Shown here one piece after another: positions 1-64,000 of a stretch of 64,000 nucleotides of DNA. This DNA comes from an uncultured Candidatus Saccharibacteria bacterium. Its GTDB lineage: Bacteria > Patescibacteriota > CPR2 > UBA1875 > CAIMLA01. The stretch is taken from NCBI GenBank assembly GCA_964501135.1, contig CAZCRI010000002.1:29644-93643 (forward strand). The letters run 5' to 3'. Made by a program: the position numbers and the translations under genes. Position 1 is the first letter of the stretch; the number at the start of each line of letters is the position of its first letter. The notes beneath the pieces were generated by a model. The model saw nothing but the letters and a program-made list of their open reading frames with translations. It was not told the origin of the DNA and searched no databases.

Positions 1-753
1 AAACAGTGAGAGAGGGCGACATACTTTCGAGGAAGCGTTTGGGCCTCTAGAATTTCGTCCATATGGTAGCCCCCCATCGTAATCTCGGCAGTTCCAATGA
101 GAGATAGGTCGGTATCTTCTAGATTGTAAACTTGAGTTGAGTCTCCACGCGGATTGAAACCAAGCCCATAAAGGACCTCCTTTTTGGCTACGTCGGGGGT
201 GGTGAAGGGGGTAAAACCATGTTTTACTGCAATTTCCATCGCATAGCTAGCAAGCGCTAGTTCCATCGTTGCTAGTTCATTTTTGAGATAGTAAAATTTA
301 GCGCCCGCAACCTTGGTGGCACGGTCAAAGTCGATTAAGTCGTGTTTTTCAGCAAGCGCCAGGTGATCAAGCGGCGTAAAATTAAATTTGGTTGGCTCAC
401 CTACTATTTCAAGCACAGGATTGTCATCTTCATCTTGACTGACGTGAACTTCGGGATGAGTAAGATTTGGCACGCTAAACCAAATATCTCGATATTCGGT
501 CTCTACCTTAGCTAGTTTTTCTGCTAACTTCTCTTCCTTGGCTTTATTTTGGGCAAGAAGCTCGATCTCGGCTGCAGTTGGTTTCCCTTTAATCTTGTTT
601 CGTTCAGCACGAAATTCATCAATCTTGGCAGAGAGTTCGTTCTTCTCTTTATCGAGATCGAGAAGCTTTGGGATATCGGCTTTGGAGCCACGATTGCGGC
701 AATTTGTTGCCACTTCCTTGGCGTGTCCACGTATATATTTGATGTCTAACATG
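1..753 (-). CDS. serS: seryl-tRNA synthetase, partial (C-terminus runs off window start)
   Basis: My own minus-strand translation from ATG at 753: MLDIKYIRGH... coiled-coil N-terminus then class II core (GAKFYYLKNELA, SLIGTAEI) typical of SerS; open to position 1; not in ORF track because no stop lies in the window. Confidence 0.75.
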
Positions 754-785
754 TTATCTCCTGTCTCTATTATAGCAAGGACGTG

Positions 786-2327
786 CTATTTTGTAGCTTT
801 GGTGAGTCGATCTTCAACAAATTTAGGTTCAAGGGAGGCAAGGAGCCAGCCAGCCTGCGGTCCGGATTCTTTGCCCAGGAATGACAGGTAAATGGCCGAA
901 AAAGCTTCCTTTGGCGAGATCTCGGTTTGTTTTTTGATTTCATGAATTTCGCCGTGCAATTCTTCTCCTGTCCAACCACTCTTTGCCTTGAAGCTGAGAA
1001 GCAGCTGAGAAAGAAAGTCACGTTGAGTGGTATTCAGGGTAATCTCTGGCATAGCCTCGGCAACCTTGAAGATAAAGTCAGCTGGGGCATACTTTTCGAG
1101 CCATTTCTTGGCATAGAGAATTCTCTCCTCCAGATTTGCAAGCTCGGATTTACTGAGTGCACTTCCCTTTTCAGCGGCAGCTTCAGTGTAGATATCAACC
1201 CGTGGCATTTGTACTGCTAGTGCTACCTTCGAGAAACGCATTCGGTAACCAGCTTCGAAGCCGGCATCTTGTACGATTTCCCACGCTCTGGCAATGTCAG
1301 GGAAGTCCATTTCGCCGAGGTAGGCCTTCATGGCTCGATCATAATCATCGAAAAGATTTGGGATAGTAACGCCTGCAGGGTCAAATTCAATCACTTTCTT
1401 TGGGTTTTTGGCCATCAGGTACCTTACTAACTCAGGTGGTAATATCTCCGACATTTCCTTGGCGGAGACCCCGAGACCCTTGGAAGAGCTCATTTTCTTT
1501 CCACCGATTACAAAAAAGTCATAACGAATGTCGGCTGGACTTTGGTAAGCAAAAACTTCACGCGTTAGAACATCTGCCATTTCGCGACTTCCACCTGCTG
1601 CCCAGTGGTCTTTACCTTCACCTTCAACGGTTATTCCGAGCGCTTTCCAACGAGCTGGCCACTCTACACGCCAGTAGAGCTTACCGGTGCCATTGTAGGG
1701 CGAGACTTTACCGGTGTGACCACAACCTTTGGCCCACTCTACTTTCGCTTCTTCACAAATATAGGTTACGAGTTCACCATCCCAATCGGTAACAGTGGTG
1801 CTTCCAATCTTGCCGCACTGTTCGCAAATTGGTTGGAAGGGAAGCCACTTTTCACCCTTGTCTGCGTGGCTGACGCGTTTGTAGATCTCTTTGATCTCTG
1901 TAACGGCGGTAAGAGCCTCTTTGATTACATCATTCATTTTACCGCTCTTGTAGAGCTCTGACATGCGGAGAAACTCTGGTTTTGCTCCAACTCGGGTAGC
2001 AGTAGCGATAAATTCTTCGCTAAAATACTCCGAAAGTACCAGACCCTCAGTAGGTGAAGGAATTGTAAATAAAGGTTTTCCCATCTCGTCAGCATATTTT
2101 TTACTGTCTAGGTAGACTGGCATGCCATCCATGGGGTCAAAATCGTCTAGGATAAAGGTATAGCGCGATTTTAGGCCATCGTTAAGTAGGGCTCGGTTTG
2201 CAATATCGTGGACCACAAGTCCACGTAGACTACCGACGTGAGCAAAGCCCGAGGCGCTCCAGGCGTCATCTACGAGTTGAGGTTTCTTTTTATCCAGTTT
2301 AGCGGCGATTTCATCTGCCCAGAACAT
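786..2327 (-). CDS. lysS: class I lysyl-tRNA synthetase
   Basis: HIGH-like AHVGSLRG and KMSSSKGLG (KMSKS) motifs, ~510 aa class I architecture; start placed at MFWADEIAA (M33 of the track ORF) which is preceded by GGAAGGAAA SD; the 32-aa upstream extension is probably not coding. Confidence 0.8.
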   Translation of the reverse strand: MFWADEIAAKLDKKKPQLVDDAWSASGFAHVGSLRGLVVHDIANRALLNDGLKSRYTFILDDFDPMDGMPVYLDSKKYADEMGKPLFTIPSPTEGLVLSEYFSEEFIATATRVGAKPEFLRMSELYKSGKMNDVIKEALTAVTEIKEIYKRVSHADKGEKWLPFQPICEQCGKIGSTTVTDWDGELVTYICEEAKVEWAKGCGHTGKVSPYNGTGKLYWRVEWPARWKALGITVEGEGKDHWAAGGSREMADVLTREVFAYQSPADIRYDFFVIGGKKMSSSKGLGVSAKEMSEILPPELVRYLMAKNPKKVIEFDPAGVTIPNLFDDYDRAMKAYLGEMDFPDIARAWEIVQDAGFEAGYRMRFSKVALAVQMPRVDIYTEAAAEKGSALSKSELANLEERILYAKKWLEKYAPADFIFKVAEAMPEITLNTTQRDFLSQLLLSFKAKSGWTGEELHGEIHEIKKQTEISPKEAFSAIYLSFLGKESGPQAGWLLASLEPKFVEDRLTKATK

Positions 2328-2390
2328 GCTGTTTCCTTCCTGTCTAACGGTATAAATATGTACTAATTTTACCGCATTATAGGCTATTTG

Positions 2391-2442
2391 GCTATTAAAA
2401 AACCCCTTATGACGTTGCCGCAATGGGCTTTTGAAGGGGTTT
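2391..2442 (-). terminator. intrinsic terminator downstream of greA
   Basis: 9-bp stem AAACCCCTT/AAGGGGTTT (2400-2442) followed on minus strand by TTTAATAGC. Confidence 0.6.
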
Positions 2443-2461
2443 CATTAACAAATTGTTTTGA

Positions 2462-2929
2462 TTACTTGATCTTTTTGATCTTGTACTCAATTTTACCAGC
2501 AGGTACCTCGATCTCTACGGTCTCCCCTGCTTTCTTGCCTAGAAGTGCTTTACCAATTGGTGATTCATTTGAAATCCAACCTTTTTCTGGGTCTGCTTCG
2601 GCGCTTCCAACAATCATGAATTCCATCTCGCCCTTGTTGACTTCAACGTGTACGGAACAGCCAACATTGACTTCGGTACAGTTGTTGTGTGACTCGTCGA
2701 TGATTACTGCACCCTTGAGGATGTGTTCTAGTTCAGCGATACGACCTTCGATGAAGACCTGTTGATCCTTAGCGTCAGCGTATTCCGAGTTTTCAGAAAG
2801 GTCACCATACTCTTTGGCGGTTTTAATCATATCAGCTATTTTCTTACGGCCATCGGTAGTAAGTTCGTCGTACTCGTTTTGTAGTTTTGAAAGCCCCGCT
2901 TTTGTTAGGTAGATTTCTTTTGTATCCAT
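2462..2929 (-). CDS. greA: transcription elongation factor GreA
   Basis: 155 aa, acidic coiled-coil finger (DLSENSEYADAKD) and C-terminal FKBP-like domain typical of GreA. Confidence 0.85.
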   Translation of the reverse strand: MDTKEIYLTKAGLSKLQNEYDELTTDGRKKIADMIKTAKEYGDLSENSEYADAKDQQVFIEGRIAELEHILKGAVIIDESHNNCTEVNVGCSVHVEVNKGEMEFMIVGSAEADPEKGWISNESPIGKALLGKKAGETVEIEVPAGKIEYKIKKIK

Positions 2930-2974
2930 GACACTCCTAACTGTGTTGTTTTGGTTTATTAATCTTCATTTTGA

Positions 2975-3004
2975 GAGTAAAAAGATAGGAGTTTGGTCAC
3001 TCCT
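2975..3004 (-). terminator. intrinsic terminator downstream of glyQS
   Basis: AGGAGT/ACTCCT 6-bp stem (2987-3004) followed on minus strand by ATCTTTTTACTCTC. Confidence 0.5.
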
Positions 3005-3070
3005 AGCCCTTTTACGTCCTTTCGGAACGCCTACAAATTCTAGTTTCTAGAGGCTCTTTTGTCAACCCTT

Positions 3071-4441
3071 TTATCTCAGTCCAGAACTGTGGAAAAAGGT
3101 ACCTAGGTCGGCAATTTTTACCCGTTCCTGCTTCATGGTGTCACGGTGTCTTACGGTGACGCATTTGTCGTCTATTGATTCAAAGTCTACAGTAACACAG
3201 AATGGGGTGCCGATTTCGTCCTGGCGGCGGTAACGTTTACCGATGTTACCGTTGTCGTCGAATTCACACATATAGTCTTCGGCCAGCGTCTCATAGAGCT
3301 CTTTGGCAAGGGAAACAAGCTCCGGTTTATTTTTGAGCAGTGGGAAGACCGCTACCTTGATCGGAGCAATGCTCACCGGGAATTTAAGGACTACGCGTTC
3401 GTCGGTATCTAGTTTCTCTTCGGTGTAAGCAGAGCAGAGTGCGGCGAGAATCGAACGGTCTAGTCCGAAAGTTGGCTCTAGGACGTGAGGCAGAAATTTC
3501 TCGCTACTAGTTGGGTCGATATAGGATAGATCGACACCAGAGGCCTTTTGGTGTGATGAAAGGTCAAAATCACCTCTATGGGCAAGGCCAAAAAGCTCGG
3601 AAAAGCCAAATGGATACTGGTATTCAATATCAATCGTTTTCTTGGAGTAGTGCGAAAGCTTTTCCTTCAGGTGTTCATAGCGGCGCATCTGGGTGTCGGT
3701 AATACCAAGAGACATGGCAAAACTTTCTTGGGCAGCAAGCCAGTCGTCAAAAAGTGGTTCCCATTTTATTTTAGGGTCAATAAAATATTCAATCTCCATC
3801 TGTTCAAATTCACGGAGACGGAAAATAAAGTTGCGTGCCACAATTTCGTTACGAAAAGCTTTTCCGATTTGGGCAACACCAAATGGTACCCGGACTCTCA
3901 TGGAATCGATAATGCTCTTGTATTCCACAAAGATTGCCCCGGCAGTCTCGGGACGAAGATAAACGTCTCCCTCGTAGCTATTCATCTGAGTTTTGAACAT
4001 CATATTGAGGAATTTAGCTTCGGTCCAGTCGGTCTTACCACAATTGGGACACTTGATAGACGTTAGAGCATTGTTCAGAGCGTCTAAGTCCCCTTCTAGG
4101 TCGTTGCCGGTTGCTTCTTCGACAACATGATCGGCACGGAAGCGGTTCTGGCATTTCTTGCAGTCTACCATCGCATCGTTAAAGCCCTCTGTATGGCCGG
4201 ATGCTTTCCATACGGCTGGATTTAGGAGAATAGGACCATCAATTCCGACAATGTCGATTCTTTTTTGAACGAATGTCTTCCACCAAAGATCCTTGATATT
4301 TTTCTTAAGTAGAGCGCCATATGGTCCATATGAATATGAGTTTGCAAAACCGCCGTAGATTTCGCTTGATGGGTATACAAAGCCGCGTCTTTTACAGAGG
4401 CTGACTATTTTTTCCATTTCATTTTGTGGCTTTGTGCTCAT
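3071..4441 (-). CDS. glyQS: glycyl-tRNA synthetase, alpha2 (GlyQS) type
   Basis: 456 aa class II aaRS with GlyRS-specific insert and C-terminal anticodon-binding domain; adjacent to recO as in many bacteria. Confidence 0.85.
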   Translation of the reverse strand: MSTKPQNEMEKIVSLCKRRGFVYPSSEIYGGFANSYSYGPYGALLKKNIKDLWWKTFVQKRIDIVGIDGPILLNPAVWKASGHTEGFNDAMVDCKKCQNRFRADHVVEEATGNDLEGDLDALNNALTSIKCPNCGKTDWTEAKFLNMMFKTQMNSYEGDVYLRPETAGAIFVEYKSIIDSMRVRVPFGVAQIGKAFRNEIVARNFIFRLREFEQMEIEYFIDPKIKWEPLFDDWLAAQESFAMSLGITDTQMRRYEHLKEKLSHYSKKTIDIEYQYPFGFSELFGLAHRGDFDLSSHQKASGVDLSYIDPTSSEKFLPHVLEPTFGLDRSILAALCSAYTEEKLDTDERVVLKFPVSIAPIKVAVFPLLKNKPELVSLAKELYETLAEDYMCEFDDNGNIGKRYRRQDEIGTPFCVTVDFESIDDKCVTVRHRDTMKQERVKIADLGTFFHSSGLR

Positions 4442-4450
4442 CTCGCCTCC

Positions 4451-4765
4451 TTAAAAGGTGTATAGGTCTTTGTTTAGTAATGCGGCTGCGTCTTCTGCTG
4501 TAAGCTTACCCAATGAGACTAGGTATTGCAAATCTTCGGTAAACTCTTGGAACAAGGTGTTGAATCGGTCTTCGCTTGCCTCACGTACTATACAAAAGGT
4601 TTTGTTTGTATCGATTATCCAGGCTTCCATTTCTTCTTGGCTCATCAGTTCCCCCTCGGTGTGTAATGTATCGTGGAGAAGCTTTTCTGGAATTTCTTCG
4701 CGCTTAGCGATGTAGTCAGCTTGGTTCCAAGCAAGCGGTGAAGTGGACTTTTTGCTCTTATTCAT
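4451..4765 (-). CDS. hypothetical protein (104 aa)
   Basis: ORF tightly packed between glyQS and recO; no recognisable motif. Confidence 0.45.
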   Translation of the reverse strand: MNKSKKSTSPLAWNQADYIAKREEIPEKLLHDTLHTEGELMSQEEMEAWIIDTNKTFCIVREASEDRFNTLFQEFTEDLQYLVSLGKLTAEDAAALLNKDLYTF

Positions 4766-4782
4766 GGGTAAATCATACCAAA

Positions 4783-5526
4783 TTACTGCTTGGTGGTCAA
4801 TTTGATCCCACCGAGAGAAAGGTATTCTCGCCCAGTACTGCTAGTAAGAAAGTGTTCTACAACAGCGGCCAGGGAATCGGCCTGTTTTTCGGTGACCCTT
4901 AACCTCAGAATATCGTTAGCAGTTGCCTCTTGGATAAAGCGCCAAAGCTTAATTGTATCTCGATCGGCATGTTTTAGGCTCTCTGTTATCGGGTTACATT
5001 CAGCGCAGAATATACCGCCAGCAGTGTGGCTAAATCGGATATCGCCTTTCGGCTTCTCGTGGCAAACCAAACAGACCGAAAGTTCTGGGTAGCTACCCAA
5101 TACCTTTAAAATTTGTGAAATATAGTAAACCTTGAGTATTTGGTGATTGATCTTGCCGAGGCTCTGAAGACAAAATGCTAAGGCTTCGTAAACACTGGGC
5201 AAGGGGTGCTCCTCAACGATAGTCTTTACGGTAAGTTCAGAAAAAAAATGTGCATCTGAGATAATGCCCAGCTCATTGGTGTTAGATATATAGTGGTTAA
5301 TCGGGGCTACTTCCGTAATAATTTGAAAAGTTTTACCAGTTGAGAGTACAAATTCTGCCTCGGTAAAAAGTTCCACCGCCCCGCCATATTTACTCTTCTG
5401 CTTGCGGGAACCTTTGGCGATAGCCGATATTTTACCTAGTTCATATGAAAAAAGAGTGAGCACACGATCGGCCTCACCCTGGTTTCTTCTTTTGATTACG
5501 ATAGCTTTGGTTCTATAAACTGACAT
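4783..5526 (-). CDS. recO: DNA repair protein RecO
   Basis: 247 aa; N-terminal OB-fold region and C-terminal CxxC...CxxC zinc motif (CLVCHEKPKG...CAEC). Confidence 0.75.
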   Translation of the reverse strand: MSVYRTKAIVIKRRNQGEADRVLTLFSYELGKISAIAKGSRKQKSKYGGAVELFTEAEFVLSTGKTFQIITEVAPINHYISNTNELGIISDAHFFSELTVKTIVEEHPLPSVYEALAFCLQSLGKINHQILKVYYISQILKVLGSYPELSVCLVCHEKPKGDIRFSHTAGGIFCAECNPITESLKHADRDTIKLWRFIQEATANDILRLRVTEKQADSLAAVVEHFLTSSTGREYLSLGGIKLTTKQ

Positions 5527-5528
5527 TT

Positions 5529-5936
5529 CTAGTCTGTAAAGGCAACTCCAGCGATGTTTCCCTTGTTCTTTAGGGTTTCATTAACAATCTCTACAACGTC
5601 AGATGGGGTATGCTCTGCCTTGATTAGGTAATCGGTAGCACCGGCTGTAAACCCATTTGTCATCTGATCAATCTCTCCGAAGTTAGAAAGGATAATAACT
5701 GGGGTCTCCTTGGTATCATTGTATTTTCGGAGCTGTTTTAGTACTTCAAAACCATTCATTACGGGCATCATAACATCGAGAAGGATAATATCAGGGAGTT
5801 CTTTCTTGGCCAGGTCTAGTCCTTTACCTCCGTCCTCTGCCGAAAAAACCTCAAAACCGCTTTTCTCTAGTTTTAAGCAATACAAATCACGAATCGATTT
5901 GTCATCTTCTACTATAAGTAATTTTGTTTTAGCCAC
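5529..5936 (-). CDS. single-domain response regulator receiver (CheY-like)
   Basis: 135 aa; LIVEDD...D(LLDVMMP) phospho-acceptor layout, conserved K near the end of the domain; no output domain and no adjacent kinase. Confidence 0.7.
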   Translation of the reverse strand: MAKTKLLIVEDDKSIRDLYCLKLEKSGFEVFSAEDGGKGLDLAKKELPDIILLDVMMPVMNGFEVLKQLRKYNDTKETPVIILSNFGEIDQMTNGFTAGATDYLIKAEHTPSDVVEIVNETLKNKGNIAGVAFTD

Positions 5937-5978
5937 AGTTACCTCCGTTGAGACTATTATAAACGAGTCGTTCTAGTT

Positions 5979-8060
5979 TTAAAACTCTTTTAGGTATGAA
6001 CGATCTGGATTCGTGGTTGGCACAGTTCCGTCCTTGAAATATTCTAAGATATTTGGGCTCCCCTGCCAAGTAGCAAGTGCCCCGGTATATGGGTTAATCC
6101 AAGCTTCCTTGATTCCTGAAGGCTTCGTAAAAGCCGTGTCTGCTCTATCGGCCATGGCGGCAGTGATGATATCGTGCCAGACATAGGCAGCACCTTCAAC
6201 TCCGGAGACATTCTTCATCGGCGTATGATCATTGTTTCCCATCCAAACCCCCACTACAAAGTCTGGCGAGTAGCCCATAGTCCAAGAGTCACTGTAGTTA
6301 TCAGTAGTGCCAGTTTTAACGGCGGTGGTTTTGTCGGTTTTTAGGGGACTTACGCTCCCGAATGTTACGGAACGAGCGTTATTATCGGAAAGGATACTAC
6401 TGATAATGTAAGCGGTTTCTTCGCTAATAACTTGGTTTTTGACCCTTGTAGGCAGAGTAACGTTGTCTCCACGATTATTCTTGATAGAAAGGATTGCTGA
6501 TTGAGGAGCTCTTTTCCCACCATCGGCAAAGGTGGAATAGGCCTCTACCATATCGACTAGTTTGACTTCTCCGGAACCTAGGGAGAGCGGTAGACCATAG
6601 TTATCGGCCCCCGCATTCAAGGAAGTAATTCCTAGCTTATGTGCCGTATCAATTACTTTATCGAGACCGGCGAGCTTGCCCATCTCTACGGCAGTTGTAT
6701 TTAAAGACCTAGCCAGTGCGTTACGCAGAGTTACATATCCAGAGTAACCGCCGCTATAGTTTTTTGGCGAATAAGTCGGGTTGCTACCGAAGGACAAGTA
6801 TTTATCAACCAGAATTGACGCTGCAGAGTAACCATTTTCTAAGCCAGTCGCGTAAACGATAGGCTTGAAAGATGATCCGGGTTGGCGTTCGCTAGTGGCT
6901 ACATTTACCTTGCTTGTGTTCCAGTCTGAACCACCTACCATTGCCAGGATGGTGTTTGTCTTCGGGTCTGCAACGACCGCAGCTGCATTACTTGCTCCTT
7001 TATAGGCCAGTGTAACCAGTTTTTCCTTGATTTGTTGTTCAGTAATTGCCTGTAACTTTGGATCAAGGCTCGTGTAAACCTTGAGTCCTTTATCGGAGAT
7101 ATTATCGGCCCCAAGCTTATCGGAAAGTTCATTTTTTACATATTGAGAGAAGTATGGATATTTATCAAATGAATCAACCTTGCCAACCAGATTTAGGGGT
7201 TCGTTTGCAGCGGTTTTTGCTTCCTCTAGGGTAATCATTTTTGCTTCCAACATCTGTTGCAAGACATACTCCTGACGTTTTTTGGCCTGCAAGTAATTGA
7301 CCCCAAGGGGGTCATAATATGTTGGCGCTTGTGGTAGCCCTGCGAGCATTGAAGCTTCGGCAAGGTCTATTTGAGCTAGGTCTTTATCGAAAAAGACGTG
7401 GGCCGCATTCTTTATTCCCAGTGCCTGTTCACCATAATAAATTTCATTGAGATACATCTCGAGAATTTGGTCTTTGCTATATTTCTCCTCTAGCTTAGAT
7501 GAAAAGACAGCTTCCTTGATTTTTCTCTCGAAGCTTTTCTCGGAAGTAAGGTAGACATTTTTTACTAGCTGCTGGGTGATTGTGCTGCCACCTTGTGAAT
7601 AATTACCCTCTGAAAATAGGTTCGTAAGTTTTTCGAGTCCGCTACCCTCGCTATTCTGCCAGTTTACATATGCAGCGCGTGCAAGCCCCTTGAGATATAT
7701 TGGCCCGTGATTATAAAATTCCAAATCCTCGGCAGCTAACGTTGCTTTTTTAAGATTGTCAGGAATCTCAGTGAGTTTTACCCTACTTGGCTCTGCAGCA
7801 CCGTAGCCACGGAAAATTTCCACCCCATCCTTGTCATAAATTACGAGCTGGGTAGAGTTACTCTGTGGTTTGATACGCGCAAATTCGGTCGAATATTTAA
7901 AATATAGCCCAAGTGTGCCAAAGAAAACTGTTAGAAATATACCTGTAATTAGAAGTCCAAGACCAACCATGAGCACACGGAAAAACTTTAGCGTTACCTT
8001 CTTGGTTTTTGCTAGTGCATTTGAGTAGCTCGTTATTAGTAGTTCTTCTTGTTCTTTCAC
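5979..8060 (-). CDS. bifunctional class A penicillin-binding protein (transglycosylase/transpeptidase)
   Basis: N-terminal TM; GT51 motifs EDxxFYxHxG and GGSTITQQ; transpeptidase SSFKP and KTGTT motifs. Confidence 0.85.
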   Translation of the reverse strand: MKEQEELLITSYSNALAKTKKVTLKFFRVLMVGLGLLITGIFLTVFFGTLGLYFKYSTEFARIKPQSNSTQLVIYDKDGVEIFRGYGAAEPSRVKLTEIPDNLKKATLAAEDLEFYNHGPIYLKGLARAAYVNWQNSEGSGLEKLTNLFSEGNYSQGGSTITQQLVKNVYLTSEKSFERKIKEAVFSSKLEEKYSKDQILEMYLNEIYYGEQALGIKNAAHVFFDKDLAQIDLAEASMLAGLPQAPTYYDPLGVNYLQAKKRQEYVLQQMLEAKMITLEEAKTAANEPLNLVGKVDSFDKYPYFSQYVKNELSDKLGADNISDKGLKVYTSLDPKLQAITEQQIKEKLVTLAYKGASNAAAVVADPKTNTILAMVGGSDWNTSKVNVATSERQPGSSFKPIVYATGLENGYSAASILVDKYLSFGSNPTYSPKNYSGGYSGYVTLRNALARSLNTTAVEMGKLAGLDKVIDTAHKLGITSLNAGADNYGLPLSLGSGEVKLVDMVEAYSTFADGGKRAPQSAILSIKNNRGDNVTLPTRVKNQVISEETAYIISSILSDNNARSVTFGSVSPLKTDKTTAVKTGTTDNYSDSWTMGYSPDFVVGVWMGNNDHTPMKNVSGVEGAAYVWHDIITAAMADRADTAFTKPSGIKEAWINPYTGALATWQGSPNILEYFKDGTVPTTNPDRSYLKEF

Positions 8061-8103
8061 TTATACTATTCTAGCAAGTTATAGTGAAGTCTGGAATATA
8101 CAA

Positions 8104-8132
8104 TTGAAAACTAGATACTAAAATGCTAAAAT
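8104..8132 (+). promoter_or_regulatory. sigma70-like promoter for tRNA-Gln
   Basis: TTGAAA (8104-8109), 17 nt spacer, TAAAAT (8127-8132), ~35 nt upstream of tRNA 5' end. Confidence 0.5.
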
Positions 8133-8166
8133 ATACCCCGTACTAGGCACTATTCGTATTTACTAT

Positions 8167-8241
8167 TGGGGAGTCGCCAAGTGGTAAGGCACCGGTTTTT
8201 GGTACCGGCATTCGGGGGTTCGAGTCCCTCCTCCCCAGCCA
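8167..8241 (+). tRNA. tRNA-Gln (anticodon UUG), CCA encoded
   Basis: Manual fold: acceptor TGGGGAG/CTCCCCA, D-arm GCC..GGC, anticodon stem CCGGT/ACCGG with loop TTTTGGT (anticodon TTG), T-arm GGGGG-TTCGAGT-CCCTC, discriminator G, CCA. Confidence 0.8.
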
Positions 8242-8252
8242 TTTCTGAACTT

Positions 8253-8492
8253 TTGTGTTATACTATATATATCGAAAACAATGAGACTCAACTGAATAAA
8301 TTTATCGAGGAGTATAACTCCCTTTTTAATGTGCCAAATTATAAAGCCAACGCTGCGATTTGTTTGCAATACCGCAAAGATCACGAAAACGAGTTTCGGA
8401 CCTCTGACTGGGCTATTGAGAAGCACCGTAAGCGGTTCATGGATTGGATGTCTCGTCAAAAGGAATCCGACTTACAGACTATAGGAAAATAG
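8253..8492 (+). CDS. possible small protein (79 aa) downstream of tRNA-Gln; TTG start
   Basis: Open frame after the tRNA ending immediately before a stem-loop; no ATG and no SD, so start is speculative; the track ORF 8166..8492 has a spurious N-terminus that reads through the tRNA. Confidence 0.2.
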   Translation: MCYTIYIENNETQLNKFIEEYNSLFNVPNYKANAAICLQYRKDHENEFRTSDWAIEKHRKRFMDWMSRQKESDLQTIGK

Positions 8493-8512
8493 AGACCCAA
8501 GCTCGGGTCTCT
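8491..8512 (-). terminator. stem-loop terminator at dusB 3' end (possibly bidirectional)
   Basis: AGAGACCC/GGGTCTCT 8-bp stem overlapping dusB stop; minus strand followed by ATTTTCCTAT. Confidence 0.5.
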
Positions 8513-9497
8513 ATTTGATCTTATCGAGTATCTCTAGAACATCAGCAAGAGTTCCAACCTTCATCGCTTCTGTACGTATTGTCTTGGCGCCGGGGAAATC
8601 TTTCAAATACCACCCGAGATGTTTGCGCAACTCCCTAATAGCAACCTCTTCACCAAGAGAGCTTACAGCGAGTTTTGCTTGCCGTATGATAATTTCGTTA
8701 ATCTCTGAAGTCGAAGGTGAATATTCTTGCTTCTCCTTTATGGCTCGGAATATCCAGGGATTGCCTAGGGCTCCACGGCCAATCATAACACCAGCTAAAT
8801 GGGATTTTTCGAGCCGCATCCAGGCAGACTTCTGATTTGTGATGTCTCCGTTCCCTATCACGGGTATATTTACGGCTTCGGCGATTTCCTCTATTTTTGT
8901 CCAGTCAGCACTGCCCGAATAACCTTCTTTTGTTGTTCGGCCATGGACAGTAACCGCATCTATACCGATTCGTTCCAGCTCTTGTACGAACGGTAGGACA
9001 TCAAATTCACGCCACCCCAAACGTACCTTTACCGAAAGTGGACCTTTGTAGGCCTTACGAACCGTTTCGGCTATCTTTAGGGCTTTTTCGTAATCGCGCA
9101 GTAATCCTGACCCGCATTCGTTACCGGTAATTTTCGGCGCCGGACAGCCCATATTGATGTCTATCCCGGCGGGATGTAGTTTTGCGTCAATCATTTGTGC
9201 TGCCTGGGCGATAATGTCGCCATCGTAGCCAAATATTTGAACGATTACCGGTTGTTCTGTTTCTAGAAACTCAGCAATCTTAAAAGTTTCGTTTGGATTA
9301 TAAACTATTGCGTTCGAGGAAAGCATTGGGGTAAAAACTACATCAGCACCCATCTCGCGGCAAATGGAGCGAAAAGGCAAGGTTGTAATATTTGCCATTG
9401 GTGCAAGGGCAAATATAGGTTTTTTGATTGTAGACCAAGAGAAAGACAAACTATATTTTCCTGATTTTTTGACCGTTAGCGGTATCTTCGACCTCAT
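8511..9497 (-). CDS. dusB: tRNA-dihydrouridine synthase
   Basis: FALAPMANITTLPFR FMN-binding N-terminus, TIM-barrel Dus family; start uncertain (47-nt overlap with cysS suggests a later start). Confidence 0.75.
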   Translation of the reverse strand: MRSKIPLTVKKSGKYSLSFSWSTIKKPIFALAPMANITTLPFRSICREMGADVVFTPMLSSNAIVYNPNETFKIAEFLETEQPVIVQIFGYDGDIIAQAAQMIDAKLHPAGIDINMGCPAPKITGNECGSGLLRDYEKALKIAETVRKAYKGPLSVKVRLGWREFDVLPFVQELERIGIDAVTVHGRTTKEGYSGSADWTKIEEIAEAVNIPVIGNGDITNQKSAWMRLEKSHLAGVMIGRGALGNPWIFRAIKEKQEYSPSTSEINEIIIRQAKLAVSSLGEEVAIRELRKHLGWYLKDFPGAKTIRTEAMKVGTLADVLEILDKIK

Positions 9498-10845
9498 ATC
9501 CTAGATCTAAAATTTCGGTTCTAAGCCGATCAGAAGCTTCAAAGTCTTTATTATTCCTAGCTAGCCCTCGCTTCTCCAGTAGAACATTCACTTCGTTGGG
9601 AGTTTCGATTGTGCCACTGTCGGAAAGACCTAGGCCAAGCACACGGTCGCATTCTAGTAGTAATTTAAGGGCAGCATTGGCATCTTTTTCTGAGACACCG
9701 TGTACAAAAGCTTTATTCAATTCCTTAATAAATACAAATATTACAGCTAAGGCTTTTGGAGTATTTAGGTCATCATTTAGAGCAGCCAAAAAGTCTTCTC
9801 CGGCTTTTTTAGTGGCTTGTGCAAAGCCGTTAGATGTCATCTGTGATTCCTTGACACCACGAAGTTCGGCCACGGTCATTAATAATTTCTCGCGAGTATT
9901 TCTAGCCTGGATGATTGATTGGTCGGTAAAGTTCATCTTTTCCCGATAATGGGACATGAGACAAAGCATGCGAAAATCCAGAGGGTCTATCTGAAATTTA
10001 GTAACAATATCCCCTAGGGTGTAGAAGTTCTTTAATGATTTTGACATTTTGGCGCCATTTATCATTATATGTTCAGGATGAAACCATAGTTTTGCAAAGG
10101 GTTTGCCGGTACTAGCTTCACTTTGAGCAATTTCATTTTCATGATGTGGAAAGATTAAATCTACAGCTCCAGCATGTATGTCGATGGTGTCCCCAAGGTA
10201 GCGCATACTCATGGCCGAACATTCAATATGCCAGCCGGGGCGCCCCTCCCCAAACGGAGCTTCCCATGATGGTTCGACCGCCTTTTTTGCCTTCCAGAGG
10301 ACAAAGTCTTGAGCATTTTCCTTGTCATATTCGTCTTGATCGACTCGCGCTCCTTCTTTGAGTCCCGTAAAATCGAGATTTGCAAGCTTACCATACGCAG
10401 CGAATTTAGCGATTGAAAAATATATACTGCCATCATCTGACTTGTAGGCGAACCCCTTCTCTAAAAGATCAGAGATTAGAGTAATCATGGAGTCGATTTC
10501 CTCGGTTGCTTTGGGCATGTGCTCAGGAAGCTCGAAATTGATAGCTGCTAGATCATCAAGAAATAGTTTGGTGTATTTTTTACTAACTACGCTAATATCA
10601 GTTTGCTCATCGTTTGCCGACTTAATAATTTTGTCGTCAATATCAGTAATATTCATTACTTCGTCAATTTTGTAACCCAAAAACTCCAAGGTCCTACGAA
10701 GTAAATCCTCGTTAACGTAGGTTCTGAGATTACCAATATGCGCGTAGTTGTAGACGGTTGGTCCACAAATATACATCTTCACTGGATCGGTTTTCTCTTG
10801 TTGGAAATCCTCTTTCTGTTTGGTAAGCGTGTTGTAGAGTTTCAT
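9451..10845 (-). CDS. cysS: cysteinyl-tRNA synthetase
   Basis: HIGH (AHIGNLRTY) and KMSKS motifs, 464 aa. Confidence 0.9.
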   Translation of the reverse strand: MKLYNTLTKQKEDFQQEKTDPVKMYICGPTVYNYAHIGNLRTYVNEDLLRRTLEFLGYKIDEVMNITDIDDKIIKSANDEQTDISVVSKKYTKLFLDDLAAINFELPEHMPKATEEIDSMITLISDLLEKGFAYKSDDGSIYFSIAKFAAYGKLANLDFTGLKEGARVDQDEYDKENAQDFVLWKAKKAVEPSWEAPFGEGRPGWHIECSAMSMRYLGDTIDIHAGAVDLIFPHHENEIAQSEASTGKPFAKLWFHPEHIMINGAKMSKSLKNFYTLGDIVTKFQIDPLDFRMLCLMSHYREKMNFTDQSIIQARNTREKLLMTVAELRGVKESQMTSNGFAQATKKAGEDFLAALNDDLNTPKALAVIFVFIKELNKAFVHGVSEKDANAALKLLLECDRVLGLGLSDSGTIETPNEVNVLLEKRGLARNNKDFEASDRLRTEILDLGYEVEDTANGQKIRKI

Positions 10846-12587
10846 GTGAGATATCCTCCAGATTGAATTTCAAATAGTTTCGAATAGATCCCTTTTTGAG
10901 CTACAAGATCGCTGTGAGTCCCCATTTCCGAAATGCGTCCTTTGTCCATTACGACAATTATATCAGCTTTCATAACAGTAGATAGACGATGAGCGATGAT
11001 TATTGTGGTTTTACCATCAATTAGGCGCCACAAAGCATCTTGGATTAGCTGCTCGCTCTCTGAATCAAGACTAGAGGTGGCTTCATCCAGTACCAGAATC
11101 GGCGGATTTTTGAGGATTGCCCGCGCTATGTTAATACGTTGCTGCTCGCCTCCGGAGAGCTTAACTCCTCGCTCACCCACTACAGTCTCGTATTTATTTG
11201 GTAGCTTGGCAATAAATTGCTCTGCGTTCGCCTGTTTGGCGGCTTTTTCAATCTCGCTCCGCTTCGCATTTGGCCTGGAGTAGGCGATGTTCTCGGCTAC
11301 AGAGTTATTGAAGAGAATCGAGTCTTGTAAGACAACCCCAATGCCTTCTCTGAGCGATTTCTGGGTCACATCACAGACGTTTTGCCCGTCTATGGTAATT
11401 GTACCCTTCTGGGTGTCGTAGAAGCGAGAGAGCAGCTTTACGAGAGTCGTTTTGCCTGAACCACTTTTGCCCACAATAGCGAGAACTTTCCCAGCCGGAA
11501 CCTCCAAAGAAAGATTCTTTACTACCTTGTGGTCCTTATAGCCGAAAGTAACGTCCTTAAAGCTAATACTACCCTTTGTAACATTTAGTTTCTTTGCATT
11601 TGGAGTGTCTGTAATCTCTGACTCGGTGTCCAGAAGCTCAAAGACACGTTTGACGCTGCGCATTTTCTTTTGAACATCGTCAATAAGGCGAGTAATGTAC
11701 CATAGTGGCTGCATCGAGCGGTTTGTATATTGCCAGGCAAGGGTAAAGGCACCGAGGGTAATCTCCCCCGTAATAGTCCAATAAACGCCGAGCCCGATAA
11801 TGGCAATTTGTGTAAAGTCCATCGCAAGTAAGCGGAAGACATTCATAAATATTCTGCGCGTAACATATTTGATGTCGAGAACTATTGATTCAAGTAATTG
11901 GCTCACGAAAGCCTTGAGGTGACGATCCTCGGTAGCATAAGACTTGATGGTTTTAATGTTGATTATCGATTCGGTCATGATACCGCTAAGTTTCTCGTTT
12001 GAGTCCCTTGATTTGTCTTGAATCTGTAGTAATAGCGGTGAAAACTTTAGGCTGATTAAGATAAAGATTGGGGCACTTGCCATAAGAATCGTACCGAAAA
12101 TCCAGTTGACGGAGAAAAGGATACTGGCCGCAATCAGAATATAAATAAATTGAGGGATAATCTCAGTTAGGGTAGCTTCGATTATGTCGTTTAGCTCCCA
12201 AACACCCTTGTCGATGCGTTCTTTAATTTTACCAACGCTATTATTCTCAAAGTAATTTAGTGAAAGTGATTCAAGGTGTTCATAGACTCGACGGGATAAA
12301 ATTTCACGTGTCTTGTTGTACCACAAGACGGTATAGTAAAAGTTGATCTGGCCAAAGGCGTCGTTTGCAATCCAGAGAGTCGCGTAGAGACCAATTGCTT
12401 GCCAAAATGCCGGCGGCACTGCGTTTGATCCAGATTTTGCAGTCTCGCCAATCACGTCAAATAACATCTTGAAGGCCAGAGGAATTGCAACGTTAAAAGC
12501 GATCGAGACCGATACGGTCGCGAGCGCAATAAACATTAACTTTTTGTCGCTGGCAGCTAGTCTTAGGGCTCGCCAAAAATCACGCAT
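10842..12587 (-). CDS. ABC transporter, fused permease/ATPase (MsbA-like exporter)
   Basis: 6-TM N-terminal domain, Walker A GKSGSGKTT, signature LSGGEQQR, Walker B ILVLDEATS. Confidence 0.85.
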   Translation of the reverse strand: MRDFWRALRLAASDKKLMFIALATVSVSIAFNVAIPLAFKMLFDVIGETAKSGSNAVPPAFWQAIGLYATLWIANDAFGQINFYYTVLWYNKTREILSRRVYEHLESLSLNYFENNSVGKIKERIDKGVWELNDIIEATLTEIIPQFIYILIAASILFSVNWIFGTILMASAPIFILISLKFSPLLLQIQDKSRDSNEKLSGIMTESIINIKTIKSYATEDRHLKAFVSQLLESIVLDIKYVTRRIFMNVFRLLAMDFTQIAIIGLGVYWTITGEITLGAFTLAWQYTNRSMQPLWYITRLIDDVQKKMRSVKRVFELLDTESEITDTPNAKKLNVTKGSISFKDVTFGYKDHKVVKNLSLEVPAGKVLAIVGKSGSGKTTLVKLLSRFYDTQKGTITIDGQNVCDVTQKSLREGIGVVLQDSILFNNSVAENIAYSRPNAKRSEIEKAAKQANAEQFIAKLPNKYETVVGERGVKLSGGEQQRINIARAILKNPPILVLDEATSSLDSESEQLIQDALWRLIDGKTTIIIAHRLSTVMKADIIVVMDKGRISEMGTHSDLVAQKGIYSKLFEIQSGGYLT

Positions 12588-12640
12588 TTTTACTCCTTTG
12601 CATGGCCATTATATCTCAAAGTGGTCAGTAATTGTAGCTG

Positions 12641-13240
12641 TTAGTACTCTCGTCTACCCTCTAGGGCGCGGGAAAGAGTGACTTCATCGGCATACTCTAG
12701 GTCGCCACCTACCGGTAAACCTCGGGCTATTCTGGTAATAGAGACGCCATATGGCGAGATAATTTTCTGTAAATATAGGGCAGTGGTTTCACCTTCTAGG
12801 GTCGGGTTGGTCGCTATCACGAGCTCCTCGATGCCACCATCTTTTATTCTGGTGAGAAGCTGAGAAATAAAGAGCTCGTCCGGTCCGATGCCGTCAACTG
12901 GAGAGATTACTCCTCCCAGAACATGATACAGTCCTTTGTAGCTTCCAGATCGTTCAAGTGCAACAACGTCTAGTGGTTCTCCGACGACGCAGATCTTGCT
13001 AGAATCCCTAGATGTATCGTTGCAAATTGAACAAAGTTCTGAATCGGTAAAATTACAACAAACCTTGCAAAAGGTGATCCCCTCTTTTAGGTTGCTAGCC
13101 GCCGCTCCGAGGTCTTGCGCGCTCTTATCGGCTTTACGGAGCAGATAAAAAGTAAGCCTCTGTGCGGTCTTAGGGCCGACACCTGGAAGCTTTGCAAATT
13201 CATCAATTAGATTTTGCACGCTGGCGGGGATAATATTCAA
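12641..13240 (-). CDS. recR: recombination protein RecR
   Basis: 199 aa; HhH N-terminus (PGVGPKTAQR), C4 zinc finger, Toprim domain. Confidence 0.85.
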   Translation of the reverse strand: MNIIPASVQNLIDEFAKLPGVGPKTAQRLTFYLLRKADKSAQDLGAAASNLKEGITFCKVCCNFTDSELCSICNDTSRDSSKICVVGEPLDVVALERSGSYKGLYHVLGGVISPVDGIGPDELFISQLLTRIKDGGIEELVIATNPTLEGETTALYLQKIISPYGVSITRIARGLPVGGDLEYADEVTLSRALEGRREY

Positions 13241-13257
13241 GGCTTATCTCTCTGCGA

Positions 13258-13560
13258 TTATTGCATTCCCGGGAAACCGCCGAAATCACCAATTTCCTTC
13301 ATCAAGTTTGCGGAATATTCTTGGGATTTCTTGATTGAACTTTCTATCGCGCTCTTAATGTCCTTCTCTAAAACCTCTAGTTTCTCAATCTCAACGTCGT
13401 CTTTGTTTAGTACCACTTTTTGTACTTTTTGCTCACCATTGATAACAATCGTGACGGCGCCAGATTCGACGGTAAAGATTTCAGACTTCATTTTCTTCTG
13501 TATTTCACGAGCTTTTTTGATAAAATCAAGCTGCTCTTTTGCTTTTCCGAACATTGCCAT
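13258..13560 (-). CDS. ybaB: nucleoid-associated protein YbaB/EbfC
   Basis: 100 aa; conserved recR-ybaB-dnaX neighbourhood (dnaX is at 19.7 kb here). Confidence 0.75.
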   Translation of the reverse strand: MAMFGKAKEQLDFIKKAREIQKKMKSEIFTVESGAVTIVINGEQKVQKVVLNKDDVEIEKLEVLEKDIKSAIESSIKKSQEYSANLMKEIGDFGGFPGMQ

Positions 13561-13605
13561 AACAAAACCCCTTCTTAATAACAGAGTTTATTATACAAGA
13601 AGGGG
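13561..13605 (-). terminator. intrinsic terminator downstream of the GT-C glycosyltransferase gene
   Basis: CCCCTTCTT/AAGAAGGGG 9-bp stem followed on minus strand by TTTTGTT, immediately abutting the ybaB ATG. Confidence 0.6.
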
Positions 13606-13618
13606 TCGTGCTTGTAAA

Positions 13619-15421
13619 TTATTGCTTTTTGAGGTCGTAGATTAGGATAGAGCCACCAATATTTGTAATCGGCTTTTCAGAGTCTAGCCAAGCATAATCC
13701 ATACCGCCGTTAGCTTCCTTCTTCATCTTGGAATTTTGGTAAAAGGTAGCCGAGATAGCGAAGCAGCCGGTAGGTTTACCATTCTGGACGTGCCACTCAA
13801 TCATGCGATCACGACCAATGTAGTAAGCTGCTGGCATACTGCCTGGGAAGACATCAACATAAGTCTGGTACTGACACTTGTGTTCCTTGCTCATATCACT
13901 GGTCTTAATCCATTCGGAAAGGCGTTTAACATCCTGTCCCCAATCTAGATTCGAGTCAGTGAGATATTTGTAACCGTTCTGGTATCCGCCTACAAATTCG
14001 TTGAAATACGAAAGGTAGTGTGGGTAGGCAGAGAGCGAACCTAGGACGTACCAAACCGTTAACACTGGGATTAGTAGGGCGACGCTCAGGGCTTTCCAGT
14101 CCTTTAGGCCATTCTTAATTGCCGTGAAATCGATGAGACCAGTGAGTCTGGCTACCGCCACGAAAATGAATGGGAAAATCGGAAGCATGTAACGGATACC
14201 GAGGTTAATGCTCCCCTGCATGCCCATTACAAGTAAGACTAGCGGAAGCACCCAGAGATAGATCTCTGTGAACCAGCCATTCCATTGCAGTTTCTTACGG
14301 AAGATAAAGAGAAATGCCAAGAAGAAGAAAATCGGGATAGCTGTTTTTAGGGCGAGAACTACTGGGTAGTAATACCACCAACCCTTATTGGAGGTCATTC
14401 CAAGTAAGAAGGCGTCGTGACCACCCTCAACGTGGCCGGCAACCATTGAGAAGCCTAGTAACCACTGTGCAAGAGGCTTTGTGACTTGATTCCCTGACAT
14501 TCCGGCCAGAGTGTCTGCGACAACGGAATTACCTGGGATGGATTCATGGATAAGAGCACGTTGTACTTCTGCTGGCATATTCATTGTGTGGAAAAAGTAA
14601 AATCCCCACATCATAACAACGCCAGAGAGACAGATAATGGCAAATGAAACAAGAGCGGAAATAAAGCGCTTGGTAAGTTTCTGATCAAAAATACCTGTTA
14701 GTAGAGTAGTTTCTTTCTGGGTCCCCTTTCGAGCTAGCAGCATTAGGAAGATGATAATGTAGACTGGTCCCAGGATAGCGACAGAGAACTTGGTCACAAG
14801 GGCGATAAAGAAAGTGACCGCGGTTAGAAACATCCTCTTTTTGGTAGGTTTCTCAAGAAAATAGAAGAGTGAAAACAAATTAAGAAAAAGGGCGAATGAG
14901 ATGCCGAGATCGGTGGTGACAAATCTAGAGTGAGCGATAATGCTGGCGTCAAAAGCATAGAGAACTAACGCGAACAGCCCTGCTTTGACCCCAAATAGCT
15001 TTTTCGCCCAAATAAAGACCAAGAGGCCGAGAGTTAGGCTCAGAAGCATCATTGGAATGTGAGCAGCCTCTAGAATCTTAGAGGGGTCATTACCGGCGGT
15101 CTCGTAGATGAATTTCCAGCCCATTTGCCACTGGTTATTGATTACAGGTAAATTAGCCTTCCAGTAATCGTATGGAAACTTAAGATTCAAAAATAGCAAT
15201 GGTACCGCCGCCAAATCCTTGATCAGCGGTGGATGTTCTGGGTTCAGTCTGTAGTCACCAGTGGTGATATAGCTGTAGCCCGAAGGAATGTGCGCAATCT
15301 CATCGACAATTGCCGAGTCCCCTTTCGACGAGTAGAACATTGTAATAAACATGACCCCAAGAATCACTGGAACAAGCGCCCAGTACCAGTACTTTTTAAG
15401 TATTTCCATATTCCCCTCCAA
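13619..15421 (-). CDS. GT-C fold membrane glycosyltransferase (PMT/ArnT-like, GT39/GT83 family)
   Basis: 600 aa polytopic membrane protein; N-terminal loop DEIAHIPSGYSY...EHPPL matches the catalytic-loop layout of dolichyl/undecaprenyl-phosphate-sugar dependent transferases. Confidence 0.65.
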   Translation of the reverse strand: MEGNMEILKKYWYWALVPVILGVMFITMFYSSKGDSAIVDEIAHIPSGYSYITTGDYRLNPEHPPLIKDLAAVPLLFLNLKFPYDYWKANLPVINNQWQMGWKFIYETAGNDPSKILEAAHIPMMLLSLTLGLLVFIWAKKLFGVKAGLFALVLYAFDASIIAHSRFVTTDLGISFALFLNLFSLFYFLEKPTKKRMFLTAVTFFIALVTKFSVAILGPVYIIIFLMLLARKGTQKETTLLTGIFDQKLTKRFISALVSFAIICLSGVVMMWGFYFFHTMNMPAEVQRALIHESIPGNSVVADTLAGMSGNQVTKPLAQWLLGFSMVAGHVEGGHDAFLLGMTSNKGWWYYYPVVLALKTAIPIFFFLAFLFIFRKKLQWNGWFTEIYLWVLPLVLLVMGMQGSINLGIRYMLPIFPFIFVAVARLTGLIDFTAIKNGLKDWKALSVALLIPVLTVWYVLGSLSAYPHYLSYFNEFVGGYQNGYKYLTDSNLDWGQDVKRLSEWIKTSDMSKEHKCQYQTYVDVFPGSMPAAYYIGRDRMIEWHVQNGKPTGCFAISATFYQNSKMKKEANGGMDYAWLDSEKPITNIGGSILIYDLKKQ

Positions 15422-15433
15422 GAGTATTATTTT

Positions 15434-16333
15434 TTATTTATTGATAATATATTCGTTATATGTGTTGCCGAGTTTACGACGAGCATGCCTTCTAGAGTAC
15501 TTCCCCACCAATAGATTTCTCATAATGACTGCGATGTCAGTAAAAGAGCTCAAAATTGCCGAACTACCTACCTTTGAGCCTTCTTCATCAATCCACTGTA
15601 CCGGCACCTCGATAATTTTTAGCTTATACTTTTGGGCAATTGAAAGGTACTCCGTATCAAAGCCGAACCCGGGGATGGTCTGTAGAGATGCGAGGAGTTT
15701 TGTAACATCTTGGCGATAAAGTTTAAATCCGCAACGCTGATCGATGTAGCTTTGATTTAGAAAAACCGTGAAGAGAAAATTGCCACCGCGTGATACAAGC
15801 TGCCTAAAACGACCCTGTTTGCCGATAGCTTGATAGTCTTTGCTGTGGCCGAAAACCAAAACCTCAATGATGCTTTTAATGCCATGGAAGACCCCCTTGA
15901 ACCAGTTTGGCTTATATGGATGAGGATCTTTAATATACCTGGAACCCAAAACAATATCGTATTTGTCTACAAATTTTAGTAGTTTATCTATTTCCGTGAT
16001 TGGTGTTGAGTTGTCGGCATCCATGAACATGACGTACTTACCCTTTGCGTCTGCAAAGCCACGTTGAATACCTGCCCCCTTACCTTTTGGTTCGTTGACT
16101 CGGGGTTCTAAATATCTAAAATGTTTGATTTCTTCCGCATATTTCTTTGCAATATCGATAGACTTGTCGGTACTCTTATCGTCACTTAGAATCACTTCGC
16201 AACTAAATTTGGCGTTTCTCGTATATTCCTCGATAACCTTAAGTGTTTTCTCGATTCTCGCCTCTTCATTGAAAAATGAGATGATGATTGAGAGATAGAT
16301 TTCTTCTTCTGCCATAAGGCCTCCTTGATTCAA
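15434..16333 (-). CDS. GT2 polyprenyl-phosphate sugar synthase (GtrB/DPM1-like)
   Basis: 299 aa; GT-A fold motifs (SIIISFFNEE, DDKSTD, DADNS) and C-terminal TM helices. Confidence 0.75.
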   Translation of the reverse strand: MNQGGLMAEEEIYLSIIISFFNEEARIEKTLKVIEEYTRNAKFSCEVILSDDKSTDKSIDIAKKYAEEIKHFRYLEPRVNEPKGKGAGIQRGFADAKGKYVMFMDADNSTPITEIDKLLKFVDKYDIVLGSRYIKDPHPYKPNWFKGVFHGIKSIIEVLVFGHSKDYQAIGKQGRFRQLVSRGGNFLFTVFLNQSYIDQRCGFKLYRQDVTKLLASLQTIPGFGFDTEYLSIAQKYKLKIIEVPVQWIDEEGSKVGSSAILSSFTDIAVIMRNLLVGKYSRRHARRKLGNTYNEYIINK

Positions 16334-16343
16334 GTATAACTTG

Positions 16344-17585
16344 TTACTTTTTCAAATCTAGTGTTTTTGTATACATAGCTTGGACGGCTGGGTTCCCCTG
16401 CCAAGCGTAAAAGTATTTTTGAAAGTTGTAATAGACAGAAAGAAAGAGAAAAACTGAAAACAATAAAGTCATTACAACGCGTGCCGAGCGGTTGTAGGGG
16501 AAAGTTCGAACCCAGCTTGTTAGCAAGTAATCTAACATAATCGAGCTAAGGATAAAGATGGCCGGTAATAACAGAGCAACGTTAGCGATACTCTGTACTT
16601 TTGCAAATGAGATAATGATTACACCGAAAAGAACCCAAAGCAGGATGAATTGGTGTTTTCGCTTGCCACTATGAAAGAAGGCATAGACTATCCCGCAAAT
16701 GCTACTAACGGCCACAAAAGGATCCAGAATAGGCTCCAAGGCTACATTAATCGGTGAAATTGTCGCCGAGCCAGAAAAGAGGGTTAGTATGTTCTGACCC
16801 ACGTTAAGATAAAATGCTGCAATTGAGCCTGGTAAATAGGCTGTAATTATTGAACCGAGTGCGTTCAAGCAAAGAAAGAAATACAAGCCGATCGCAAATA
16901 GAATTGGTAGAGCAAGGATAATTAGCTCATATTTATAAAGAGTAAAAACCTTTTTGTTCTTTGCAATCATCGTAATGCTGGCGACAAAAATTAGAATTCC
17001 GGTAAGGACAAAGAGTGGGCTCAGAAATATACCCGCAGAGGCAAGTACGGCTGTGAGCAAGAACAACCATTTGTTTTTCTCCCTGAAAGCCGCTGTGGCC
17101 AAGTAAAGAATGGCCATTTGCAGTGCCAGAATAACGATTGTAATGTTTGTGACCCTCGAAAGAATCAGCATAGTGGTATTTGTGGCCATCAGAAGCGTCG
17201 CAATCAAAGCTACTTGTTTATTAAACCAGCTACGGGTAAATAGGAAGAAGAAAATAGAAGCGACGATTCCAATTAGGCTGGAAAATAATCGGAGATAGAG
17301 CGGACTATAGGCAGCTAAATGACCTAGAATGGCTACCTTATAGTAAAAAAGCGCTTCACTTACAAGCTTTGTCGGAGCAATCCAGTGGTTTGCAGCAATC
17401 TTCTGCCCGTTTGCAAGTAATGTTACCTCTTCGCTAGAAAAGCCTTTGAAGCTAGTGAGTCCCCAAAATCTCCAGAGGGCCCCCAAAAAAATCACGACCA
17501 AAGTGAGTAACAAGAATTGGTTTTCGGAAGCGAAGGTAGAGAACCTTTCGCGTAAAGAAGATAAATACTGAATTACTTTGTTCAT
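16344..17585 (-). CDS. second GT-C fold membrane glycosyltransferase (ArnT/PMT-like)
   Basis: 413 aa, >=10 predicted TM helices, position within the Gtr-like cluster. Confidence 0.5.
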   Translation of the reverse strand: MNKVIQYLSSLRERFSTFASENQFLLLTLVVIFLGALWRFWGLTSFKGFSSEEVTLLANGQKIAANHWIAPTKLVSEALFYYKVAILGHLAAYSPLYLRLFSSLIGIVASIFFFLFTRSWFNKQVALIATLLMATNTTMLILSRVTNITIVILALQMAILYLATAAFREKNKWLFLLTAVLASAGIFLSPLFVLTGILIFVASITMIAKNKKVFTLYKYELIILALPILFAIGLYFFLCLNALGSIITAYLPGSIAAFYLNVGQNILTLFSGSATISPINVALEPILDPFVAVSSICGIVYAFFHSGKRKHQFILLWVLFGVIIISFAKVQSIANVALLLPAIFILSSIMLDYLLTSWVRTFPYNRSARVVMTLLFSVFLFLSVYYNFQKYFYAWQGNPAVQAMYTKTLDLKK

Positions 17586-17636
17586 AGCTATATTGTAGCA
17601 ATGATTGCTCTTTTTGTGAATCAGAGAACTTAGACG

Positions 17637-18299
17637 TTAGGCCTTTTTGTCTGCCTTAAAAACCCAGATCTTATAGAGTACAAAGTTGAAAAGCATAGCA
17701 GAGAGAGAACCAAAGATTGTGGCGTAATTTGCCCAAACCTTATCGGCAATTCCAGAATATAGGGTTGGGCCTATCTGGGCAATCATATAGGCAAGAGCAA
17801 CATTTACTGCCATACCAAGTGCTGTGGCAATAACGAATTTGGTGATCTCCTTGTTTCCCGATTGCTTATCACTCCCCTTGAAGACCCACAGCTTATTCCA
17901 GAAATAGCTATTTGTCGCAGCAATAATAAATGAAATTCCCTTGTAAAAGGCAAAATAGATACCAGTGCTAAAACCAGTAAAAAGGATCAGTAGGTTCACA
18001 ATCCCCATGTCTACAAGCCAATTTAAGCCACCAGCCTCACCAAATTTTACAAAATTATATAGAAAGGGCACAAATTTACCCAAGAATCGGCCAACAACTA
18101 TTCCTGCCAGACAGAGAAGTGTGAAGCCCACAACGATTATTGGCCAGCTTACTGTTACTCCAAAGAAAGTTTGTCCCAAGAAACCTAGATTACCAGCAAC
18201 AATGGCTGCGAAAAATCCAGCCAAAAGACCAAGTAGTCCGGCGGCCGCAAGATCAAACGATAAAGTTGCTACAGTACTTTTTGATGACTTTGCCATCAT
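17637..18299 (-). CDS. GtrA-family flippase-like membrane protein with N-terminal TM extension
   Basis: C-terminal ~125 aa has the GtrA layout (FVKFGEAGGLNWLVDMGIVNLL ... KIWVFK); extra ~90 aa N-terminal hydrophobic region. Confidence 0.6.
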   Translation of the reverse strand: MMAKSSKSTVATLSFDLAAAGLLGLLAGFFAAIVAGNLGFLGQTFFGVTVSWPIIVVGFTLLCLAGIVVGRFLGKFVPFLYNFVKFGEAGGLNWLVDMGIVNLLILFTGFSTGIYFAFYKGISFIIAATNSYFWNKLWVFKGSDKQSGNKEITKFVIATALGMAVNVALAYMIAQIGPTLYSGIADKVWANYATIFGSLSAMLFNFVLYKIWVFKADKKA

Positions 18300-18343
18300 A
18301 CCCTCCTATTAATAACAAAATTATAGCACCCCTAGAACAAAAT

Positions 18344-19693
18344 CTATATCTTTTGTGATGTTTCGTGTTTCTTATCAAGGTTTGTAAATAGCATTTGCTC
18401 TGGTTTGAAGTAGAGCTCTACTTGTCCTACAGGTCCATTACGGTGCTTGCGGATCAGGACATCTGCTATGTTCTTACGTTCTGAGTCTTTATCATAATAG
18501 TCATCGCGGTAAATAAACATTACCACGTCGGCGTCTTGCTCGATAGAACCTGATTCACGCAAGTCTGAGAGCTGAGGTCGACGGTCTGGGCGACTTTCCA
18601 CGGCACGGGAGAGCTGAGAAAGAGCAATCACTGGTACATTAAGTTCACGTGCCAGACCCTTGAGCGAACGAGAAATCTCACTCACCTCTTCTACACGACT
18701 ATTACTGGTATTACCCTGCATCAACTGAAGGTAGTCGATGATAACTAGTCCTAGGCCATGCTCGGATTGTAAGCGTCTGGCTTTGGTGCGCATTTCGAGT
18801 ACGTTAATACCTGCAGAATCATCGAAGTACAATGGTGCTTCGGAAAGTTTGGCCATGGCCTCTCCGATTCGACCAAAGTCGGCATCGGATAGGTTAGCGT
18901 TTCGGAGTTTCCAGGAGTCCACATTGGCTTCGGAGCAGAGCAAACGGTCAACTAGCTGTTCTTTACTCATTTCGAGTGAGAATATCGCGACAGGAATACC
19001 TTCATGAATTGCTACATTTTGAGCAATATTGATCGCGAGGGATGATTTACCCATAGACGGGCGGGCGGCAAGAATTACCAAGTCAGAGTTCTGCAGTCCT
19101 GCAAGTAAGTTATCGAGATCTCTAAAGCCAGTCGGAACGCCACGAATCTGATCTTTGTTGTTGTGGAGTTCGTCAAGACGATCGAAACTATCGGTTAGAA
19201 TGTCCTTGATTGCAATAAAGCTCTCTTTGGTATGCTTCTGAGAAACCGCAAAGATTGCTTGCTCGGCACGATCCAAAATCTCCGGGATCTCTTTTTCTTC
19301 GTGGAAGGCAATATCGGAAATTTCGGTAGAGGCGTGGATAAGGCGACGCAAAATTGATTTGGAGGCTACTATTTTGGCATAATGCACTATATTTGATGCC
19401 GATGGTACCGAGCTGGCCAATGTAGCAATGTAGCTTCCGCCGCCCACAACATCAAGCTTCTTCATCGCTTCTAGCTTGTTTGTAAGTGTAACGACGTCAA
19501 TTGGTTCACGGTGCTCAAAAAGGTTGAGCATGGCCGCATAGATAATACCGTGAACGTCTTTGTAGAAGTCATCCGCAGTAATTATGTCTGCTACCTTAAT
19601 CAGGGCGTCCTTGTCGAGCAGGATCGCTCCTAGTAGGGAAATTTCTGCCTCAACGTTCTGGGGCGGAATGTTTGGATTTAGGTTTGCCATCAT
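18344..19693 (-). CDS. dnaB: replicative DNA helicase DnaB
   Basis: 449 aa; Walker A GARPSMGKSS, RecA-like C-terminal domain. Confidence 0.9.
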   Translation of the reverse strand: MMANLNPNIPPQNVEAEISLLGAILLDKDALIKVADIITADDFYKDVHGIIYAAMLNLFEHREPIDVVTLTNKLEAMKKLDVVGGGSYIATLASSVPSASNIVHYAKIVASKSILRRLIHASTEISDIAFHEEKEIPEILDRAEQAIFAVSQKHTKESFIAIKDILTDSFDRLDELHNNKDQIRGVPTGFRDLDNLLAGLQNSDLVILAARPSMGKSSLAINIAQNVAIHEGIPVAIFSLEMSKEQLVDRLLCSEANVDSWKLRNANLSDADFGRIGEAMAKLSEAPLYFDDSAGINVLEMRTKARRLQSEHGLGLVIIDYLQLMQGNTSNSRVEEVSEISRSLKGLARELNVPVIALSQLSRAVESRPDRRPQLSDLRESGSIEQDADVVMFIYRDDYYDKDSERKNIADVLIRKHRNGPVGQVELYFKPEQMLFTNLDKKHETSQKI

Positions 19694-21222
19694 TCTAGTA
19701 TTTCTCCACCAAAAATATTTATTGCGTCATCGAGAAGGTCATCTCCCCCACTTTCCGCTTTTGTAATTACTGATTTTTGACTAAGTGAATTTCGAAGGAC
19801 ACATTTGACTCGGTACTTCTTCCCGTAAACCTTAGTCAAAGTATTCTCAACAACCTGGCGATTCTTAGCGTCTTCGATTCTTTCCTTATGAAACTTATAA
19901 GGAAAGGCCAAGGTTACTGTATCGGCGGTGAATTCAGGCTCACAGACCTTTAGTACAGCATGAATCGAGTTGTTAGTGCTTTTAACTTCTAGCAAGAAGT
20001 GCTGCCATTTGCCACGATCATCCATGGTGGCTGTGTCTACCATAGGCTTGTTCTCGACCTTTTCGTTTGTTGGTTTCGCACTAGCAGCTACAGGTTTCTG
20101 ATGTATAACGCCTGCGTAACCCGTACATGCCTTGATTGTCGCTACTTCAAGTGAGAGCTGATGCAACCCGGAATACTTGTAGAGGGAGTCGTTTTTGATA
20201 TAGGTATCCATAAGAGTGATGAGGTCTGCTGTAGTCGTTGTTTTTAGAATATCAACGTATAATTTCTCCGAGGCAGGCGAAAGTCCAATCTCAGAGATAC
20301 CGGTAGCGCTTGCCAAAGACAGTCTACGAAGAACCTCTACAATATTTTTAAGAAATTGTGCCGGTTCGTAGCCGTTTTCGAGTGCTTTACCTAGGACTTC
20401 AAGGGCAGCTGCGGTCTCTTTTTTTACAACTGCAAAAACGTAATCTTCCACCAAGCTGTAGTCACTAATTCCTAGGAGGTTCTCCATATCAGAAGCGGCG
20501 ATCTCGCCCTTTTTCATATCAGCAACTTGATCAAGCATCGAGATTGCGTCACGAAATCCACCTTCACTCGCTCGAACAATGAGTTCGAGTGCCTTATCGT
20601 CAATCATAATCTTTTCCTGGTCGGCAATGAAGCGTAACCGCTCGGAAAGAGCTTTCTCGTTGATTTGATGGAAGTCAAAGCGTTGGCATCTAGATTGAAT
20701 GGTCGGAATAATCTTTTGGATCTCGGTGGTAGCTAATATAAACACTGTATGCTCTGGTGGTTCCTCGAGTGTTTTTAGGAGGGCGTTGAAAGAAGATTTA
20801 GAAAGCATATGCGCTTCATCGATTATGTAAACTTTGTACTTTAGATTTGTGGGGGCAAACTTGGCACGTTCGATAATAACTTCTCGAATATTATCTACTT
20901 GGGTATGAGAAGCAGCGTCGATTTCGATAATATCAACCGTAGAACCACTCGTAATGAGTTTACACTTTTCGCAGGTGTTGTCCGGGTTCCCCGCAACATT
21001 GTGTTCACAGTTTATCGCCTTGGCCAAAATACGAGCAGCAGATGTCTTCCCTACTCCTCTAGGTCCGTGGAATAAATAGGCATGAGCAAAACGCCCTTCA
21101 GCAACTGAATTCTTCAGGGTTTTTGTAATATGATCTTGCCCATAGAGGTCGTCAAAATCAACAGATCGGTATTTTCGATACAGGGCTACTTTGGCCAAAA
21201 TCCACCTCAAATATATAATCAA
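19690..21222 (-). CDS. dnaX: DNA polymerase III subunit gamma/tau
   Basis: AAA+ clamp-loader motifs (GPRGVGKTS, DEAHML, SRC); stop codon TGA; 4-nt overlap with dnaB. Confidence 0.9.
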   Translation of the reverse strand: MIIYLRWILAKVALYRKYRSVDFDDLYGQDHITKTLKNSVAEGRFAHAYLFHGPRGVGKTSAARILAKAINCEHNVAGNPDNTCEKCKLITSGSTVDIIEIDAASHTQVDNIREVIIERAKFAPTNLKYKVYIIDEAHMLSKSSFNALLKTLEEPPEHTVFILATTEIQKIIPTIQSRCQRFDFHQINEKALSERLRFIADQEKIMIDDKALELIVRASEGGFRDAISMLDQVADMKKGEIAASDMENLLGISDYSLVEDYVFAVVKKETAAALEVLGKALENGYEPAQFLKNIVEVLRRLSLASATGISEIGLSPASEKLYVDILKTTTTADLITLMDTYIKNDSLYKYSGLHQLSLEVATIKACTGYAGVIHQKPVAASAKPTNEKVENKPMVDTATMDDRGKWQHFLLEVKSTNNSIHAVLKVCEPEFTADTVTLAFPYKFHKERIEDAKNRQVVENTLTKVYGKKYRVKCVLRNSLSQKSVITKAESGGDDLLDDAINIFGGEILE

Positions 21223-21249
21223 TAATAGTTGGCCTATGTATTATAGGTT

Positions 21250-21282
21250 AAAACAAGAGTCTTTTCGAGCCTAAAAAGACTC
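21250..21282 (-). terminator. intrinsic terminator downstream of the 312-aa hypothetical gene
   Basis: GAGTCTTTT/AAAAGACTC 9-bp stem, minus strand followed by TTGTTTTAAC. Confidence 0.55.
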
Positions 21283-21328
21283 ATTTTAGGTTATAAACAA
21301 GCTTTCTTGGTGGAAAAGCTGGGGAAAG

Positions 21329-22267
21329 CTAGATTTCTAGCTCAGCGATTGGCTGATCTTGCTTGTTTGGCGTAGGAGTTGAATCAACCGCACTAAGATC
21401 AGAGGCCACCATACCGTCTGGTGGGAGCTGAGCTGCAGTGGGAGAGACAAATTCAGGAGTGGTTATATTCTTGAGATTATTCTTGAGATTCTCTAGAAGT
21501 TGCTCATCGCTGAGGTTTTCATCGCCTTGGGAAAATTCAATCTTTGGTGCCAAGGGATCTTCTTTGACTGGTTCAGGTGCTACGGCTGGCTCAGTCGTTA
21601 CTTCTGTCTCTGTTTCCACAGCTGGGGTAGTTTGTACTTCAGGAACTTCTATATTGGCTGCCGGCTCCATAATTGTCTCAGGCGTCGTGATTTCAGTAGG
21701 CGTAGACTTCTCTGAGGTGTCGTCAGCGGATTCAATGTTCGCACCCTTGGAAATTACATTCTCTAGGGCAGCCCAGCTTGCTTCTTGACCCGCAGGAAGG
21801 AGGACGGTTACCGAATCACCCGGCTCAGCTTTGTAGAAAGTGATGCTTGCAGTTAACACTTTGTACTTCTTGCCTTCAGCGAGAACTACGTAGCTGCTTC
21901 CGTCGAGGCTAAGTGTCCCAACCAGACTTTTTCTTTCTGCTGGGCGGATCTGTTTAAAGATAAAGCTACCATCTGCAGCTATTGTTAGTTTCAGGCCATC
22001 ACCCTCGACAAGCTTTGATTTTGAAGCATAATTGGCAGGAACTGGATAATTTTTGCCGTCACTAGCTATCATTTCTTCGCCGTTAAAAACACCCTCAATA
22101 ATGCTTTCATTTAGCATCTCAGGGGCGCCGCCAGCTTCTTCTTTAGTTGGTTCACTATTTATCGTGGCAGGCTTTCCAATATACTCTCGAAGCATATTAC
22201 GGGCTGATGCCAGGTTACCTTCAGCGGCGTCCAGTAGTTTCTGGATTTTAGCTAATTTTTCATCCAT
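21329..22267 (-). CDS. hypothetical protein with acidic Pro/Thr/Glu-rich low-complexity C-terminal half
   Basis: 312 aa; N-terminal coiled-coil-like region, central beta-rich region, C-terminal TPE-rich repeats. Confidence 0.5.
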   Translation of the reverse strand: MDEKLAKIQKLLDAAEGNLASARNMLREYIGKPATINSEPTKEEAGGAPEMLNESIIEGVFNGEEMIASDGKNYPVPANYASKSKLVEGDGLKLTIAADGSFIFKQIRPAERKSLVGTLSLDGSSYVVLAEGKKYKVLTASITFYKAEPGDSVTVLLPAGQEASWAALENVISKGANIESADDTSEKSTPTEITTPETIMEPAANIEVPEVQTTPAVETETEVTTEPAVAPEPVKEDPLAPKIEFSQGDENLSDEQLLENLKNNLKNITTPEFVSPTAAQLPPDGMVASDLSAVDSTPTPNKQDQPIAELEI

Positions 22268-22291
22268 GGGTCCTCCTTGTTTGTTTCTGTT

Positions 22292-23458
22292 TTACGATTT
22301 GATTGTATCACTTGCTAGGTAGGTTTGTAAGAATCCATCGCGAAAAACTTGAAAATCATTTTTCTCTATAGCTTCCCTTGCTTGGTCGACTAGATTTACC
22401 AAAAAGTGAAGGTTGTGAATACTCATCAGGCTGGCTCCGAGGAGTTCATTTTCACGTAATAGATGCGCTAGATATGCCCGAGAGTGATGTTTGCAGGTAT
22501 GGCAACTACACGTGTCATCAAGTGGGGTGAAGTCCGTGCGAAAAACATTGTTTTTGAGCGTTAGTTTGCCTTTTCTGGTATAGGCAACACCGTGTCTACC
22601 AAGCCTGGTTGGAGATACACAGTCAAACATATCAATTCCGGCAGCAATACCGTTCAGTAAGTCTTCCGGTTCCCCTATCCCCATCAAGTATCTTGGCTTA
22701 TCGGCCGGTAATAGTGGTAGGGTTGCATCTAGAGCTGCCTGTTGCTTGGCTTTTGACTCTCCGGCGTTTGCTACGCCTCCGATTGCAAAACCCGCTACAT
22801 CAAAGCGTGACAGCGCGAGAAACGATTTTTCGCGAAGCGATGGAACAGTACCTCCTTGCACAATTGCAAACAGGGCAGGTTTATAGCCATACAATGGTTT
22901 TTTCGTCTCGTAGTAATGATAAGCACGCTGAAACCACTCTGAGGTCATATCTACGGCCTTCTCGACTTCGGCATCGCTCGCCTCCGCCGAGGGACACCAG
23001 TCGAGAGGCATCATAATGTCTGAGCCGATTGAAAATTGGATATCAACAACTTTCTCGGGAGTGAACATGTGCTTGGAGCCATCTTTGTAGGAACTAAATT
23101 CTGCTCCAGCATCTGTAATTTTTACCAAGGATTTGCCTTCGCGTCCCTGAGATAAAGAAAAAACCTGATACCCTCCAGAGTCGGTAAGGATAGGCTTATC
23201 CCAGTTCATGAAATGATGCAAACCACTGCCAGCTTCTAGAATCTCGGTTCCTGGACGAAGGTATAAATGGTAGGTATTTCCGAGGATAATCTGAGCCCCA
23301 AGCTCTTCGAGCTCATGATTATCGACTCCTTTTACCGTTCCTGCGGTTCCAACGGGCATGAAAACTGGGGTTTTAATTGTACCGTGAGCGGTAGAGATTT
23401 CACCACTCCTTGCTAGTCCGTCAGTCACGCCGAGTTTAAAGAAAAACTTACTCTCCAT
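22292..23458 (-). CDS. tgt: queuine tRNA-ribosyltransferase
   Basis: 388 aa TIM barrel; zinc site CSCHTCKHH...H. Confidence 0.85.
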   Translation of the reverse strand: MESKFFFKLGVTDGLARSGEISTAHGTIKTPVFMPVGTAGTVKGVDNHELEELGAQIILGNTYHLYLRPGTEILEAGSGLHHFMNWDKPILTDSGGYQVFSLSQGREGKSLVKITDAGAEFSSYKDGSKHMFTPEKVVDIQFSIGSDIMMPLDWCPSAEASDAEVEKAVDMTSEWFQRAYHYYETKKPLYGYKPALFAIVQGGTVPSLREKSFLALSRFDVAGFAIGGVANAGESKAKQQAALDATLPLLPADKPRYLMGIGEPEDLLNGIAAGIDMFDCVSPTRLGRHGVAYTRKGKLTLKNNVFRTDFTPLDDTCSCHTCKHHSRAYLAHLLRENELLGASLMSIHNLHFLVNLVDQAREAIEKNDFQVFRDGFLQTYLASDTIKS

Positions 23459-23459
23459 C

Positions 23460-24635
23460 TTATGCCACCTGCTTTGCGATTCGGGACATTAGCAAGGTTA
23501 GGAGTGCGACCAACATGAACATAATTCCAAAAAATACTGTCTGCGAAAATAGTATCGAAAGAATTACAAAAAGTGATAGCCCAACGACACGGGTGAGGTT
23601 AAAAATATTTTCGCTGGCTAGAATTAGCTGCCCGCAAGGTTTTGCTTTCTTGGTGGTAATGTAGAAAATACCCGACCAACCCACTGCCATCACGGCGTAT
23701 AAGATTGATTTTATTGGGGTTGAGGTTAGGATTGTCATCTCCCCTGGTAGAAATACTCGAACTATCCATACAAGTGCAATTAATGGCACTGTATACTGGA
23801 CGATTCTCCCATATCGGTTCTGGTTAGAGAATTTGCCTGTAAGAAATGAAACTAATGCCATCAGTAATGAAATAAAGGAATAAATACCACCTACTGTTTT
23901 GGTACTACTAAAAATCAAGAATATATATAATGGCCAAAACACGCTGCCAGCTGTTGCTTCCAGTGAGTAGCCAATACTCGCTAGGACCAGGTTGCGGTAC
24001 TCTTTGGACATTACGAGTCTATATACAGAAGAATTCGTAATCGCATCAACTGCCATTGGATGTCCACTGAAAAACATCAATGGTACTAAGGCAACGGTAA
24101 CAATTCCTGTCGCAATCCAAAATGTAAGCCCATATCCACTGACTGCGATCAAAAGGCCTCCTAGTAATGGGCTCGCAAATTGCATCAGGGAAACAAACAT
24201 ATTTCTTGTGCCTACTTCATCACCAAGATCTCCGTCATCGTCAGAGGCACAGCTAAAATCTGCATGATAGCCAACATTAAAGAGTAATCGATGTAGCGCA
24301 AGTAGAGCCGGCAACAAAAAAACGAAAAGCCCAAAACCTTTCGCTAAAGGGAGTAATCCGTAATAAAGAATCAGGAAAGGCACACCGGAGATAATCATTG
24401 TCTTATCGGTAATTCTATTGAAAAAGCGTGAAAAGATACTCGAAAAAAATACAAAATAGAGGGCATCAAGTAAATAGTAGCCGATTATCCAAGGTAAGCT
24501 GAACCCGAGTGACCAAAGGAATATCGGAACGAAAATACTGATCATTCCCTCTGCAAATGAAAGCAAGCTAAGGGCGAAGTAGAGGGCATCTACCTCTTTG
24601 TTTTCAATAAACCTACGACTGTGAGTATGTAGCAT
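23460..24635 (-). CDS. polytopic membrane protein (transporter-like, MFS-like topology)
   Basis: 391 aa, ~12 hydrophobic segments. Confidence 0.5.
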   Translation of the reverse strand: MLHTHSRRFIENKEVDALYFALSLLSFAEGMISIFVPIFLWSLGFSLPWIIGYYLLDALYFVFFSSIFSRFFNRITDKTMIISGVPFLILYYGLLPLAKGFGLFVFLLPALLALHRLLFNVGYHADFSCASDDDGDLGDEVGTRNMFVSLMQFASPLLGGLLIAVSGYGLTFWIATGIVTVALVPLMFFSGHPMAVDAITNSSVYRLVMSKEYRNLVLASIGYSLEATAGSVFWPLYIFLIFSSTKTVGGIYSFISLLMALVSFLTGKFSNQNRYGRIVQYTVPLIALVWIVRVFLPGEMTILTSTPIKSILYAVMAVGWSGIFYITTKKAKPCGQLILASENIFNLTRVVGLSLFVILSILFSQTVFFGIMFMLVALLTLLMSRIAKQVA

Positions 24636-24645
24636 TGTTACATTA

Positions 24646-24680
24646 TAACAAAAAAGAGACCCACAAGGGGTCCCTTTTTA
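24646..24680 (-). terminator. intrinsic terminator downstream of rplL (flanked by A/T runs on both strands)
   Basis: GACCC/GGGTC stem with T6 on minus side and T5 on plus side. Confidence 0.45.
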
Positions 24681-24694
24681 GTAAGATAAGCGAA

Positions 24695-25102
24695 TTACTG
24701 AAGTTCTACTGTAGCGCCAGCTTCTACAAGCTTAGCCTTAGCAGCTTCTGCATCTTCCTTCTTTAGGTTCTCTTTAACAGTAGCAGGTGCACCATCTACA
24801 AGATCCTTTGCTTCCTTAAGACCTAGCTCTGGAAGTACTTCGCGTACAGCCTTGATAACTGAGATCTTGTTTGCACCAGCAGCGGTGATAACTACGTTGA
24901 ATGAAGATTTCTCTTCAACTTCAGCGGCAGCGGCGCCACCAGCGGCAGGCATAGCGCCCATCATCATTGGAGCAGCGGCAGAAACGCCGAATTTGTCCTC
25001 AAGTGCCTTTACGAGCTCAGAAAGCTCAAGAACGCTCATGGTTTCGATTTGTTTAATTAGTTCTGCGAACTTAGGATTAACTTCTTTTACTTCTTCAGAC
25101 AT
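24695..25102 (-). CDS. rplL: 50S ribosomal protein L7/L12
   Basis: 135 aa; Ala/Glu-rich hinge, conserved C-terminal domain. Confidence 0.9.
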
Positions 25103-25134
25103 AATGTCTCCTTTGTTTTTTTGTGATTAATAAA

Positions 25135-25656
25135 TTACTTTTGTTCTGCGACTGCGTTTAAAACGTTTACCAGACCGCGGATGTTGCCAGCAAGGACGTT
25201 TACCATACCAGACATTGGGGCAGCAATGGTACCAACCAGTTGGCCCAGAAGCTGTTCTCTGCTAGGAAGACTGGCGAGAGATTTGACCATGATGTCACTG
25301 ATCTCTTTTCCTTCTAGGACGCCGCCTACAATAGCAAATTTGTCATTTTTCTTGGAGTATTCGAAAGCGATTTTCGCTGGAGCAACCTCGTCTTCCATAC
25401 CAAATGCAACTGCAAATGGATGGTTGTGAGTGGCGTCCTTTGAAAGCTCGATTCCAGCTTCCTTTGAGGCAATTTGGAATAAGGTGTTCTTTACAACCTT
25501 GAGTTCCACACCCTCAGCACGAAGCTTGTTTCGAACTTCGTCTAGCTCTTCTACAGTAAGACCACGATAGTCAGTAAAAACAACCGATTTTGCTGATTTT
25601 AGCTTGTCTACCAGTGCCGATACTAGCTCTTCTTTTTTCTGTCGTGTAATTGCCAT
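25135..25656 (-). CDS. rplJ: 50S ribosomal protein L10
   Basis: L10 family; start placed at MAITRQKKEEL preceded by GGGAGAGGGAGAG SD; the 41-aa upstream extension in the track ORF is most likely 5' leader. Confidence 0.85.
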   Translation of the reverse strand: MAITRQKKEELVSALVDKLKSAKSVVFTDYRGLTVEELDEVRNKLRAEGVELKVVKNTLFQIASKEAGIELSKDATHNHPFAVAFGMEDEVAPAKIAFEYSKKNDKFAIVGGVLEGKEISDIMVKSLASLPSREQLLGQLVGTIAAPMSGMVNVLAGNIRGLVNVLNAVAEQK

Positions 25657-25855
25657 TTTCTCTCCCTCTCCCTTCTGCCATTTTGACCGAAGCGGAGAAA
25701 TCTTTTTAGTGCCTAGGCACCCTTGTCGACCCAATAAAAAATCTTCGATTTCTCGAAGACACATTGGAATAAAATTCATAAAGATTATGCGTTTTACTCC
25801 CTCGGTAGCGGATTAAGCCCTGTGGGCAGCTACTGTCTCCGGAAATTACCTACGT

Positions 25856-25884
25856 ATTTTAGCAAAATATAGCTGTAAGGTCAA
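25856..25884 (-). promoter_or_regulatory. sigma70-like promoter of rplJ-rplL with ~190-nt structured leader
   Basis: minus strand TTGACC (25884-25879), 17 nt spacer, TAAAAT (25861-25856); leader contains hairpins (TCTTCGA/TCGAAGA, GTGCCTAGGCAC palindrome), candidate L10 autoregulatory leader. Confidence 0.5.
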
Positions 25885-25903
25885 GCAAAATCTTATAAAT
25901 GGC

Positions 25904-25939
25904 GTTAGTGCCGGCTCCCTCGCGGTTGCCGGCACTAAC
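25904..25939 (-). terminator. perfect 12-bp GC-rich stem-loop, terminator of island gene 25961..26341 and left edge of GC-rich insert
   Basis: GTTAGTGCCGGC tccctcgcggtt GCCGGCACTAAC; 21 nt downstream of the gene stop; weak U-tract. Confidence 0.5.
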
Positions 25940-25960
25940 AGTACCACATGGAACTTGGGC

Positions 25961-26341
25961 CTACTGGAGGCGGAGTTGCAGCTCGTGATTGAACTTGTCC
26001 TTCTCGGACTGCGGCACAGCGTCGTACCAGGCGCTCGTCGCTTCGAAGTAGGAATCGCGCAACTCGGCCGGAATGAGGTCATTGGTACAGATAGCAAGGT
26101 AGAGCTTGCTGCCTCCTACCGTGAGGAGCTTCTCGCTGTCCGGCCGTTCCGGGTTGTCACTTGCCACTGCAAGTGCCTGCGCATCCTGCAGGGCGCTGCG
26201 GAGCTGAGAACGATAGAGCTTGCTGATCGACTCATCGCTGCTCTGCAGGACGTCCGCAGCGAACTCCTCCATAAGCGCGAGAGCACCGCGCTTCTGCGCG
26301 ATCTCAGCTTCGATCTGCTCGGGCTTTCGGCTGTCCGCCAT
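25961..26341 (-). CDS. hypothetical protein (126 aa), GC-rich island gene
   Basis: Start at MADSRKPEQ preceded by AGGAGA SD (6-nt spacer); GC-rich; antisense + ORF is Leu/Arg-rich and looks like a GC artefact. Confidence 0.5.
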   Translation of the reverse strand: MADSRKPEQIEAEIAQKRGALALMEEFAADVLQSSDESISKLYRSQLRSALQDAQALAVASDNPERPDSEKLLTVGGSKLYLAICTNDLIPAELRDSYFEATSAWYDAVPQSEKDKFNHELQLRLQ

Positions 26342-26407
26342 GACGAATCTCCTGTTCCTCAAGGTTTGGATAGGTGGTACTGTGTCTTGCGACGCCTAAA
26401 TATAACA

Positions 26408-26797
26408 TTATTGCTTTGTGTGGTCAAGAAGGGCAGATGAGTACAAAGTCCTCCCTAAGAGCCTATATTTGCCTGAGAGAGCCCTTGCAGCCGCAATTTC
26501 ACTGCGCATTTGTGCAAATTTCAAGTCATTACCCTTACAAAAGAACTCGCGGCAAACCTGGGGTCGCCTAGCATGAATGCTACATTTCTCATTTTCTAAG
26601 TAGAAACAGCTTCCATCACTATTCTGCATAATGATATTTGCACCGCATTCAGTAGCTAAATCAAAATCATCTATAATCTCGAGCTGAGAGAAAGTTGTTT
26701 TGAACTCTCCCGACCGGTATTCTTCTTCGTTCAAGTTTATAAGAAACAGCTGGCAGCAGATGCCGCAAGAATCACATTTATTTGATATTATTTCCAT
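26408..26797 (-). CDS. YkgJ/UPF0153-family putative zinc/iron-chelating protein (CxxCxxCC)
   Basis: CDSCGICCQ motif plus downstream C..C..H..C cluster typical of PF03692. Confidence 0.6.
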   Translation of the reverse strand: MEIISNKCDSCGICCQLFLINLNEEEYRSGEFKTTFSQLEIIDDFDLATECGANIIMQNSDGSCFYLENEKCSIHARRPQVCREFFCKGNDLKFAQMRSEIAAARALSGKYRLLGRTLYSSALLDHTKQ

Positions 26798-26828
26798 CAC
26801 CCCATTCTATCAGTAAACTAGCATATCC

Positions 26829-26857
26829 TTGAAACAATATGTAATAAATGCTATATT
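26829..26857 (+). promoter_or_regulatory. sigma70-like promoter for + strand island gene
   Basis: TTGAAA (26829-26834), 17 nt, TATATT (26852-26857); followed by GGAGG SD at 26892. Confidence 0.5.
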
Positions 26858-26903
26858 ACCTTGTCACTCACCGTGGCAACTTCCAGGGAATGGAGGTGAG
26901 CTT

Positions 26904-27365
26904 GTGGCTCACGAAGAACTTGTAAGGAATATCGATTCTGCAAGAGATAGTTACCTTGAGTGCAAGGCTCGAGGTGACGAACTCACGCGGCAGGCTTGCC
27001 TCGAGTATCAGCAGGCTAACGAACATCTCCGCCTCCAGGCTTACGAGGCAGCGAAGCTGTTTGTCGTCATCATGTCACCATTCATGAGCATCTCAGAGAC
27101 AGAACGAAGTCTCGCATACTTTGTTCATCTCTTCGTCGAAAAGCCACTACCATCGAAGGACGACATCGACCTTCTCTCGGCGACAATTGAGCTCGCAAAG
27201 GCAACTAAACAGGAGCTGCTTGAGGCCGATTTGGCCGCGAGAGGACACGAGTTTCCTCGCCTCAGGACGGTGTTCCACTCTCTATGGGTTGACGAGCCTG
27301 TGGCAGACGACTACGCTATGGCCGTCATGAGGCTTTATCGTAGCGTCGGTTGCCACAAACCCTAG
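26904..27365 (+). CDS. hypothetical protein (153 aa) with own promoter, SD and terminator
   Basis: GTG start 7 nt after GGAGG; the track ORF start at 26829 overlaps the promoter; ends at a strong hairpin terminator. Confidence 0.5.
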   Translation: MAHEELVRNIDSARDSYLECKARGDELTRQACLEYQQANEHLRLQAYEAAKLFVVIMSPFMSISETERSLAYFVHLFVEKPLPSKDDIDLLSATIELAKATKQELLEADLAARGHEFPRLRTVFHSLWVDEPVADDYAMAVMRLYRSVGCHKP

Positions 27366-27431
27366 CGCCCAAAGCGCACGCACTTGTACTCCCGTACGAT
27401 GGCGCTGCACTTTGGGCGCTTTTCGTTATAT
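27364..27431 (+). terminator. intrinsic terminator (11-bp stem + T-tract), possibly bidirectional
   Basis: AGCGCCCAAAG ... CTTTGGGCGCT with inner GTAC-tccc-GTAC hairpin, followed by TTTTCGTTATAT. Confidence 0.65.
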
Positions 27432-27503
27432 AAAAATGGAAGACGCCCCCGCTGCAAAGTACACAACAGGGTTGTCTTCTTTGCCGCAGGGGCGCTGGTT
27501 TGG

Positions 27504-27944
27504 CTACTCTGTAGCCGGGTAATCCAAGCGGGGTGGCGCTCCCAGGTTGCTGAACACTTCCGGTATACTGGCCCCGTGAAGCACCCAGCACGCCAAGGTG
27601 AGATGAAAGCACGGATTCAGATGGGAACAATATCCGTGGCCGTCATCAAAACGATCGAGGTCCAGGAGTCGTGAGATGAGCTCCGCTCGACGCATATGGT
27701 CAAGCGACGTTATGAGTCCCTCGACTCGCGTCATGACACCAACGACCTGGTAGATCTGCGATTCGGCCTTGGCATAGCGGTATTTCGTGGTCACAAGGCG
27801 GATGATACTCCACAGTGGGAGCGCCTCCTGCAGATCAAAGAGCTCCGTTTGTCTTACTCGAAGCTCAAGGAGAAACTGCTCCGCCTTCGCGAGGAAAATC
27901 CGAAGTTGCTCCTCGACTATGGGAAGTTCATTATCGCCTACCAT
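27504..27944 (-). CDS. hypothetical protein (~146 aa), island gene
   Basis: Start at second ATG (MVGDNELP) preceded by GAGAGGGGA SD; upstream TAGACA-17-TATAAT promoter at 28007-27979. Confidence 0.45.
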   Translation of the reverse strand: MVGDNELPIVEEQLRIFLAKAEQFLLELRVRQTELFDLQEALPLWSIIRLVTTKYRYAKAESQIYQVVGVMTRVEGLITSLDHMRRAELISRLLDLDRFDDGHGYCSHLNPCFHLTLACWVLHGASIPEVFSNLGAPPRLDYPATE

Positions 27945-28017
27945 TGCATCCCCTCTCATTGTCGCAACCTATGAGCGAGATTATACGATGAAGTACGTGC
28001 ACTGTCTAGAGAAAACC

Positions 28018-29253
28018 TTAACTATTGCGAAGGGACAAATCGAGTTCCTGTGCCTCGGCGCTAGTAAGGAGCGACATCTCGTTGTAACCGAGTAGGCTAA
28101 GCCCCTCGATATCACGAACTCGTGAAAGCGCCACGTAACCCAAACCATAAGTAAAAGAACGAGAGAGATCGATCTCGGCGTAGTCCAAGGTCATCCCCTG
28201 GCTTTTGTGTATCGTGATTGCCCAGGCTAAGCGTAGGGGAATTTGCTCTATCCAATCGTCGGAGCCAATTTCGTCACTTCCCCATCGCATCGGTGCGGCA
28301 AGGACAGTATCTCCTCTAAAAGTTTCGACAACGGGATAACCAGTATCTATATCAAAATCAGTAACCACCCCAGTGGTTCCGTTAACGTAGTTTTTTGTTG
28401 GGTTGTTAAAGACGAACATTACCACAGCCCCCTTTCTTAGCCTGAGGGTTTCTGGCGCCAAGCAGCCCTTGCGCATTTGAGTGACGATGTAGCCCTCCCC
28501 GCTATCCTTCATCTCGAATAAGTGATCAACCCCTTCTAGGGTATTTAGTCTACTTTCGTTGTAAGTATCAACGTTAGTGTTGTGGGTATACAATTTGGTC
28601 GGAATGACGGTTTCATCAAAAGAAAAGTTTAGCCTCTCACTGAGGAGCCCCACGCTTTCGTCGCTGACTCGCGATTCACGAATTTCATTTAGGATTTTAT
28701 GTAGCGAGTTGTTCTCGGTTTGGCGGTATTGTTTATCCAAATAACAAACATGGAGATTCATTTGCTGCCAAGCAGTGGAGAGATTAACGAAATTACCCCT
28801 ATTCTTTACCTTTGAGACTGGCGGCAATTGAAAGAAATCACCACACAGAACCACCTGAAGGCCGCCAAAGGGGCCCAGTTCGGTCCTTACACGCCGACAA
28901 ATCTCATCCAACAGATCCAGCTGGTAATCATGAAGCATCGAGATTTCATCAATGATAAGGACACTAGCCTCCTGAATTCTCTTTATCGCTGCCTTATTCT
29001 TGGTGAACATCTTCTTTATTTCGGCGGGGGTCATGTGGTCCTTGATTCCCATACCACTCCAAGAGTGGATTGTAGCTCCACCGAGATGGGTTGCTGCGAT
29101 TCCTGTAGAAGCGGTAATCCCAACCTTAATCTGATTCTTGTTTAAATATTGAATAAACTGGTTTAAGAGATAAGTCTTGCCTGTACCTGCTTGACCGGTA
29201 ATTAAAGCGTTTTTACCGCTAACTAGTATTTCAAAAGCTTCTTCTTGTGTCAT
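28018..29253 (-). CDS. PIF1/RecD-family SF1B DNA helicase
   Basis: Walker A GQAGTGKTY, Walker B IIDEISM, motifs ITIHKSQG and YVALSRV; 411 aa. Confidence 0.85.
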   Translation of the reverse strand: MTQEEAFEILVSGKNALITGQAGTGKTYLLNQFIQYLNKNQIKVGITASTGIAATHLGGATIHSWSGMGIKDHMTPAEIKKMFTKNKAAIKRIQEASVLIIDEISMLHDYQLDLLDEICRRVRTELGPFGGLQVVLCGDFFQLPPVSKVKNRGNFVNLSTAWQQMNLHVCYLDKQYRQTENNSLHKILNEIRESRVSDESVGLLSERLNFSFDETVIPTKLYTHNTNVDTYNESRLNTLEGVDHLFEMKDSGEGYIVTQMRKGCLAPETLRLRKGAVVMFVFNNPTKNYVNGTTGVVTDFDIDTGYPVVETFRGDTVLAAPMRWGSDEIGSDDWIEQIPLRLAWAITIHKSQGMTLDYAEIDLSRSFTYGLGYVALSRVRDIEGLSLLGYNEMSLLTSAEAQELDLSLRNS

Positions 29254-29439
29254 TCGTATATTATCCCTGTTTAGACCCCTTAAAACTAGTGGACAAGTTT
29301 CGGCTTCAATCTATAAAAATAGACTGTTCAATACTTAAATTTTCAAGTATAATGCACGTGTTTTGCAGCTTTGGTAGAAAGAACATGGCGACGGCAATTT
29401 GGCAGATAACTCTGCCAAAAGAGATGAAAGGAGTCCGCT

Positions 29440-29586
29440 ATGTGCGGAGAGCTTGCGGCAGGATTCTCGGGCGACATCAGCTGGGTTGGGAGGTGCCAAC
29501 CGGCTCCGGAACTCGACGAGGACGTCCCGAAGGAGACTACGGAGTCTGACACAGAGGATAGCGCAATCGCCACAGAGGGTACCTAG
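29440..29586 (+). CDS. candidate small acidic protein (48 aa) with strong SD
   Basis: GAAAGGAG 6 nt upstream of ATG; upstream TATAAT at 29348-29353; hairpin AGGACG/CGTCCT directly after stop; overlapping alternative frames exist in this GC-rich stretch. Confidence 0.3.
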   Translation: MCGELAAGFSGDISWVGRCQPAPELDEDVPKETTESDTEDSAIATEGT

Positions 29587-29720
29587 GACGGCGCCACGTC
29601 GTCCTAAGCCACCTCTCAGCACCGACGCCTACCCTACTACCATCTACCGTCACCTTGGTGACAATCTGCACAAACTAGGCCGGATCCCTACCATTGGGGC
29701 CCGGCCTTGTGCCTTTTTAC

Positions 29721-30314
29721 CTATTTAGCACCGTAAACCACAAAACCTTGGTGGCGGAGATCTTCTGCCAACTTCTTTTCTGCAATCTGAGCTTCTTCTT
29801 TTGTTTTGAATGCCTTGTAACCCGAATATAGATCTGGTCGCAAAATAGGATTCTCTGCCTTGCGAATCTTTACCGAAGAATTATAGCCCGCAATATGCTG
29901 TACTAGACGGACTTCCGGATCATAAATCGACTGCCCTACATAAACTTTCTTCGGGTTATTATCGAGTTCCACGACATAGATTTGCCAGAAATCTTTCTGC
30001 AGATGAGCACCAGCAATAACTTGGTAATTCTTTTCAGTGAGAACCTCAACCTGCTCTAATACCAGCGCTTTGGCTGCTTCCTCTGTTATGACTGGCATTA
30101 TCTTTGCTGATTTCTCAATCAACATTACTGGTTTCTTGCCGTGTCGGACACTGCGAATAAATTTCTCGAAGCATTTCTGGATATGTTCCTGACTATACTG
30201 AATGAACAGTTTGCGAGAACCTTTGCTTATTTCAAAAATATATACCTGATAGGGAATATTGTCTGGTTTGATTTCTGATATGTTTTTGTTTTCCATGAGG
30301 GCATTGTATCTCAT
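29721..30314 (-). CDS. protein with C-terminal GIY-YIG nuclease-like domain and unknown N-terminal domain
   Basis: QIYVVEL (GIY), 10 aa, KVYVGQS (YIG), PEVRLVQH (R..H), downstream N and E; 197 aa. Confidence 0.55.
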   Translation of the reverse strand: MRYNALMENKNISEIKPDNIPYQVYIFEISKGSRKLFIQYSQEHIQKCFEKFIRSVRHGKKPVMLIEKSAKIMPVITEEAAKALVLEQVEVLTEKNYQVIAGAHLQKDFWQIYVVELDNNPKKVYVGQSIYDPEVRLVQHIAGYNSSVKIRKAENPILRPDLYSGYKAFKTKEEAQIAEKKLAEDLRHQGFVVYGAK

Positions 30315-30352
30315 TTTTGTGCTTAATGACAGGTTTTTATACTCTTACGAAA

Positions 30353-30386
30353 GGAGTCCGCGCCGGAGGCGCTTGGCGCGGACTCC
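30353..30386 (-). terminator. perfect 12-bp GC-rich stem-loop terminator downstream of gene 30427..30744
   Basis: GGAGTCCGCGCC ggaggcgctt GGCGCGGACTCC; minus strand followed by TTTCGTAAGAGTAT. Confidence 0.55.
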
Positions 30387-30426
30387 TTCACGGACTTGTG
30401 CATCAGCTCAAGGCTGAATTCGTTGG

Positions 30427-30744
30427 CTACAGACAGAACTTCTCCGGAACATTGAAACGGAAGGGGGTGAATTCCCTCTTCGGACCAGGACGATAGTACC
30501 CAGTGCAAGGACTCTCGTCCTCCGCTTCAATGAGAACGTAGATCTCCCGCCCCCGTAGCTGCTTCTTGAGAAACTCCAGAACGGGGCCTATCCTGCCTCG
30601 TGTGCCTTTGGGTTTGTAGTAGAGGCAGAAATAGAACAAACCCTGGTAGCGCCTCAGGACGACCTCGCCATTCACCCACTGGCGAACGATTTCGGTAGCT
30701 TCCTCTGGTGTTAGAGGACGGTTCTGGGTCTTCTTTTTTGCCAT
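30427..30744 (-). CDS. hypothetical basic protein (105 aa)
   Basis: GAGGGG SD 4-5 nt upstream of ATG; dedicated terminator; no recognisable family. Confidence 0.5.
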   Translation of the reverse strand: MAKKKTQNRPLTPEEATEIVRQWVNGEVVLRRYQGLFYFCLYYKPKGTRGRIGPVLEFLKKQLRGREIYVLIEAEDESPCTGYYRPGPKREFTPFRFNVPEKFCL

Positions 30745-30964
30745 GTTTCCCCTCTCAGCGTATGGGAATACTACAACGAATATACACGGATCCCACTTCT
30801 ATGGCCCGTGAAATACACGTAAACTACTTAGGTGCACCTGGTATATTCTTTACAAACACAGGATTAGATATCTTAGTACAGAATTGTTGCAAAAACAAGT
30901 AAAAGATAAGTGCCCGCCTCCTACGGGACTCATCATTAGGGTCCGGGAAACGGGCACTGGGTCC

Positions 30965-31291
30965 CTAGGAGACCAGGGCGGCAGCGATGAAGGCGAGCAA
31001 CTCGCTCGGCTTGGACGTGTGTACGTGGACTTCCTGAAGGCCACTCGGCCGACGGTCGATAACCTTCACTCCCAGGACGGGAGCGTCCTTGCCCGGCGTG
31101 CAACCGCGAAGTTCAGTGGCCCTGCGAAATGGCCTTGCCGGACGCATCGGCTTCTCGGTAGGCTTGGCACTCTTGTGCGTAATGCGCGCGTCCGGGTCAG
31201 GGCAATCCTCGTGTGCAAGGATTGCTGTCACGTCGCCGAGAAGTGGAAAGACCTTCTCGCTGTGCTTCTCGCGCTGAGATTGTGTCGACAT
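30965..31291 (-). CDS. hypothetical protein (108 aa), GC-rich
   Basis: GGGGAG SD 5 nt upstream of ATG; TTGCAT-18-TATAAT promoter at 31416-31387 on minus strand. Confidence 0.45.
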   Translation of the reverse strand: MSTQSQREKHSEKVFPLLGDVTAILAHEDCPDPDARITHKSAKPTEKPMRPARPFRRATELRGCTPGKDAPVLGVKVIDRRPSGLQEVHVHTSKPSELLAFIAAALVS

Positions 31292-31421
31292 TCGTTCTCC
31301 CCTGTCGATGTCTACAAGATGGAAAGACTACCAATACTCCTTTCAACATGATGCAATCGCATCCTGGAATTCCGTAGAATGCTAAGATTATATTCCTAGG
31401 GTAAGGCCAAATGCAAGGCCT

Positions 31422-32426
31422 TTAGATATCCCAGGCGAAGCTATTCCCAAAGTGACCCTTGGAGGCAGTTTGTCGATAGACTGGATCTTTAAGTCCCAAG
31501 AAGTCGATAATTCCTTTTGGAGAGAGGTCATACTCTTTATTCTCTAGCAAGTTCAATTCCTGCTCACCATCGATTATTGCGATAGCCATCACGGGCTGTA
31601 TCACACCGATGCTATAGGCAAGCTTCACCAGCACTTCGTTACAGTCGAGCTTTCTAAGATAATCAACGGCAATTCGACGCGCCATGTAGGCAGCGCTACG
31701 ATCAACCTTGGTGGCATCCTTACCGCTATAGCAACCTCCACCGATCGGTATCTGCGGTCCGTAATTATCTACAGCTAGCTTACGACCAGTTAGTCCAGTG
31801 TCCGCAGTAAAACCACCTATAGAGAAATCCCCTGTTGGATTAATGTGAATGTGTTTTGGTTTTAGAGTTTCTGCCAACTCGCGAAGGGGAGCAAAATCTG
31901 CCCCCGGTTGGTGTTGTGCGCTTATAACAACCGTATCGACACTGCCATCTTCGGCCAAGGTAACTTGGCTTTTGGCGTCAGGGCCAAAACCTGCTGGCAA
32001 GGCATGAATTAGCTTTCGCGAGAGGTAAAGTTCTTGTGGTATCATCGCTTCGTTTTCGTTACAAGCATATCCAATCATAATTCCCTGGTCGCCTGCCCCA
32101 CCAACATCAACGCCTTGGGCGATTTCTGGACTTTGATGCACTACATTCGTAAACACCTGTAGAGTATCTTCATAGCCAATTTCCGTATAAACATTTTGTA
32201 CAATTAAGCTTAAATCAAAGTGCGCCTTCGAAGTCACTTCACCGGTTATATATACCTGCCCATGTCCTCCCATAACTTCAACAGCGACTCTACTAAGAGG
32301 GTCCTGCTCTAAATATCTATCCAAGATAGCGTCCGATATTTGGTCACAAACCTTATCCGGGTGCCCCATACTGACGCACTCTGCGGTTCTCATTCCTTTA
32401 CTTCTAAAGTATTCATTATTATCCAT
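31422..32426 (-). CDS. metK: S-adenosylmethionine synthetase
   Basis: GHPDKVCDQISDAILD N-terminus and MetK central/C-terminal domains; 334 aa (short form). Confidence 0.85.
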   Translation of the reverse strand: MDNNEYFRSKGMRTAECVSMGHPDKVCDQISDAILDRYLEQDPLSRVAVEVMGGHGQVYITGEVTSKAHFDLSLIVQNVYTEIGYEDTLQVFTNVVHQSPEIAQGVDVGGAGDQGIMIGYACNENEAMIPQELYLSRKLIHALPAGFGPDAKSQVTLAEDGSVDTVVISAQHQPGADFAPLRELAETLKPKHIHINPTGDFSIGGFTADTGLTGRKLAVDNYGPQIPIGGGCYSGKDATKVDRSAAYMARRIAVDYLRKLDCNEVLVKLAYSIGVIQPVMAIAIIDGEQELNLLENKEYDLSPKGIIDFLGLKDPVYRQTASKGHFGNSFAWDI

Positions 32427-32440
32427 TATGTTTCCTTTCT

Positions 32441-32597
32441 TTAATAATCAAAATATCTCTTTCCACTGAAAGAGATAAGGTCGACCTTTCCTATTAGGAC
32501 TTATCGCTCCACTCACGTGGCTAGCATTAGCACCCTACTTGTCTTGGGGTTGCCGGCAGGTCATTGGGCTAGTTCCCTATCTGCGCTCTCGATATAT
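32441..32597 (-). promoter_or_regulatory. SAM-I (S-box) riboswitch with terminator/antiterminator expression platform in the metK leader
   Basis: Minus strand reads AUAUCGAGAG-CGCAGAUAGGGAACUAGCCCAAUGACCUGCCGGCAACC-...-GGGUGCUAAUGC-UAGCCACGUGAGUGG-AGCGAUAAG, matching SAM-I core elements (UAUCGAGAG, AGGGA..GCCC.AUGA, CCGGCAACC, GGUGCUAAU, P1 GAUAAG); downstream CUUAUC antiterminator partner overlaps terminator ATCTCTTTC/GAAAGAGAT (32455-32476) + U-tract, 15 nt before the metK ATG. Confidence 0.7.
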
Positions 32598-32629
32598 TTG
32601 ATTGTACTAAAATTATATAGGCTAACCCC

Positions 32630-32667
32630 GGATAAATCAAATAATCCCCACCAAATCGGTGGGGATT
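32630..32667 (-). terminator. intrinsic terminator downstream of the DEAD-box helicase gene
   Basis: AATCCCCACC/GGTGGGGATT 10-bp stem then ATTATTTGATTTAT on minus strand. Confidence 0.6.
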
Positions 32668-32674
32668 ATAATTT

Positions 32675-33901
32675 TTACTCTACAAACGTCAGGGCTTTAC
32701 CGAGACTGTGCCCACGACCCGTACGGCCAATTCGATGAACATAGTCATCATAAGTTTTAGGGGTCGTGTAGTTGATTACATGTGAAACATCCTTGATATC
32801 AAGTCCACGAGCGGCAACATCTGTTGCAACCAGGATCTTGATTCTTTCATCCTTGAAGTCACGAAGTGCTTTCTGACGTTGTCCTTGGCGCTTATCGCCA
32901 TGAATGGATTCAGCCTTGAAACCGTTTTCGATAAGTTCAACGGCCAATCTTTCGACATCACGTTTGGTTTCTGAAAAGATGATAACCTTCTCCATTTCTG
33001 GCTGAGCCAAAAGCTCATGAAGCTTAGCTTTCTTTTCGAAACGAGTGGTCTTAATAACTTCCTGATGAACGTTTACTGCAGTTTCACCGCTACTAACCTT
33101 CACTGTGATTGGATTTTTTGCAAAACTTTCGGTAAGTCGAGCGATCTTTTCTGGCATGGTAGCTGAAAAGAATAGACTTTGGCGTTCTGTTGGTAGTTGT
33201 GACAAGAAATAGCGGATTTCATCCACAAATCCCATATCTAGCATGCGGTCCACCTCATCTAGAACAACATTATTGAAGCTTGAAAACGTGATGAACCCAC
33301 GGTTAGCAAGGTCCTTCAGACGACCGGGTGTTCCAATTACGAAATCCTGGCGCATACGCAATGAAGCTATTTGCTTGCCAATAGGTAAGCCGCCTACACA
33401 TGAGGTATAGAATATCTTCATTCCCCATGAAAATTTGCGTAATTCGTCTTCGATCTGAAGAGCAAGCTCACGAGTCGGTGCAATTACAAGTACCTTCTGA
33501 GAACGATCCTGATAAACTTTATTGATCAAAGGTAATAGAAAGGCTGCAGTTTTACCCGTGCCTGTATTTGCAAGTCCGATAAGATCACGACCGGAAATAA
33601 TTGCCTCGATAGATTGATCCTGAATCGGTGTCGGTACACTATATCCTTGTTTTACCAAATTCGCCTGTAGTGGCTCGATGAAGGCAAAATCCGTAAACTT
33701 ACTAGTTACTTCAATTACTGGTACTGGATTAGCGCTTGCCTTCTTGGCGTTACGCTCTATAAAAGCATGAATATCAATCTTGCTTTCACCTTTGTTGCGA
33801 CCGTTCTTTGAAGGTCCAAAAGTTCTGTTTGATCCGCGTGAACGGAAATTGCTAGGGCTCTTCTTGATAAAAGACCCCTTGGAGGAGTTGATTTTTTGCA
33901 T
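32675..33901 (-). CDS. DEAD-box ATP-dependent RNA helicase
   Basis: Q-motif, GTGKTAAF, DEVD, SAT, HRIGRTGRG motifs; basic N-terminal tail. Confidence 0.85.
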   Translation of the reverse strand: MQKINSSKGSFIKKSPSNFRSRGSNRTFGPSKNGRNKGESKIDIHAFIERNAKKASANPVPVIEVTSKFTDFAFIEPLQANLVKQGYSVPTPIQDQSIEAIISGRDLIGLANTGTGKTAAFLLPLINKVYQDRSQKVLVIAPTRELALQIEDELRKFSWGMKIFYTSCVGGLPIGKQIASLRMRQDFVIGTPGRLKDLANRGFITFSSFNNVVLDEVDRMLDMGFVDEIRYFLSQLPTERQSLFFSATMPEKIARLTESFAKNPITVKVSSGETAVNVHQEVIKTTRFEKKAKLHELLAQPEMEKVIIFSETKRDVERLAVELIENGFKAESIHGDKRQGQRQKALRDFKDERIKILVATDVAARGLDIKDVSHVINYTTPKTYDDYVHRIGRTGRGHSLGKALTFVE

Positions 33902-34023
33902 GGTTTCCCTTTTCCGGCATTTGCCGGTTATTACTTTTATCGATTCGATCTAGAGAACAAAAGAATCGCATAAGCAACCTGCAATCTATAGAACAAATTC
34001 GTTATGCAATAATAGCAGATAAT

Positions 34024-34611
34024 TTAGTTATTGTCAATGATTACTTTGGGCCCTAAGTGGCGTTTACGGTATTCTGCGACAATCATTTCGACCACCTCAT
34101 CTATAGAGTGTCGGGCCGTATCAATGACCAAGTCATAATGTTTTTCTTGGGTGTAGTCGAGTTCATAGAGTTTTGCGTACCTCTTTAGCTCGCTTGTTAT
34201 CCGGGTCTCAATATCAATTTTAACGTCTTGGATAGTACTAGCCGTCTGACTCATACGCCCACCAACCTGAATCTGGGTAAAAACCCTTTTGGCGGCAGTA
34301 TCAGGGTCCAGCTTAAGGTAAACCTTGAAGGAGTCTGGAATCCAATGAAAGGCAGTCCGCGAATCAATCACTACGTCTTTTTCCTGAACTCCGATATCAC
34401 GCAACCTCTGGTCGACACGGAAATCAATTTCCTTCTCGTCCTCGACTATCTTATTAAGGCTGGCGATATCCACCCCATACTCCGAGGCAATATCACGAAA
34501 AATATCACCTGAAGAAAAATGACTATACCCAAGATGGGTGGCCACTTTCTTGGCGGTAGTCGATTTTCCCGCCCCAGGTACTCCCGCAATTGTAATTATT
34601 GGCTTCTTCAT
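34024..34611 (-). CDS. cmk: cytidylate kinase-like nucleoside monophosphate kinase
   Basis: P-loop GVPGAGKST at N-terminus, 195 aa NMP-kinase fold; family assignment from architecture and context. Confidence 0.55.
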   Translation of the reverse strand: MKKPIITIAGVPGAGKSTTAKKVATHLGYSHFSSGDIFRDIASEYGVDIASLNKIVEDEKEIDFRVDQRLRDIGVQEKDVVIDSRTAFHWIPDSFKVYLKLDPDTAAKRVFTQIQVGGRMSQTASTIQDVKIDIETRITSELKRYAKLYELDYTQEKHYDLVIDTARHSIDEVVEMIVAEYRKRHLGPKVIIDNN

Positions 34612-34679
34612 ATTCCGACTATTCTACAAATATATTACCCTAGTATCAATAAAGAAAGCCCCCTGAGGGGCTTTGAAAG

Positions 34680-35900
34680 TTATTTTATTCCTGGCACCGG
34701 TTTATCAACAACCAACTTTGCCACCTCGGCTCTAACCTCTTCGTAAATCGCTTCATTTTCCACATTTCGTAGCGTCTTTACTAGTAGCTCGGCTACCTTA
34801 GTCGCATCTTCCTCTTTGAAGCCTCTGGTAGTAATTGCAGCCGTTCCAACTCGTATTCCAGAGGTAACAAAAGGACTCTCTGGATCGTTTGGAATTGCGT
34901 TTTTGTTAACGGTAATGTGAACCCTATCTAGTTCCTTCTCTGCTACCTTACCTGTAACTCCTAAGCTACGCAAATCTAGGAGCAATAGGTGGTTATCTGA
35001 ACCTCCCGAGACCATATTTACGCCCTCTGCTTCAAAAACGCGCTGCATGGCTTGTACGTTGGCCACAACCTGTTTTGTGTACTGTTTAAACTCAGGTTTT
35101 AGTGCCTCACCGAAGCAAACCGCCTTTGCTGCAATGATGTGTTCTAGAGGGCCACCTTGCATGCCAGGGAACACCGCCTTATCAACCGCTTTAGCGTATT
35201 TTTCTTTACAAAGAATGACTCCCCCACGTGGACCGCGCAAAGTCTTGTGGGTAGTTGTAGTCACAATGTCAGCATATGGGATTGGTGAAGGATGAATACC
35301 AGTAGCAACTAATCCGGCAATATGAGCCATATCCACCATCAGCATTGCTCCGACTTTGTCGGCAATCTCCCGAAAGCGTTTAAAATCAATCTCACGAGGG
35401 TAAGCGCTAGCTCCCGCTACAATCAGCCTTGGCTTATGCTCAAGAGCAAGTTTCTCAATATTGTCATAGTCAAGATAACCTTCTGGTGTGAGTCCATAAG
35501 AAACAAAGTTATAAAACTTTCCCGAAAAGTTGACCGCGCTGCCGTGCGTCAAGTGTCCACCCTGATCAAGGGATTGACCCATGACGGTATCCCCAAGCTC
35601 AATAATAGCAAAATAGGCCGCAATATTTGCGCTAGCACCACTATGAGGTTGGACATTGGCATGGTCGGCACCAAAAAGTTTTTTTACCCTTTCTCGTGCA
35701 AGGTCTTCTACCCTGTCGATGTATTCACAACCGCCGTAATAGCGATGTGAGGGTGTTCCTTCGGCGTATTTATTGGTAAGAATCGATCCCGCAGCGGCCA
35801 AAACGTCCTCCGAGACGTAATTTTCGCTTGCAATCAACTCAATCCCGTTTTTCTGTCTCCCTTTTTCTAGTTCTATGATGTCAAAAATTTCTGTATCCAT
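34680..35900 (-). CDS. glyA: serine hydroxymethyltransferase
   Basis: 406 aa; PLP-lysine motif [14 protein letters not shown]. Confidence 0.9.
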
Positions 35901-35981
35901 GTTATTTACCTCACTTTATATCAAATAATCTAAGTAACTCGAGAGAACTAGTCTAATAAAAAATATTTGTGTTTCCAATAA

Positions 35982-36806
35982 TCATAGTTCGCTCGCTTTC
36001 AGCACATTCGAGAGAAGCATTGAAACTGTCATCGGTCCTACCCCACCCGGACTTGGAGTAATAAAGGCCGCCTTCTGCGCTACATTTTTATAGTCTACAT
36101 CACCGACAATCTTACCCTGATAGAGAGAGGTGCCAATATCAATAACTACAGCGCCCTCCTTAATCATATCAGCTTTCACTAGGTTTCTCTTACCAACAGC
36201 CGAGATTACGATGTCAGACTCTACGGTAATCTCCTTGAGGTTTTTGGTAAGGCTATTTGCGCTAAGTACCGTGGCCTCCTCGTTAAGAAGCATTTGGGCC
36301 AATGGGCGCCCCACCAAGTTACTTTGTCCGATTACAGACACCCTCTTACCCGCTATATCTATCCGATAATAACGAAGAAGGTTAATTACTCCTTCTGGTG
36401 TAGCGGGGTATAACCCTGGGAGCCCCTTAATAAGTCTACCCAGGTTTATAGAAGAGAGACCATCAACATCCTTGTTTGGTGCAATCGCCTCCAGTAGCTC
36501 ATTTGGGACGTATTCGCCTGGCAGAGGTAACTGAATTAAAATGCCAGTTGTCTTTTTGTCCTTGTTCAGTTTAGAAATAAGTTTTAGGACATCTGTTTGT
36601 TTTCCGTTAGCATCAAAACGCCAGAGAGTCATAGTAATTCCGACTCGCTCACAGGCCTGCTTCTTCAATTGAACGTATTTCTCACTTGCTGGATCGTCGC
36701 CAATTAGAATTACTGCCAAAGAATACTTGCGCTTCGCTGACACAATCGCATCTTTGACGCCTTCTTCAATTGCTTTAGCTAGCTCACGGCCAGACATCTC
36801 TACCAT
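35982..36806 (-). CDS. folD: methylenetetrahydrofolate dehydrogenase/cyclohydrolase
   Basis: 274 aa; FolD catalytic and Rossmann domains. Confidence 0.85.
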   Translation of the reverse strand: MVEMSGRELAKAIEEGVKDAIVSAKRKYSLAVILIGDDPASEKYVQLKKQACERVGITMTLWRFDANGKQTDVLKLISKLNKDKKTTGILIQLPLPGEYVPNELLEAIAPNKDVDGLSSINLGRLIKGLPGLYPATPEGVINLLRYYRIDIAGKRVSVIGQSNLVGRPLAQMLLNEEATVLSANSLTKNLKEITVESDIVISAVGKRNLVKADMIKEGAVVIDIGTSLYQGKIVGDVDYKNVAQKAAFITPSPGGVGPMTVSMLLSNVLKASEL

Positions 36807-37297
36807 TAACGCTCCAAAACTACATAACTAATTTTATACCCACCAGACTCAGAAGCAACTGCTTCGATTGAATGAAATTCATTTTCATATTCTGGAAAGA
36901 AAGTATCGGCGTCAGTGACCTCGGCATCTACAACTGTAAGATATAGTCTATCGGCATCCTTGATCGCCTGCGAGTAAACATAGCCACCACCGATTACAAA
37001 TATTTCTTCCTGGTCGGACTGAGAAGCGATGTCGTATGCTTCTTCTAGGCTGTGAGCTACCGCCGCGCCCTCGATTTTGATATCATCTGGAGTAAGTATG
37101 ATATTGAGCCTACCAGGTAACAAGAAGGGTAATGACTGATAAGTCTTGTACCCCATTATCACGGGGTGACCGTGGGTAATCTTTTTAAAGTGCGCCAGAT
37201 CCTCGGGCAACTCAAAAAGCAGCTGGTTGTTCCTGCCAATCGCTCTATTACCCGCAGCTACCGCCGCAATAATGCTAATTATTGGTTTTCTCGTCAT
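36806..37297 (-). CDS. folA: dihydrofolate reductase
   Basis: ISIIAAVAAGNRAIG... DHFR core (~163 aa); start placed at MTRKP, overlapping the thyA 3' end by ~23 nt. Confidence 0.75.
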   Translation of the reverse strand: MTRKPIISIIAAVAAGNRAIGRNNQLLFELPEDLAHFKKITHGHPVIMGYKTYQSLPFLLPGRLNIILTPDDIKIEGAAVAHSLEEAYDIASQSDQEEIFVIGGGYVYSQAIKDADRLYLTVVDAEVTDADTFFPEYENEFHSIEAVASESGGYKISYVVLER

Positions 37298-38354
37298 CTT
37301 TTTCTTTCGGATCAGGGCAAACATCTGGTTTCTTCTCTTCGAAGCCCCCAATATTTGCTATTTCTGCCTTTATTGAAGGGTGTGATTCGTAACCGATTAG
37401 TTCTATATCTTCAAATTTAAAGTCGTCAATATTCTTGATTTCTGGGTTCAGTCTTACCGTAGGGAAAGCATAAGGTTCACGTGATAGTTGCTCGTGGACG
37501 GCATCAAAATGATTGCTATAGATGTGAACATCGCCAAAGGAGTGAACAAACTCCCCAGGCTCCAAGCCTGTCACCTGAGCCACCATCAATAACAGCAATG
37601 CATAACTTGCGATGTTAAAAGGTACCCCAAGAAATGAATCTGCACTTCGCTGGTATAAGCCAAGATTTAATTTGTTTCCTTCTGTGACCGCAAACTGAAA
37701 AGTAGTATGACAAAATGGTGGAACCTGACTCTTGTTCTTCTCTGAAGCCATAGCATAGATAAAATCTGGGTTCCAGGCAGAAACAACGTAGGATTTCCTA
37801 AAGGGCTTATCTTTTAGGCCCTGAATAACCCAACCAAGCTGATCTATTTCTCTACCGTCAGAGGCAGGCCATCGCCTCCACATACGACCATATATCGTAA
37901 CCAAATCGCCCCACTTTACGACAAACGGATCATCAGCTGGTAATGACTTTAGCTTAGAGATAAAATCTTTCTGTTCCATATCTGCCGATGGGTCGTTTTT
38001 TACGCAGTGCATATGGTAATGCTTCCAGGCCCACTCATCCCAAATATGGACGTCATGGTCAACTAGATATTTGATATTTGAAGAACCAGATAGGAACCAG
38101 AGTAATTCCTCAATGATTCCGCGCATGAAAACTTTTTTTGTTGTCAGGACAGGCAAGCCCTTACTTAGGTCAAAACGTATCTGACGCCCAAAAACCGAAC
38201 GAATAAAGGGTGGTTTTTCTCCTTTCGAAGCATACTGGTCACGAACTTCCTGATTAAAGAAAACTTCTTTGTCCGAACCGTTATCTAGGATGTCTTGCAA
38301 AAGATCCAGGTATTGATATTCAGGGTGTCGTTTTTCTGCCATTATTCGCTCCAA
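37275..38354 (-). CDS. thyA: thymidylate synthase (ThyA, long form with C-terminal acidic tail)
   Basis: ThyA fold with catalytic Cys region; 359 aa. Confidence 0.8.
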   Translation of the reverse strand: MERIMAEKRHPEYQYLDLLQDILDNGSDKEVFFNQEVRDQYASKGEKPPFIRSVFGRQIRFDLSKGLPVLTTKKVFMRGIIEELLWFLSGSSNIKYLVDHDVHIWDEWAWKHYHMHCVKNDPSADMEQKDFISKLKSLPADDPFVVKWGDLVTIYGRMWRRWPASDGREIDQLGWVIQGLKDKPFRKSYVVSAWNPDFIYAMASEKNKSQVPPFCHTTFQFAVTEGNKLNLGLYQRSADSFLGVPFNIASYALLLLMVAQVTGLEPGEFVHSFGDVHIYSNHFDAVHEQLSREPYAFPTVRLNPEIKNIDDFKFEDIELIGYESHPSIKAEIANIGGFEEKKPDVCPDPKEKDDEKTNN

Positions 38355-38360
38355 TCTGGA

Positions 38361-38900
38361 TTAAACTTGTACTTCTTGTCCGTCGGTAGTTACTCTGCCG
38401 CCTTGCCACTGACCGCGATAAAGGTGAGTAGCGCCGTTTACTTCATGAAAAACCACATGACAAAGGCGAGCACCCATCTCGAGCTTGACCTCACAAGGTC
38501 CAACATTTGCAAAAGCAAAAGTCAGCTCTCCGGAGTAACCGGGGCCGCCAAGGGCAGAACGGAACATCAGGCCCATGCGCTGCATAGTAGAACGTGGTTT
38601 AAACTCTGCAACAAGATTTTCGGGAATATTTACTTTCTCAATAGTTTTAAAGAGGAAGTAATCACCCGGCTTAACTACAAAGGTAGTAACTTTACCTTCA
38701 ACATATTTGGCTACCGATTCGATATCGCAGGTTTTTCGCTCAGTTTCGCCGAGGTAACCCTCGCCAGAAATTTTGAAAAGTTCTCCAACACGTAAATCAA
38801 AACCAGTACCCTCAGGGTTGGTAAGTTCACGTTCACAGAGGTTTTCGACCAAATTATCGCTCTTAACAAGCTCTAGTAGCTTATCTACTCCAAGTACCAT
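38361..38900 (-). CDS. dcd: dCTP deaminase
   Basis: 179 aa dUTPase-fold Dcd family. Confidence 0.75.
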   Translation of the reverse strand: MVLGVDKLLELVKSDNLVENLCERELTNPEGTGFDLRVGELFKISGEGYLGETERKTCDIESVAKYVEGKVTTFVVKPGDYFLFKTIEKVNIPENLVAEFKPRSTMQRMGLMFRSALGGPGYSGELTFAFANVGPCEVKLEMGARLCHVVFHEVNGATHLYRGQWQGGRVTTDGQEVQV

Positions 38901-39568
38901 TACTTCTCCTCCTTGTTCTTAGGTTTACCGTATACTAGTTCATTTCCCTTGATCTTGCCGTTTTCATCGCGCTTGATTAAATGCTCTAGAGACTTATACA
39001 GTGCCGCCGCAACACGATCCTTTGGTATCATCTCGGTTTCTACCCCGGCTTCTGCCAGAAGTTGATCGCTAAAAGCACTGTTTGGCAACTTTTCAGTGTA
39101 AACAATCTTTTTGATGCCAGCATTAATAAGGAGCCTAGTGCAATCTACACAAGGAAAGGCGATAGTATACATAATAGAATCCTTGGTAGGCGCTCCGCCA
39201 TTGAAAGCAACACTGACAATCGCATTCGCTTCAGCATGAGTGGCGAGGCAATTGTGATACATTTTATCGTTCTTGTCAGTTCTCGCCGCCTCTCGCATAC
39301 AACCAACGCCGCGTTCGATACAATCTCGTACCCCTTTTGGTGCACCGTTATAACCGATTCCAATGAGTGCCTTATCTTTCACAAGGACTGCACCGAGCTG
39401 TCTATCTAGACAGGTACTGCGAACCGAAATGTAGTAACACATTCCCATCCAGTAAATATCAAAGTCAGCACGTTCCCCAACTAGGTGAGCAAGCTCTTCA
39501 GGGATTTTTACCATATCACGGAGTTCTTTGGTAGTGATACTACCATCTGCGTTCGGAGTCATAGCCAC
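38900..39568 (-). CDS. dCMP deaminase (ComEB-like, zinc-dependent)
   Basis: HAE(ANAI) ... PCVDC zinc motifs of the cytidine/deoxycytidylate deaminase family. Confidence 0.75.
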   Translation of the reverse strand: MAMTPNADGSITTKELRDMVKIPEELAHLVGERADFDIYWMGMCYYISVRSTCLDRQLGAVLVKDKALIGIGYNGAPKGVRDCIERGVGCMREAARTDKNDKMYHNCLATHAEANAIVSVAFNGGAPTKDSIMYTIAFPCVDCTRLLINAGIKKIVYTEKLPNSAFSDQLLAEAGVETEMIPKDRVAAALYKSLEHLIKRDENGKIKGNELVYGKPKNKEEK

Positions 39569-39623
39569 CTTAAATTATCAGTACTAACTATTTTACAGGA
39601 ATAGAGGAGTGAAATAAAGGCGA

Positions 39624-41558
39624 TTAACGCGAATAATACCACTTTAATACATCGTTCGCAGCAGGTGCAGCATAGACATCACCGCCGCCTGCACCCTCGA
39701 TTAGGATTGCCATCGCAATAGGATTATTCACATCCTTAGAAAAACAGATAAACCAAGCGTGAGACTTACTGTTATTCGGCCCAAATTGAGCGGTACCCGT
39801 TTTGGCATACATCTCTACCGGAATGTCTTGCAAAACCCGCCCTGAACCGGCAGTTACAGTCTGACGCATTGCCCGCTGTACAATGTCCATAGTCTCCGCT
39901 TTGACGATATTTTTACGAATTACTTTTCCCGTTTTACTCTCGATTACTTTGCCTTCACTATCCAAAATCTGATTTACAAAAGTTGGCTCGTAGAGAGTAC
40001 CGCCGCTAGCGATGGCTGCAGTAGCATTTGCCATCTGGAGAGGAGTTACGAGCACATCACCCTGGCCAATCGCCATATGATAGGTATCACCCAAATACCA
40101 AGGTTCATTGAACAAACGTAACTTCCAATCAGGGTCGGGGATACTTCCTTTCGCTTCGCCACCAATATCGATGCCAGAGTAGGCGTCAAAGCCAAATTTA
40201 TCCAGATAACTCTTAATCTTCTCTGGTCCCAACCCCTTGATATCACCATAGCCACCACCAATGGCATAGAAAAAGGTATTAACCGATTCAGCAATTGCCT
40301 TCAACACATTAGTTACACCGTGACCCCCTGCCTTCCAGTCTGGAAAGGTGAAGTCGCCTATTTTAATCCCACCCGTAGAGTTGACTATAGTACTTTCAGT
40401 AATATTCCCCTCTTCCAGTGCCGCCGCAGCAACAAAGGGTTTAATGGTAGAACCTGAAGGATATTCACCAGCTACCGCCCTGTTTAACAGTGGGGTGTCC
40501 TCATCTTCAAGCAATTTTTTGTAGTCATCGCTACTAATACCGTTGGCAAAGAGGTTATTGTCATAGGTAGGGAGGCTGGCCATGGCGAGCACTTGTCCAT
40601 TACTTGGGTTTATTGCCACTGCCGTCGCCCGCTTAACATTCGCCTTCCCCATCTGATTCTTCAGTGAATCTACCAGGTGCTGCTGGAGTTCAAAGTCGAT
40701 GGAGAGCTTGACCCCGTTGCCCGGTACCGGATCAACCCGACCTAAGACATTTTTTACTTTACCAGTCGAATCTACTTCGTATCGATCACTGCCCATTTTC
40801 CCACGGAGCTTAGACTCATACGATTTCTCTAACCCCGATTTACCAATATAGTCAGTAAGCAGATAATCCCCGCCAACATTTTTTAGCTCCTCAGCAGAGA
40901 TTCTCCCTACATAACCAAATACGTGCGAGAGCAAACCACTGTCTAGATACTCACGGATTGGATTAACTTCGATATGGACTCCGGGGAGATTAGTAATTCT
41001 CGACTCAAAGAGAATCGATTGATCCTTAGTAAGATTCTTAGCTAGTAATACCGGCTGGGTAGAGTGATCTCCGTTTGCAGAAATCTTCTTTTTTAGTTCA
41101 TCAATCGCAGTTCCAGAAATATTTGCGATCTCGGCCAGAGCCTTCTCGCGCTCCTTCGGATCTAGAGGAAGATCACTAGGAGTTACTGACAAATCGTAAT
41201 TTGGTACATTCTTTACCAGCGGTTTCCCTTTTGTGTCAAAGATAATTCCTCGCGGTGCCCGGATTGGGACATCGTGAACATAGTTATTCTCCGCCTTGGA
41301 AAGGTTCTTCTTGCCACTAATCACTTCCATGGTAAACAAACGGCCGGCAAGAACCGTCAGAAGAAGCAAAGAAACTCCGATTATTGCAATAAATGGTTCG
41401 TGTTTGCGGTCATTTTCGATGTTTGGAGCTTCGGCATCTGCGGGCATGATATGTTGTAGCCAACGTTCTGATTCTGCAGATTTAGAGCTTGCAACTTGCC
41501 AGCGTTTACTACCGCCCTCCAAATATACCAGTTTCTTAAAAATATCTTTATTTTTCAT
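39624..41558 (-). CDS. mrdA: penicillin-binding protein 2 (class B transpeptidase)
   Basis: SxxK (SGSTIKPF), KTGTA motifs; N-terminal TM; upstream of mreBCD. Confidence 0.8.
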   Translation of the reverse strand: MKNKDIFKKLVYLEGGSKRWQVASSKSAESERWLQHIMPADAEAPNIENDRKHEPFIAIIGVSLLLLTVLAGRLFTMEVISGKKNLSKAENNYVHDVPIRAPRGIIFDTKGKPLVKNVPNYDLSVTPSDLPLDPKEREKALAEIANISGTAIDELKKKISANGDHSTQPVLLAKNLTKDQSILFESRITNLPGVHIEVNPIREYLDSGLLSHVFGYVGRISAEELKNVGGDYLLTDYIGKSGLEKSYESKLRGKMGSDRYEVDSTGKVKNVLGRVDPVPGNGVKLSIDFELQQHLVDSLKNQMGKANVKRATAVAINPSNGQVLAMASLPTYDNNLFANGISSDDYKKLLEDEDTPLLNRAVAGEYPSGSTIKPFVAAAALEEGNITESTIVNSTGGIKIGDFTFPDWKAGGHGVTNVLKAIAESVNTFFYAIGGGYGDIKGLGPEKIKSYLDKFGFDAYSGIDIGGEAKGSIPDPDWKLRLFNEPWYLGDTYHMAIGQGDVLVTPLQMANATAAIASGGTLYEPTFVNQILDSEGKVIESKTGKVIRKNIVKAETMDIVQRAMRQTVTAGSGRVLQDIPVEMYAKTGTAQFGPNNSKSHAWFICFSKDVNNPIAMAILIEGAGGGDVYAAPAANDVLKWYYSR

Positions 41559-42055
41559 TAGCGAAATCTTTCCGAGGTAGTTTTCTCGACCCAGTCAAAG
41601 TATTTCACCAAAAGACGAAATATTAGGAGCTGAAATACAAAGAGAGACACAAGATTAAGTGCCACTCCTGTATATAAGCTTATATTAGTGTAGCTAACGG
41701 CAACCCTTTCCCAACCCGAGACTAAGATGATCAAATACCCGATTAGGGTTAGTAACCAGCCCGTTCTTTCCACGCCATAACTAGTAATTTTGGAGAAGAA
41801 GTTTTTTCCAATCATCGTCATAATAAGGAATGCCACTGAAAAGAACGGAAAGCTCGCCACTGTGAGACTGTCGTAAAACAAACCCAAAACAACAGCCAAA
41901 AGGTAAGGGAAAATCGTTTTGTCTTTTAGGGAATAGATTGCCAAAAAGGGCAAAACAAAGGTTATTTGCGACGAAAATGGCCAAAAATGTGGCAACAAAC
42001 TAACGTTTAGCGCACTAATTACAAAGGTAAATAAAAATGCAGAAAGGTATAACAT
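41558..42055 (-). CDS. mreD: rod shape-determining protein MreD
   Basis: 165 aa polytopic membrane protein downstream of mreC. Confidence 0.55.
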   Translation of the reverse strand: MLYLSAFLFTFVISALNVSLLPHFWPFSSQITFVLPFLAIYSLKDKTIFPYLLAVVLGLFYDSLTVASFPFFSVAFLIMTMIGKNFFSKITSYGVERTGWLLTLIGYLIILVSGWERVAVSYTNISLYTGVALNLVSLFVFQLLIFRLLVKYFDWVEKTTSERFR

Positions 42056-42834
42056 TACTTTGCAATCATTACCCTTTCTATCTTCGAGAAATCTACCATC
42101 GGTAATAATTCTACATTTTGAAAAATAGAACCAGAGGCCTTCGAAATCTCGCCGACTTTAGCAATAATAATCCCCTTGGGCAAATCACCCCCCAAACCAG
42201 AAGTAACTACCAAGTCGTTTTCGGCGACATTCTCGCTCTGAGGAACCTGGTCCATCACAAGGCCGTTACCGATTATTCCTTTTGCGATCCCTGAAATATC
42301 CTTGCCTAAAACCACCGCTGGTATTGCGCTAGTACTATCAATAATCAGACTCACCTTTACCAAGTTTCCACTGACTTCAGAAACTCGACCAATCAGAAAA
42401 CCTTCTGCCATTACTGGACGCCCCTTTGTAATCCCTACTGTGGAATCTACCCGAATGTTGATACCGCTTCTTAGAGTTGGATCGAAAGAAACCACAGTTG
42501 CCGGCACTAGGTCTAAATTACTACTATTTTTGAAATTTAAATCCTTGCGTAAGGAGTCGTTCTCTTCTTTGGCAGTCTTGATCATTGCAATTTCCGAAAG
42601 GGCCGTGTTTAACTTGTTTTTAAGCGTAGAATTTTCTTTTTGCAGATTACCGATGTTTCCAATCCCGGAAAAAAAACCTGAGATATAATTTCCCGTATCG
42701 CTAATCACAATCCCAACTGGTGAAACAAACGACCCAAACCAACTAGCCACACCCAGATGAAAAGTCGAGTCCGCAAAAAGTAGTCCCAGCAGCAAGAAAA
42801 CCGTGAATATACTGGCATAAAGCTTATTTTGCAT
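42055..42834 (-). CDS. mreC: rod shape-determining protein MreC
   Basis: N-terminal TM + coiled coil + beta-rich C-terminal domain; position between mreB and mreD. Confidence 0.7.
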   Translation of the reverse strand: MQNKLYASIFTVFLLLGLLFADSTFHLGVASWFGSFVSPVGIVISDTGNYISGFFSGIGNIGNLQKENSTLKNKLNTALSEIAMIKTAKEENDSLRKDLNFKNSSNLDLVPATVVSFDPTLRSGINIRVDSTVGITKGRPVMAEGFLIGRVSEVSGNLVKVSLIIDSTSAIPAVVLGKDISGIAKGIIGNGLVMDQVPQSENVAENDLVVTSGLGGDLPKGIIIAKVGEISKASGSIFQNVELLPMVDFSKIERVMIAK

Positions 42835-42835
42835 A

Positions 42836-43891
42836 TTAAACCCTCGGTGATTTAGCGTACTGAGTGGTTACGAGAACGTCCTTTAAGAGATCAATGTCTT
42901 CTAACACCAGGCCTGTACCCCGAACCACTGAAGTCAATGGATCATCGGCAATATGGACCGGCATTTTTGTATTGAGTGCGAGCAAATGGTCGAGTCCGCG
43001 AAGCAGAGCTCCACCGCCAGCAAGCACAATCCCCTTTTCCATGATGTCGGCGACAAGCTCAGGCGGCGTCTCTTCTACGGTCATTTTCACTGCATCAACA
43101 ATAGACATCACCGACTTGGAAAGAGCCTGTCGTATCTGGTCGGAATCTACCGAAATTGCCTTTGGCAGTCCCGTCACCAAGTCTCTGCCGCGCATAACGG
43201 CTTCCAGGCGCTCCTCGGTAGGATATGCCGAGCCAATACTGATCTTGATATCTTCGGCTGTTCTCTCCCCTAGTAACAGATTAAACTCATCTTTTGCATA
43301 CTGGATAATATCTTCGTTTAGCTCATCACCAGCGATACGTAGAGAACGTGATGCGACGATACCGCCGAGTGAAACCACTGCCACTTCGGTCGTACCACCA
43401 CCAATATCGACAATCATAGAACCTGCTGCTTCTTGAATAGGCAATCTAGCCCCAATCGCTGCTGCCATTGGCTCCTCGATCAGAAAAGCTTGTCTGGCCC
43501 CGGCATTAATTGTAGCGTCCTCAACTGCGCGCTTCTCCACCTCCGTGACGCCAGAAGGAATACCGATAACAACGCGAGGTCTTGGGATTAAAGTAAAAGT
43601 TTCTTTATGAACTTTTTCGATAAAATATCGGAGCATCTGCTCAGTCACTTCAAAGTCGGATACCACCCCATCTACGAGAGGCCTACGCGCCACAATATTG
43701 GCTGGGGTTCTACCTACCATACGTTTGGCTTCTTCGCCAATCGCCAAAATTTGCTTTGTTTTTACGTTCAAAGCTACCACTGAAGGTTCATTGATTACGA
43801 TTCCGCGTCCCTTGACATAGACCAAAGTATTGGCCGTACCAAGGTCAATACCGATATCGTGCGAAAAATAACCAAAAAGCTTATTTAGCAT
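42836..43891 (-). CDS. mreB: rod shape-determining actin homologue MreB
   Basis: 351 aa actin-fold ATPase; DLGTANT... motifs. Confidence 0.9.
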   Translation of the reverse strand: MLNKLFGYFSHDIGIDLGTANTLVYVKGRGIVINEPSVVALNVKTKQILAIGEEAKRMVGRTPANIVARRPLVDGVVSDFEVTEQMLRYFIEKVHKETFTLIPRPRVVIGIPSGVTEVEKRAVEDATINAGARQAFLIEEPMAAAIGARLPIQEAAGSMIVDIGGGTTEVAVVSLGGIVASRSLRIAGDELNEDIIQYAKDEFNLLLGERTAEDIKISIGSAYPTEERLEAVMRGRDLVTGLPKAISVDSDQIRQALSKSVMSIVDAVKMTVEETPPELVADIMEKGIVLAGGGALLRGLDHLLALNTKMPVHIADDPLTSVVRGTGLVLEDIDLLKDVLVTTQYAKSPRV

Positions 43892-45146
43892 TTAGTTTCT
43901 CCGCCAGTACCGCCGTATACTCATCAAGCCTAACCATTTCGGCCTTGTCACTATTGCGGAGTTTAATCTCCAGGCTGTCGTTATCCAAAGTTTTCTTACT
44001 AACCACGACCCGTACTGGAATCCCGATAAGATCAGCATCTCCAAGCTTCGTCCCTGCTGATTCATCTCGATCATCGTAGATTACCTCGACACCGCGTTTC
44101 ACTAAGTCTTTGTATATTTTGTCCGCGGTTGCACGAACCTTATCATCCCCAAGAGATACTAGGACGACCGAAAAGGGAGCAATCGCCTTTGGCCAGATAA
44201 TCCCTCTCTCGTCGTGCGAAACCTCGACTACAGTGCCCATAAGGCGCCCAAGCCCAATGCCGTAACAGCCCGTAAGCACCACTTGTCGGTCACCGTTTTC
44301 ATCAGTGTAATTAACATCAAAGGCCTGAGTGTATTTATCTTTATTTTTAAAGATATTCCCTACTTCTACCGCCTTTGTCTCAGAAAGGTTACTCGAGCCA
44401 CACTCCGGACAGGTTTTTTGATCTTCAATCACCTCTTTATTGATTGCTACCCTACACTTCTTGCAGAGATAGATAATATCCTCACCAGCCTCGGTCTCGG
44501 TTTGAAATTCATGAGAAAAACGCGAAAAAGAACCGCCAGAAGCAAAGGTCAGGTAGGTCTTTTCGCCTATCCCACAACGATCAAAAATGTTGCGATATGA
44601 TTGTTTCATTACTTCATAGTAGCTATCCAAATCTGCCTGAGTAGCGTGAAACGAGTAGAGATCCTTCATCAAAAACTCACGCCCCCGAAGAATTCCCGAC
44701 TTGGCACGTTTTTCGTCACGAAATTTATTCTGAATCTGGTAAACATATTTCGGTAAGTCGCGATAAGATTCAATATACTTTTTCATCAAAGGCATCACTA
44801 CTTCTTCGTGCGTTGGCCCCAGCGCAAGCTCATTTTTGGTATAAAAACTCGTGAATTTATAAAGATTATCTTCGGTCTCCCACCTTCCAGTGCGAACCCA
44901 GTTTTCCTTTGGTTGAAGTGTCGGCATAAAGAGTTCTACACCGCCTGCCTTGTTCATCTCGTCTTTGATGATGTCAGAAATTTTGTCGATAACTCGAATT
45001 CCCAGTGGAAGGTAAGTATAAACACCGGCCATTAATTGGTCGACAAAATTACCTCGGAGTAATAAGTCAGCGTTTACGCTCTCTACCTGTTCCGAAGAAT
45101 CTTTACGGGTTTTTATTAAGAATTCACTATATTTCATTTGAACCAA
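43881..45146 (-). CDS. proS: prolyl-tRNA synthetase, bacterial-type core lacking the INS editing domain (short form with C4 zinc-ribbon-like insert)
   Basis: Class II motifs and FxxTxKE N-terminus aligned by eye with bacterial ProRS; only 421 aa; CKKC...CPEC insert where the editing domain normally sits. Confidence 0.75.
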   Translation of the reverse strand: MVQMKYSEFLIKTRKDSSEQVESVNADLLLRGNFVDQLMAGVYTYLPLGIRVIDKISDIIKDEMNKAGGVELFMPTLQPKENWVRTGRWETEDNLYKFTSFYTKNELALGPTHEEVVMPLMKKYIESYRDLPKYVYQIQNKFRDEKRAKSGILRGREFLMKDLYSFHATQADLDSYYEVMKQSYRNIFDRCGIGEKTYLTFASGGSFSRFSHEFQTETEAGEDIIYLCKKCRVAINKEVIEDQKTCPECGSSNLSETKAVEVGNIFKNKDKYTQAFDVNYTDENGDRQVVLTGCYGIGLGRLMGTVVEVSHDERGIIWPKAIAPFSVVLVSLGDDKVRATADKIYKDLVKRGVEVIYDDRDESAGTKLGDADLIGIPVRVVVSKKTLDNDSLEIKLRNSDKAEMVRLDEYTAVLAEKLNAK

Positions 45147-46288
45147 TCTATTATGTACTTAATGATACCAAAATTAAGCAAATCTTTCACGGTGATAATC
45201 AGGAAGAGGCCGATTATAAAGGCGAAACCCACGAGCTGGACAGTATTCTTGGTTCTGGCACTAAATTTACGTCTCATAACCATTTCTAGAGCGGTCACAA
45301 TGATTTGGCCACCATCTAATGCCGGAATGGGCAACACATTAAAGATTGCTAGACTGATGCTTAGAACGGCCGCAAATTGAAGCAATGGGACGAAACCAAG
45401 CTGGGCGAAGTAATTTGTCATCACAACAATCCCAACGGGCCCGGATACTTGGTTGCTAATCTGGAAGTGAAGCAACAGTTGACGGAATAAACCGATAATC
45501 CCGTCGAAAGTAAGGACGGTAACGTCCCAAACAGTCGCAAATGCAGCTCCAACTGACGAGAAGAAGTCACCATGAACGCTTCCCGTATTATCGAGCGTAA
45601 TCCCTACCCGACTAACCTCTCTCTCACTACCATTAGCTAGTTTAACCTTACTTTTATAGGCGGCTACATCCTTGGTAATTTCAGAATCACCTCTTTTGAT
45701 TACCAGTTTGGTGACGTTTGCTACTGGGTCTATCTTTGCCGATATAATCGAAACCACTTCGGTATCGGTGTGCACTACCTTACCATCAACCGATAGAATG
45801 ATATCTGAAGGCGCTAAACCTGCCTTAAACGCCGGTGAATCCTTCTCGACGGAGATAATCTTGACTCGCATGTCATTTGTAATTCCCTTGTGTCGAGACG
45901 CTCCTTCTAATATGGGTTGAAAACCGACGGTGTAGCAAATGGCAAATAACACAATCGCCAGGACAACATTCATCAGCACCCCAGCAATCATAATGATTAC
46001 AATTTGCCATGGCTCTTTCGCTGCCAAGCTGCCTGGGTCAACATTTGAAGCCTTCGGGTCACCAGTAAGCTCCTCTTCTTCGCCAAGCATACTAACGTAA
46101 CCGCCAAGTGGAATTAGATTGAGTTTATACTCAGTATCACCGACCTTCTTTTTAAATAAAGTTGGTGGAAAGCCAAAGGCAAAGGTCTTAACTGTCACTC
46201 CCATTAAGCGAGCAGCAAGAAAGTGGCCTAACTCATGGACAAAGACCAGCATTCCAAATACAAAGATAAAGGCTAGGGCTGTAATCAT
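45134..46288 (-). CDS. rseP: RIP zinc metalloprotease RseP
   Basis: HELGH, PDZ domain, LDGGQ motif. Confidence 0.85.
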   Translation of the reverse strand: MITALAFIFVFGMLVFVHELGHFLAARLMGVTVKTFAFGFPPTLFKKKVGDTEYKLNLIPLGGYVSMLGEEEELTGDPKASNVDPGSLAAKEPWQIVIIMIAGVLMNVVLAIVLFAICYTVGFQPILEGASRHKGITNDMRVKIISVEKDSPAFKAGLAPSDIILSVDGKVVHTDTEVVSIISAKIDPVANVTKLVIKRGDSEITKDVAAYKSKVKLANGSEREVSRVGITLDNTGSVHGDFFSSVGAAFATVWDVTVLTFDGIIGLFRQLLLHFQISNQVSGPVGIVVMTNYFAQLGFVPLLQFAAVLSISLAIFNVLPIPALDGGQIIVTALEMVMRRKFSARTKNTVQLVGFAFIIGLFLIITVKDLLNFGIIKYIIDWFK

Positions 46289-46995
46289 GCGCCAAATCTC
46301 CGATCACGCAGATTGTACTCTGCGATTGCTTTATCGAGCTCCCCTGTATCAAAATCAGGCCAACAAGTATCTGTAAAATAGAGCTCGGCATATGGTGACT
46401 GCCATAGTAGGAAACCAGAGAGCCGATACTCTCCTGAAGTCCTAACAATCAGGTCTGGATCTGGCTGCCCTGCCTCGAAAATTAAACTAGAAAATAGCTC
46501 TTCAGTGACAGCTTCCGGTGCGACACCTGAAGCCACAATCTGACGAGTCACGTTTAATATCTCGTCACGACCACCGTAGGAGAGGCCAATGTTAAAGGTA
46601 AGCCTTGTATTGTCCTTTGTTTTTTCCATGGCCTGCTGGGCCAGTTTCTGAACCTTCTTGGGAAAGTCGGTAAGTCTACCAATCACGTTGAGGCGAACAT
46701 CCTTTTCGTGGAGCTCGTCAATCTTATCCCGAAATATCTGTTCGATAAGACCGATAAGATAGTTGATCTCGGCCTCACTGCGATCCCAATTTTCAGTAGA
46801 AAAAGCCCAAACTGTCATATGTTTGATCCCGCGATCCGCACAGGTCTCCACCAATGGCAGTAAGGCGTCATATAATCCACGGCGATGACCTTCGAGGGTC
46901 GGTAGATTATGCGCCTTGGCCCAGCGGCGGTTTCCATCCATAATAAAAGCTACGTGCTTCGGCATGTTAGTTGTATGCTGAGCAGCTTTTGCCAT
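46285..46995 (-). CDS. uppS: undecaprenyl pyrophosphate synthase
   Basis: MDGNRRWA motif, 236 aa. Confidence 0.9.
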   Translation of the reverse strand: MAKAAQHTTNMPKHVAFIMDGNRRWAKAHNLPTLEGHRRGLYDALLPLVETCADRGIKHMTVWAFSTENWDRSEAEINYLIGLIEQIFRDKIDELHEKDVRLNVIGRLTDFPKKVQKLAQQAMEKTKDNTRLTFNIGLSYGGRDEILNVTRQIVASGVAPEAVTEELFSSLIFEAGQPDPDLIVRTSGEYRLSGFLLWQSPYAELYFTDTCWPDFDTGELDKAIAEYNLRDRRFGA

Positions 46996-47552
46996 TAGAC
47001 TTCTAAAAGTTCCTTTTCCTTCTGGACTAAGATTTCTTCTACTTTCTTGTTGTAAGAATCAACTTGTTTCTGAATTTCAGCCTCACCGCGGTACATGTCG
47101 TCTTCACTGATTTCACCGTCGGTTTTAGCCTTCTTGATTGCGTTCCAGGCTTCTGTGCGGGCGTTACGGATACCAACGCGCGCTTCCTCGGCTTTCTCTT
47201 TGGCAATCTTGACGTAATCCCGGCGACGATCTTCGGTAAGTTCAGGGATATTGATGCGGACTACATCGCCCGTGTTTACTGGGTTGAACCCCATATCACT
47301 ATCGCGAATTGCAGACTCGATCTGACCGACAATTCCTTTGTCCCATGGCTGAATCAAAATCTGCCTTGCTTCTGGAATAGTAATATTGGCAACCTGTTTC
47401 AGCTGTTGTTTTGAGCCATAGGCTGTAACCAGAAGGTCATCAACCATCGATACCGATGCTCGACCGGTGTGAATATTAGAGAGTTCTGAAACAAGAAATT
47501 CAATTGATTTATCGAGCTTAGCTGGTAATCCTTTTAGTATTGCGTCCACCAT
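46995..47552 (-). CDS. frr: ribosome recycling factor
   Basis: 185 aa RRF family. Confidence 0.9.
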   Translation of the reverse strand: MVDAILKGLPAKLDKSIEFLVSELSNIHTGRASVSMVDDLLVTAYGSKQQLKQVANITIPEARQILIQPWDKGIVGQIESAIRDSDMGFNPVNTGDVVRINIPELTEDRRRDYVKIAKEKAEEARVGIRNARTEAWNAIKKAKTDGEISEDDMYRGEAEIQKQVDSYNKKVEEILVQKEKELLEV

Positions 47553-47570
47553 TTCTTTGCTCCTAACTTG

Positions 47571-48164
47571 TTATTTACCTAGTTCGTAACGAACGAAACG
47601 ACGCACAACCAGCTTCTCACCGATTGCTGCGGTCTTTTCATTGATAATGTCCTCGATTGTAACGTCTGGGTTTTTTACAAACGCCTGTTTCATCAAACAA
47701 ACCTGTGAGTAATATTTGGCAATTTTGCCTTCTAGGATTTTCTCAATAACGTCGGCTGGTTTGCCAGCCTCTACAAGTTTGGCTCGCTCAATCTCTTTTT
47801 CCTTTTCGACGATTTCTGCAGGGACATCTTCTGGGGCAACATATTCAGGGGCTGCCGCTGCGACGTGCATTACGATGTCAGCTGCCAGTGCCTTGAAATC
47901 TTCATTACGAGCCACAAAGTCAGTCTCTGAATTGAGCTCTAAAAGGGCTCCGATACGACCATTGTGAATGTAGCTTACTACGATTCCTTCTTTAGCATCA
48001 CGATCTGATCGTTTAGCGGCAGTAGCTGCACCTTTTTTGCGTAAAATTTCGATTGCTTTGTCAAAATCACAATTTGCTTCATCTAGAGCTTTTTTGCAAT
48101 CCATCATTCCTGCGCCAGTAGTCTCGCGCAGCTTAGCGATATCTTCCATGTTTGTTGTAGCCAT
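47571..48164 (-). CDS. tsf: elongation factor Ts (short form)
   Basis: UBA-like N-terminus (TGAGMMDCKKAL), 197 aa. Confidence 0.85.
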   Translation of the reverse strand: MATTNMEDIAKLRETTGAGMMDCKKALDEANCDFDKAIEILRKKGAATAAKRSDRDAKEGIVVSYIHNGRIGALLELNSETDFVARNEDFKALAADIVMHVAAAAPEYVAPEDVPAEIVEKEKEIERAKLVEAGKPADVIEKILEGKIAKYYSQVCLMKQAFVKNPDVTIEDIINEKTAAIGEKLVVRRFVRYELGK

Positions 48165-48190
48165 ATAGTTCCTCCTGTGGATTTAGTAAA

Positions 48191-48895
48191 TTATTCGCCC
48201 GAAACGTCTGCTTCTTTTGGAGCAACAGGGCGATTCTCATTGATTACACTAGCAATTTCGTCTAGTAGCAGCTTGATTGCCTTCACTGCGTCGTCATTAC
48301 CAGGGATAACATAATCGATGATATCTGGGTTAGCGTTAGTATCAGTAATCGCGATCACTGGGATCCCTAGTTTCCTGGCTTCGGTAACCGCATTAGACTC
48401 TTTGACTGCGTCTACTACAAAGATGGCTTCTGGGACCTTCTTCATGTCCTTAATTCCACCTAGTACAATAGCTAGTTTCTCAGCTTGTTTTTTGGCAACG
48501 GTTAGCTGTTTCTTGGTAGCAAAATCATTGTTGGCAATCTTTTCCTCTAGTTTCTTGAGGTTTCGTACCTGTCCCAAGATTGTACCGAAGTTAGTAAGCA
48601 TGCCGCCCAACCATCTCTCGCAGACATAAGGCATAGAACAGCTCTCTGCAGCCTCTTTTACTAGGACCTGGGCTTGTTTCTTGGTACCAACAAAAAGTAC
48701 GCTGCCGCCATTTGAAGCAACGTTACGTACAAATTTATCAGCTTCGAGGAGCTTATCCTCGGTCTTGGCGAGATCAAAGATATGAACTCCGCCGCGTTCG
48801 GTAAAAATAAAAGGGGCCATCTTTGGATTCCAGCGTGATTTCTGGTGTCCAAAATGTACTCCTGCTTCTAGCATATCCTTCATGCTAACACTCAT
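48191..48895 (-). CDS. rpsB: 30S ribosomal protein S2
   Basis: 234 aa S2 family; AAGGAG SD. Confidence 0.9.
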   Translation of the reverse strand: MSVSMKDMLEAGVHFGHQKSRWNPKMAPFIFTERGGVHIFDLAKTEDKLLEADKFVRNVASNGGSVLFVGTKKQAQVLVKEAAESCSMPYVCERWLGGMLTNFGTILGQVRNLKKLEEKIANNDFATKKQLTVAKKQAEKLAIVLGGIKDMKKVPEAIFVVDAVKESNAVTEARKLGIPVIAITDTNANPDIIDYVIPGNDDAVKAIKLLLDEIASVINENRPVAPKEADVSGE

Positions 48896-49072
48896 GTTTT
48901 CTCCTTTTCTTCCAAGCTAGGGCCTGCCTGCTCGGACCGCCGCAACCTTCATCTGCCACTAAGCCCAACTTACGGGAGGATAGTCGCATCTGGTCGCGTG
49001 TGAATTAATATTTACAAGCCATATCTTATCAAATTTGAGCAGCATTGTCAATCAGAGACAACAGTAAAACAC

Positions 49073-49101
49073 TTGAAAGAACTCACGATATTTGATACAA
49101 T
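49073..49101 (+). promoter_or_regulatory. sigma70-like promoter for rpmE
   Basis: TTGAAA (49073-49078), 17 nt, TACAAT (49096-49101); GGAG SD before ATG 49129. Confidence 0.55.
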
Positions 49102-49128
49102 ATTAGCTGCGTTAGTTACGGAGTAAAT

Positions 49129-49461
49129 ATGAAAACAGAAATCCATCCAAAGTACGACAAAACGGTAGTTACCTGCACTTGCGGTAACACTTTTGAGACA
49201 AAATCAACAGCCGGAGACATCAATGTCGAAATCTGTTCTGCTTGTCACCCTTTTTATACTGGTAAGCAGAAACTTGTCGACACCGCTGGTCGTGTTGATC
49301 GCTTCAAGATGCGTTTAGAAGCTTCTGCCGCTAAACAAGCGGTTAAGGTTGAAAAGAAGAAAACCGTTAAAGAATCAGCTGCTCCAGTAACTCTTTCCGA
49401 GATCAAGGCTGAGCTCAAAGACGAACTCGTAGAGTCTACTCCCGAAACTACTGAAGCTTAA
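49129..49461 (+). CDS. rpmE: 50S ribosomal protein L31 (zinc-ribbon C+ form) with C-terminal extension
   Basis: CTCG...[10 protein letters not shown] zinc motif; 110 aa. Confidence 0.85.
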
Positions 49462-49525
49462 CGAATATTTATTATAGCGCTATAAGATATCTCTCTTTAG
49501 CGCTATAATTGTATCTGGAGTCCTG

Positions 49526-50593
49526 ATGCAAGAAAAACTAGAAAAACTAAAGGCACAATTTGACGAAATCGAGGCAAAACTAAGTAACCCCGAGATTATT
49601 GCTGACCAAAAACAGCTCATGACTCTCAGCCGAGAACGGGTGGCACTATTGCCGATTATTGATCTCTACGAAAAATACTCAAAAGCTGAACAGGAGCTCA
49701 GTGATTCTGAGCAAATCCTCAAAACCGAGCAAGACCCAGAGATGGCTGCGATGATCGAGGAAGAAGTAAAATCACTCCGCCTTCAGCTAGAAGCCCTGAC
49801 AAAAGAGATTGAAATCGAACTTCTGCCAAAAGACGAAAACGACGACAAGAATGTAATTGTTGAAATCCGCGCAGGAGCCGGTGGCGATGAATCTGCACTT
49901 TTTGCCGCTGAGCTCTTCAAGATGTACAGCCGCTATGCAGAAACTCATAAATTCAAGGTCGAGATTATCGATGCCCACGAAAACGAGATTGGCGGCTATA
50001 AAGAAATCATCTTCTCTTTAGCCGGACAAAATGTCTACAAACACTTGAAATTTGAAAGTGGTGTCCACCGGGTACAGCGAGTTCCAGAAACCGAATCCGG
50101 TGGCAGAATCCATACCTCTACAGTAACGGTAGCCGTTCTACCTGAAGCCGAAGAAGTCGATGTTGAAATCAATCCTGCCGAAATTAGAGTGGATGTCTTT
50201 CGTTCCTCTGGTCCTGGAGGCCAGAGTGTAAACACCACTGATTCAGCGATTCGTATTACTCACCTACCTACTGGACTTGTCGTTTCTTGTCAGGACGAAA
50301 AATCACAGATCAAAAATCGCGAAAAAGCGATGAAGGTCCTCCGTTCTAGGCTCCTTGCTCAGAAGCAAGAAGAAGAGGCAAAAAAACGCGGTGACGCTAG
50401 AAATAGTCAAATCGGCACCGGTGACCGCTCCGAAAAAATTCGCACCTATAACTTTCCTCAAGATCGAGTCACGGACCACCGAATTGGTTTTAGTGTAAAT
50501 AATCTACCAGACTTTCTTGCTGGTAACATAGATAAAATGCTCGAGCAACTAACTGAAGCCGACCGAGAAAAAGCTCTCAAGAATATCTCTTAA
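49526..50593 (+). CDS. prfA: peptide chain release factor 1
   Basis: GGQ motif (SGPGGQSVN), PxT-type tripeptide (PET), 355 aa. Confidence 0.9.
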
Positions 50594-50614
50594 CTTTCTT
50601 ACAAAGTTAAGACT

Positions 50615-51790
50615 TTACTGGCTTTCAGAGAGCTGTACAGTCGCTGATTTTGTCTTGCCGTCCCGAAGCCAGGTAATCTTCACATTCTCTGAAGGTGAGT
50701 GTTTCGAGAGCAGTGAAATGAGGCTGTTTTGTGCCGTAATCTTATCATCTCCAAGCATTGTAATAATGTCCCCAGCTTGTAGTCCAGCCTTAGCTGCTGG
50801 ACTACCAAGAACGACCGCTGGCGATGCAGCGTTATTTGAATAAATATACGCCCCCTCGGAAACAGGGAGATTGTTCTGGGTGGCGGTGTCCTTTGTTAAT
50901 GAGACGTATCGGACGCCGAGCATAGCGCGGACAATCTTCCCTTTGGCGAGGTAGGAGTCAAGGGCCGTTCGAATCAGCTCTACCGGTAGTGCAAAACCAA
51001 TTCCCTGACCCTGAGAATCAACTGCCGTATTCATCCCAATTACCTGCCCTCCAATGTTTAGGAGCGGTCCGCCTGAATTACCCGAATTAATAGCTGCGTC
51101 AGTCTGGATAACGTTGTCTAGTGACTCTGTAGATGTGCCGGAAGAGTCGCTAGCTTCTATCACTCGTCCCATACCAGAGATTACACCCACGGTGACACTA
51201 TTTTGATACTGTCCTAGGGCGTTTCCAATTGCAATTGCCGTCTGTCCTGCCTGTAGACCCTCGGTGCTTCCTAGCTCAACTGTCGGAAGATTTGTGGCCT
51301 CAATCTTTAGAATAGCAATGTCAAAAAGTGGATCCAGTGATTTGACGGTGGCGGGATAACTCCTGCCATCATTGGTAATGACACTATACTTGGTCGCAGC
51401 ATTACCAGCTACATGCTTATTAGTAACGATAATTCCGTCTTTACTCACAATGTAACCCGTACCGGCAATCTCAGAATTGCTTGCCTGACCAAAAAAATTC
51501 ACGCTCTGAGTAACACCAGTAATACTAACCACGGCCGGCATTGATTTTTCTGCGGTCGTAACAATTGTCGAACTTTCTTTGATATTTATCGTCGCAGTAG
51601 AAATCTTTGAGCTTAACGGTTTACCACTAAGAAATGTGCCGTAGAGATAGCTGCCTCCCATTCCTCCCAATACAGAAAGGGCTATGAAAGCCGGGATTAA
51701 TGACCATCGTCTAGCCCCTTGAGTCAAAACAGGTGAGCCTTTTTTGAAACCCAAGTTCGCTGTGCCTTGCGGCAAATTCTGATCACTCAT
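50615..51790 (-). CDS. HtrA/DegP-family serine protease with PDZ domain
   Basis: GNSGGPL catalytic Ser motif, C-terminal PDZ; start moved to MSDQNL (GGAGGGAAA SD), which removes the overlap with the upstream gene. Confidence 0.8.
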   Translation of the reverse strand: MSDQNLPQGTANLGFKKGSPVLTQGARRWSLIPAFIALSVLGGMGGSYLYGTFLSGKPLSSKISTATINIKESSTIVTTAEKSMPAVVSITGVTQSVNFFGQASNSEIAGTGYIVSKDGIIVTNKHVAGNAATKYSVITNDGRSYPATVKSLDPLFDIAILKIEATNLPTVELGSTEGLQAGQTAIAIGNALGQYQNSVTVGVISGMGRVIEASDSSGTSTESLDNVIQTDAAINSGNSGGPLLNIGGQVIGMNTAVDSQGQGIGFALPVELIRTALDSYLAKGKIVRAMLGVRYVSLTKDTATQNNLPVSEGAYIYSNNAASPAVVLGSPAAKAGLQAGDIITMLGDDKITAQNSLISLLSKHSPSENVKITWLRDGKTKSATVQLSESQ

Positions 51791-51806
51791 TTTCCCTCCA
51801 AAATTT

Positions 51807-52643
51807 TTAGCTAATAGGTAACCACTTTGCTGTAATAAACAAAATGACAAAAAACATTATAGTAAATAGTAAATATTCCGTCAAAACCTTGCGGGTCAAG
51901 TTATGGTCTAGCTTGTGCGAGATCATGCCCCATAAAAAGTAGTAAGTAAGAGTAATAATGATTGCAGCGATTGGTGTGCCGCCTAGGGTTGCCTTTTCTG
52001 TGGTTCCAATCACAGGGTAGTTAATCGACCAGATTGAACCAACCCAAGCCATTTGTGAACACAAGAAGGCAGAAACTACACCATAAGCACGATCCTTCTC
52101 TTCAAGGGCACCTTTTTCCCAGGTAAGAAAGTAGGTAACAAAGTAGATTAAGGCAAAAACTGCCACCACAAGTCCGGCACGAACATATCCAATATTGTTA
52201 CGTTCTGAAACCGACATTAAGAGGCGGAAAAGCATGGAAGTAGAGAGAAATACCGTAAAGAAGGTGATTACTACCAAAACGTTGCGATACAGTAGCGCCG
52301 CTCGGTCAGCTAGGTTGCGCACTTTTCGTAGTGAAATAAAGAGATAGTAGTTGGCCAGTATTGCGAGAAGAGTTAGAATCAGGCGCCCAATCCCAATGTA
52401 TACAAAAGAGATATACGAGAGTGCTGATACGTTGAAAAGTAAGGGCATGAGCAAAAACTTTAGGTTTGTGACCACAGACTCACGGTTAAACTGCATGTCA
52501 AAGACATATTTCGCACAAACAGCGACCATTACCAGTGCTGCAGCGATTGAAAACACTATAAGCTCGGGTCGCACAAAATTAAAAATGTAGACCACGGAGA
52601 TAACCGAAACGGCTATAATGCTATTTTTTGTAATCTGTTTCAT
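51807..52643 (-). CDS. hypothetical polytopic membrane protein (278 aa)
   Basis: ~8 hydrophobic segments; no motif recognised. Confidence 0.5.
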   Translation of the reverse strand: MKQITKNSIIAVSVISVVYIFNFVRPELIVFSIAAALVMVAVCAKYVFDMQFNRESVVTNLKFLLMPLLFNVSALSYISFVYIGIGRLILTLLAILANYYLFISLRKVRNLADRAALLYRNVLVVITFFTVFLSTSMLFRLLMSVSERNNIGYVRAGLVVAVFALIYFVTYFLTWEKGALEEKDRAYGVVSAFLCSQMAWVGSIWSINYPVIGTTEKATLGGTPIAAIIITLTYYFLWGMISHKLDHNLTRKVLTEYLLFTIMFFVILFITAKWLPIS

Positions 52644-52649
52644 CTTGTC

Positions 52650-54086
52650 CTACGACTTTGTGTAATTTGCGCCGATTATAACTTCGAGGTCAGCGCCACT
52701 AGTTGTCGTACCGGTACCCTTAATCGTTTTGGCTGAAAAGAGCTTCTCCAGTGCAGCAATCGTCGATTTTTTCGCCCCGCCACTATAGTCAACGATTGTC
52801 GTCTGTGAATATGTAGCGGCATCAGCAGTACTAATATCGACTACATTATACCCCGAGGCTGTCAGGCTTGTAGCTGCTTTGTTTGCCAACCCAGAAGTAG
52901 TAGTACCATTTTGCACCGAAAGTTTAGCGTTTTCTGTCTGCACGGAGTTGTCTTCAAAGATATTCTTTACGACCGCTTGCATTTTGGTGTAATTATAGAT
53001 TCCAGCCCGAGGAATTAGGATATAACCAGCAGCGCCACTGTCATCGATTAACAACCCATCTACCGAGTTATCGAAGACTTTATTCTTTATTTTTGCGGTA
53101 TCGACGCCCTTAAAAATCTCAATCCCGCGAGGTATCTCCCCTACTGAAAAATCAGTTTTTAGATGCTTACCAAGAGTGGAAGCTATGTCTGAGATCTTCT
53201 GAGGGTTCAGATAGGTATCCACCGACATCACCTTCGTCTTTATAGCTGTGAGAACTATCTGTTGTCTCCTGGCGCGATCGAAGTCACTAGTGGTTTCCCT
53301 AGAACGTGCGTAGCGCAGAGCGGTGTCACCACTCATGTGCTGCTGACCCTTTTTGATGTATAATGCATCGTTTCCCAACCCATCGTCTGACGGATACAGA
53401 GGATCGTAAAGGTCTTCAGTAACATTAACATCAATGCCACCCACGGCATTTACAATCTCTTTAAGGCCCGTAAAATCGACACGAGCAAAATAATGGATAG
53501 GAATCCCCAAGACTTCACTGATTGTCTTTTCGGCTAAAGCTGGCCCACCACCACTATATTTATAGTACTCACCATAAGCATGGGCTGCGTTAATCTTTGC
53601 ACTGCCATAACTATCGATTTTGACGTAAAGGTCGCGAGGAACGGAAATCATTGCGGCTTGCTTTGTTTTGACGTCATAACTTATAACCATAATCGTATCG
53701 GAGAGATTTTCGCCGCTATGACCCGCATCCCCAACTCCAAGTAAGAGAATGTTTATCCGACCAGAGCTCTCTCCTTTTAGTTGTTGGCCGCTAAAAAGAC
53801 TGAGTACATTTGAGCCACCACCAAACATTGAAGCCAAGCGGCTATACATATTCCAACCAAAAACCCCTAAACCGCCTAAAACCAAAACCAGTACCCCGAG
53901 TACAATATATAGCTTTAGATGCTTTATCTTCTTCTTGCCTCTTTTATTGAACCTAACCGGAGTTCGGTCTTTTGAGCCCTTCTTGAGGGACGATTCTTGG
54001 TCAGAGATGCTGTTCACACTCTTTTCAATCTCATCTATAGTAAGTTTCTTTTTCTCTGGTTTTTTCATCCATACCATTATAGACAA
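52650..54086 (-). CDS. LytR-CpsA-Psr (LCP) family cell-envelope phosphotransferase
   Basis: N-terminal TM then LCP domain (NILLLGVD...SDTIMV...SVPRD), C-terminal LytR_C-like region. Confidence 0.75.
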   Translation of the reverse strand: MSIMVWMKKPEKKKLTIDEIEKSVNSISDQESSLKKGSKDRTPVRFNKRGKKKIKHLKLYIVLGVLVLVLGGLGVFGWNMYSRLASMFGGGSNVLSLFSGQQLKGESSGRINILLLGVGDAGHSGENLSDTIMVISYDVKTKQAAMISVPRDLYVKIDSYGSAKINAAHAYGEYYKYSGGGPALAEKTISEVLGIPIHYFARVDFTGLKEIVNAVGGIDVNVTEDLYDPLYPSDDGLGNDALYIKKGQQHMSGDTALRYARSRETTSDFDRARRQQIVLTAIKTKVMSVDTYLNPQKISDIASTLGKHLKTDFSVGEIPRGIEIFKGVDTAKIKNKVFDNSVDGLLIDDSGAAGYILIPRAGIYNYTKMQAVVKNIFEDNSVQTENAKLSVQNGTTTSGLANKAATSLTASGYNVVDISTADAATYSQTTIVDYSGGAKKSTIAALEKLFSAKTIKGTGTTTSGADLEVIIGANYTKS

Positions 54087-54151
54087 TATATCCTAGACAG
54101 CCAATACTTTTTATCCGATAATTGTACAAGTAATAGAGTAAATGTGAGGGA

Positions 54152-55048
54152 GTGCCAGTGTTAGGTTTAATAATTATTGTTTATGCAATATATGTTCTCG
54201 CCGTTGGGAAGATGATTTGGTCGAAAAAAGTCCAGCTCTTTGGCTCGGAAGCAAGGGGAATGGCTATGTATTTTCTAGCGCTAGCTTTCTTTCTCATGTT
54301 AATTGCACCCCAAGCCTTTCCAAATTCATCCTCTAATCTGTTTATACAGGTACCGCTCACGCTAGGTATGGTTTTTGTCTTCCCGTATCTTTATGTAGTA
54401 ATTCGGGATATCTTCAGTAAGTCAGAGAAGAAGGCTGCGATTGAATCCGAAGCATATATGGGTTGGGAAATCTTTAAAACTATCGCGGGGGTTGCGCTCT
54501 TTGTTGTATTCTTCCGCTACTTTGTAATTCAACCATTCTATATTATCGGCAACAGTATGAATCCCGACTTTCTCCAGGGAGAATACCTTTTTATAGACGA
54601 GGCTAGCTATTATTTGCGAGCACCAGCCCGCGGTGAAGTAGTAGTCTTCAAGCACCCCGAGACCGGTTGCACTGAATTTGTTGAACAGAATAAGCTTTGG
54701 AGCCATATTGCTCAAGGTCCTTGCACTAGCTATATCAAAAGAGTAATCGGGTTACCAGGTGAAACTGTGATTCTAAAGAGCGGCAAATTCACCGTCAAAA
54801 ACACTCAAAATCCTTCAGGGATTACACTCAACGAAAATTACATTGAACCAGGAGTTACCACCCTCGGAGATCAAACTGTTACCCTGGCAAAAGATGAATA
54901 CTTTGTAGTCGGAGACAACCGCAAGCCAAATCAGAGCTACGACTCCAGGCAATGGGGACCTCTAAAGAGGGATTACATCACCGGCAAGGCATGGCTTCGT
55001 TTATTACCGGTAGATAAGCTAGGCTTTATCTCAAAGGCTAAATACTAA
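54152..55048 (+). CDS. lepB: signal peptidase I with long multi-TM N-terminal extension
   Basis: S26 boxes GNSMNP (Ser), YIKRVIGLPGE (Lys), VVGDNR; ~120 aa extra N-terminal hydrophobic region. Confidence 0.8.
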   Translation: MPVLGLIIIVYAIYVLAVGKMIWSKKVQLFGSEARGMAMYFLALAFFLMLIAPQAFPNSSSNLFIQVPLTLGMVFVFPYLYVVIRDIFSKSEKKAAIESEAYMGWEIFKTIAGVALFVVFFRYFVIQPFYIIGNSMNPDFLQGEYLFIDEASYYLRAPARGEVVVFKHPETGCTEFVEQNKLWSHIAQGPCTSYIKRVIGLPGETVILKSGKFTVKNTQNPSGITLNENYIEPGVTTLGDQTVTLAKDEYFVVGDNRKPNQSYDSRQWGPLKRDYITGKAWLRLLPVDKLGFISKAKY

Positions 55049-55091
55049 TTACATAAAAGCCGCTCATTGGAGCGGCTTTTAAAATACAAAT

Positions 55092-55952
55092 TTATTTTGA
55101 GGTAAGAGTTCGATATATTCTGTCCAAGTCTTCCGGACTATAGAATTCGATAGTGATCTTACCGCCACTACCACTGGTCTTAATCCCAACCTTGGTCCCC
55201 ATGACTTCGGAAAGGCGTTTTTCGGCCGCCCGAACATTTGGATCCTTGCGGGTCTTGGTCTCACTTTTTACCTTAACGTGATGTTCTGCCTGCCTAACAT
55301 TCAGTCCATCACTAATAATCCGGTGATAAAAAGCTATCTGGTCCTCACGATTCTCAATCGCCATAATACTTCTAGCATGGCCTTCGGTGATCTTACCATC
55401 CATTAAGCCTTGCTTGATCTCTGCTGGTAAGGTAAGCAAACGAAGTGCGTTAGCAACAGTGGATCTAGCCTTGCCAACTTTCTTCGCAGCATCGTCTTGT
55501 GTTAGGTTGAACTCCTCCATCAAGCGCTTATAAGAAAGGGCAGCCTCAATCGGACTTAGATTCTCGCGCTGAATATTCTCGATAATTGCAATTTCGAGCT
55601 TTCGTTGCTCATCAAAGGTGCGTTCAATCGCCGGTACCTTAGTAAGTCCAGCTAGCTTGGCAGCACGAAGTCTTCGCTCCCCTGCTACGAGCTGATAGCG
55701 GCCGTTATTTGCCTTTGTAACTAATAGGGGCTGTATAATGCCGTATTCACGTATCGAAGCCGCCAACTCGGCTAGAGGTGCCTCGTCAAAACTAGTTCTG
55801 GGCTGATGCGGATTTGGGTCCACAAGAGTAATATCAATCTCAATGTCACCGGCCTTTGCCTGCGAACTGTCATCGTCAACCGGGATTAAAGAATCCAAAC
55901 CACGGCCCAGGCCAAAACTACCCTTTTTCTTCTTGTCCTCTACTGGCTGCAT
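55092..55952 (-). CDS. parB: chromosome partitioning protein ParB
   Basis: GERRLRAA ParB box, HTH, 286 aa. Confidence 0.85.
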   Translation of the reverse strand: MQPVEDKKKKGSFGLGRGLDSLIPVDDDSSQAKAGDIEIDITLVDPNPHQPRTSFDEAPLAELAASIREYGIIQPLLVTKANNGRYQLVAGERRLRAAKLAGLTKVPAIERTFDEQRKLEIAIIENIQRENLSPIEAALSYKRLMEEFNLTQDDAAKKVGKARSTVANALRLLTLPAEIKQGLMDGKITEGHARSIMAIENREDQIAFYHRIISDGLNVRQAEHHVKVKSETKTRKDPNVRAAEKRLSEVMGTKVGIKTSGSGGKITIEFYSPEDLDRIYRTLTSK

Positions 55953-56707
55953 TTAATGTGTACCTCCTTGGCCAGCTGCTTATAGGCAGTTGCCCCCTTA
56001 CCAAATTTGTCATAATGCATAATCGTTTTTCCGTATGAAGGTGCCTCCGCTAGGCGAATATTTCTTGGAATTATAGTATCGAAAACTTTGTTTGGAAAAT
56101 GTTTCTTAACCTCTGACTCAACCTGCCGAGATAGTAAAGTATTCTTGTTATACATTGTCAAAAGAACTCCAAGCAACGCTAATTTTGGGTTCAGGTTCAT
56201 GCGTACCCGTTGAACCGTATGTAAAAGCTGAGAAAGCCCCTCAAGAGCATAGAACTCTGTCTGCACGGGTATTAGTATGCTGTCTGCACTTACGAGTCCA
56301 TTAACAGTCAAGATACCCAGCGACGGAGGTGAGTCTATCACAATATAATCATATTCATGTTTTATCTTCTCGATGGCTTGCTTCAAACGATGCTCACGCG
56401 CTATTTGGCTCGCAAGTTCCACTTCGGCTGCTGCAAGAACTACTGAGGCTGGGGCTACATCGAGTCCTTTAACGTTTGTCGCCACACGAATGTCGCAAAT
56501 TGGAGTCTCCCGGACTAGTACGTCATAGAGGCTACCCTTGACGGTATTTTTATCAACCCCGAGACCACTTGTCGCATTGCCCTGTGGGTCTAGGTCGATC
56601 AAAAGAACCCGGCTGCCGTTCTTCGCTAGGTATCCGGCCAGGTTTACTGTGGTGGTTGTCTTACCAACTCCACCCTTCTGATTTGTAACTACAATTACAT
56701 TTGCCAC
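55940..56707 (-). CDS. parA: chromosome partitioning ATPase ParA
   Basis: Deviant Walker A KGGVGKTTT, 255 aa. Confidence 0.9.
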   Translation of the reverse strand: MANVIVVTNQKGGVGKTTTTVNLAGYLAKNGSRVLLIDLDPQGNATSGLGVDKNTVKGSLYDVLVRETPICDIRVATNVKGLDVAPASVVLAAAEVELASQIAREHRLKQAIEKIKHEYDYIVIDSPPSLGILTVNGLVSADSILIPVQTEFYALEGLSQLLHTVQRVRMNLNPKLALLGVLLTMYNKNTLLSRQVESEVKKHFPNKVFDTIIPRNIRLAEAPSYGKTIMHYDKFGKGATAYKQLAKEVHIKCSQ

Positions 56708-56790
56708 GAAACAATCTTATCAAAAATGAGGCGGATTTGATAGTAAAAGATTAAAAAAAGAGGCTACCTAGGTAGCCTCTAGTATAGTAA

Positions 56791-57249
56791 TTATGTTGTA
56801 AACAACTGAAAGAATGCTTCGCTAGCTCCTGAAAAGTGCCATTTCAGATAAACTACGGCTGTGCAAGCAACACCTGCTGATATAATTACCATTAGGAAAA
56901 TAAGAAAAACAGTAACCGTCCACTTCATTGCCTTGTCGATATCAAAATCCTTAAGGTCAGCAAATAATTTTTTCTCGAAATCTTTGACCCGAACCGTATG
57001 TTCCTTGACATACTTTTCCCCTCGAACTCCCTCAACATAAACTTTATGCCAGGCTATACGGCCACAAATAAGACCTACAAGAATGCCAGCAAGGAGTAAG
57101 ACCAAGAAATACAGAGCCACAACCCAGTCACCCTGAATATTGTTGTAGATCATTACTAGGCTGATAAGCCCTACGAGTACGGTAGCTGTAAGTGCCCCGG
57201 TTGCTATCCACAGCATACGGTACACAAATTTCTTTGTTTTATGATTCAT
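56791..57249 (-). CDS. hypothetical membrane protein (152 aa)
   Basis: Hydrophobic N- and C-terminal segments. Confidence 0.45.
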   Translation of the reverse strand: MNHKTKKFVYRMLWIATGALTATVLVGLISLVMIYNNIQGDWVVALYFLVLLLAGILVGLICGRIAWHKVYVEGVRGEKYVKEHTVRVKDFEKKLFADLKDFDIDKAMKWTVTVFLIFLMVIISAGVACTAVVYLKWHFSGASEAFFQLFTT

Positions 57250-57316
57250 ATTCCCTCCTATTTCCTAATCATTATGAAATTATCCAAAGGATAATGCAAC
57301 AGTTTTTTGGCAGTCC

Positions 57317-57550
57317 CTACTTTAAAACATCGCAACTTTTGCTACCACATTTTCCCTTTTTGATGTAGGCCCGACAGTATAATGATCCGGCCTTTCCTTC
57401 CTGTAATGCCCTCTTGCAGACCTCTTTCTGGTCCTCTGCAATTGGTTTAGAGCTAGCATTTATAAGCAGTGATGCTATCACCTGGTACAGAGCATAAAAG
57501 AAAAGTAGCATCACCAGGACAAAACCGGCAAAAATGTAAAGTAAGTTCAT
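57317..57550 (-). CDS. small membrane protein with Cys-rich C-terminal tail (77 aa)
   Basis: N-terminal TM helix, C-terminal C..C...C...C tail. Confidence 0.4.
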   Translation of the reverse strand: MNLLYIFAGFVLVMLLFFYALYQVIASLLINASSKPIAEDQKEVCKRALQEGKAGSLYCRAYIKKGKCGSKSCDVLK

Positions 57551-57567
57551 CTCTCCTCCTTGGTTGA

Positions 57568-57732
57568 TTATTTACAAGGCTCTGTAGGAATCGGCGAAAC
57601 CGGACTACCATGTCTAGTCCATTGACCAGAATCGCAAATCCAATCGTCCTCTGGTGTTAATAAACGAATTGAAACTAGAACCACAACCGCCACGATTAGT
57701 ATCATAAGAATTGCTATCGCTAATTTCTTCAT
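57568..57732 (-). CDS. unlisted small membrane peptide (54 aa)
   Basis: My translation: MKKLAIAILMILIVAVVVLVSIRLLTPEDDWICDSGQWTRHGSPVSPIPTEPCK; TATAAT box directly upstream of ATG, right after the rplU terminator; below the track's 60-aa cutoff. Confidence 0.35.
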   Translation of the reverse strand: MKKLAIAILMILIVAVVVLVSIRLLTPEDDWICDSGQWTRHGSPVSPIPTEPCK

Positions 57733-57745
57733 AACAATATTATAC

Positions 57746-57772
57746 ACCCAAAAAAGAGCCCCTCAGGGCTCT
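57746..57772 (-). terminator. intrinsic terminator downstream of rplU
   Basis: GAGCCCC/GGGGCTC stem followed on minus strand by TTTTTTGGG. Confidence 0.65.
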
Positions 57773-57786
57773 TTCGAATAATCATA

Positions 57787-58122
57787 TTATTTGACTTCGA
57801 TCTTTTCGATCTGAATCTTTGTCAATTTTTGTCGGTGACCAGTTTTTACTCGGTAGTTTTTCTTTGCCTTGTACTTAAAGACAATTTTCTTCTCGTCCTT
57901 GGTTTGAGCAAGAACAGTGATAGTTGCCTTGGCGCCGGCCACAGTTGGCTGACCAATACTTACCTTGTCGCCATCTATAACTAGTAAAATGTCTTCGTTT
58001 ACAAACTTAGCACCCTCTTCAAGATCAAGCTTTTCTACTTCGAAGTATTCACCTTCGGAGACCAAATATTGTTTGCCCCCGATTCGAATGACTGCATATT
58101 TTTCTGATTTCTTGTCTGACAT
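57787..58122 (-). CDS. rplU: 50S ribosomal protein L21
   Basis: YAVIRIGGKQYLV N-terminus; 111 aa; no rpmA (L27) follows it. Confidence 0.85.
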   Translation of the reverse strand: MSDKKSEKYAVIRIGGKQYLVSEGEYFEVEKLDLEEGAKFVNEDILLVIDGDKVSIGQPTVAGAKATITVLAQTKDEKKIVFKYKAKKNYRVKTGHRQKLTKIQIEKIEVK

Positions 58123-58183
58123 AATTTATTCCTGTGTTTACAACTTCAATATTTTAGCACTATTTGGATATATTTTCAAGAGA

Positions 58184-59284
58184 TTAAAAATCGATTTTCT
58201 TGTATCGAATATAAATACTTTCCAAAAGCCCGACAGAAAGTAGTGTCACTACCACACTAGTACCGCCCGAAGAAAGGAGCGGTAACGGAATACCGGTTAC
58301 GGGCATAATTCCTAGATTCATTCCAATATTAATGAAAATATGAAAGAAAAGAGTGGCGAATATTCCCGTGGCTAAATACATACCAAAGTAATCTCTTGCC
58401 GTTTGGGCGATTCGAAGCGCCCTGTAGAGAATAGTCCCAAAAAGCAGAATTACCGAAAAAGCCCCCACGAATCCCATTTCCTCAGCAAGCGCAGCAAAAA
58501 CAAAGTCAGTATGCTTAAATGGAACAAAATTTAGCTGACTCTGCGGACCATGCCCTAATCCCCGGCCCCAGAATTGGCCTGAACCGATAGCAATCATAGC
58601 CTGGTTTACATTCCAGCCGCTCCCCATTGGATCTGCCGCCGGATTAAGGAAAGTAACAATACGCTGCCGCTGATAGTCGTGCAGCAAAAACTCATAAACT
58701 GGCACCATGGCGATAATACCAAGACCTGCCATCCCGGCCAGGTAGCTCTTCTTGATAGTACTAACAACCATCATTGAAACCCAGATAATGCCAAAAGTCA
58801 TAGCGGTGCCAAGGTCGGGCTGAATCGCCACTAACCCAATCGGGATCCCAATATAGACAATCGATTTAATAATGGTTTTGGGTCGGTTCATCTGTTCCAC
58901 GTGATCTGAAAAGAATTTTGCCATGACAATAATCATGAAAATTTTGGCAAGCTCCGAAGGTTGAAACTGGAAGGTACCAATACTGATCCAGCGCTGCGCC
59001 CCCAACCTTGTACTCCCCAGGAATTGCGTCGCCAACAAAAGACCAATTGTTGACAGATACAGGAACCCAGAGAAATTACGGAAGATTCGATAATCAATTC
59101 GAGCCAAAACAAAGAGACCAACCAACCCGATAATCGCAAAGAAGAGCTGCTGCAAGGCCTCTGAACCGCCGGCAATCGAAAAGGTCGTACTAAAGATGAT
59201 TGCAAAGCTGAATCCCAAAAGTAGTGTTGCTGCAGCGAGCAAAACCCAATCGAAGTTTCGAATAAAACGAGAAAATCTATACAC
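58184..59284 (-). CDS. SEDS family peptidoglycan glycosyltransferase (FtsW/RodA)
   Basis: 366 aa, 10 TM, FtsW/RodA/SpoVE conserved loops. Confidence 0.8.
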   Translation of the reverse strand: MYRFSRFIRNFDWVLLAAATLLLGFSFAIIFSTTFSIAGGSEALQQLFFAIIGLVGLFVLARIDYRIFRNFSGFLYLSTIGLLLATQFLGSTRLGAQRWISIGTFQFQPSELAKIFMIIVMAKFFSDHVEQMNRPKTIIKSIVYIGIPIGLVAIQPDLGTAMTFGIIWVSMMVVSTIKKSYLAGMAGLGIIAMVPVYEFLLHDYQRQRIVTFLNPAADPMGSGWNVNQAMIAIGSGQFWGRGLGHGPQSQLNFVPFKHTDFVFAALAEEMGFVGAFSVILLFGTILYRALRIAQTARDYFGMYLATGIFATLFFHIFINIGMNLGIMPVTGIPLPLLSSGGTSVVVTLLSVGLLESIYIRYKKIDF

Positions 59285-62200
59285 TACACTTTAGAAAGCT
59301 CAAGAGTGAGCTTATGTTCTCCAATCAATACCTCTTCATTATATCCCGAATTTGCCTGAGAGACGAACAGCAACTCCGTAGCTAATGTTTCTTTTTTCAC
59401 ATACTCTAGCCACTTGCCACTAAGTATTGACTGAAACTCTTTTGATATCACCGAAAGTAATATCCTGTCATTTACTTGAAGATTTGCTTTCTTACGTGCA
59501 TCCTGAATTTTACGGACAAGTTCGCGCACTAGGCCTTCCGTGAGAAGCTCATCTTCGATTTCAGTATTTATGAAAACCACCACCTGACCATCACCGTCCA
59601 TAACAAAGGGTTTGTCTGCACTAGCTTTATATGAAAGGGCCGTAAGATTTGACTCTAGCTCGATGTCACCTACCTGAACTTTTCCGCAGCCGTGAAGCTG
59701 ATATTTCCCAGCGGCCAATAAGTCTTTAACCTCCCTGAGACGCGAACCCAACACTGGACCGGCTTCTCTAAAGTTGAGCAAGATTGTATTCTCGTAGGCA
59801 ATACCTGCCACTGATTGTTCTGGATTCACCACTAAATTATGGACATTCAACTCCTCCGTAATGGCAGTTTTGGTCTCTATACTTAGCGCAAGAGCCTGAA
59901 CGTCATAGATATAGGCCACCGAAAGCGGCTGCCGGACATTAATCCCTACTTGTGCTCTTAGTCGTAAGCCTTTCTCGACGGCGGTACGCGCTAGATGCAT
60001 TTCTGCATTTATGGTTAAGTTCACATGTTTTTTATCGGCTTTCGGCCAATCGCAGAGATGGACCGATTCCGGAGCCTTATCTTTTGCCGCCGACATTAGG
60101 TTTCGATAGATTTCATCACTAACAAAAGGCATAAACGGTGACAAGAGTTTCACATACGTGGTAAGAACATGGTATAGGGTCTCATAGGCAGCATTCTTAT
60201 CGCTGTCGTTCTCACTTTTCCAGAAACGCCGACGACTACGGCGAATGTACCAATTCGATAGGTCGTCGACAAAATCTGAAAGTTTACGCACCACTTTCGC
60301 CAAATCATAACCATCAAAAGACTCCGTAATATCTGCGATTAGCTGGTTGAGTTCAGAAACTATCCAAAAATCCATTGGATGTTTTAAGTCCAACTTACCA
60401 GTGGGAACAAATCCGTCTATCTCAGAGTAAGTAACGTAAAAACTATAAGAATTCCACAGGGTTAGGATCACTTTCTTTACTACCTCCTCTACCCCTTTTT
60501 CGGCAAACCTAAAGTCATCGGCATGCACTGCCGGGCTACCCATAAGATAAAATCTCATCGCATCGGCACCGTACTTGTCGACTATCTCCATTGGGTCTGG
60601 ATAATTCCGGAGTTTCTTAGACATTTTCTGGCCCGATTCGGCAAGAATTGTCCCGTTTACAATCACGCTCTGGTAAGAAGATTTATCAAAGAGCGCAGTC
60701 GAAAGGACCAATAATGAGTAAAACCAACCTCTAGTCTGGTCAATTCCTTCGGCAATAAAGTCTGCTGGGAAATCGCGCTCAAATTTATCGTTATTTTCGA
60801 AAGGATAATGGATGCTAGCAAACGGCATGCTGCCCGACTCGAACCAACAATCGAAGACCTCCCCCGAGATTTCCATCTTGCCGCCACAATCGCAAGCCCA
60901 ATTTAGATAATTAATTTTGTGCAAATGTATGTCAGTAACTTCGCTTTTTGACTTATCTGCAAGCTCGGCGATACTACCCACTACTTCTATCTTTTCGCAC
61001 TTGTTACATCTCCAAATTGGCAAAGGTGTTCCCCAAAATCTATTCCTTGAAATACTCCAATCAGGAGCATTCTCAATTAGTTTCTGGAATCTTCCGTGGC
61101 CGATACTGTCTGGCAGCCAATAAATTTCCTTATTGTTTGCGAGCATTTTCTGTTTTAGCTTTTCGACGGCTACAAACCAGCTCGAAACACCCTTGTATAT
61201 AAGAGGGGTGTCACAACGCCAACAGTGAGGATACGAGTGGGTAATCCCCTCCACTCGAAACGCCTTGTCTCCAAGGTCGCGAATTATATTCTCGTTGGTC
61301 TCAAGACTAATCACGCTCTGTCCTGCATAGTCAGCAACTTCAATCGTAAAATTACCCAGGTCGTCAACCGGCATAAAGAAGTCGATTCCGTGTTCCTTGG
61401 CGACCGCATAGTCGGCCTCACCAAAAGCAGGTGCTGTATGGACAATACCTGTTCCGTCCTCTGTAGTAACATGATTTCCATCGATTATTTGAAACGCCTT
61501 GGTAACCTCGGCGTAGCAATCAAAAACCGGCCGATATTTCTTGCCCACAAGGTCATGGCCAAGGAAGGTATCACGAATAGTATATTTACCCAGCTGTTCG
61601 GCATAACTTTCGATACGCTCTGTCGCTAAGATGTAGTTGCCAGTAGGAGTTGCTACTGTCGAATACTCTATCTTTGGTCCAACCGAGAGCGCTAAGTTCC
61701 CCGGCAACGTCCAAGGAGTAGTAGTCCAAGCCAAAAAGTAGGTTCCTGGCTCATCGACAAGCTCAAATTTAACCGTCACGGCCTTGTCTCGCTTGTCTTT
61801 ATACCCTTGACCCACTTCCATATTGGAAAGAGGAGTTGCACAGCGTGGACAATACGGCATCACCTTGTGCCCTTCATAGGCAAGCCCCTTCTTGTGAAGC
61901 TCAGAGAAGGCCCACCAGACGCTTTCCATAAACTCTGGATTCATCGTAAGATAAGCACTCTCCATGTCTGCCCAACGGCCAGTACGGCCAACTATTTTCT
62001 TCCATTCTTCGGCATAGGTAAAAACCTTGGTGCGACAGAGTTCGTTGAACTTATCTATTCCCAACTCTTGGACCTGATCCTTGGTTTTGATATCAAGCTC
62101 TTGTTCTACAATGTTCTCTATTGGCAAACCATGAGTATCCCAACCCCAAATACGTTCCACCCGATAGCCCTGCATCGTTTTGTAGCGCGGAATCACGTCT

Positions 62201-62397
62201 TTTATTGTTCCTGCAAGTAAGTGGCCATAATGAGGCAAACCAGTCGCAAACGGTGGCCCATCATAGAAAGAGAATACCTTGCCAGCAGGCCTTTGCGCCA
62301 CCGATTTCTCAAAGATATTATTATCGTCCCAGAACTTGAGGATCTCCGTCTCTAATTTTGGAAAATTTTGCTTGGGATCTACTTTTTTTGCTGCCAC
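59284..62397 (-). CDS. ileS: isoleucyl-tRNA synthetase
   Basis: HYGH (GLPHYGHLL) and KMSKK motifs, CP1 editing domain, 1037 aa. Confidence 0.9.
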   Translation of the reverse strand: MAAKKVDPKQNFPKLETEILKFWDDNNIFEKSVAQRPAGKVFSFYDGPPFATGLPHYGHLLAGTIKDVIPRYKTMQGYRVERIWGWDTHGLPIENIVEQELDIKTKDQVQELGIDKFNELCRTKVFTYAEEWKKIVGRTGRWADMESAYLTMNPEFMESVWWAFSELHKKGLAYEGHKVMPYCPRCATPLSNMEVGQGYKDKRDKAVTVKFELVDEPGTYFLAWTTTPWTLPGNLALSVGPKIEYSTVATPTGNYILATERIESYAEQLGKYTIRDTFLGHDLVGKKYRPVFDCYAEVTKAFQIIDGNHVTTEDGTGIVHTAPAFGEADYAVAKEHGIDFFMPVDDLGNFTIEVADYAGQSVISLETNENIIRDLGDKAFRVEGITHSYPHCWRCDTPLIYKGVSSWFVAVEKLKQKMLANNKEIYWLPDSIGHGRFQKLIENAPDWSISRNRFWGTPLPIWRCNKCEKIEVVGSIAELADKSKSEVTDIHLHKINYLNWACDCGGKMEISGEVFDCWFESGSMPFASIHYPFENNDKFERDFPADFIAEGIDQTRGWFYSLLVLSTALFDKSSYQSVIVNGTILAESGQKMSKKLRNYPDPMEIVDKYGADAMRFYLMGSPAVHADDFRFAEKGVEEVVKKVILTLWNSYSFYVTYSEIDGFVPTGKLDLKHPMDFWIVSELNQLIADITESFDGYDLAKVVRKLSDFVDDLSNWYIRRSRRRFWKSENDSDKNAAYETLYHVLTTYVKLLSPFMPFVSDEIYRNLMSAAKDKAPESVHLCDWPKADKKHVNLTINAEMHLARTAVEKGLRLRAQVGINVRQPLSVAYIYDVQALALSIETKTAITEELNVHNLVVNPEQSVAGIAYENTILLNFREAGPVLGSRLREVKDLLAAGKYQLHGCGKVQVGDIELESNLTALSYKASADKPFVMDGDGQVVVFINTEIEDELLTEGLVRELVRKIQDARKKANLQVNDRILLSVISKEFQSILSGKWLEYVKKETLATELLFVSQANSGYNEEVLIGEHKLTLELSKV

Positions 62398-62630
62398 TTT
62401 CTACTCCTAAATAACAAAAACCACACTGCCTCAGGTGCCCTCTCGGGCGGTACCAACCTGATTCTGTGTGGATACTTACTTACTGACATTACGCTGTCAC
62501 GGCGCCGAGGTCTAATAAGCTTACGCTGTTCTTCTCGGGGCTCGCGGGTGATAACCGCTCATTCGCCTTGTAAGTATTTTAGTACAAAAAACTACAAAAT
62601 ACCACCAAATTAATGTAAAATACCCAGGCT
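62398..62630 (-). promoter_or_regulatory. candidate T-box riboswitch leader of ileS
   Basis: Minus strand GAAUCAGGUUGGUACCGCC matches T-box consensus AAUUAGGGUGGNACCGCG at 15/18 with invariant UGGNACCGC (N=U, complementary to the A73 discriminator of tRNA-Ile); nested stems (CCACAC/GTGTGG, TCAGG/CCTGA, GCCC/GGGC) followed by TTTTT, then AGGAGT SD and ATG. Confidence 0.45.
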
Positions 62631-63947
62631 ATGGAAACAAAACTCAACAAAAACGAAGTCTATACAACCGTAATCGAAAAGATAGTCCCCGAAGGAAAGT
62701 CACTTACCCACATTGAGGGTAAGGTTATCTTCGTGAACGGAGGGTTTCCTGGAGAAACGGTCAAAATTCAGATTTACAAAAACAAGAAAGATTACTCTGA
62801 AGCTAGGCTTGTCGAGGTCGTTACACCTTCAAAAATCCGAATTACTCCACGTGAAGAACATTATTTGATTTGTTCGCCTTGGCAAGCAATACCTTACGAG
62901 CAGCAAATAATCTATAAGCGCCAAATTCTCGAGGAAGCCTTTGCGGCCAATGCAGATACCAAGGTTGTTTTAGATGAATTTTACCAGTCAGATGCCCAAT
63001 ATGGTTACCGGACTAAACTTGAGTTTAGCTTTACCGAAGACCCTAACGGCAAGATTGCCCTTGCTTTTCACAAACGTGGAGTTAATAACGAATATGAAAT
63101 CATAAATGGCTGCGATCTAGGGTCCGAAAAAATGAATCTGGCGGCGCAGAAGATTACCGAGCTACTGAATACCACACCAGGTGTTGTTGCTAAAGGGCTA
63201 AAAAGTCTTGTCATACGTGAGAGCAAGACCACTGGAAAGATTATCGCTGTTCTCTACTACAAATTTAAAGAGTTCCAAATTGGAATCACCCTTGCAGACC
63301 TAGAAGGATATGTAGATGGTCTATTCATTGCCTACTCAACTATTAAGTCGCCGATGTCCGTAATAACTGAGCTAAAACATGCTGAAGGCGATGAATATCT
63401 TGAAGAAAAAGTACTCAATGCTACAATTCGATACCCCTACGACGGTTTCTTTCAAAATAACCTACCGGTATTCGATAAGGCCCTTACGGAAATCTGTGCA
63501 GCTACCTATAACTGCGATAAAATCGTCGAAATCTATAGCGGAACAGGATCAATCGGCTTCAACCTCTCAGATAAAGCAAGAATTCTCGTGGGAATCGAAA
63601 TTGTACCCTCGGCTGTCCGCTATGCAGGAATCAATAAAGAGTTAAACAATGTCACTAATTATTCTGAGATCGAGCTCCCTGACCACAAGATTCAAGCGGA
63701 ACACCTAACCGACACCGACATCTTGGTACTAGACCCACCTAGGGCTGGTGTGCATCCGAAAACAATCACCCATATCCTGAGCGCAAAACCAAAACGAATT
63801 ATCTATCTATCCTGCAACCCAGTAACTCAAGCCCGCGACTATAGGCTACTTTCAGAGAATTATAAACTAGCTCGCGTTTGTGCTTTCGACTTCTATCCAA
63901 ACACCCTACACATGGAATCTTTAGTCGTTCTAGACCTAAAGAAATAA
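62631..63947 (+). CDS. TRAM-domain class I SAM-dependent RNA (uracil-5)-methyltransferase (RlmD/TrmA family)
   Basis: N-terminal TRAM OB-fold; C-terminal MTase with LDPPRAG motif and catalytic Cys region. Confidence 0.65.
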   Translation: METKLNKNEVYTTVIEKIVPEGKSLTHIEGKVIFVNGGFPGETVKIQIYKNKKDYSEARLVEVVTPSKIRITPREEHYLICSPWQAIPYEQQIIYKRQILEEAFAANADTKVVLDEFYQSDAQYGYRTKLEFSFTEDPNGKIALAFHKRGVNNEYEIINGCDLGSEKMNLAAQKITELLNTTPGVVAKGLKSLVIRESKTTGKIIAVLYYKFKEFQIGITLADLEGYVDGLFIAYSTIKSPMSVITELKHAEGDEYLEEKVLNATIRYPYDGFFQNNLPVFDKALTEICAATYNCDKIVEIYSGTGSIGFNLSDKARILVGIEIVPSAVRYAGINKELNNVTNYSEIELPDHKIQAEHLTDTDILVLDPPRAGVHPKTITHILSAKPKRIIYLSCNPVTQARDYRLLSENYKLARVCAFDFYPNTLHMESLVVLDLKK

Positions 63948-64000
63948 GTTTGTTTGTACAAACTATTTATTCAATAATAGGATTTTTCTCTTTCCTCGAT

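Follow-up and report, generated by a model that had tools for sequence, protein, structure and literature searches.

A predicted SAM-I (S-box) riboswitch with a transcription-termination layout upstream of metK in a Patescibacteria genome

The window analysed in this study, a continuous stretch of 64,000 nucleotides, contains a metK gene for S-adenosylmethionine synthetase (Table 1). All three Pfam domains of the enzyme (PF00438, PF02772, PF02773) were present and the protein scored 305.9 bits on TIGR01034, marginally below the equivalog cutoff of 309.4. These results agreed with the original prediction, in which metK was the target gene of a leader RNA. The encoded MetK is of the short form typical of Patescibacteria and has thousands of homologues. 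Its nearest relative (locus L001) is found in a metagenome-assembled genome of a Patescibacteria group bacterium (JTS-AC303), with 90% MetK identity, and the two loci share approximately 80% DNA identity over 2.1 kb, including the DEAD-box helicase gene upstream of metK. Named MetK homologues at 59-64% identity belong to Ca. Berkelbacteria and Ca. Saccharibacteria, and the helicase-metK synteny is common to the closest relatives (L086, L091). The proposal that the DNA derives from a reduced genome proved correct. Its description as low in GC was overstated, since GC content is moderate (43-48% in the window and about 44% in the host Patescibacteria (CPR) genome).

The genes folA, folD, and glyA lie upstream of metK on the same strand, while a gene for a GIY-YIG protein lies downstream. 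A GC-rich island directly adjacent to metK on its downstream side was considered as a possible structured RNA and rejected, as it gave no Rfam match and corresponds to a real coding gene of 108 amino acids. The product of this gene had no family match, and its mismatches with the L001 locus were distributed over the three codon positions as 6/7/32. A second GC-rich island, at approximately 29400-29720, showed neither an open reading frame nor an Rfam match.

Table 1. Features of the metK leader and gene in the window. Strands of RNA helices are given as RNA; paired coordinates in descending order run 5' to 3' on the (-) strand.
Feature	Position	Strand	Basis and remarks
Sigma-70-like promoter, TTGATT (32640-32635), 17-nt spacer, TATAAT (32617-32612)	32612..32640	-	Consensus scan; 10/12 matches
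SAM-I aptamer, four-way junction P1-P4	32498..32598	-	RF00162 match and covariation in 23 leaders
P1 5' strand, AAUAUAUC	32591..32598	-	Rfam alignment; core UAUC pairs with GAUA
Motif UAUCGAGAG	32594-32586	-	Sequence reading
J1/2, GAGA	between P1 5' strand and P2	-	Sequence reading
P2, GCGCAG-AUA-GGG-AACUAG-CCC-AAUGAC-CUGCC	32555..32586	-	Rfam alignment; terminal loop AACUAG; contains the motif AGGGA..GCCC..AAUGAC
K-turn-like internal loop of P2	5' AUA 32580-32578; 3' AAUGAC 32565-32560	-	
Pseudoknot 5' half, CUAG, in P2 loop	32569..32572	-	Pairs with CUAG 32524-32521
Pseudoknot 3' half, CUAG, in J3/4-P4	32521..32524	-	
P3, GGCAACCC...GGGUGCU (GGCA-A-CCC ... GGG-UGCU)	32529..32554	-	Rfam alignment
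CCGGCAACC	P3 beginning	-	Sequence reading
Motif GGGUGCUAAUGC	between P3 start and P4 hairpin	-	Among the elements listed in the original prediction
J3/4, AAU	between P3 and P4	-	Sequence reading
P4, G-CUAG-CCACGUGAGUGG-AGC	32506..32525	-	Outer G-C pair and hairpin CCAC-GUGA-GUGG
P4 hairpin, CCACGUGAGUGG	32520-32509	-	
P1 3' strand, GAUAAGUC	32498..32505	-	Predicted switching strand, common to P1 and antiterminator
GAUAAG	32505-32500	-	Sequence reading
Small spacer hairpin, UCC-UAAUA-GGA	32489..32499	-	Predicted folds and compensatory changes in relatives
Conserved element, AAAGGUCGA	32481..32489	-	Sequence kept in 9/11 close relatives
Putative antiterminator 3' strand, CUUAUCUCUUU	32469..32479	-	Would pair with GGAGCGAUAAG (32510-32500)
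CUUAUC	32479-32474	-	Runs into terminator hairpin
Predicted intrinsic terminator hairpin, UAUCUCUUUC-AGUG-GAAAGAGAUA	32454..32477	-	Pattern scan; 10 bp
U-tract, UUUUGAUUAUU	32443..32453	-	Pattern scan
Shine-Dalgarno sequence, AAGGA, 6 nt before ATG	32433..32437	-	Outside terminator; unpaired in full-leader minimum-free-energy fold
metK, S-adenosylmethionine synthetase, 334 aa	31422..32426	-	TIGR01034 (305.9 bits), Pfam domains

A sigma-70-like promoter was detected directly after the helicase gene's own terminator, which a pattern scan located at 32669..32641. Transcription likely starts a few nucleotides upstream of P1. A TATAAT-like -10 box at a constant distance from a conserved ACAATCAAATATATC was found in nine relatives.

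The whole window was scanned on both strands with the covariance models of all 4227 Rfam families. Three matches exceeded their gathering thresholds, RF00162 (SAM-I) among them; an L10 leader was located by Rfam scan at 25860-25727. RF00162 matched the metK leader from 32598 to 32498 (-) over model positions 1-108 of 108, with a score of 49.7 bits (gathering score, 44.4) and an E-value of 2.1e-8 (64 kb, two strands, 4227 families). The 3' end of the match lies 71 nt from the metK ATG (32426), on the same strand. A permissive scan of the 64 kb yielded no second element of the SAM clan, even at E ≤ 0.5. The match exceeded the gathering score by only 5 bits, with a short P3 and a mismatched outer half of P1. 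All of the positions A6, U7, G11, C44, A45, U57, G58, A87, and U88, which we take to be the SAM contacts in the solved structure of the T. tengcongensis aptamer, were matched in the Rfam alignment.

All four helices of the SAM-I fold could be drawn in the window sequence, and every motif named in the original prediction was present in the minus-strand sequence at the place given for it. The outer positions of P1 are weak, with A.A and A.C mismatches in the Rfam alignment. P3 is a short version of 7 bp with an 11-nt loop, in which the conserved ligand-contact segments GGCAACC and GGUGC are present. The complementarity between the P2 loop and J3/4, on which the proposed pseudoknot depends, amounted to four Watson-Crick pairs out of four. 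Neither of the two results that the original prediction had named as refuting it, a score under the gathering threshold and a lack of this complementarity, was obtained.

The fold was then compared with that of related leaders. Loci encoding MetK were gathered by a genome scan, a metagenome scan, and a look-up of homologous proteins. The metagenome scan relied on very general peptide patterns from a MetK alignment and returned mostly distant MetKs. A set of 23 related metK aptamers was aligned, and the SAM-I structure of the window, including the pseudoknot, was mapped onto the alignment. Standard pairing was observed in 89.7% of cells, as compared with 29-43% when the 3' partners were slid by one to three columns. 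Double-sided changes occurred at 20 of the 32 pairs, and none of 500 shuffles attained the covariation of the alignment. The pseudoknot was paired in 96.7% of cells and all four of its pairs covaried, with CUAG/CUAG, CUGG/CCAG, UUGG/CCAA, and CUGA/UCAG among the variants in the relatives. Pairing was similarly complete in P2a (93.8%, with covariation at 5/5 pairs), P2b (97.1%), and P3 (96.3%). In P4, a compensatory change from CCAC/GUGG to CCGC/GCGG was found in L084, L090, and L093. The inner P1 pairs U-A, A-U, and U-A were invariant, and the fourth pair was C-G in 21 leaders and U-G in the other two.

The segment between P1 and the terminator showed compensatory changes in its small spacer hairpin, which reads UGCCA/UGGCA in L090 and GAGU/ACUC in L084. 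For the conserved element AAAGGUCGA that follows, no consistent pairing partner was found in the alignment of close relatives. The candidate partner GACCU, from the 3' strand of P2, pairs with AGGUC in some relatives and was rejected because, as read from the alignment, it does not do so in L086.

RF00162 matches at the same position were found in all nine close relatives with 70-78% MetK identity, six above the gathering score and three below it. The leader of L001 also matched SAM-I at this position, with a low score of 29.5 bits due to a 57-nt stretch in P2. Among more distant metagenome loci, 10 of 20 scored above the RF00162 gathering score, and 9 of 14 further loci had matches at E ≤ 0.05. 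A SAM-I match of 49.4 bits was obtained in the complete Ca. Berkelbacteria genome CP011213 (L097). Leaders of this type are thus common and widespread upstream of metK in Patescibacteria. The design had initially been called noteworthy in a low-GC reduced genome. Within the phylum, the element is not unusual, and many metK genes of the Patescibacteria type carry SAM-I.

Together, the E-value and the covariation ruled out chance or artefact as the source of the match. The SAM-I core that had been proposed from the leader sequence was recovered at full length above the gathering score, with a fold that covaries in relatives. With very high confidence, we regard the metK leader as containing an aptamer of the SAM-I (S-box) family (RF00162), which would be expected to bind SAM.

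The P2 internal loop deviated from the family consensus. Its 3' strand (AAU-GA) is canonical, and its 5' strand reads AUA as compared with a consensus of GGA. This change would allow one G.A pair, while the second sheared pair would become A.U instead of A.G. K-turns with a nucleotide other than G at the 2n position exist. The 5' strand is invariably (A/G)UA in the window and 10 close relatives; its U is invariant in the 11 close relatives and occurs in several distant ones, and this recurrence indicated a lineage trait rather than decay. Many relatives that scored 50-75 bits likewise combine a U at the 2n position with a short P3. In L001 and L084, both below the Rfam threshold with about 30 bits, an extra covarying hairpin of about 29-34 nt was found inside the K-turn bulged strand of P2. 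A 19-nt insertion in P4 was observed in L086. It is conceivable, though improbable, that the Patescibacteria lineage of SAM-I to which this element belongs folds P2 without a canonical K-turn. If so, bending of P2 and docking of the pseudoknot would be achieved differently, e.g. through a three-way junction in those leaders that carry the insertion, and the lineage would represent a structural sub-class of SAM-I that is partly missed by current Rfam thresholds (about 30 bits).

Downstream of the aptamer, a pattern scan identified a hairpin (32477-32454) followed by UUUUGAUUAU. The original prediction of a terminator hairpin and U-tract was borne out and extended by conservation with compensatory changes in relatives; its stem, described as 9 bp, can be drawn with 10 bp, and the gap between U-tract and ATG is 16 nt rather than 15 nt. 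The hairpin is A/U-rich, with three G-C pairs out of 10 and a free energy of about -11 kcal/mol, and the U-run of the window is interrupted. Compensatory changes in the terminator stem were found in L084 (AUCUUUCC/GGAAAGAU), L088 and L094 (AUCUCUUC/GAAGGGAU), L090 (CUCUCUUGC/GCAAAAGAG), and L093 (CUCGUUUGC/GCAAAGGAG). A conserved U-tract, which in relatives reads UUUUUUGAUU, follows the hairpin in all close relatives. Hairpin and U-tract were also kept, with unrelated sequence, in distant relatives (L096, GUUGCUCU/GGAGCAAC; L003, L012, L026, and L032).

The aptamer identity, the covariation of its fold, and the conservation of hairpin and U-tract, all shown computationally here, are compatible with a canonical SAM-I (S-box) riboswitch that turns metK OFF by premature transcription termination, a reading that we hold with high confidence. 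Transcription would begin at the promoter at approximately 32640-32612, and the first 100 nt or so would fold into the four-helix aptamer. Binding of SAM would lock P1 (UAUC/GAUA with its outer pairs) as well as the pseudoknot between the P2 loop and J3/4. With the P1 3' strand held by the aptamer, the 10-bp hairpin would form before UUUUGAUUAUU, and RNA polymerase would terminate ahead of metK. At low SAM levels, AGCGAUAAG, which comprises the P1 3' strand and the adjoining J4/1, would instead pair with CUUAUCUCU. As the latter makes up most of the terminator 5' strand, this pairing would block the terminator and permit read-through, after which the unobstructed Shine-Dalgarno sequence AAGGA would allow translation of SAM synthetase. 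The layout of terminator and putative antiterminator on metK that had been described as Firmicutes-style was supported by the Rfam match, the conserved hairpin and U-tract, and the MetK domains.

The antiterminator helix in this scheme is one that we infer from the architecture of the leader and from family precedent. The predicted duplex GGAGCGAUAAG/CUUAUCUCUUU has 10 pairs over 11 positions; the remaining position is a C.U mismatch, and two terminal pairs are G.U. The originally proposed pairing of GAUAAG with CUUAUC is present within it, but an overlap with the terminator of only about 3 nt was an underestimate, since CUUAUCUCUUU takes in all but one of the 10 nucleotides in the terminator 5' strand. 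For a nascent RNA of 137 nt, in which the terminator 3' strand is yet to be made, predicted free energies were -25.5 to -28.0 kcal/mol for the antiterminator fold and -28.1 kcal/mol for the P1-closed fold. Folds that are nearly isoenergetic would be expected of a switch. The pairing was kept in most relatives. Relative to composition-preserving shuffles, this classical duplex was no better in the window (z = -0.1), had a mean z of -1.1 over 17 loci, and was well above the shuffles in L084, L088, and L094 (-12.2 kcal/mol vs. about -6 ± 2) and also in L001. The test discriminates poorly, since a strand rich in purines can pair with one rich in pyrimidines in many registers.

Folding of the nascent RNA also suggested a different partner for the terminator. 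In this alternative, which retains the same SAM-I aptamer, the terminator 5' strand (CCUUAUCUCUUUC) would pair with GAGAG...AGAUAGGG in J1/2 and the P2 5' strand, thereby unfolding the whole aptamer instead of taking up the P1 3' strand alone. ViennaRNA places this long-range helix of 13 bp in the minimum-free-energy fold of a nascent RNA of 137-141 nt (-37.5 kcal/mol, vs. -28 kcal/mol for the classical fold), and the duplex energy of the helix in the window is lower than that of the classical duplex (-12.9 vs. -8.7). However, in none of the 10 close relatives did the long-range duplex depart from the shuffled mean, and in most of them the classical duplex was stronger. Moreover, its formation would require an already folded P2 to melt during transcription, and the complementarity is in part a by-product of the resemblance of GAUAGG to GAUAAG. 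Because the long-range pairing did not exceed the shuffled mean and the classical duplex was stronger in several relatives, the classical design is preferred. The long-range helix, specific to the window and without conservation in relatives, was set aside as an unlikely antiterminator.

Control might also be translational, or dual, in which case the SAM-bound fold would hide the ribosome-binding site and the hairpin would be no working terminator. In the distant relatives L007, L009, L014, and L017, a hairpin with an AGGAG-containing 3' strand and a U-run are set against the AUG, and these structures could act on translation too. In the window, the A/U-rich composition of the terminator can be counted in favour of such control, and GAAAGG in the Shine-Dalgarno region is a conceivable pairing partner for the pyrimidine strand UCUUUC. 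However, a local terminator hairpin would out-compete this more distant anti-Shine-Dalgarno pairing, and the conservation of the U-tract in all close relatives also argues against translational control. Sequestration of the window's Shine-Dalgarno sequence was rejected, as this sequence starts 5 nt beyond the U-tract and lies outside every predicted helix. Its position past the U-tract and its unpaired state indicated that the platform acts on transcription rather than on ribosome access. A translational or dual mode was consequently considered quite improbable for the window, while termination control of metK, as predicted from this arrangement, is likely. A decayed or re-purposed look-alike of SAM-I, which has lost SAM binding or recognizes a related ligand such as SAH, is a very improbable identity for the element: a score barely over the gathering score, a non-consensus K-turn, a short P3, and a mismatched outer P1 would fit such a history, but all ligand-contact positions are conserved, the 23 leaders show strong purifying and compensatory evolution that includes the pseudoknot, the K-turn and P3 variants recur in well-scoring relatives, and a location before metK is that of a classical S-box target.

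A full-text literature search on riboswitches, of the SAM type or otherwise, in CPR, Patescibacteria, or Saccharibacteria yielded no account of this element. Since the element is widely distributed in the phylum and is recovered by a routine Rfam scan, this represents a gap in commentary rather than in kind. Its recognition provides a correct annotation of a cis-regulator for an uncultivated, genome-reduced lineage of Patescibacteria. It also suggests that SAM is made within these cells and that they monitor its level on their own, by means of an RNA switch and without a protein regulator. Riboswitches were proposed for genetic tools in Patescibacteria in a 2024 perspective (PMC11665869). A natural SAM-responsive OFF switch, with promoters and terminators from Patescibacteria, could serve such emerging tools.

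Within the SAM clan (CL00012), SAM-IV (RF00634) and SAM-I/IV (RF01725) have the ligand-binding core around P1, P3, and J1/2 in common with SAM-I, but lack its P4 and K-turn arrangement and have a different pseudoknot. The presence of P4 (CCAC-GUGA-GUGG) and of the pseudoknot between the P2 loop and J3/4, together with RF00162 as the best, full-length match of the clan, ruled out either identity. The four-way junction P1-P4 with its P2-loop/J3-4 pseudoknot resembles that of the B. subtilis metK S-box leader and of the crystallised T. tengcongensis metF-H2 aptamer. As in classical SAM-I (RF00162), the core segments AGAG, GGCAACC, GGUGC, and GAUA are present upstream of metK and, as in the classical S-box, the terminator 5' strand would compete with P1 for the P1 3' strand, with SAM as the OFF signal. 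The same combination of metK, SAM-I aptamer, and terminator with U-tract is found in Ca. Berkelbacteria CP011213 (L097) and in JTS-AC303 (L001), whereas some distant Patescibacteria relatives set the hairpin directly against the AUG. In contrast to classical SAM-I, P3 comprises 7 bp, outer P1 is mismatched, the 5' strand at the K-turn site reads AUA instead of GGA, and the terminator is A/U-rich; the host, moreover, belongs to the Patescibacteria (CPR) and not to the Firmicutes. These differences from classical SAM-I are all within the known variation of the family. The metK leader is a member of a known family with an ordinary mechanism, and leaves knowledge of the riboswitch mechanism unchanged.

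In the metK leader of the window, the 5' strand of the K-turn in helix P2 of the SAM-I aptamer (32578-32580, minus strand) reads AUA where the consensus has GGA. The U was invariant among 11 close relatives, and several distant Patescibacteria aptamers also carried U or C at this position. From these sequences, the second sheared position of the K-turn is implied to form an A.U or A.C pair. The metK loci of two close relatives, L001 (the sister with a 90% identical MetK; 2794-2927) and L084 (801-928), contained approximately 29-34 additional nucleotides in the 3' strand of the same K-turn (columns 40-73 of A2, the alignment of close-relative leaders), an insert that is absent from the window aptamer. 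This insert folded as a separate hairpin and differed in sequence between the two loci; its sequence resembles an incomplete second copy of CGAUG...CCUG. Both insert-containing aptamers scored approximately 30 bits against the SAM-I model, under the Rfam gathering score. In a third relative (L086, 1333-1450), a 19-nt insertion gave a lengthened P4 (CCGCCAGAGGUGG), and the aptamer score of 40.9 bits was slightly below the gathering score.

The 108-aa ORF that follows metK had no Pfam match, and its composition differed from that of the remaining window (44% GC). Its mismatches relative to L001 were distributed 6/7/32 over the three codon positions, and this ORF is therefore a genuine protein-coding gene on which purifying selection acts. 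For the second GC-rich island, no ORF with a family match, no Rfam match at E ≤ 1 and no counterpart in the L001 sequence were found. ORFs encoding a GIY-YIG domain (approximately 181-189 aa, weak Pfam match) were located directly downstream of metK in L084 and L085, and L086 carried a 189-aa ORF in a similar position without a Pfam match. Elsewhere in the window, the ribosomal protein L10 leader is a further cis-regulatory leader RNA that has been kept in this small genome.

Features detected in the window around metK and its leader
Feature	Position	Strand	Description
folA (DHFR), folD, glyA (SHMT)	34680-37351	minus	in a row; same strand as metK
AAAGGUCGA element	32481-32489	minus	between spacer hairpin and antiterminator 3' strand
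108-aa ORF	30965-31291	minus	~62% GC; directly downstream of metK; GGGGAG ribosome-binding site
197-aa ORF, GIY-YIG nuclease domain	29721-30314	minus	Pfam E = 1e-8; two genes downstream of metK
Second GC-rich island	~29400-29720		~60% GC; between GIY-YIG ORF and RecD-like helicase gene
Ribosomal protein L10 leader (RF00557)	25727-25860	minus	62.8 bits (gathering score, 44)

Upstream, folA, folD and glyA precede a cytidylate-kinase-like gene, a DEAD-box helicase gene and metK, a stretch that constitutes a one-carbon/SAM neighbourhood. The riboswitch has a separate predicted promoter, located after the helicase terminator. At L090 (2494-3978) and on the contig encoding the homologous MetK protein P0041, metK adjoins genes for S-adenosylhomocysteine hydrolase and a PfkB-family kinase, a compact SAM-cycle cluster in some relatives; this arrangement is absent around metK of the window.

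Within the leader, the sequence of the AAAGGUCGA element was kept in 9 of 11 close relatives; a consistent pairing partner for it was sought and none was found. In the metK leaders of five distant relatives (L007, L009, L014, L017, and L024), the Shine-Dalgarno sequence (AGGAG or AGGA) lies inside the 3' strand of the post-aptamer hairpin and the U-run directly adjoins the AUG, which suggests that termination and Shine-Dalgarno sequestration are combined. In contrast, the Shine-Dalgarno sequence of the window leader is separate from the hairpin.

Follow-up and report, generated by a model that had tools for sequence, protein, structure and literature searches.

A stripped-down, atypical T-box reading tRNA-Ile in the ileS leader of a Patescibacteria-like genome, with its discriminator nested in a predicted terminator-like hairpin

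T-boxes are a model system for RNA-RNA recognition in gene regulation, and Sherwood and colleagues reportedly described, in 2015, actinobacterial ileS T-boxes with an ultrashort Stem I. Current reviews hold that T-box switching relies on mutually exclusive helices. The ultrashort-Stem-I ileS T-boxes of actinobacteria are represented by Mycobacterium tuberculosis, M. smegmatis and Nocardia farcinica, with structures 6UFG and 6UFM (PMC7583486, PMC12647780). Canonical T-boxes carry an RRRxG motif ahead of Stem III, and the elbow-binding top of Stem I has been called essential in T-boxes that act on transcription (PMC7583486).

The leader described here precedes ileS on the minus strand of a 64-kb stretch of DNA (the whole stretch analysed, hereafter the window), and its host genome is Patescibacteria-like (CPR), with ~44% GC, and not actinobacterial. 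It resembles the actinobacterial ileS T-boxes in the gene under control, in an apical-loop specifier carried by a truncated Stem I without elbow platform, in a purine after the specifier codon, in a K-turn (K-turn-like here) at the base of Stem I, in a Stem II S-turn (S-turn-like here), in a compact 21-nt IIA/B pseudoknot (drawn by hand here), in a purine linker, and in a UGGNACC bulge between helices A1 and A2. It differs from them in having no Stem III hairpin, in an A2 closed by G-C instead of G.U, and in a hairpin and U-tract that contains the discriminator in place of a sequestrator of the Shine-Dalgarno (SD) sequence. With the canonical transcriptional T-boxes (RF00230; B. subtilis tyrS and glyQS) it shares the T-box sequence (AAUCAGGUUGGUACCGCC, where the consensus reads AAnUaGGGUGGUACCGCG), an antiterminator of like shape whose bulge is 7 nt long, and a terminator and U-tract just 5' of an aminoacyl-tRNA synthetase gene. 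Unlike them, it has neither Stem III nor a long Stem I with side-loop specifier, AG bulge and distal platform, its terminator encloses the antiterminator, and RF00230, with its gathering score of 93 bits, is silent on it. On comparative sequence evidence, the ileS leader is a real but stripped-down, atypical T-box reading tRNA-Ile. A literature search combining T-boxes with CPR, Patescibacteria or Saccharibacteria found no paper joining them.

The comparative evidence comes from a covariance model, R1, whose seed consisted of the ileS leaders of ten CPR relatives; the window and the loci L001 and L161-L163 were excluded, and the seed contains L166 and L170, from the same ileS clade as the window, so that R1 is partly dependent on the window. 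R1 matches 62431-62570 (minus strand) over its full length (model positions 1-153) with 67.8 bits and E~3.8e-18, E-values being rough owing to a shortened calibration. With both strands searched, the 64-kb window holds no other significant match; a second match at 16104-16136 (E 0.11) lies inside a coding region and was set aside as chance. Applied to 172 ileS loci, R1 retrieves exactly the 21 leaders previously picked by eye and nothing more, and this family comprises the window and 20 leaders from other genomes, all 5' of ileS. Paired cells make up 95.9% of the model-based alignment, against 68.4% in shuffles and 29-43% in slid controls, double changes occur at 18 of 20 helix pairs, and AUC stands in the Stem I loop of every one of the 21 leaders. 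Compared with L001, the window shows 96.7% identity in the leader core and 72.8% in the ileS coding sequence. Taken alone, the T-box motif is within reach of chance; the window holds four copies of the 9-mer TGGNACCGC where 1.19 are expected, a count reached in 2 of 100 shuffles, and the fold of the whole leader departs only modestly from shuffles (z = -2.2). It is the comparative evidence, namely the R1 match and a leader more conserved than the coding sequence, that places the feature above chance. The explanation that best fits the whole, and that we consider probable, is that 62416-62566 (minus strand) would form a minimal ultrashort-Stem-I T-box for tRNA-Ile that controls ileS, likely by transcription attenuation.

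An earlier note, made from the letters alone, had suggested an atypical T-box akin to the short actinobacterial ileS T-boxes, to be sought with RF00230. The sequence facts that it described on the minus strand are all present, and the kinship is borne out by the apical-loop specifier, the S-turn-like loop, the putative IIA/B element and a UGGNACC bulge flanked by A1 and A2 helices that covary. The Rfam search itself returned nothing: RF00230 has no match in the whole window at its gathering score, nor any T-box match in 62300-62750 at E<=10. Of the two absences that the earlier note had named jointly as refuting its idea, only that of an Rfam match holds, since a specifier loop presenting AUC is present. 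The sole weak Rfam match in the leader, to an L31 leader (E 3.5), is noise. Relatives score 19-50 bits against RF00230 in global alignments that skip only the distal portion of Stem I, 4-6 nt standing in for 70-72 model positions.

The decoding half consists of the following predicted elements.

62559..62566, minus strand: 5' side of the K-turn-like motif, GC (C-stem) then GAAUGA, aligned to 'gCgaUGA' of R1
62544..62558, minus strand: ultrashort Stem I, GCGG-UUAUCAC-CCGC, 4 bp with a 7-nt loop
62552-62550, minus strand: specifier AUC in the Stem I apical loop, with the 3' purine A at 62549
62540..62543, minus strand: 3' side of the K-turn-like motif, GA then GC
62505..62538, minus strand: Stem II, lower helix CCGAG/CUCGG and apical hairpin AGC-GUAA-GCU
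62533-29 (AAGAA) opposite 62516-10 (AUUAGAC), minus strand: S-turn-like loop in Stem II
62520-09, minus strand: GCUUAUUAGACC, which contains AUU, read from the sequence
62484..62504, minus strand: putative compact pseudoknot of IIA/B type, 21 nt, assigned by hand
62504-02 (CGC) with 62494-92 (GCG), minus strand: pseudoknot helix S1, drawn by hand
62499-95 (UGACA) with 62488-84 (UGUCA), minus strand: pseudoknot helix S2, drawn by hand

The full decoding string, GC-GAAUGA-GCGG-UUAUCAC-CCGC-GA-GC, thus places the specifier in a short Stem I on a K-turn-like base. Relatives align at the same RF00230 positions as the 5' side of this base, and its closing pairs covary (GC/GC, GAC/GUC, CCC/GGG) at the level of sequence, the geometry being predicted. 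A long Stem I with an elbow-binding platform (AG bulge and distal loop) is absent, Stem I amounting to 4 bp. Double changes are found at 4/4 of its pairs, the specifier loop measures 5-9 nt across the 21 leaders, and the base after AUC is a purine in all family members except L085. The predicted reading of the GAU anticodon by AUC then A, in the loop that caps a 4-bp Stem I, is well supported by these alignments. No tRNA-Ile gene was found by tRNA search in the window or in 60 fetched loci.

Stem II shows the same pattern of conservation, with double changes at 5/5 pairs of the lower helix and near-invariant GRAAGAA and xUAGA motifs; the window and L001 differ at five positions in all, every one in its apical hairpin. 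The AUU within GCUUAUUAGACC, which the earlier note had put forward as an isoleucine codon, corresponds by alignment, whichever relative is taken, to the S-turn 3' strand (xUAGA) and is ruled out as specifier. At the position usually held by the bulged G, the S-turn-like loop has U, as it also does in L003, L004, L147, L161, L166 and L170; a G-to-U change at that site lowers binding only 2.4-fold (PMC7583486). For the pseudoknot, the equivalents of S2 differ in sequence yet pair when drawn by hand: GAGU/ACUC (L162), GAC/GUC (L163), GACU/AGUC (L003), AAGC/GCUU (L002) and GGC/GCC (L005). It is well supported, as a structural prediction, that the Stem I loop would be buttressed by the K-turn-like motif, the S-turn-like Stem II and the putative compact IIA/B pseudoknot.

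The remainder of the leader holds the linker, the discriminator and the hairpin that encloses it.

62472..62483, minus strand: purine-rich inter-domain linker GUAAGUAAGUAU, containing AAGUA, the counterpart of RRRxG before Stem III
62466..62471, minus strand: CCACAC, 5' strand of the outer helix in minimum-free-energy folds, in the Stem III slot between AAGUA-U and AGAA
62462..62465, minus strand: AGAA, 5' side of the internal loop, holding the 'AA' that precedes A1 in the T-box consensus
62464-62446, minus strand: GAAUCAGGUUGGUACCGCC, the T-box sequence
62431..62461, minus strand: antiterminator-shaped discriminator core, made up of A1, bulge and A2
62461-56 (UCAGGU) with 62436-31 (ACCUGA), minus strand: A1, nested in the outer helix
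62455-49, minus strand: 7-nt bulge UGGUACC, with UGGU for the tRNA 3'-ACCA
62448-37, minus strand: A2, GCCC-GAGA-GGGC, nested in A1
62421..62430, minus strand: GGCA, 3' side of the internal loop, and GUGUGG, 3' strand of the outer helix, from folds
62416..62420, minus strand: UUUUU, the U-tract directly 3' of the outer helix

A bulge starting with UGGU, to which the earlier note had drawn attention for its variable base U, is common to all 21 leaders, and U fits A73, the discriminator base of bacterial tRNA-Ile. Pairing of the tRNA 3'-ACCA with UGGU of the 7-nt A1/A2 bulge is likewise well supported by the family alignment, as a predicted contact. The helices on either side covary (A1 at 5/6 pairs, A2 at 3/3 counted pairs), with a compensatory UCAGGA/UCCUGA in A1 of L166 and L170. 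Two canonical parts are missing. First, there is no Stem III hairpin: between the flanks AAGUA and AGAA stand only U and CCACAC, whose partner lies 3' of A1. Second, the G.U that closes A2 is absent, with G-C in the window and GC 11, AU 2, UA 2 and CG 1 in the family. The chief part in sensing the aminoacyl group sterically has been ascribed to this G.U at the base of A2, and since a Watson-Crick pair replaces it, charge sensing itself is only conjectural.

In minimum-free-energy folds CCACAC pairs with GUGUGG (62426-21), and the resulting nested hairpin, with a predicted -25.9 kcal/mol (-13.2 kcal/mol for the discriminator element alone) and five following U residues, has the form of an intrinsic terminator. 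Equivalents of the outer helix are CCACGU/ACGUGG (L002), CCACU/AGUGG (L003), GCACCA/UGGUGU (L121) and CCACAU/GUGUGG (L162), and the internal loop of nested leaders keeps (R)GAA, GAU or AAA on its 5' side while its 3' side varies. A longest-helix test of the outer helix was uninformative, as 77% of shuffles reach 5 bp with G.U allowed. When energies were compared after shuffling of the 5' flank, 1-10% of shuffles reached the observed value in each of nine nested leaders, and leaders without an outer helix gave typical values. No other conserved partner for CCACAC or GUGUGG was found in the upstream leader, in folds of truncated transcripts, or in the bulge and A2 5' strand; a UACC/GGUG pairing fits some leaders but is inconsistent. 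Nor does the leader hold a terminator helix exclusive with the antiterminator, the sole terminator-like hairpin being the one that contains A1/A2; the earlier note was right to call this partition non-canonical.

Downstream and upstream, the expression signals and genes are arranged as follows.

62576..62581, minus strand: TAAAAT, a -10-like hexamer and putative promoter element ~10 nt 5' of the first conserved T-box position
62408-04, minus strand: SD AGGAG, 8 nt after the U-tract
62397-95, minus strand: GUG start of ileS, which with the SD spans 62397..62408
59284..62397, minus strand: ileS, encoding a 1037-aa IleRS (Pfam)
58184-59284: ftsW/rodA-family gene, its start overlapping the ileS stop

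The TAAAAT hexamer recurs in L001 and L163, and L002 has TTGACT-N17-TAAAAT. No convincing -35 was found upstream of the window's hexamer, and a consensus promoter scan gave no sigma-70-type site in the leader region; the promoter/terminator scan accepts loops of 3-8 nt only and is therefore blind to the nested hairpin. Because the ileS stop overlaps the ftsW/rodA start, the two genes are probably co-transcribed, and the ileS-FtsW/RodA order is also seen in L161-L172. A SAM riboswitch elsewhere in the window has a hairpin and U-rich tail, an intrinsic terminator, as its output.

The nested layout is present in ten leaders, the window's and nine more; compensatory changes accompany it in those that are more distantly related. 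Their nested hairpins have predicted energies of -20 to -26 kcal/mol, and all ten have a U-rich tail 3' of the outer helix, the U-tract being the only conserved feature downstream of that helix. In L121, L162 and L170 the nested hairpin and U-tract stand 70-140 nt from the next start codon with no SD nearby. Other CPR leaders of the family follow the canonical rules. In L005, L009, L031, L046 and L083 a textbook terminator overlaps the 3' half of the antiterminator fully, its 5' arm being the A1/A2 3' strand, and in L004, L084, L085, L132 and L147 the overlap is minimal, the 5' arm taking up the last 1-4 nt of that strand. Canonical competition applies in both groups, unlike in the window. They nevertheless share with it the AUC loop, the S-turn-like loop, the putative pseudoknot and the UGGUACC bulge, all are found by R1, and most are, as the window is, without Stem III. 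A1/A2 is unusually stable in the nested leaders (-10.7 to -14.7 kcal/mol, versus -6.5 to -9.3 kcal/mol in the classical relatives), which suggests that it is probably formed in both states.

The likely output, as modelled here, is tRNA-Ile-dependent transcription attenuation of ileS at the hairpin and U5, and this control probably extends to the downstream ftsW/rodA-family gene. This assignment can be attributed to three main observations. First, the nested hairpin and U-tract occur together in 10/10 nested leaders, three of them without an SD nearby. Second, five CPR relatives have textbook terminators. Third, the SAM riboswitch of the same window terminates intrinsically.

Since the A1-bulge-A2 element is nested in the terminator, the switch cannot rest on mutually exclusive helices, and textbook switching is inapplicable as it stands. 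If uncharged tRNA merely stabilised A1/A2 in the canonical manner, the nested hairpin should terminate better. We infer the mode of switching in the nested version by analogy, and linker docking would offer a way out whose geometry is borrowed in the same manner. The regulated step would be closure of the 6-bp outer helix CCACAC/GUGUGG, of which CCACAC appears inserted between the AAGUA linker motif and the AA before A1, that is, in the canonical Stem III slot. With uncharged tRNA, the linker purines would dock on the duplex of tRNA end and bulge, keeping CCACAC from GUGUGG and allowing read-through; with charged tRNA or none, the linker would be free and the outer helix would zip up to the U-tract, giving termination.

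Several observations support the linker model: the missing Stem III, the probable presence of A1/A2 in both states, and the spacing of the linker motif. An AAGUR-type motif occurs in nearly all family members, and its end lies 11 nt from A1 in six of the ten nested leaders, including the window (5 to ~16 nt in the other four), as against 5 nt in the Stem-III-less L084, L085, L094, L132 and L147, which have no outer helix; in L003 the spacer nucleotides themselves are the outer-helix strand. The model also draws support from published single-molecule experiments with the ileS T-box of M. tuberculosis, in which linker docking is the aminoacylation-responsive step (PMC12647780). A published review reports that binding of the tRNA 3' end cannot do without Stem III (PMC7583486). 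The linker model would be contradicted if the outer helix were, as it may be, a Stem III with swapped strands that the ON state requires. That an uncharged-tRNA signal could be passed on without alternative helices, the terminator 5' strand lying in the purine linker and docking competing with closure, is a tentative proposal that we regard as possible and no stronger.

A translational T-box of actinobacterial style, in which the 3' strands would block the SD unless A1/A2 formed as antisequestrator and the U-tract would be incidental, is unlikely. The decoding half is indeed of the actinobacterial ultrashort type, the SD follows the U-tract by just 8 nt, and in the window a fold of the 3' half by itself lets CACCUGAG, which forms the 3' side of A2/A1, pair with UUUAGGAG (-7.4 kcal/mol). 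That pairing, however, falls far short of the nested hairpin in stability (-25.9 kcal/mol) and is missing in L001, L161 and L163, and SD sequestration was rejected as a platform, the candidate pairing being weak and not conserved. In the predicted ensemble the SD stays largely free of pairing (unpaired probability 0.67-0.97 per nt), the hairpins of L121, L162 and L170 lie far from their start codons, at the distances given above, and only the U-tract is conserved 3' of the outer helix.

Still less likely is an inverted T-box, in which uncharged tRNA-Ile would raise termination, or in which only charged tRNA, by shearing A1, would allow read-through. It would be the direct outcome of canonical T-box physics acting on the nested secondary structure, and an A1-shearing mechanism has been described (PMC7583486). 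Such logic would nevertheless be physiologically perverse for the sole ileS gene, since IleRS would be switched off just when charged tRNA-Ile ran short. Moreover, close relatives in the CPR, whose decoding half is the same, carry terminators of the ordinary kind and follow a logic in which uncharged tRNA means ON.

We assign a very low probability to a decayed, non-switching relic, whose hairpin and U-tract would serve as constitutive attenuator or 5' stabiliser with tRNA irrelevant. The loss of the element in about half of the closest ileS relatives (L081/L164, L082, L165, L167-L169, L171 and L172), the missing Stem III and A2 G.U, and the lack of antiterminator/terminator competition would agree with decay. 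Against it, the leader is far closer to that of L001 than the coding sequence is (96.7% and 72.8%), and AUC, UGGU and the S-turn-like and linker motifs are kept at IleRS identities of ~56-70%, with compensatory changes in every helix. Finally, the reading that an ordinary divergent promoter region resembles the T-box motif by chance, for which the four copies of TGGNACCGC against 1.2 expected and the silence of RF00230 could be cited, is already refuted, on sequence comparison, by the R1 matches (67.8 bits in the window) and by helices that covary across a family with the same architecture 5' of ileS in 20 other genomes.

The element is a known kind of switch, a T-box, and what is new is the nested layout, with the sensor located inside the terminator in the window's clade. 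Were it a degenerate relic only, the finding would be ordinary. The CPR family pairs an ultrashort Stem I with intrinsic terminators, most members, including the window, being without Stem III; it extends T-boxes to Patescibacteria, and annotation based on RF00230 overlooks this class of CPR ileS T-boxes entirely. Should the linker reading be true, it would indicate, together with the classical CPR relatives, that a T-box of ~150 nt without elbow platform and Stem III works co-transcriptionally. If functional, the leader would bring down the size of a working T-box, and it may couple tRNA charge to termination in a new way.

The ileS leader occupies 233 nt of the minus strand between a divergent methyltransferase-family gene and ileS, and all the strings that the earlier note quoted from it were found there.

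Features of the ileS locus and its leader
62631-63947 (+): TRAM/tRNA(U5)-methyltransferase-family gene, divergent to ileS
62566-59 with 62543-40 (-): K-turn-like motif, GC-GAAUGA with GA-GC
62552-50 (-): specifier AUC, then A, in the loop UUAUCAC of Stem I (GCGG/CCGC)
62538-05 (-): Stem II, AAGAA facing AUUAGAC
Minus strand, drawn by hand: 21-nt pseudoknot, CGC/GCG plus UGACA/UGUCA
Minus strand: linker GUAAGUAAGUAU, between the pseudoknot and the outer strand CCACAC
62471-66 / 62426-21 (-): outer helix CCACAC/GUGUGG around helices A1 and A2, with a 4x4 internal loop
62464-62446 (-): T-box-like sequence GAAUCAGGUUGGUACCGCC
59284-62397 (-): ileS, GUG start, 1037 aa (Pfam tRNA-synt_1, Anticodon_1, DUF5915)
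58184-59284 (-): FtsW/RodA/SpoVE-family gene, its start overlapped by the ileS stop codon at 59284

Given this stop/start overlap and a gene order from ileS to the FtsW/RodA/SpoVE-family gene that is kept in all close relatives, the leader probably also controls this cell-division or elongation gene.

The region of GAAUCAGGUUGGUACCGCC is predicted to fold into A1 (UCAGGU/ACCUGA), a 7-nt bulge UGGUACC and A2 (GCCC-GAGA-GGGC), which is the exact shape of a T-box antiterminator. From 5' to 3', the elements follow in the order CCACAC, AGAA, discriminator, GGCA, GUGUGG and U5; the UUUUU comes directly after the outer helix and is followed by 7 nt, the SD AGGAG and the start codon. The AUU that had been proposed as the Ile codon (62520-09) lies in the 3' strand of a putative S-turn, which reads xUAGA in all members of the family, and the specifier is AUC instead. 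In the hand-drawn pseudoknot assignment, the S2 strands have different letters in relatives with pairing kept. A 9-nt direct repeat, ACAGCGUAA, is present on the minus strand in the Stem II apical hairpin (62520-62528) and in the IIA/B region (62489-62497), and the IIA/B regions of loci L161, L162, L163 and L003 also contain AGCGUAA(A); since the ileS leader of L001 does not have the first copy, the repeat may be a coincidence.

The motif by itself does not put the leader beyond chance: the window has four copies of TGGNACCGC where 1.19 are expected, and the leader's folding energy is just 2.2 sd under that of shuffles. The Rfam scan of the whole window returned an L10 leader, a SAM riboswitch and a tRNA and no T-box, and RF00230, the T-box model by which the earlier note proposed to check its reading, gave no match even when the leader alone was searched at E<=10. 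The comparison covered 172 ileS loci, comprising 80 genomic and 80 metagenomic loci retrieved with the N-terminal 245 aa of IleRS and 12 loci added for the closest full-length homologues (63-73% identical). By their labels, the nearest genomes are MAGs of the Patescibacteria group, Saccharibacteria, Peregrinibacteria and Paceibacterota. A UGGUACC bulge between A1/A2 helices of differing sequence was found in 20 further leaders (UGGUAUC in L162), and all 20 have a short hairpin with AUC in a 5-9 nt loop, 94-227 nt upstream of the bulge; counting the window, Stem I and the bulge are 101-108 nt apart in 13 of 21 leaders. At a permissive threshold, RF00230 aligned eight relatives end to end with 19-50 bits, and none of the relatives reached its gathering score of 93. 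In these eight alignments 4-6 nt replace 70-72 distal Stem I positions, a pattern characteristic of the "ultrashort Stem I" architecture. Actinobacterial ileS T-boxes with this Stem I present the specifier in an apical loop and make up for the lost elbow contact through Stem II (PMC7583486).

A covariance model, R1, was built from ten compact relatives, leaving out the window, L001 and L161-L163, with annotated pairs in the K-turn closing pairs, Stem I, the lower helix of Stem II, A1 and A2; two seed members, L166 and L170, belong to the window's own ileS clade. R1 matched the window at 62431-62570 (-) over all 153 model positions with 67.8 bits and E~3.8e-18, a rough value because calibration was shortened. 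Its single other match in the window, 16104-16136 (-), is weak (E 0.11), covers the Stem II S-turn part only and falls within a coding region, apparently for a glycosyltransferase as judged from its translation; we regard this match as due to chance. Across all 172 loci, R1 recovered just the 21 leaders already identified. In a model-based alignment of 18 leaders, fitted to the structure, standard pairs fill 95.9% of cells, against 68.4% when shuffled and 29-43% when partners are slid, and both sides change at 18 of 20 pairs. Over 152 nt, the leader cores of the window and L001 share 96.7% identity, and the five positions at which they differ all fall in the Stem II apical hairpin; the first 1200 nt of ileS share just 72.8%, which argues that the leader RNA is more constrained than the protein-coding sequence.

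Three expression platforms were distinguished. In the classical layout (L005, L009, L031, L046, L083), the 3' strands of A2 and A1 form the 5' arm of the terminator; in the minimal overlap layout (L004, L084, L085, L132, L147), a hairpin with U-tract begins in the last 1-4 nt of A1; and in the nested layout (window, L001, L161, L162, L163, L166, L170, L002, L003, L121), the outer helix and U-tract surround A1/A2. The remaining leader, L094, falls outside all three: its T-box 5' half UGAGGUGGUA is perfectly complementary to UACCACCUCA directly upstream of the AUG (690-800), with no U-tract, so that from its sequence it may be a translational variant whose start region is masked by the T-box 5' strand instead of the 3' strand. 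Distant nested members carry compensatory changes in the outer helix (CCACGU/ACGUGG, CCACU/AGUGG, GCACCA/UGGUGU). Predicted energies of the nested hairpins, -20 to -26 kcal/mol, are in the range usual for T-box terminators (mean -19.5 in TBDB), and A1/A2 alone are predicted at -10.7 to -14.7 kcal/mol, against -6.5 to -9.3 in classical relatives. When the 5' flank was shuffled, 1-10% of trials reached the observed energy in each of nine nested leaders, and leaders without an outer helix gave typical values. In two loci, L003 (1934-2500) and L170 (77-800), the nested T-box lies upstream of a small ORF preceding ileS; the ORF of L003 encodes a MazG-family pyrophosphohydrolase (Pfam E 1e-7), and that of L170 has 161 aa and gave no Pfam match. 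In L121, some 65 nt (426-490) that separate the T-box terminator from ileS form a near-perfect inverted repeat, which scores on both strands as the spurious miRNA family RF03686 (44 bits, gathering score 90).

Sequence comparison strongly supports the reading that the leader RNA binds tRNA-Ile by way of AUC and UGGU, and termination at U5 is the likely output. We consider the spacing between the AAGUR motif and A1 the most informative observation on switching. The motif stops 5 nt short of A1 in L084, L085, L094, L132 and L147, which have neither Stem III nor outer helix, and 11 nt short of it in 6 of 10 nested leaders, the extra 6 nt being CCACAC; the other four nested leaders have 5 to about 16 nt, and the spacer of L003 itself reads CCACU. 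For the ileS T-box of M. tuberculosis, single-molecule experiments reportedly identified linker docking as the step that tells uncharged from charged tRNA (PMC12647780). Together, this spacing and this precedent suggest, on anatomical grounds, a linker-docking switch. With uncharged tRNA, the linker would be docked and CCACAC withheld, giving read-through; with the tRNA charged or absent, the linker would be free and the outer helix would close onto the U-tract, giving termination. CCACAC is unpaired in folds of truncated transcripts, and no alternative pairing was found for either outer-helix strand.

Just as structural a reading would make the outer helix a strand-swapped Stem III needed in the ON state, which would leave switching unexplained. 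Translational control of ileS appears unlikely: the outer helix is not tied to the SD, given that 70-140 nt separate it from the following start codon in L121, L162 and L170. SD sequestration in the window leader was rejected, the pairing being weak and not conserved. Elsewhere in the window, a MetK-like ORF is preceded by a SAM-I riboswitch (RF00162, 49.7 bits, 32498-32598 (-)) whose platform extends to about 32450. Its terminator, AUCUCUUUC/GAAAGAGAU with U-rich tail AUUUUGAUU, is of the classical type, and the P1 3' strand takes part in its antiterminator, which indicates that riboswitches of this genome use intrinsic termination; a ribosomal protein L10 leader (RF00557, 62.8 bits, 25727-25860 (-)) ends in a hairpin and U-tract. 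In canonical T-boxes, uncharged tRNA stabilises A1, and the same effect on a nested hairpin would favour termination; we regard such inverted logic as quite improbable. Roughly half of the closest relatives have lost the element, as might befit a non-switching relic, a very doubtful reading that conservation and covariation contradict. Chance resemblance to a T-box is scarcely credible.

The T-box is absent in close ileS relatives (L081/L164, L082, L165, L167, L168, L169, L171, L172) whose IleRS is 65-75% identical or more and whose methyltransferase-ileS-ftsW neighbourhood is the same, the intergenic region being just 76 nt in several; this points to patchy gain or loss within the window's ileS clade.

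Unlike known T-boxes, the window leader has neither the distal Stem I platform, regarded as essential in transcriptional T-boxes (review PMC7583486), nor the Stem III hairpin, yet it keeps both flanking purine motifs, AAGUA (~ RRRxG) and AA before A1; its expression platform is also unusual. The pair closing A2, G.U in known T-boxes and described as the main steric sensor of the aminoacyl group (PMC7583486), is Watson-Crick in the CPR family (16 of 16 aligned leaders with letters at that pair). T-boxes as such, and their ultrashort ileS class, have been described before. Literature searches pairing T-box with Patescibacteria-type terms found no paper linking both, and four features appear new relative to the literature searched: the ultrashort ileS class in Patescibacteria-like genomes, ultrashort Stem I together with intrinsic terminators, Stem III loss, and the nested terminator. 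As a proposed switch, the nested minimal ileS T-box is of real interest for riboswitch specialists.
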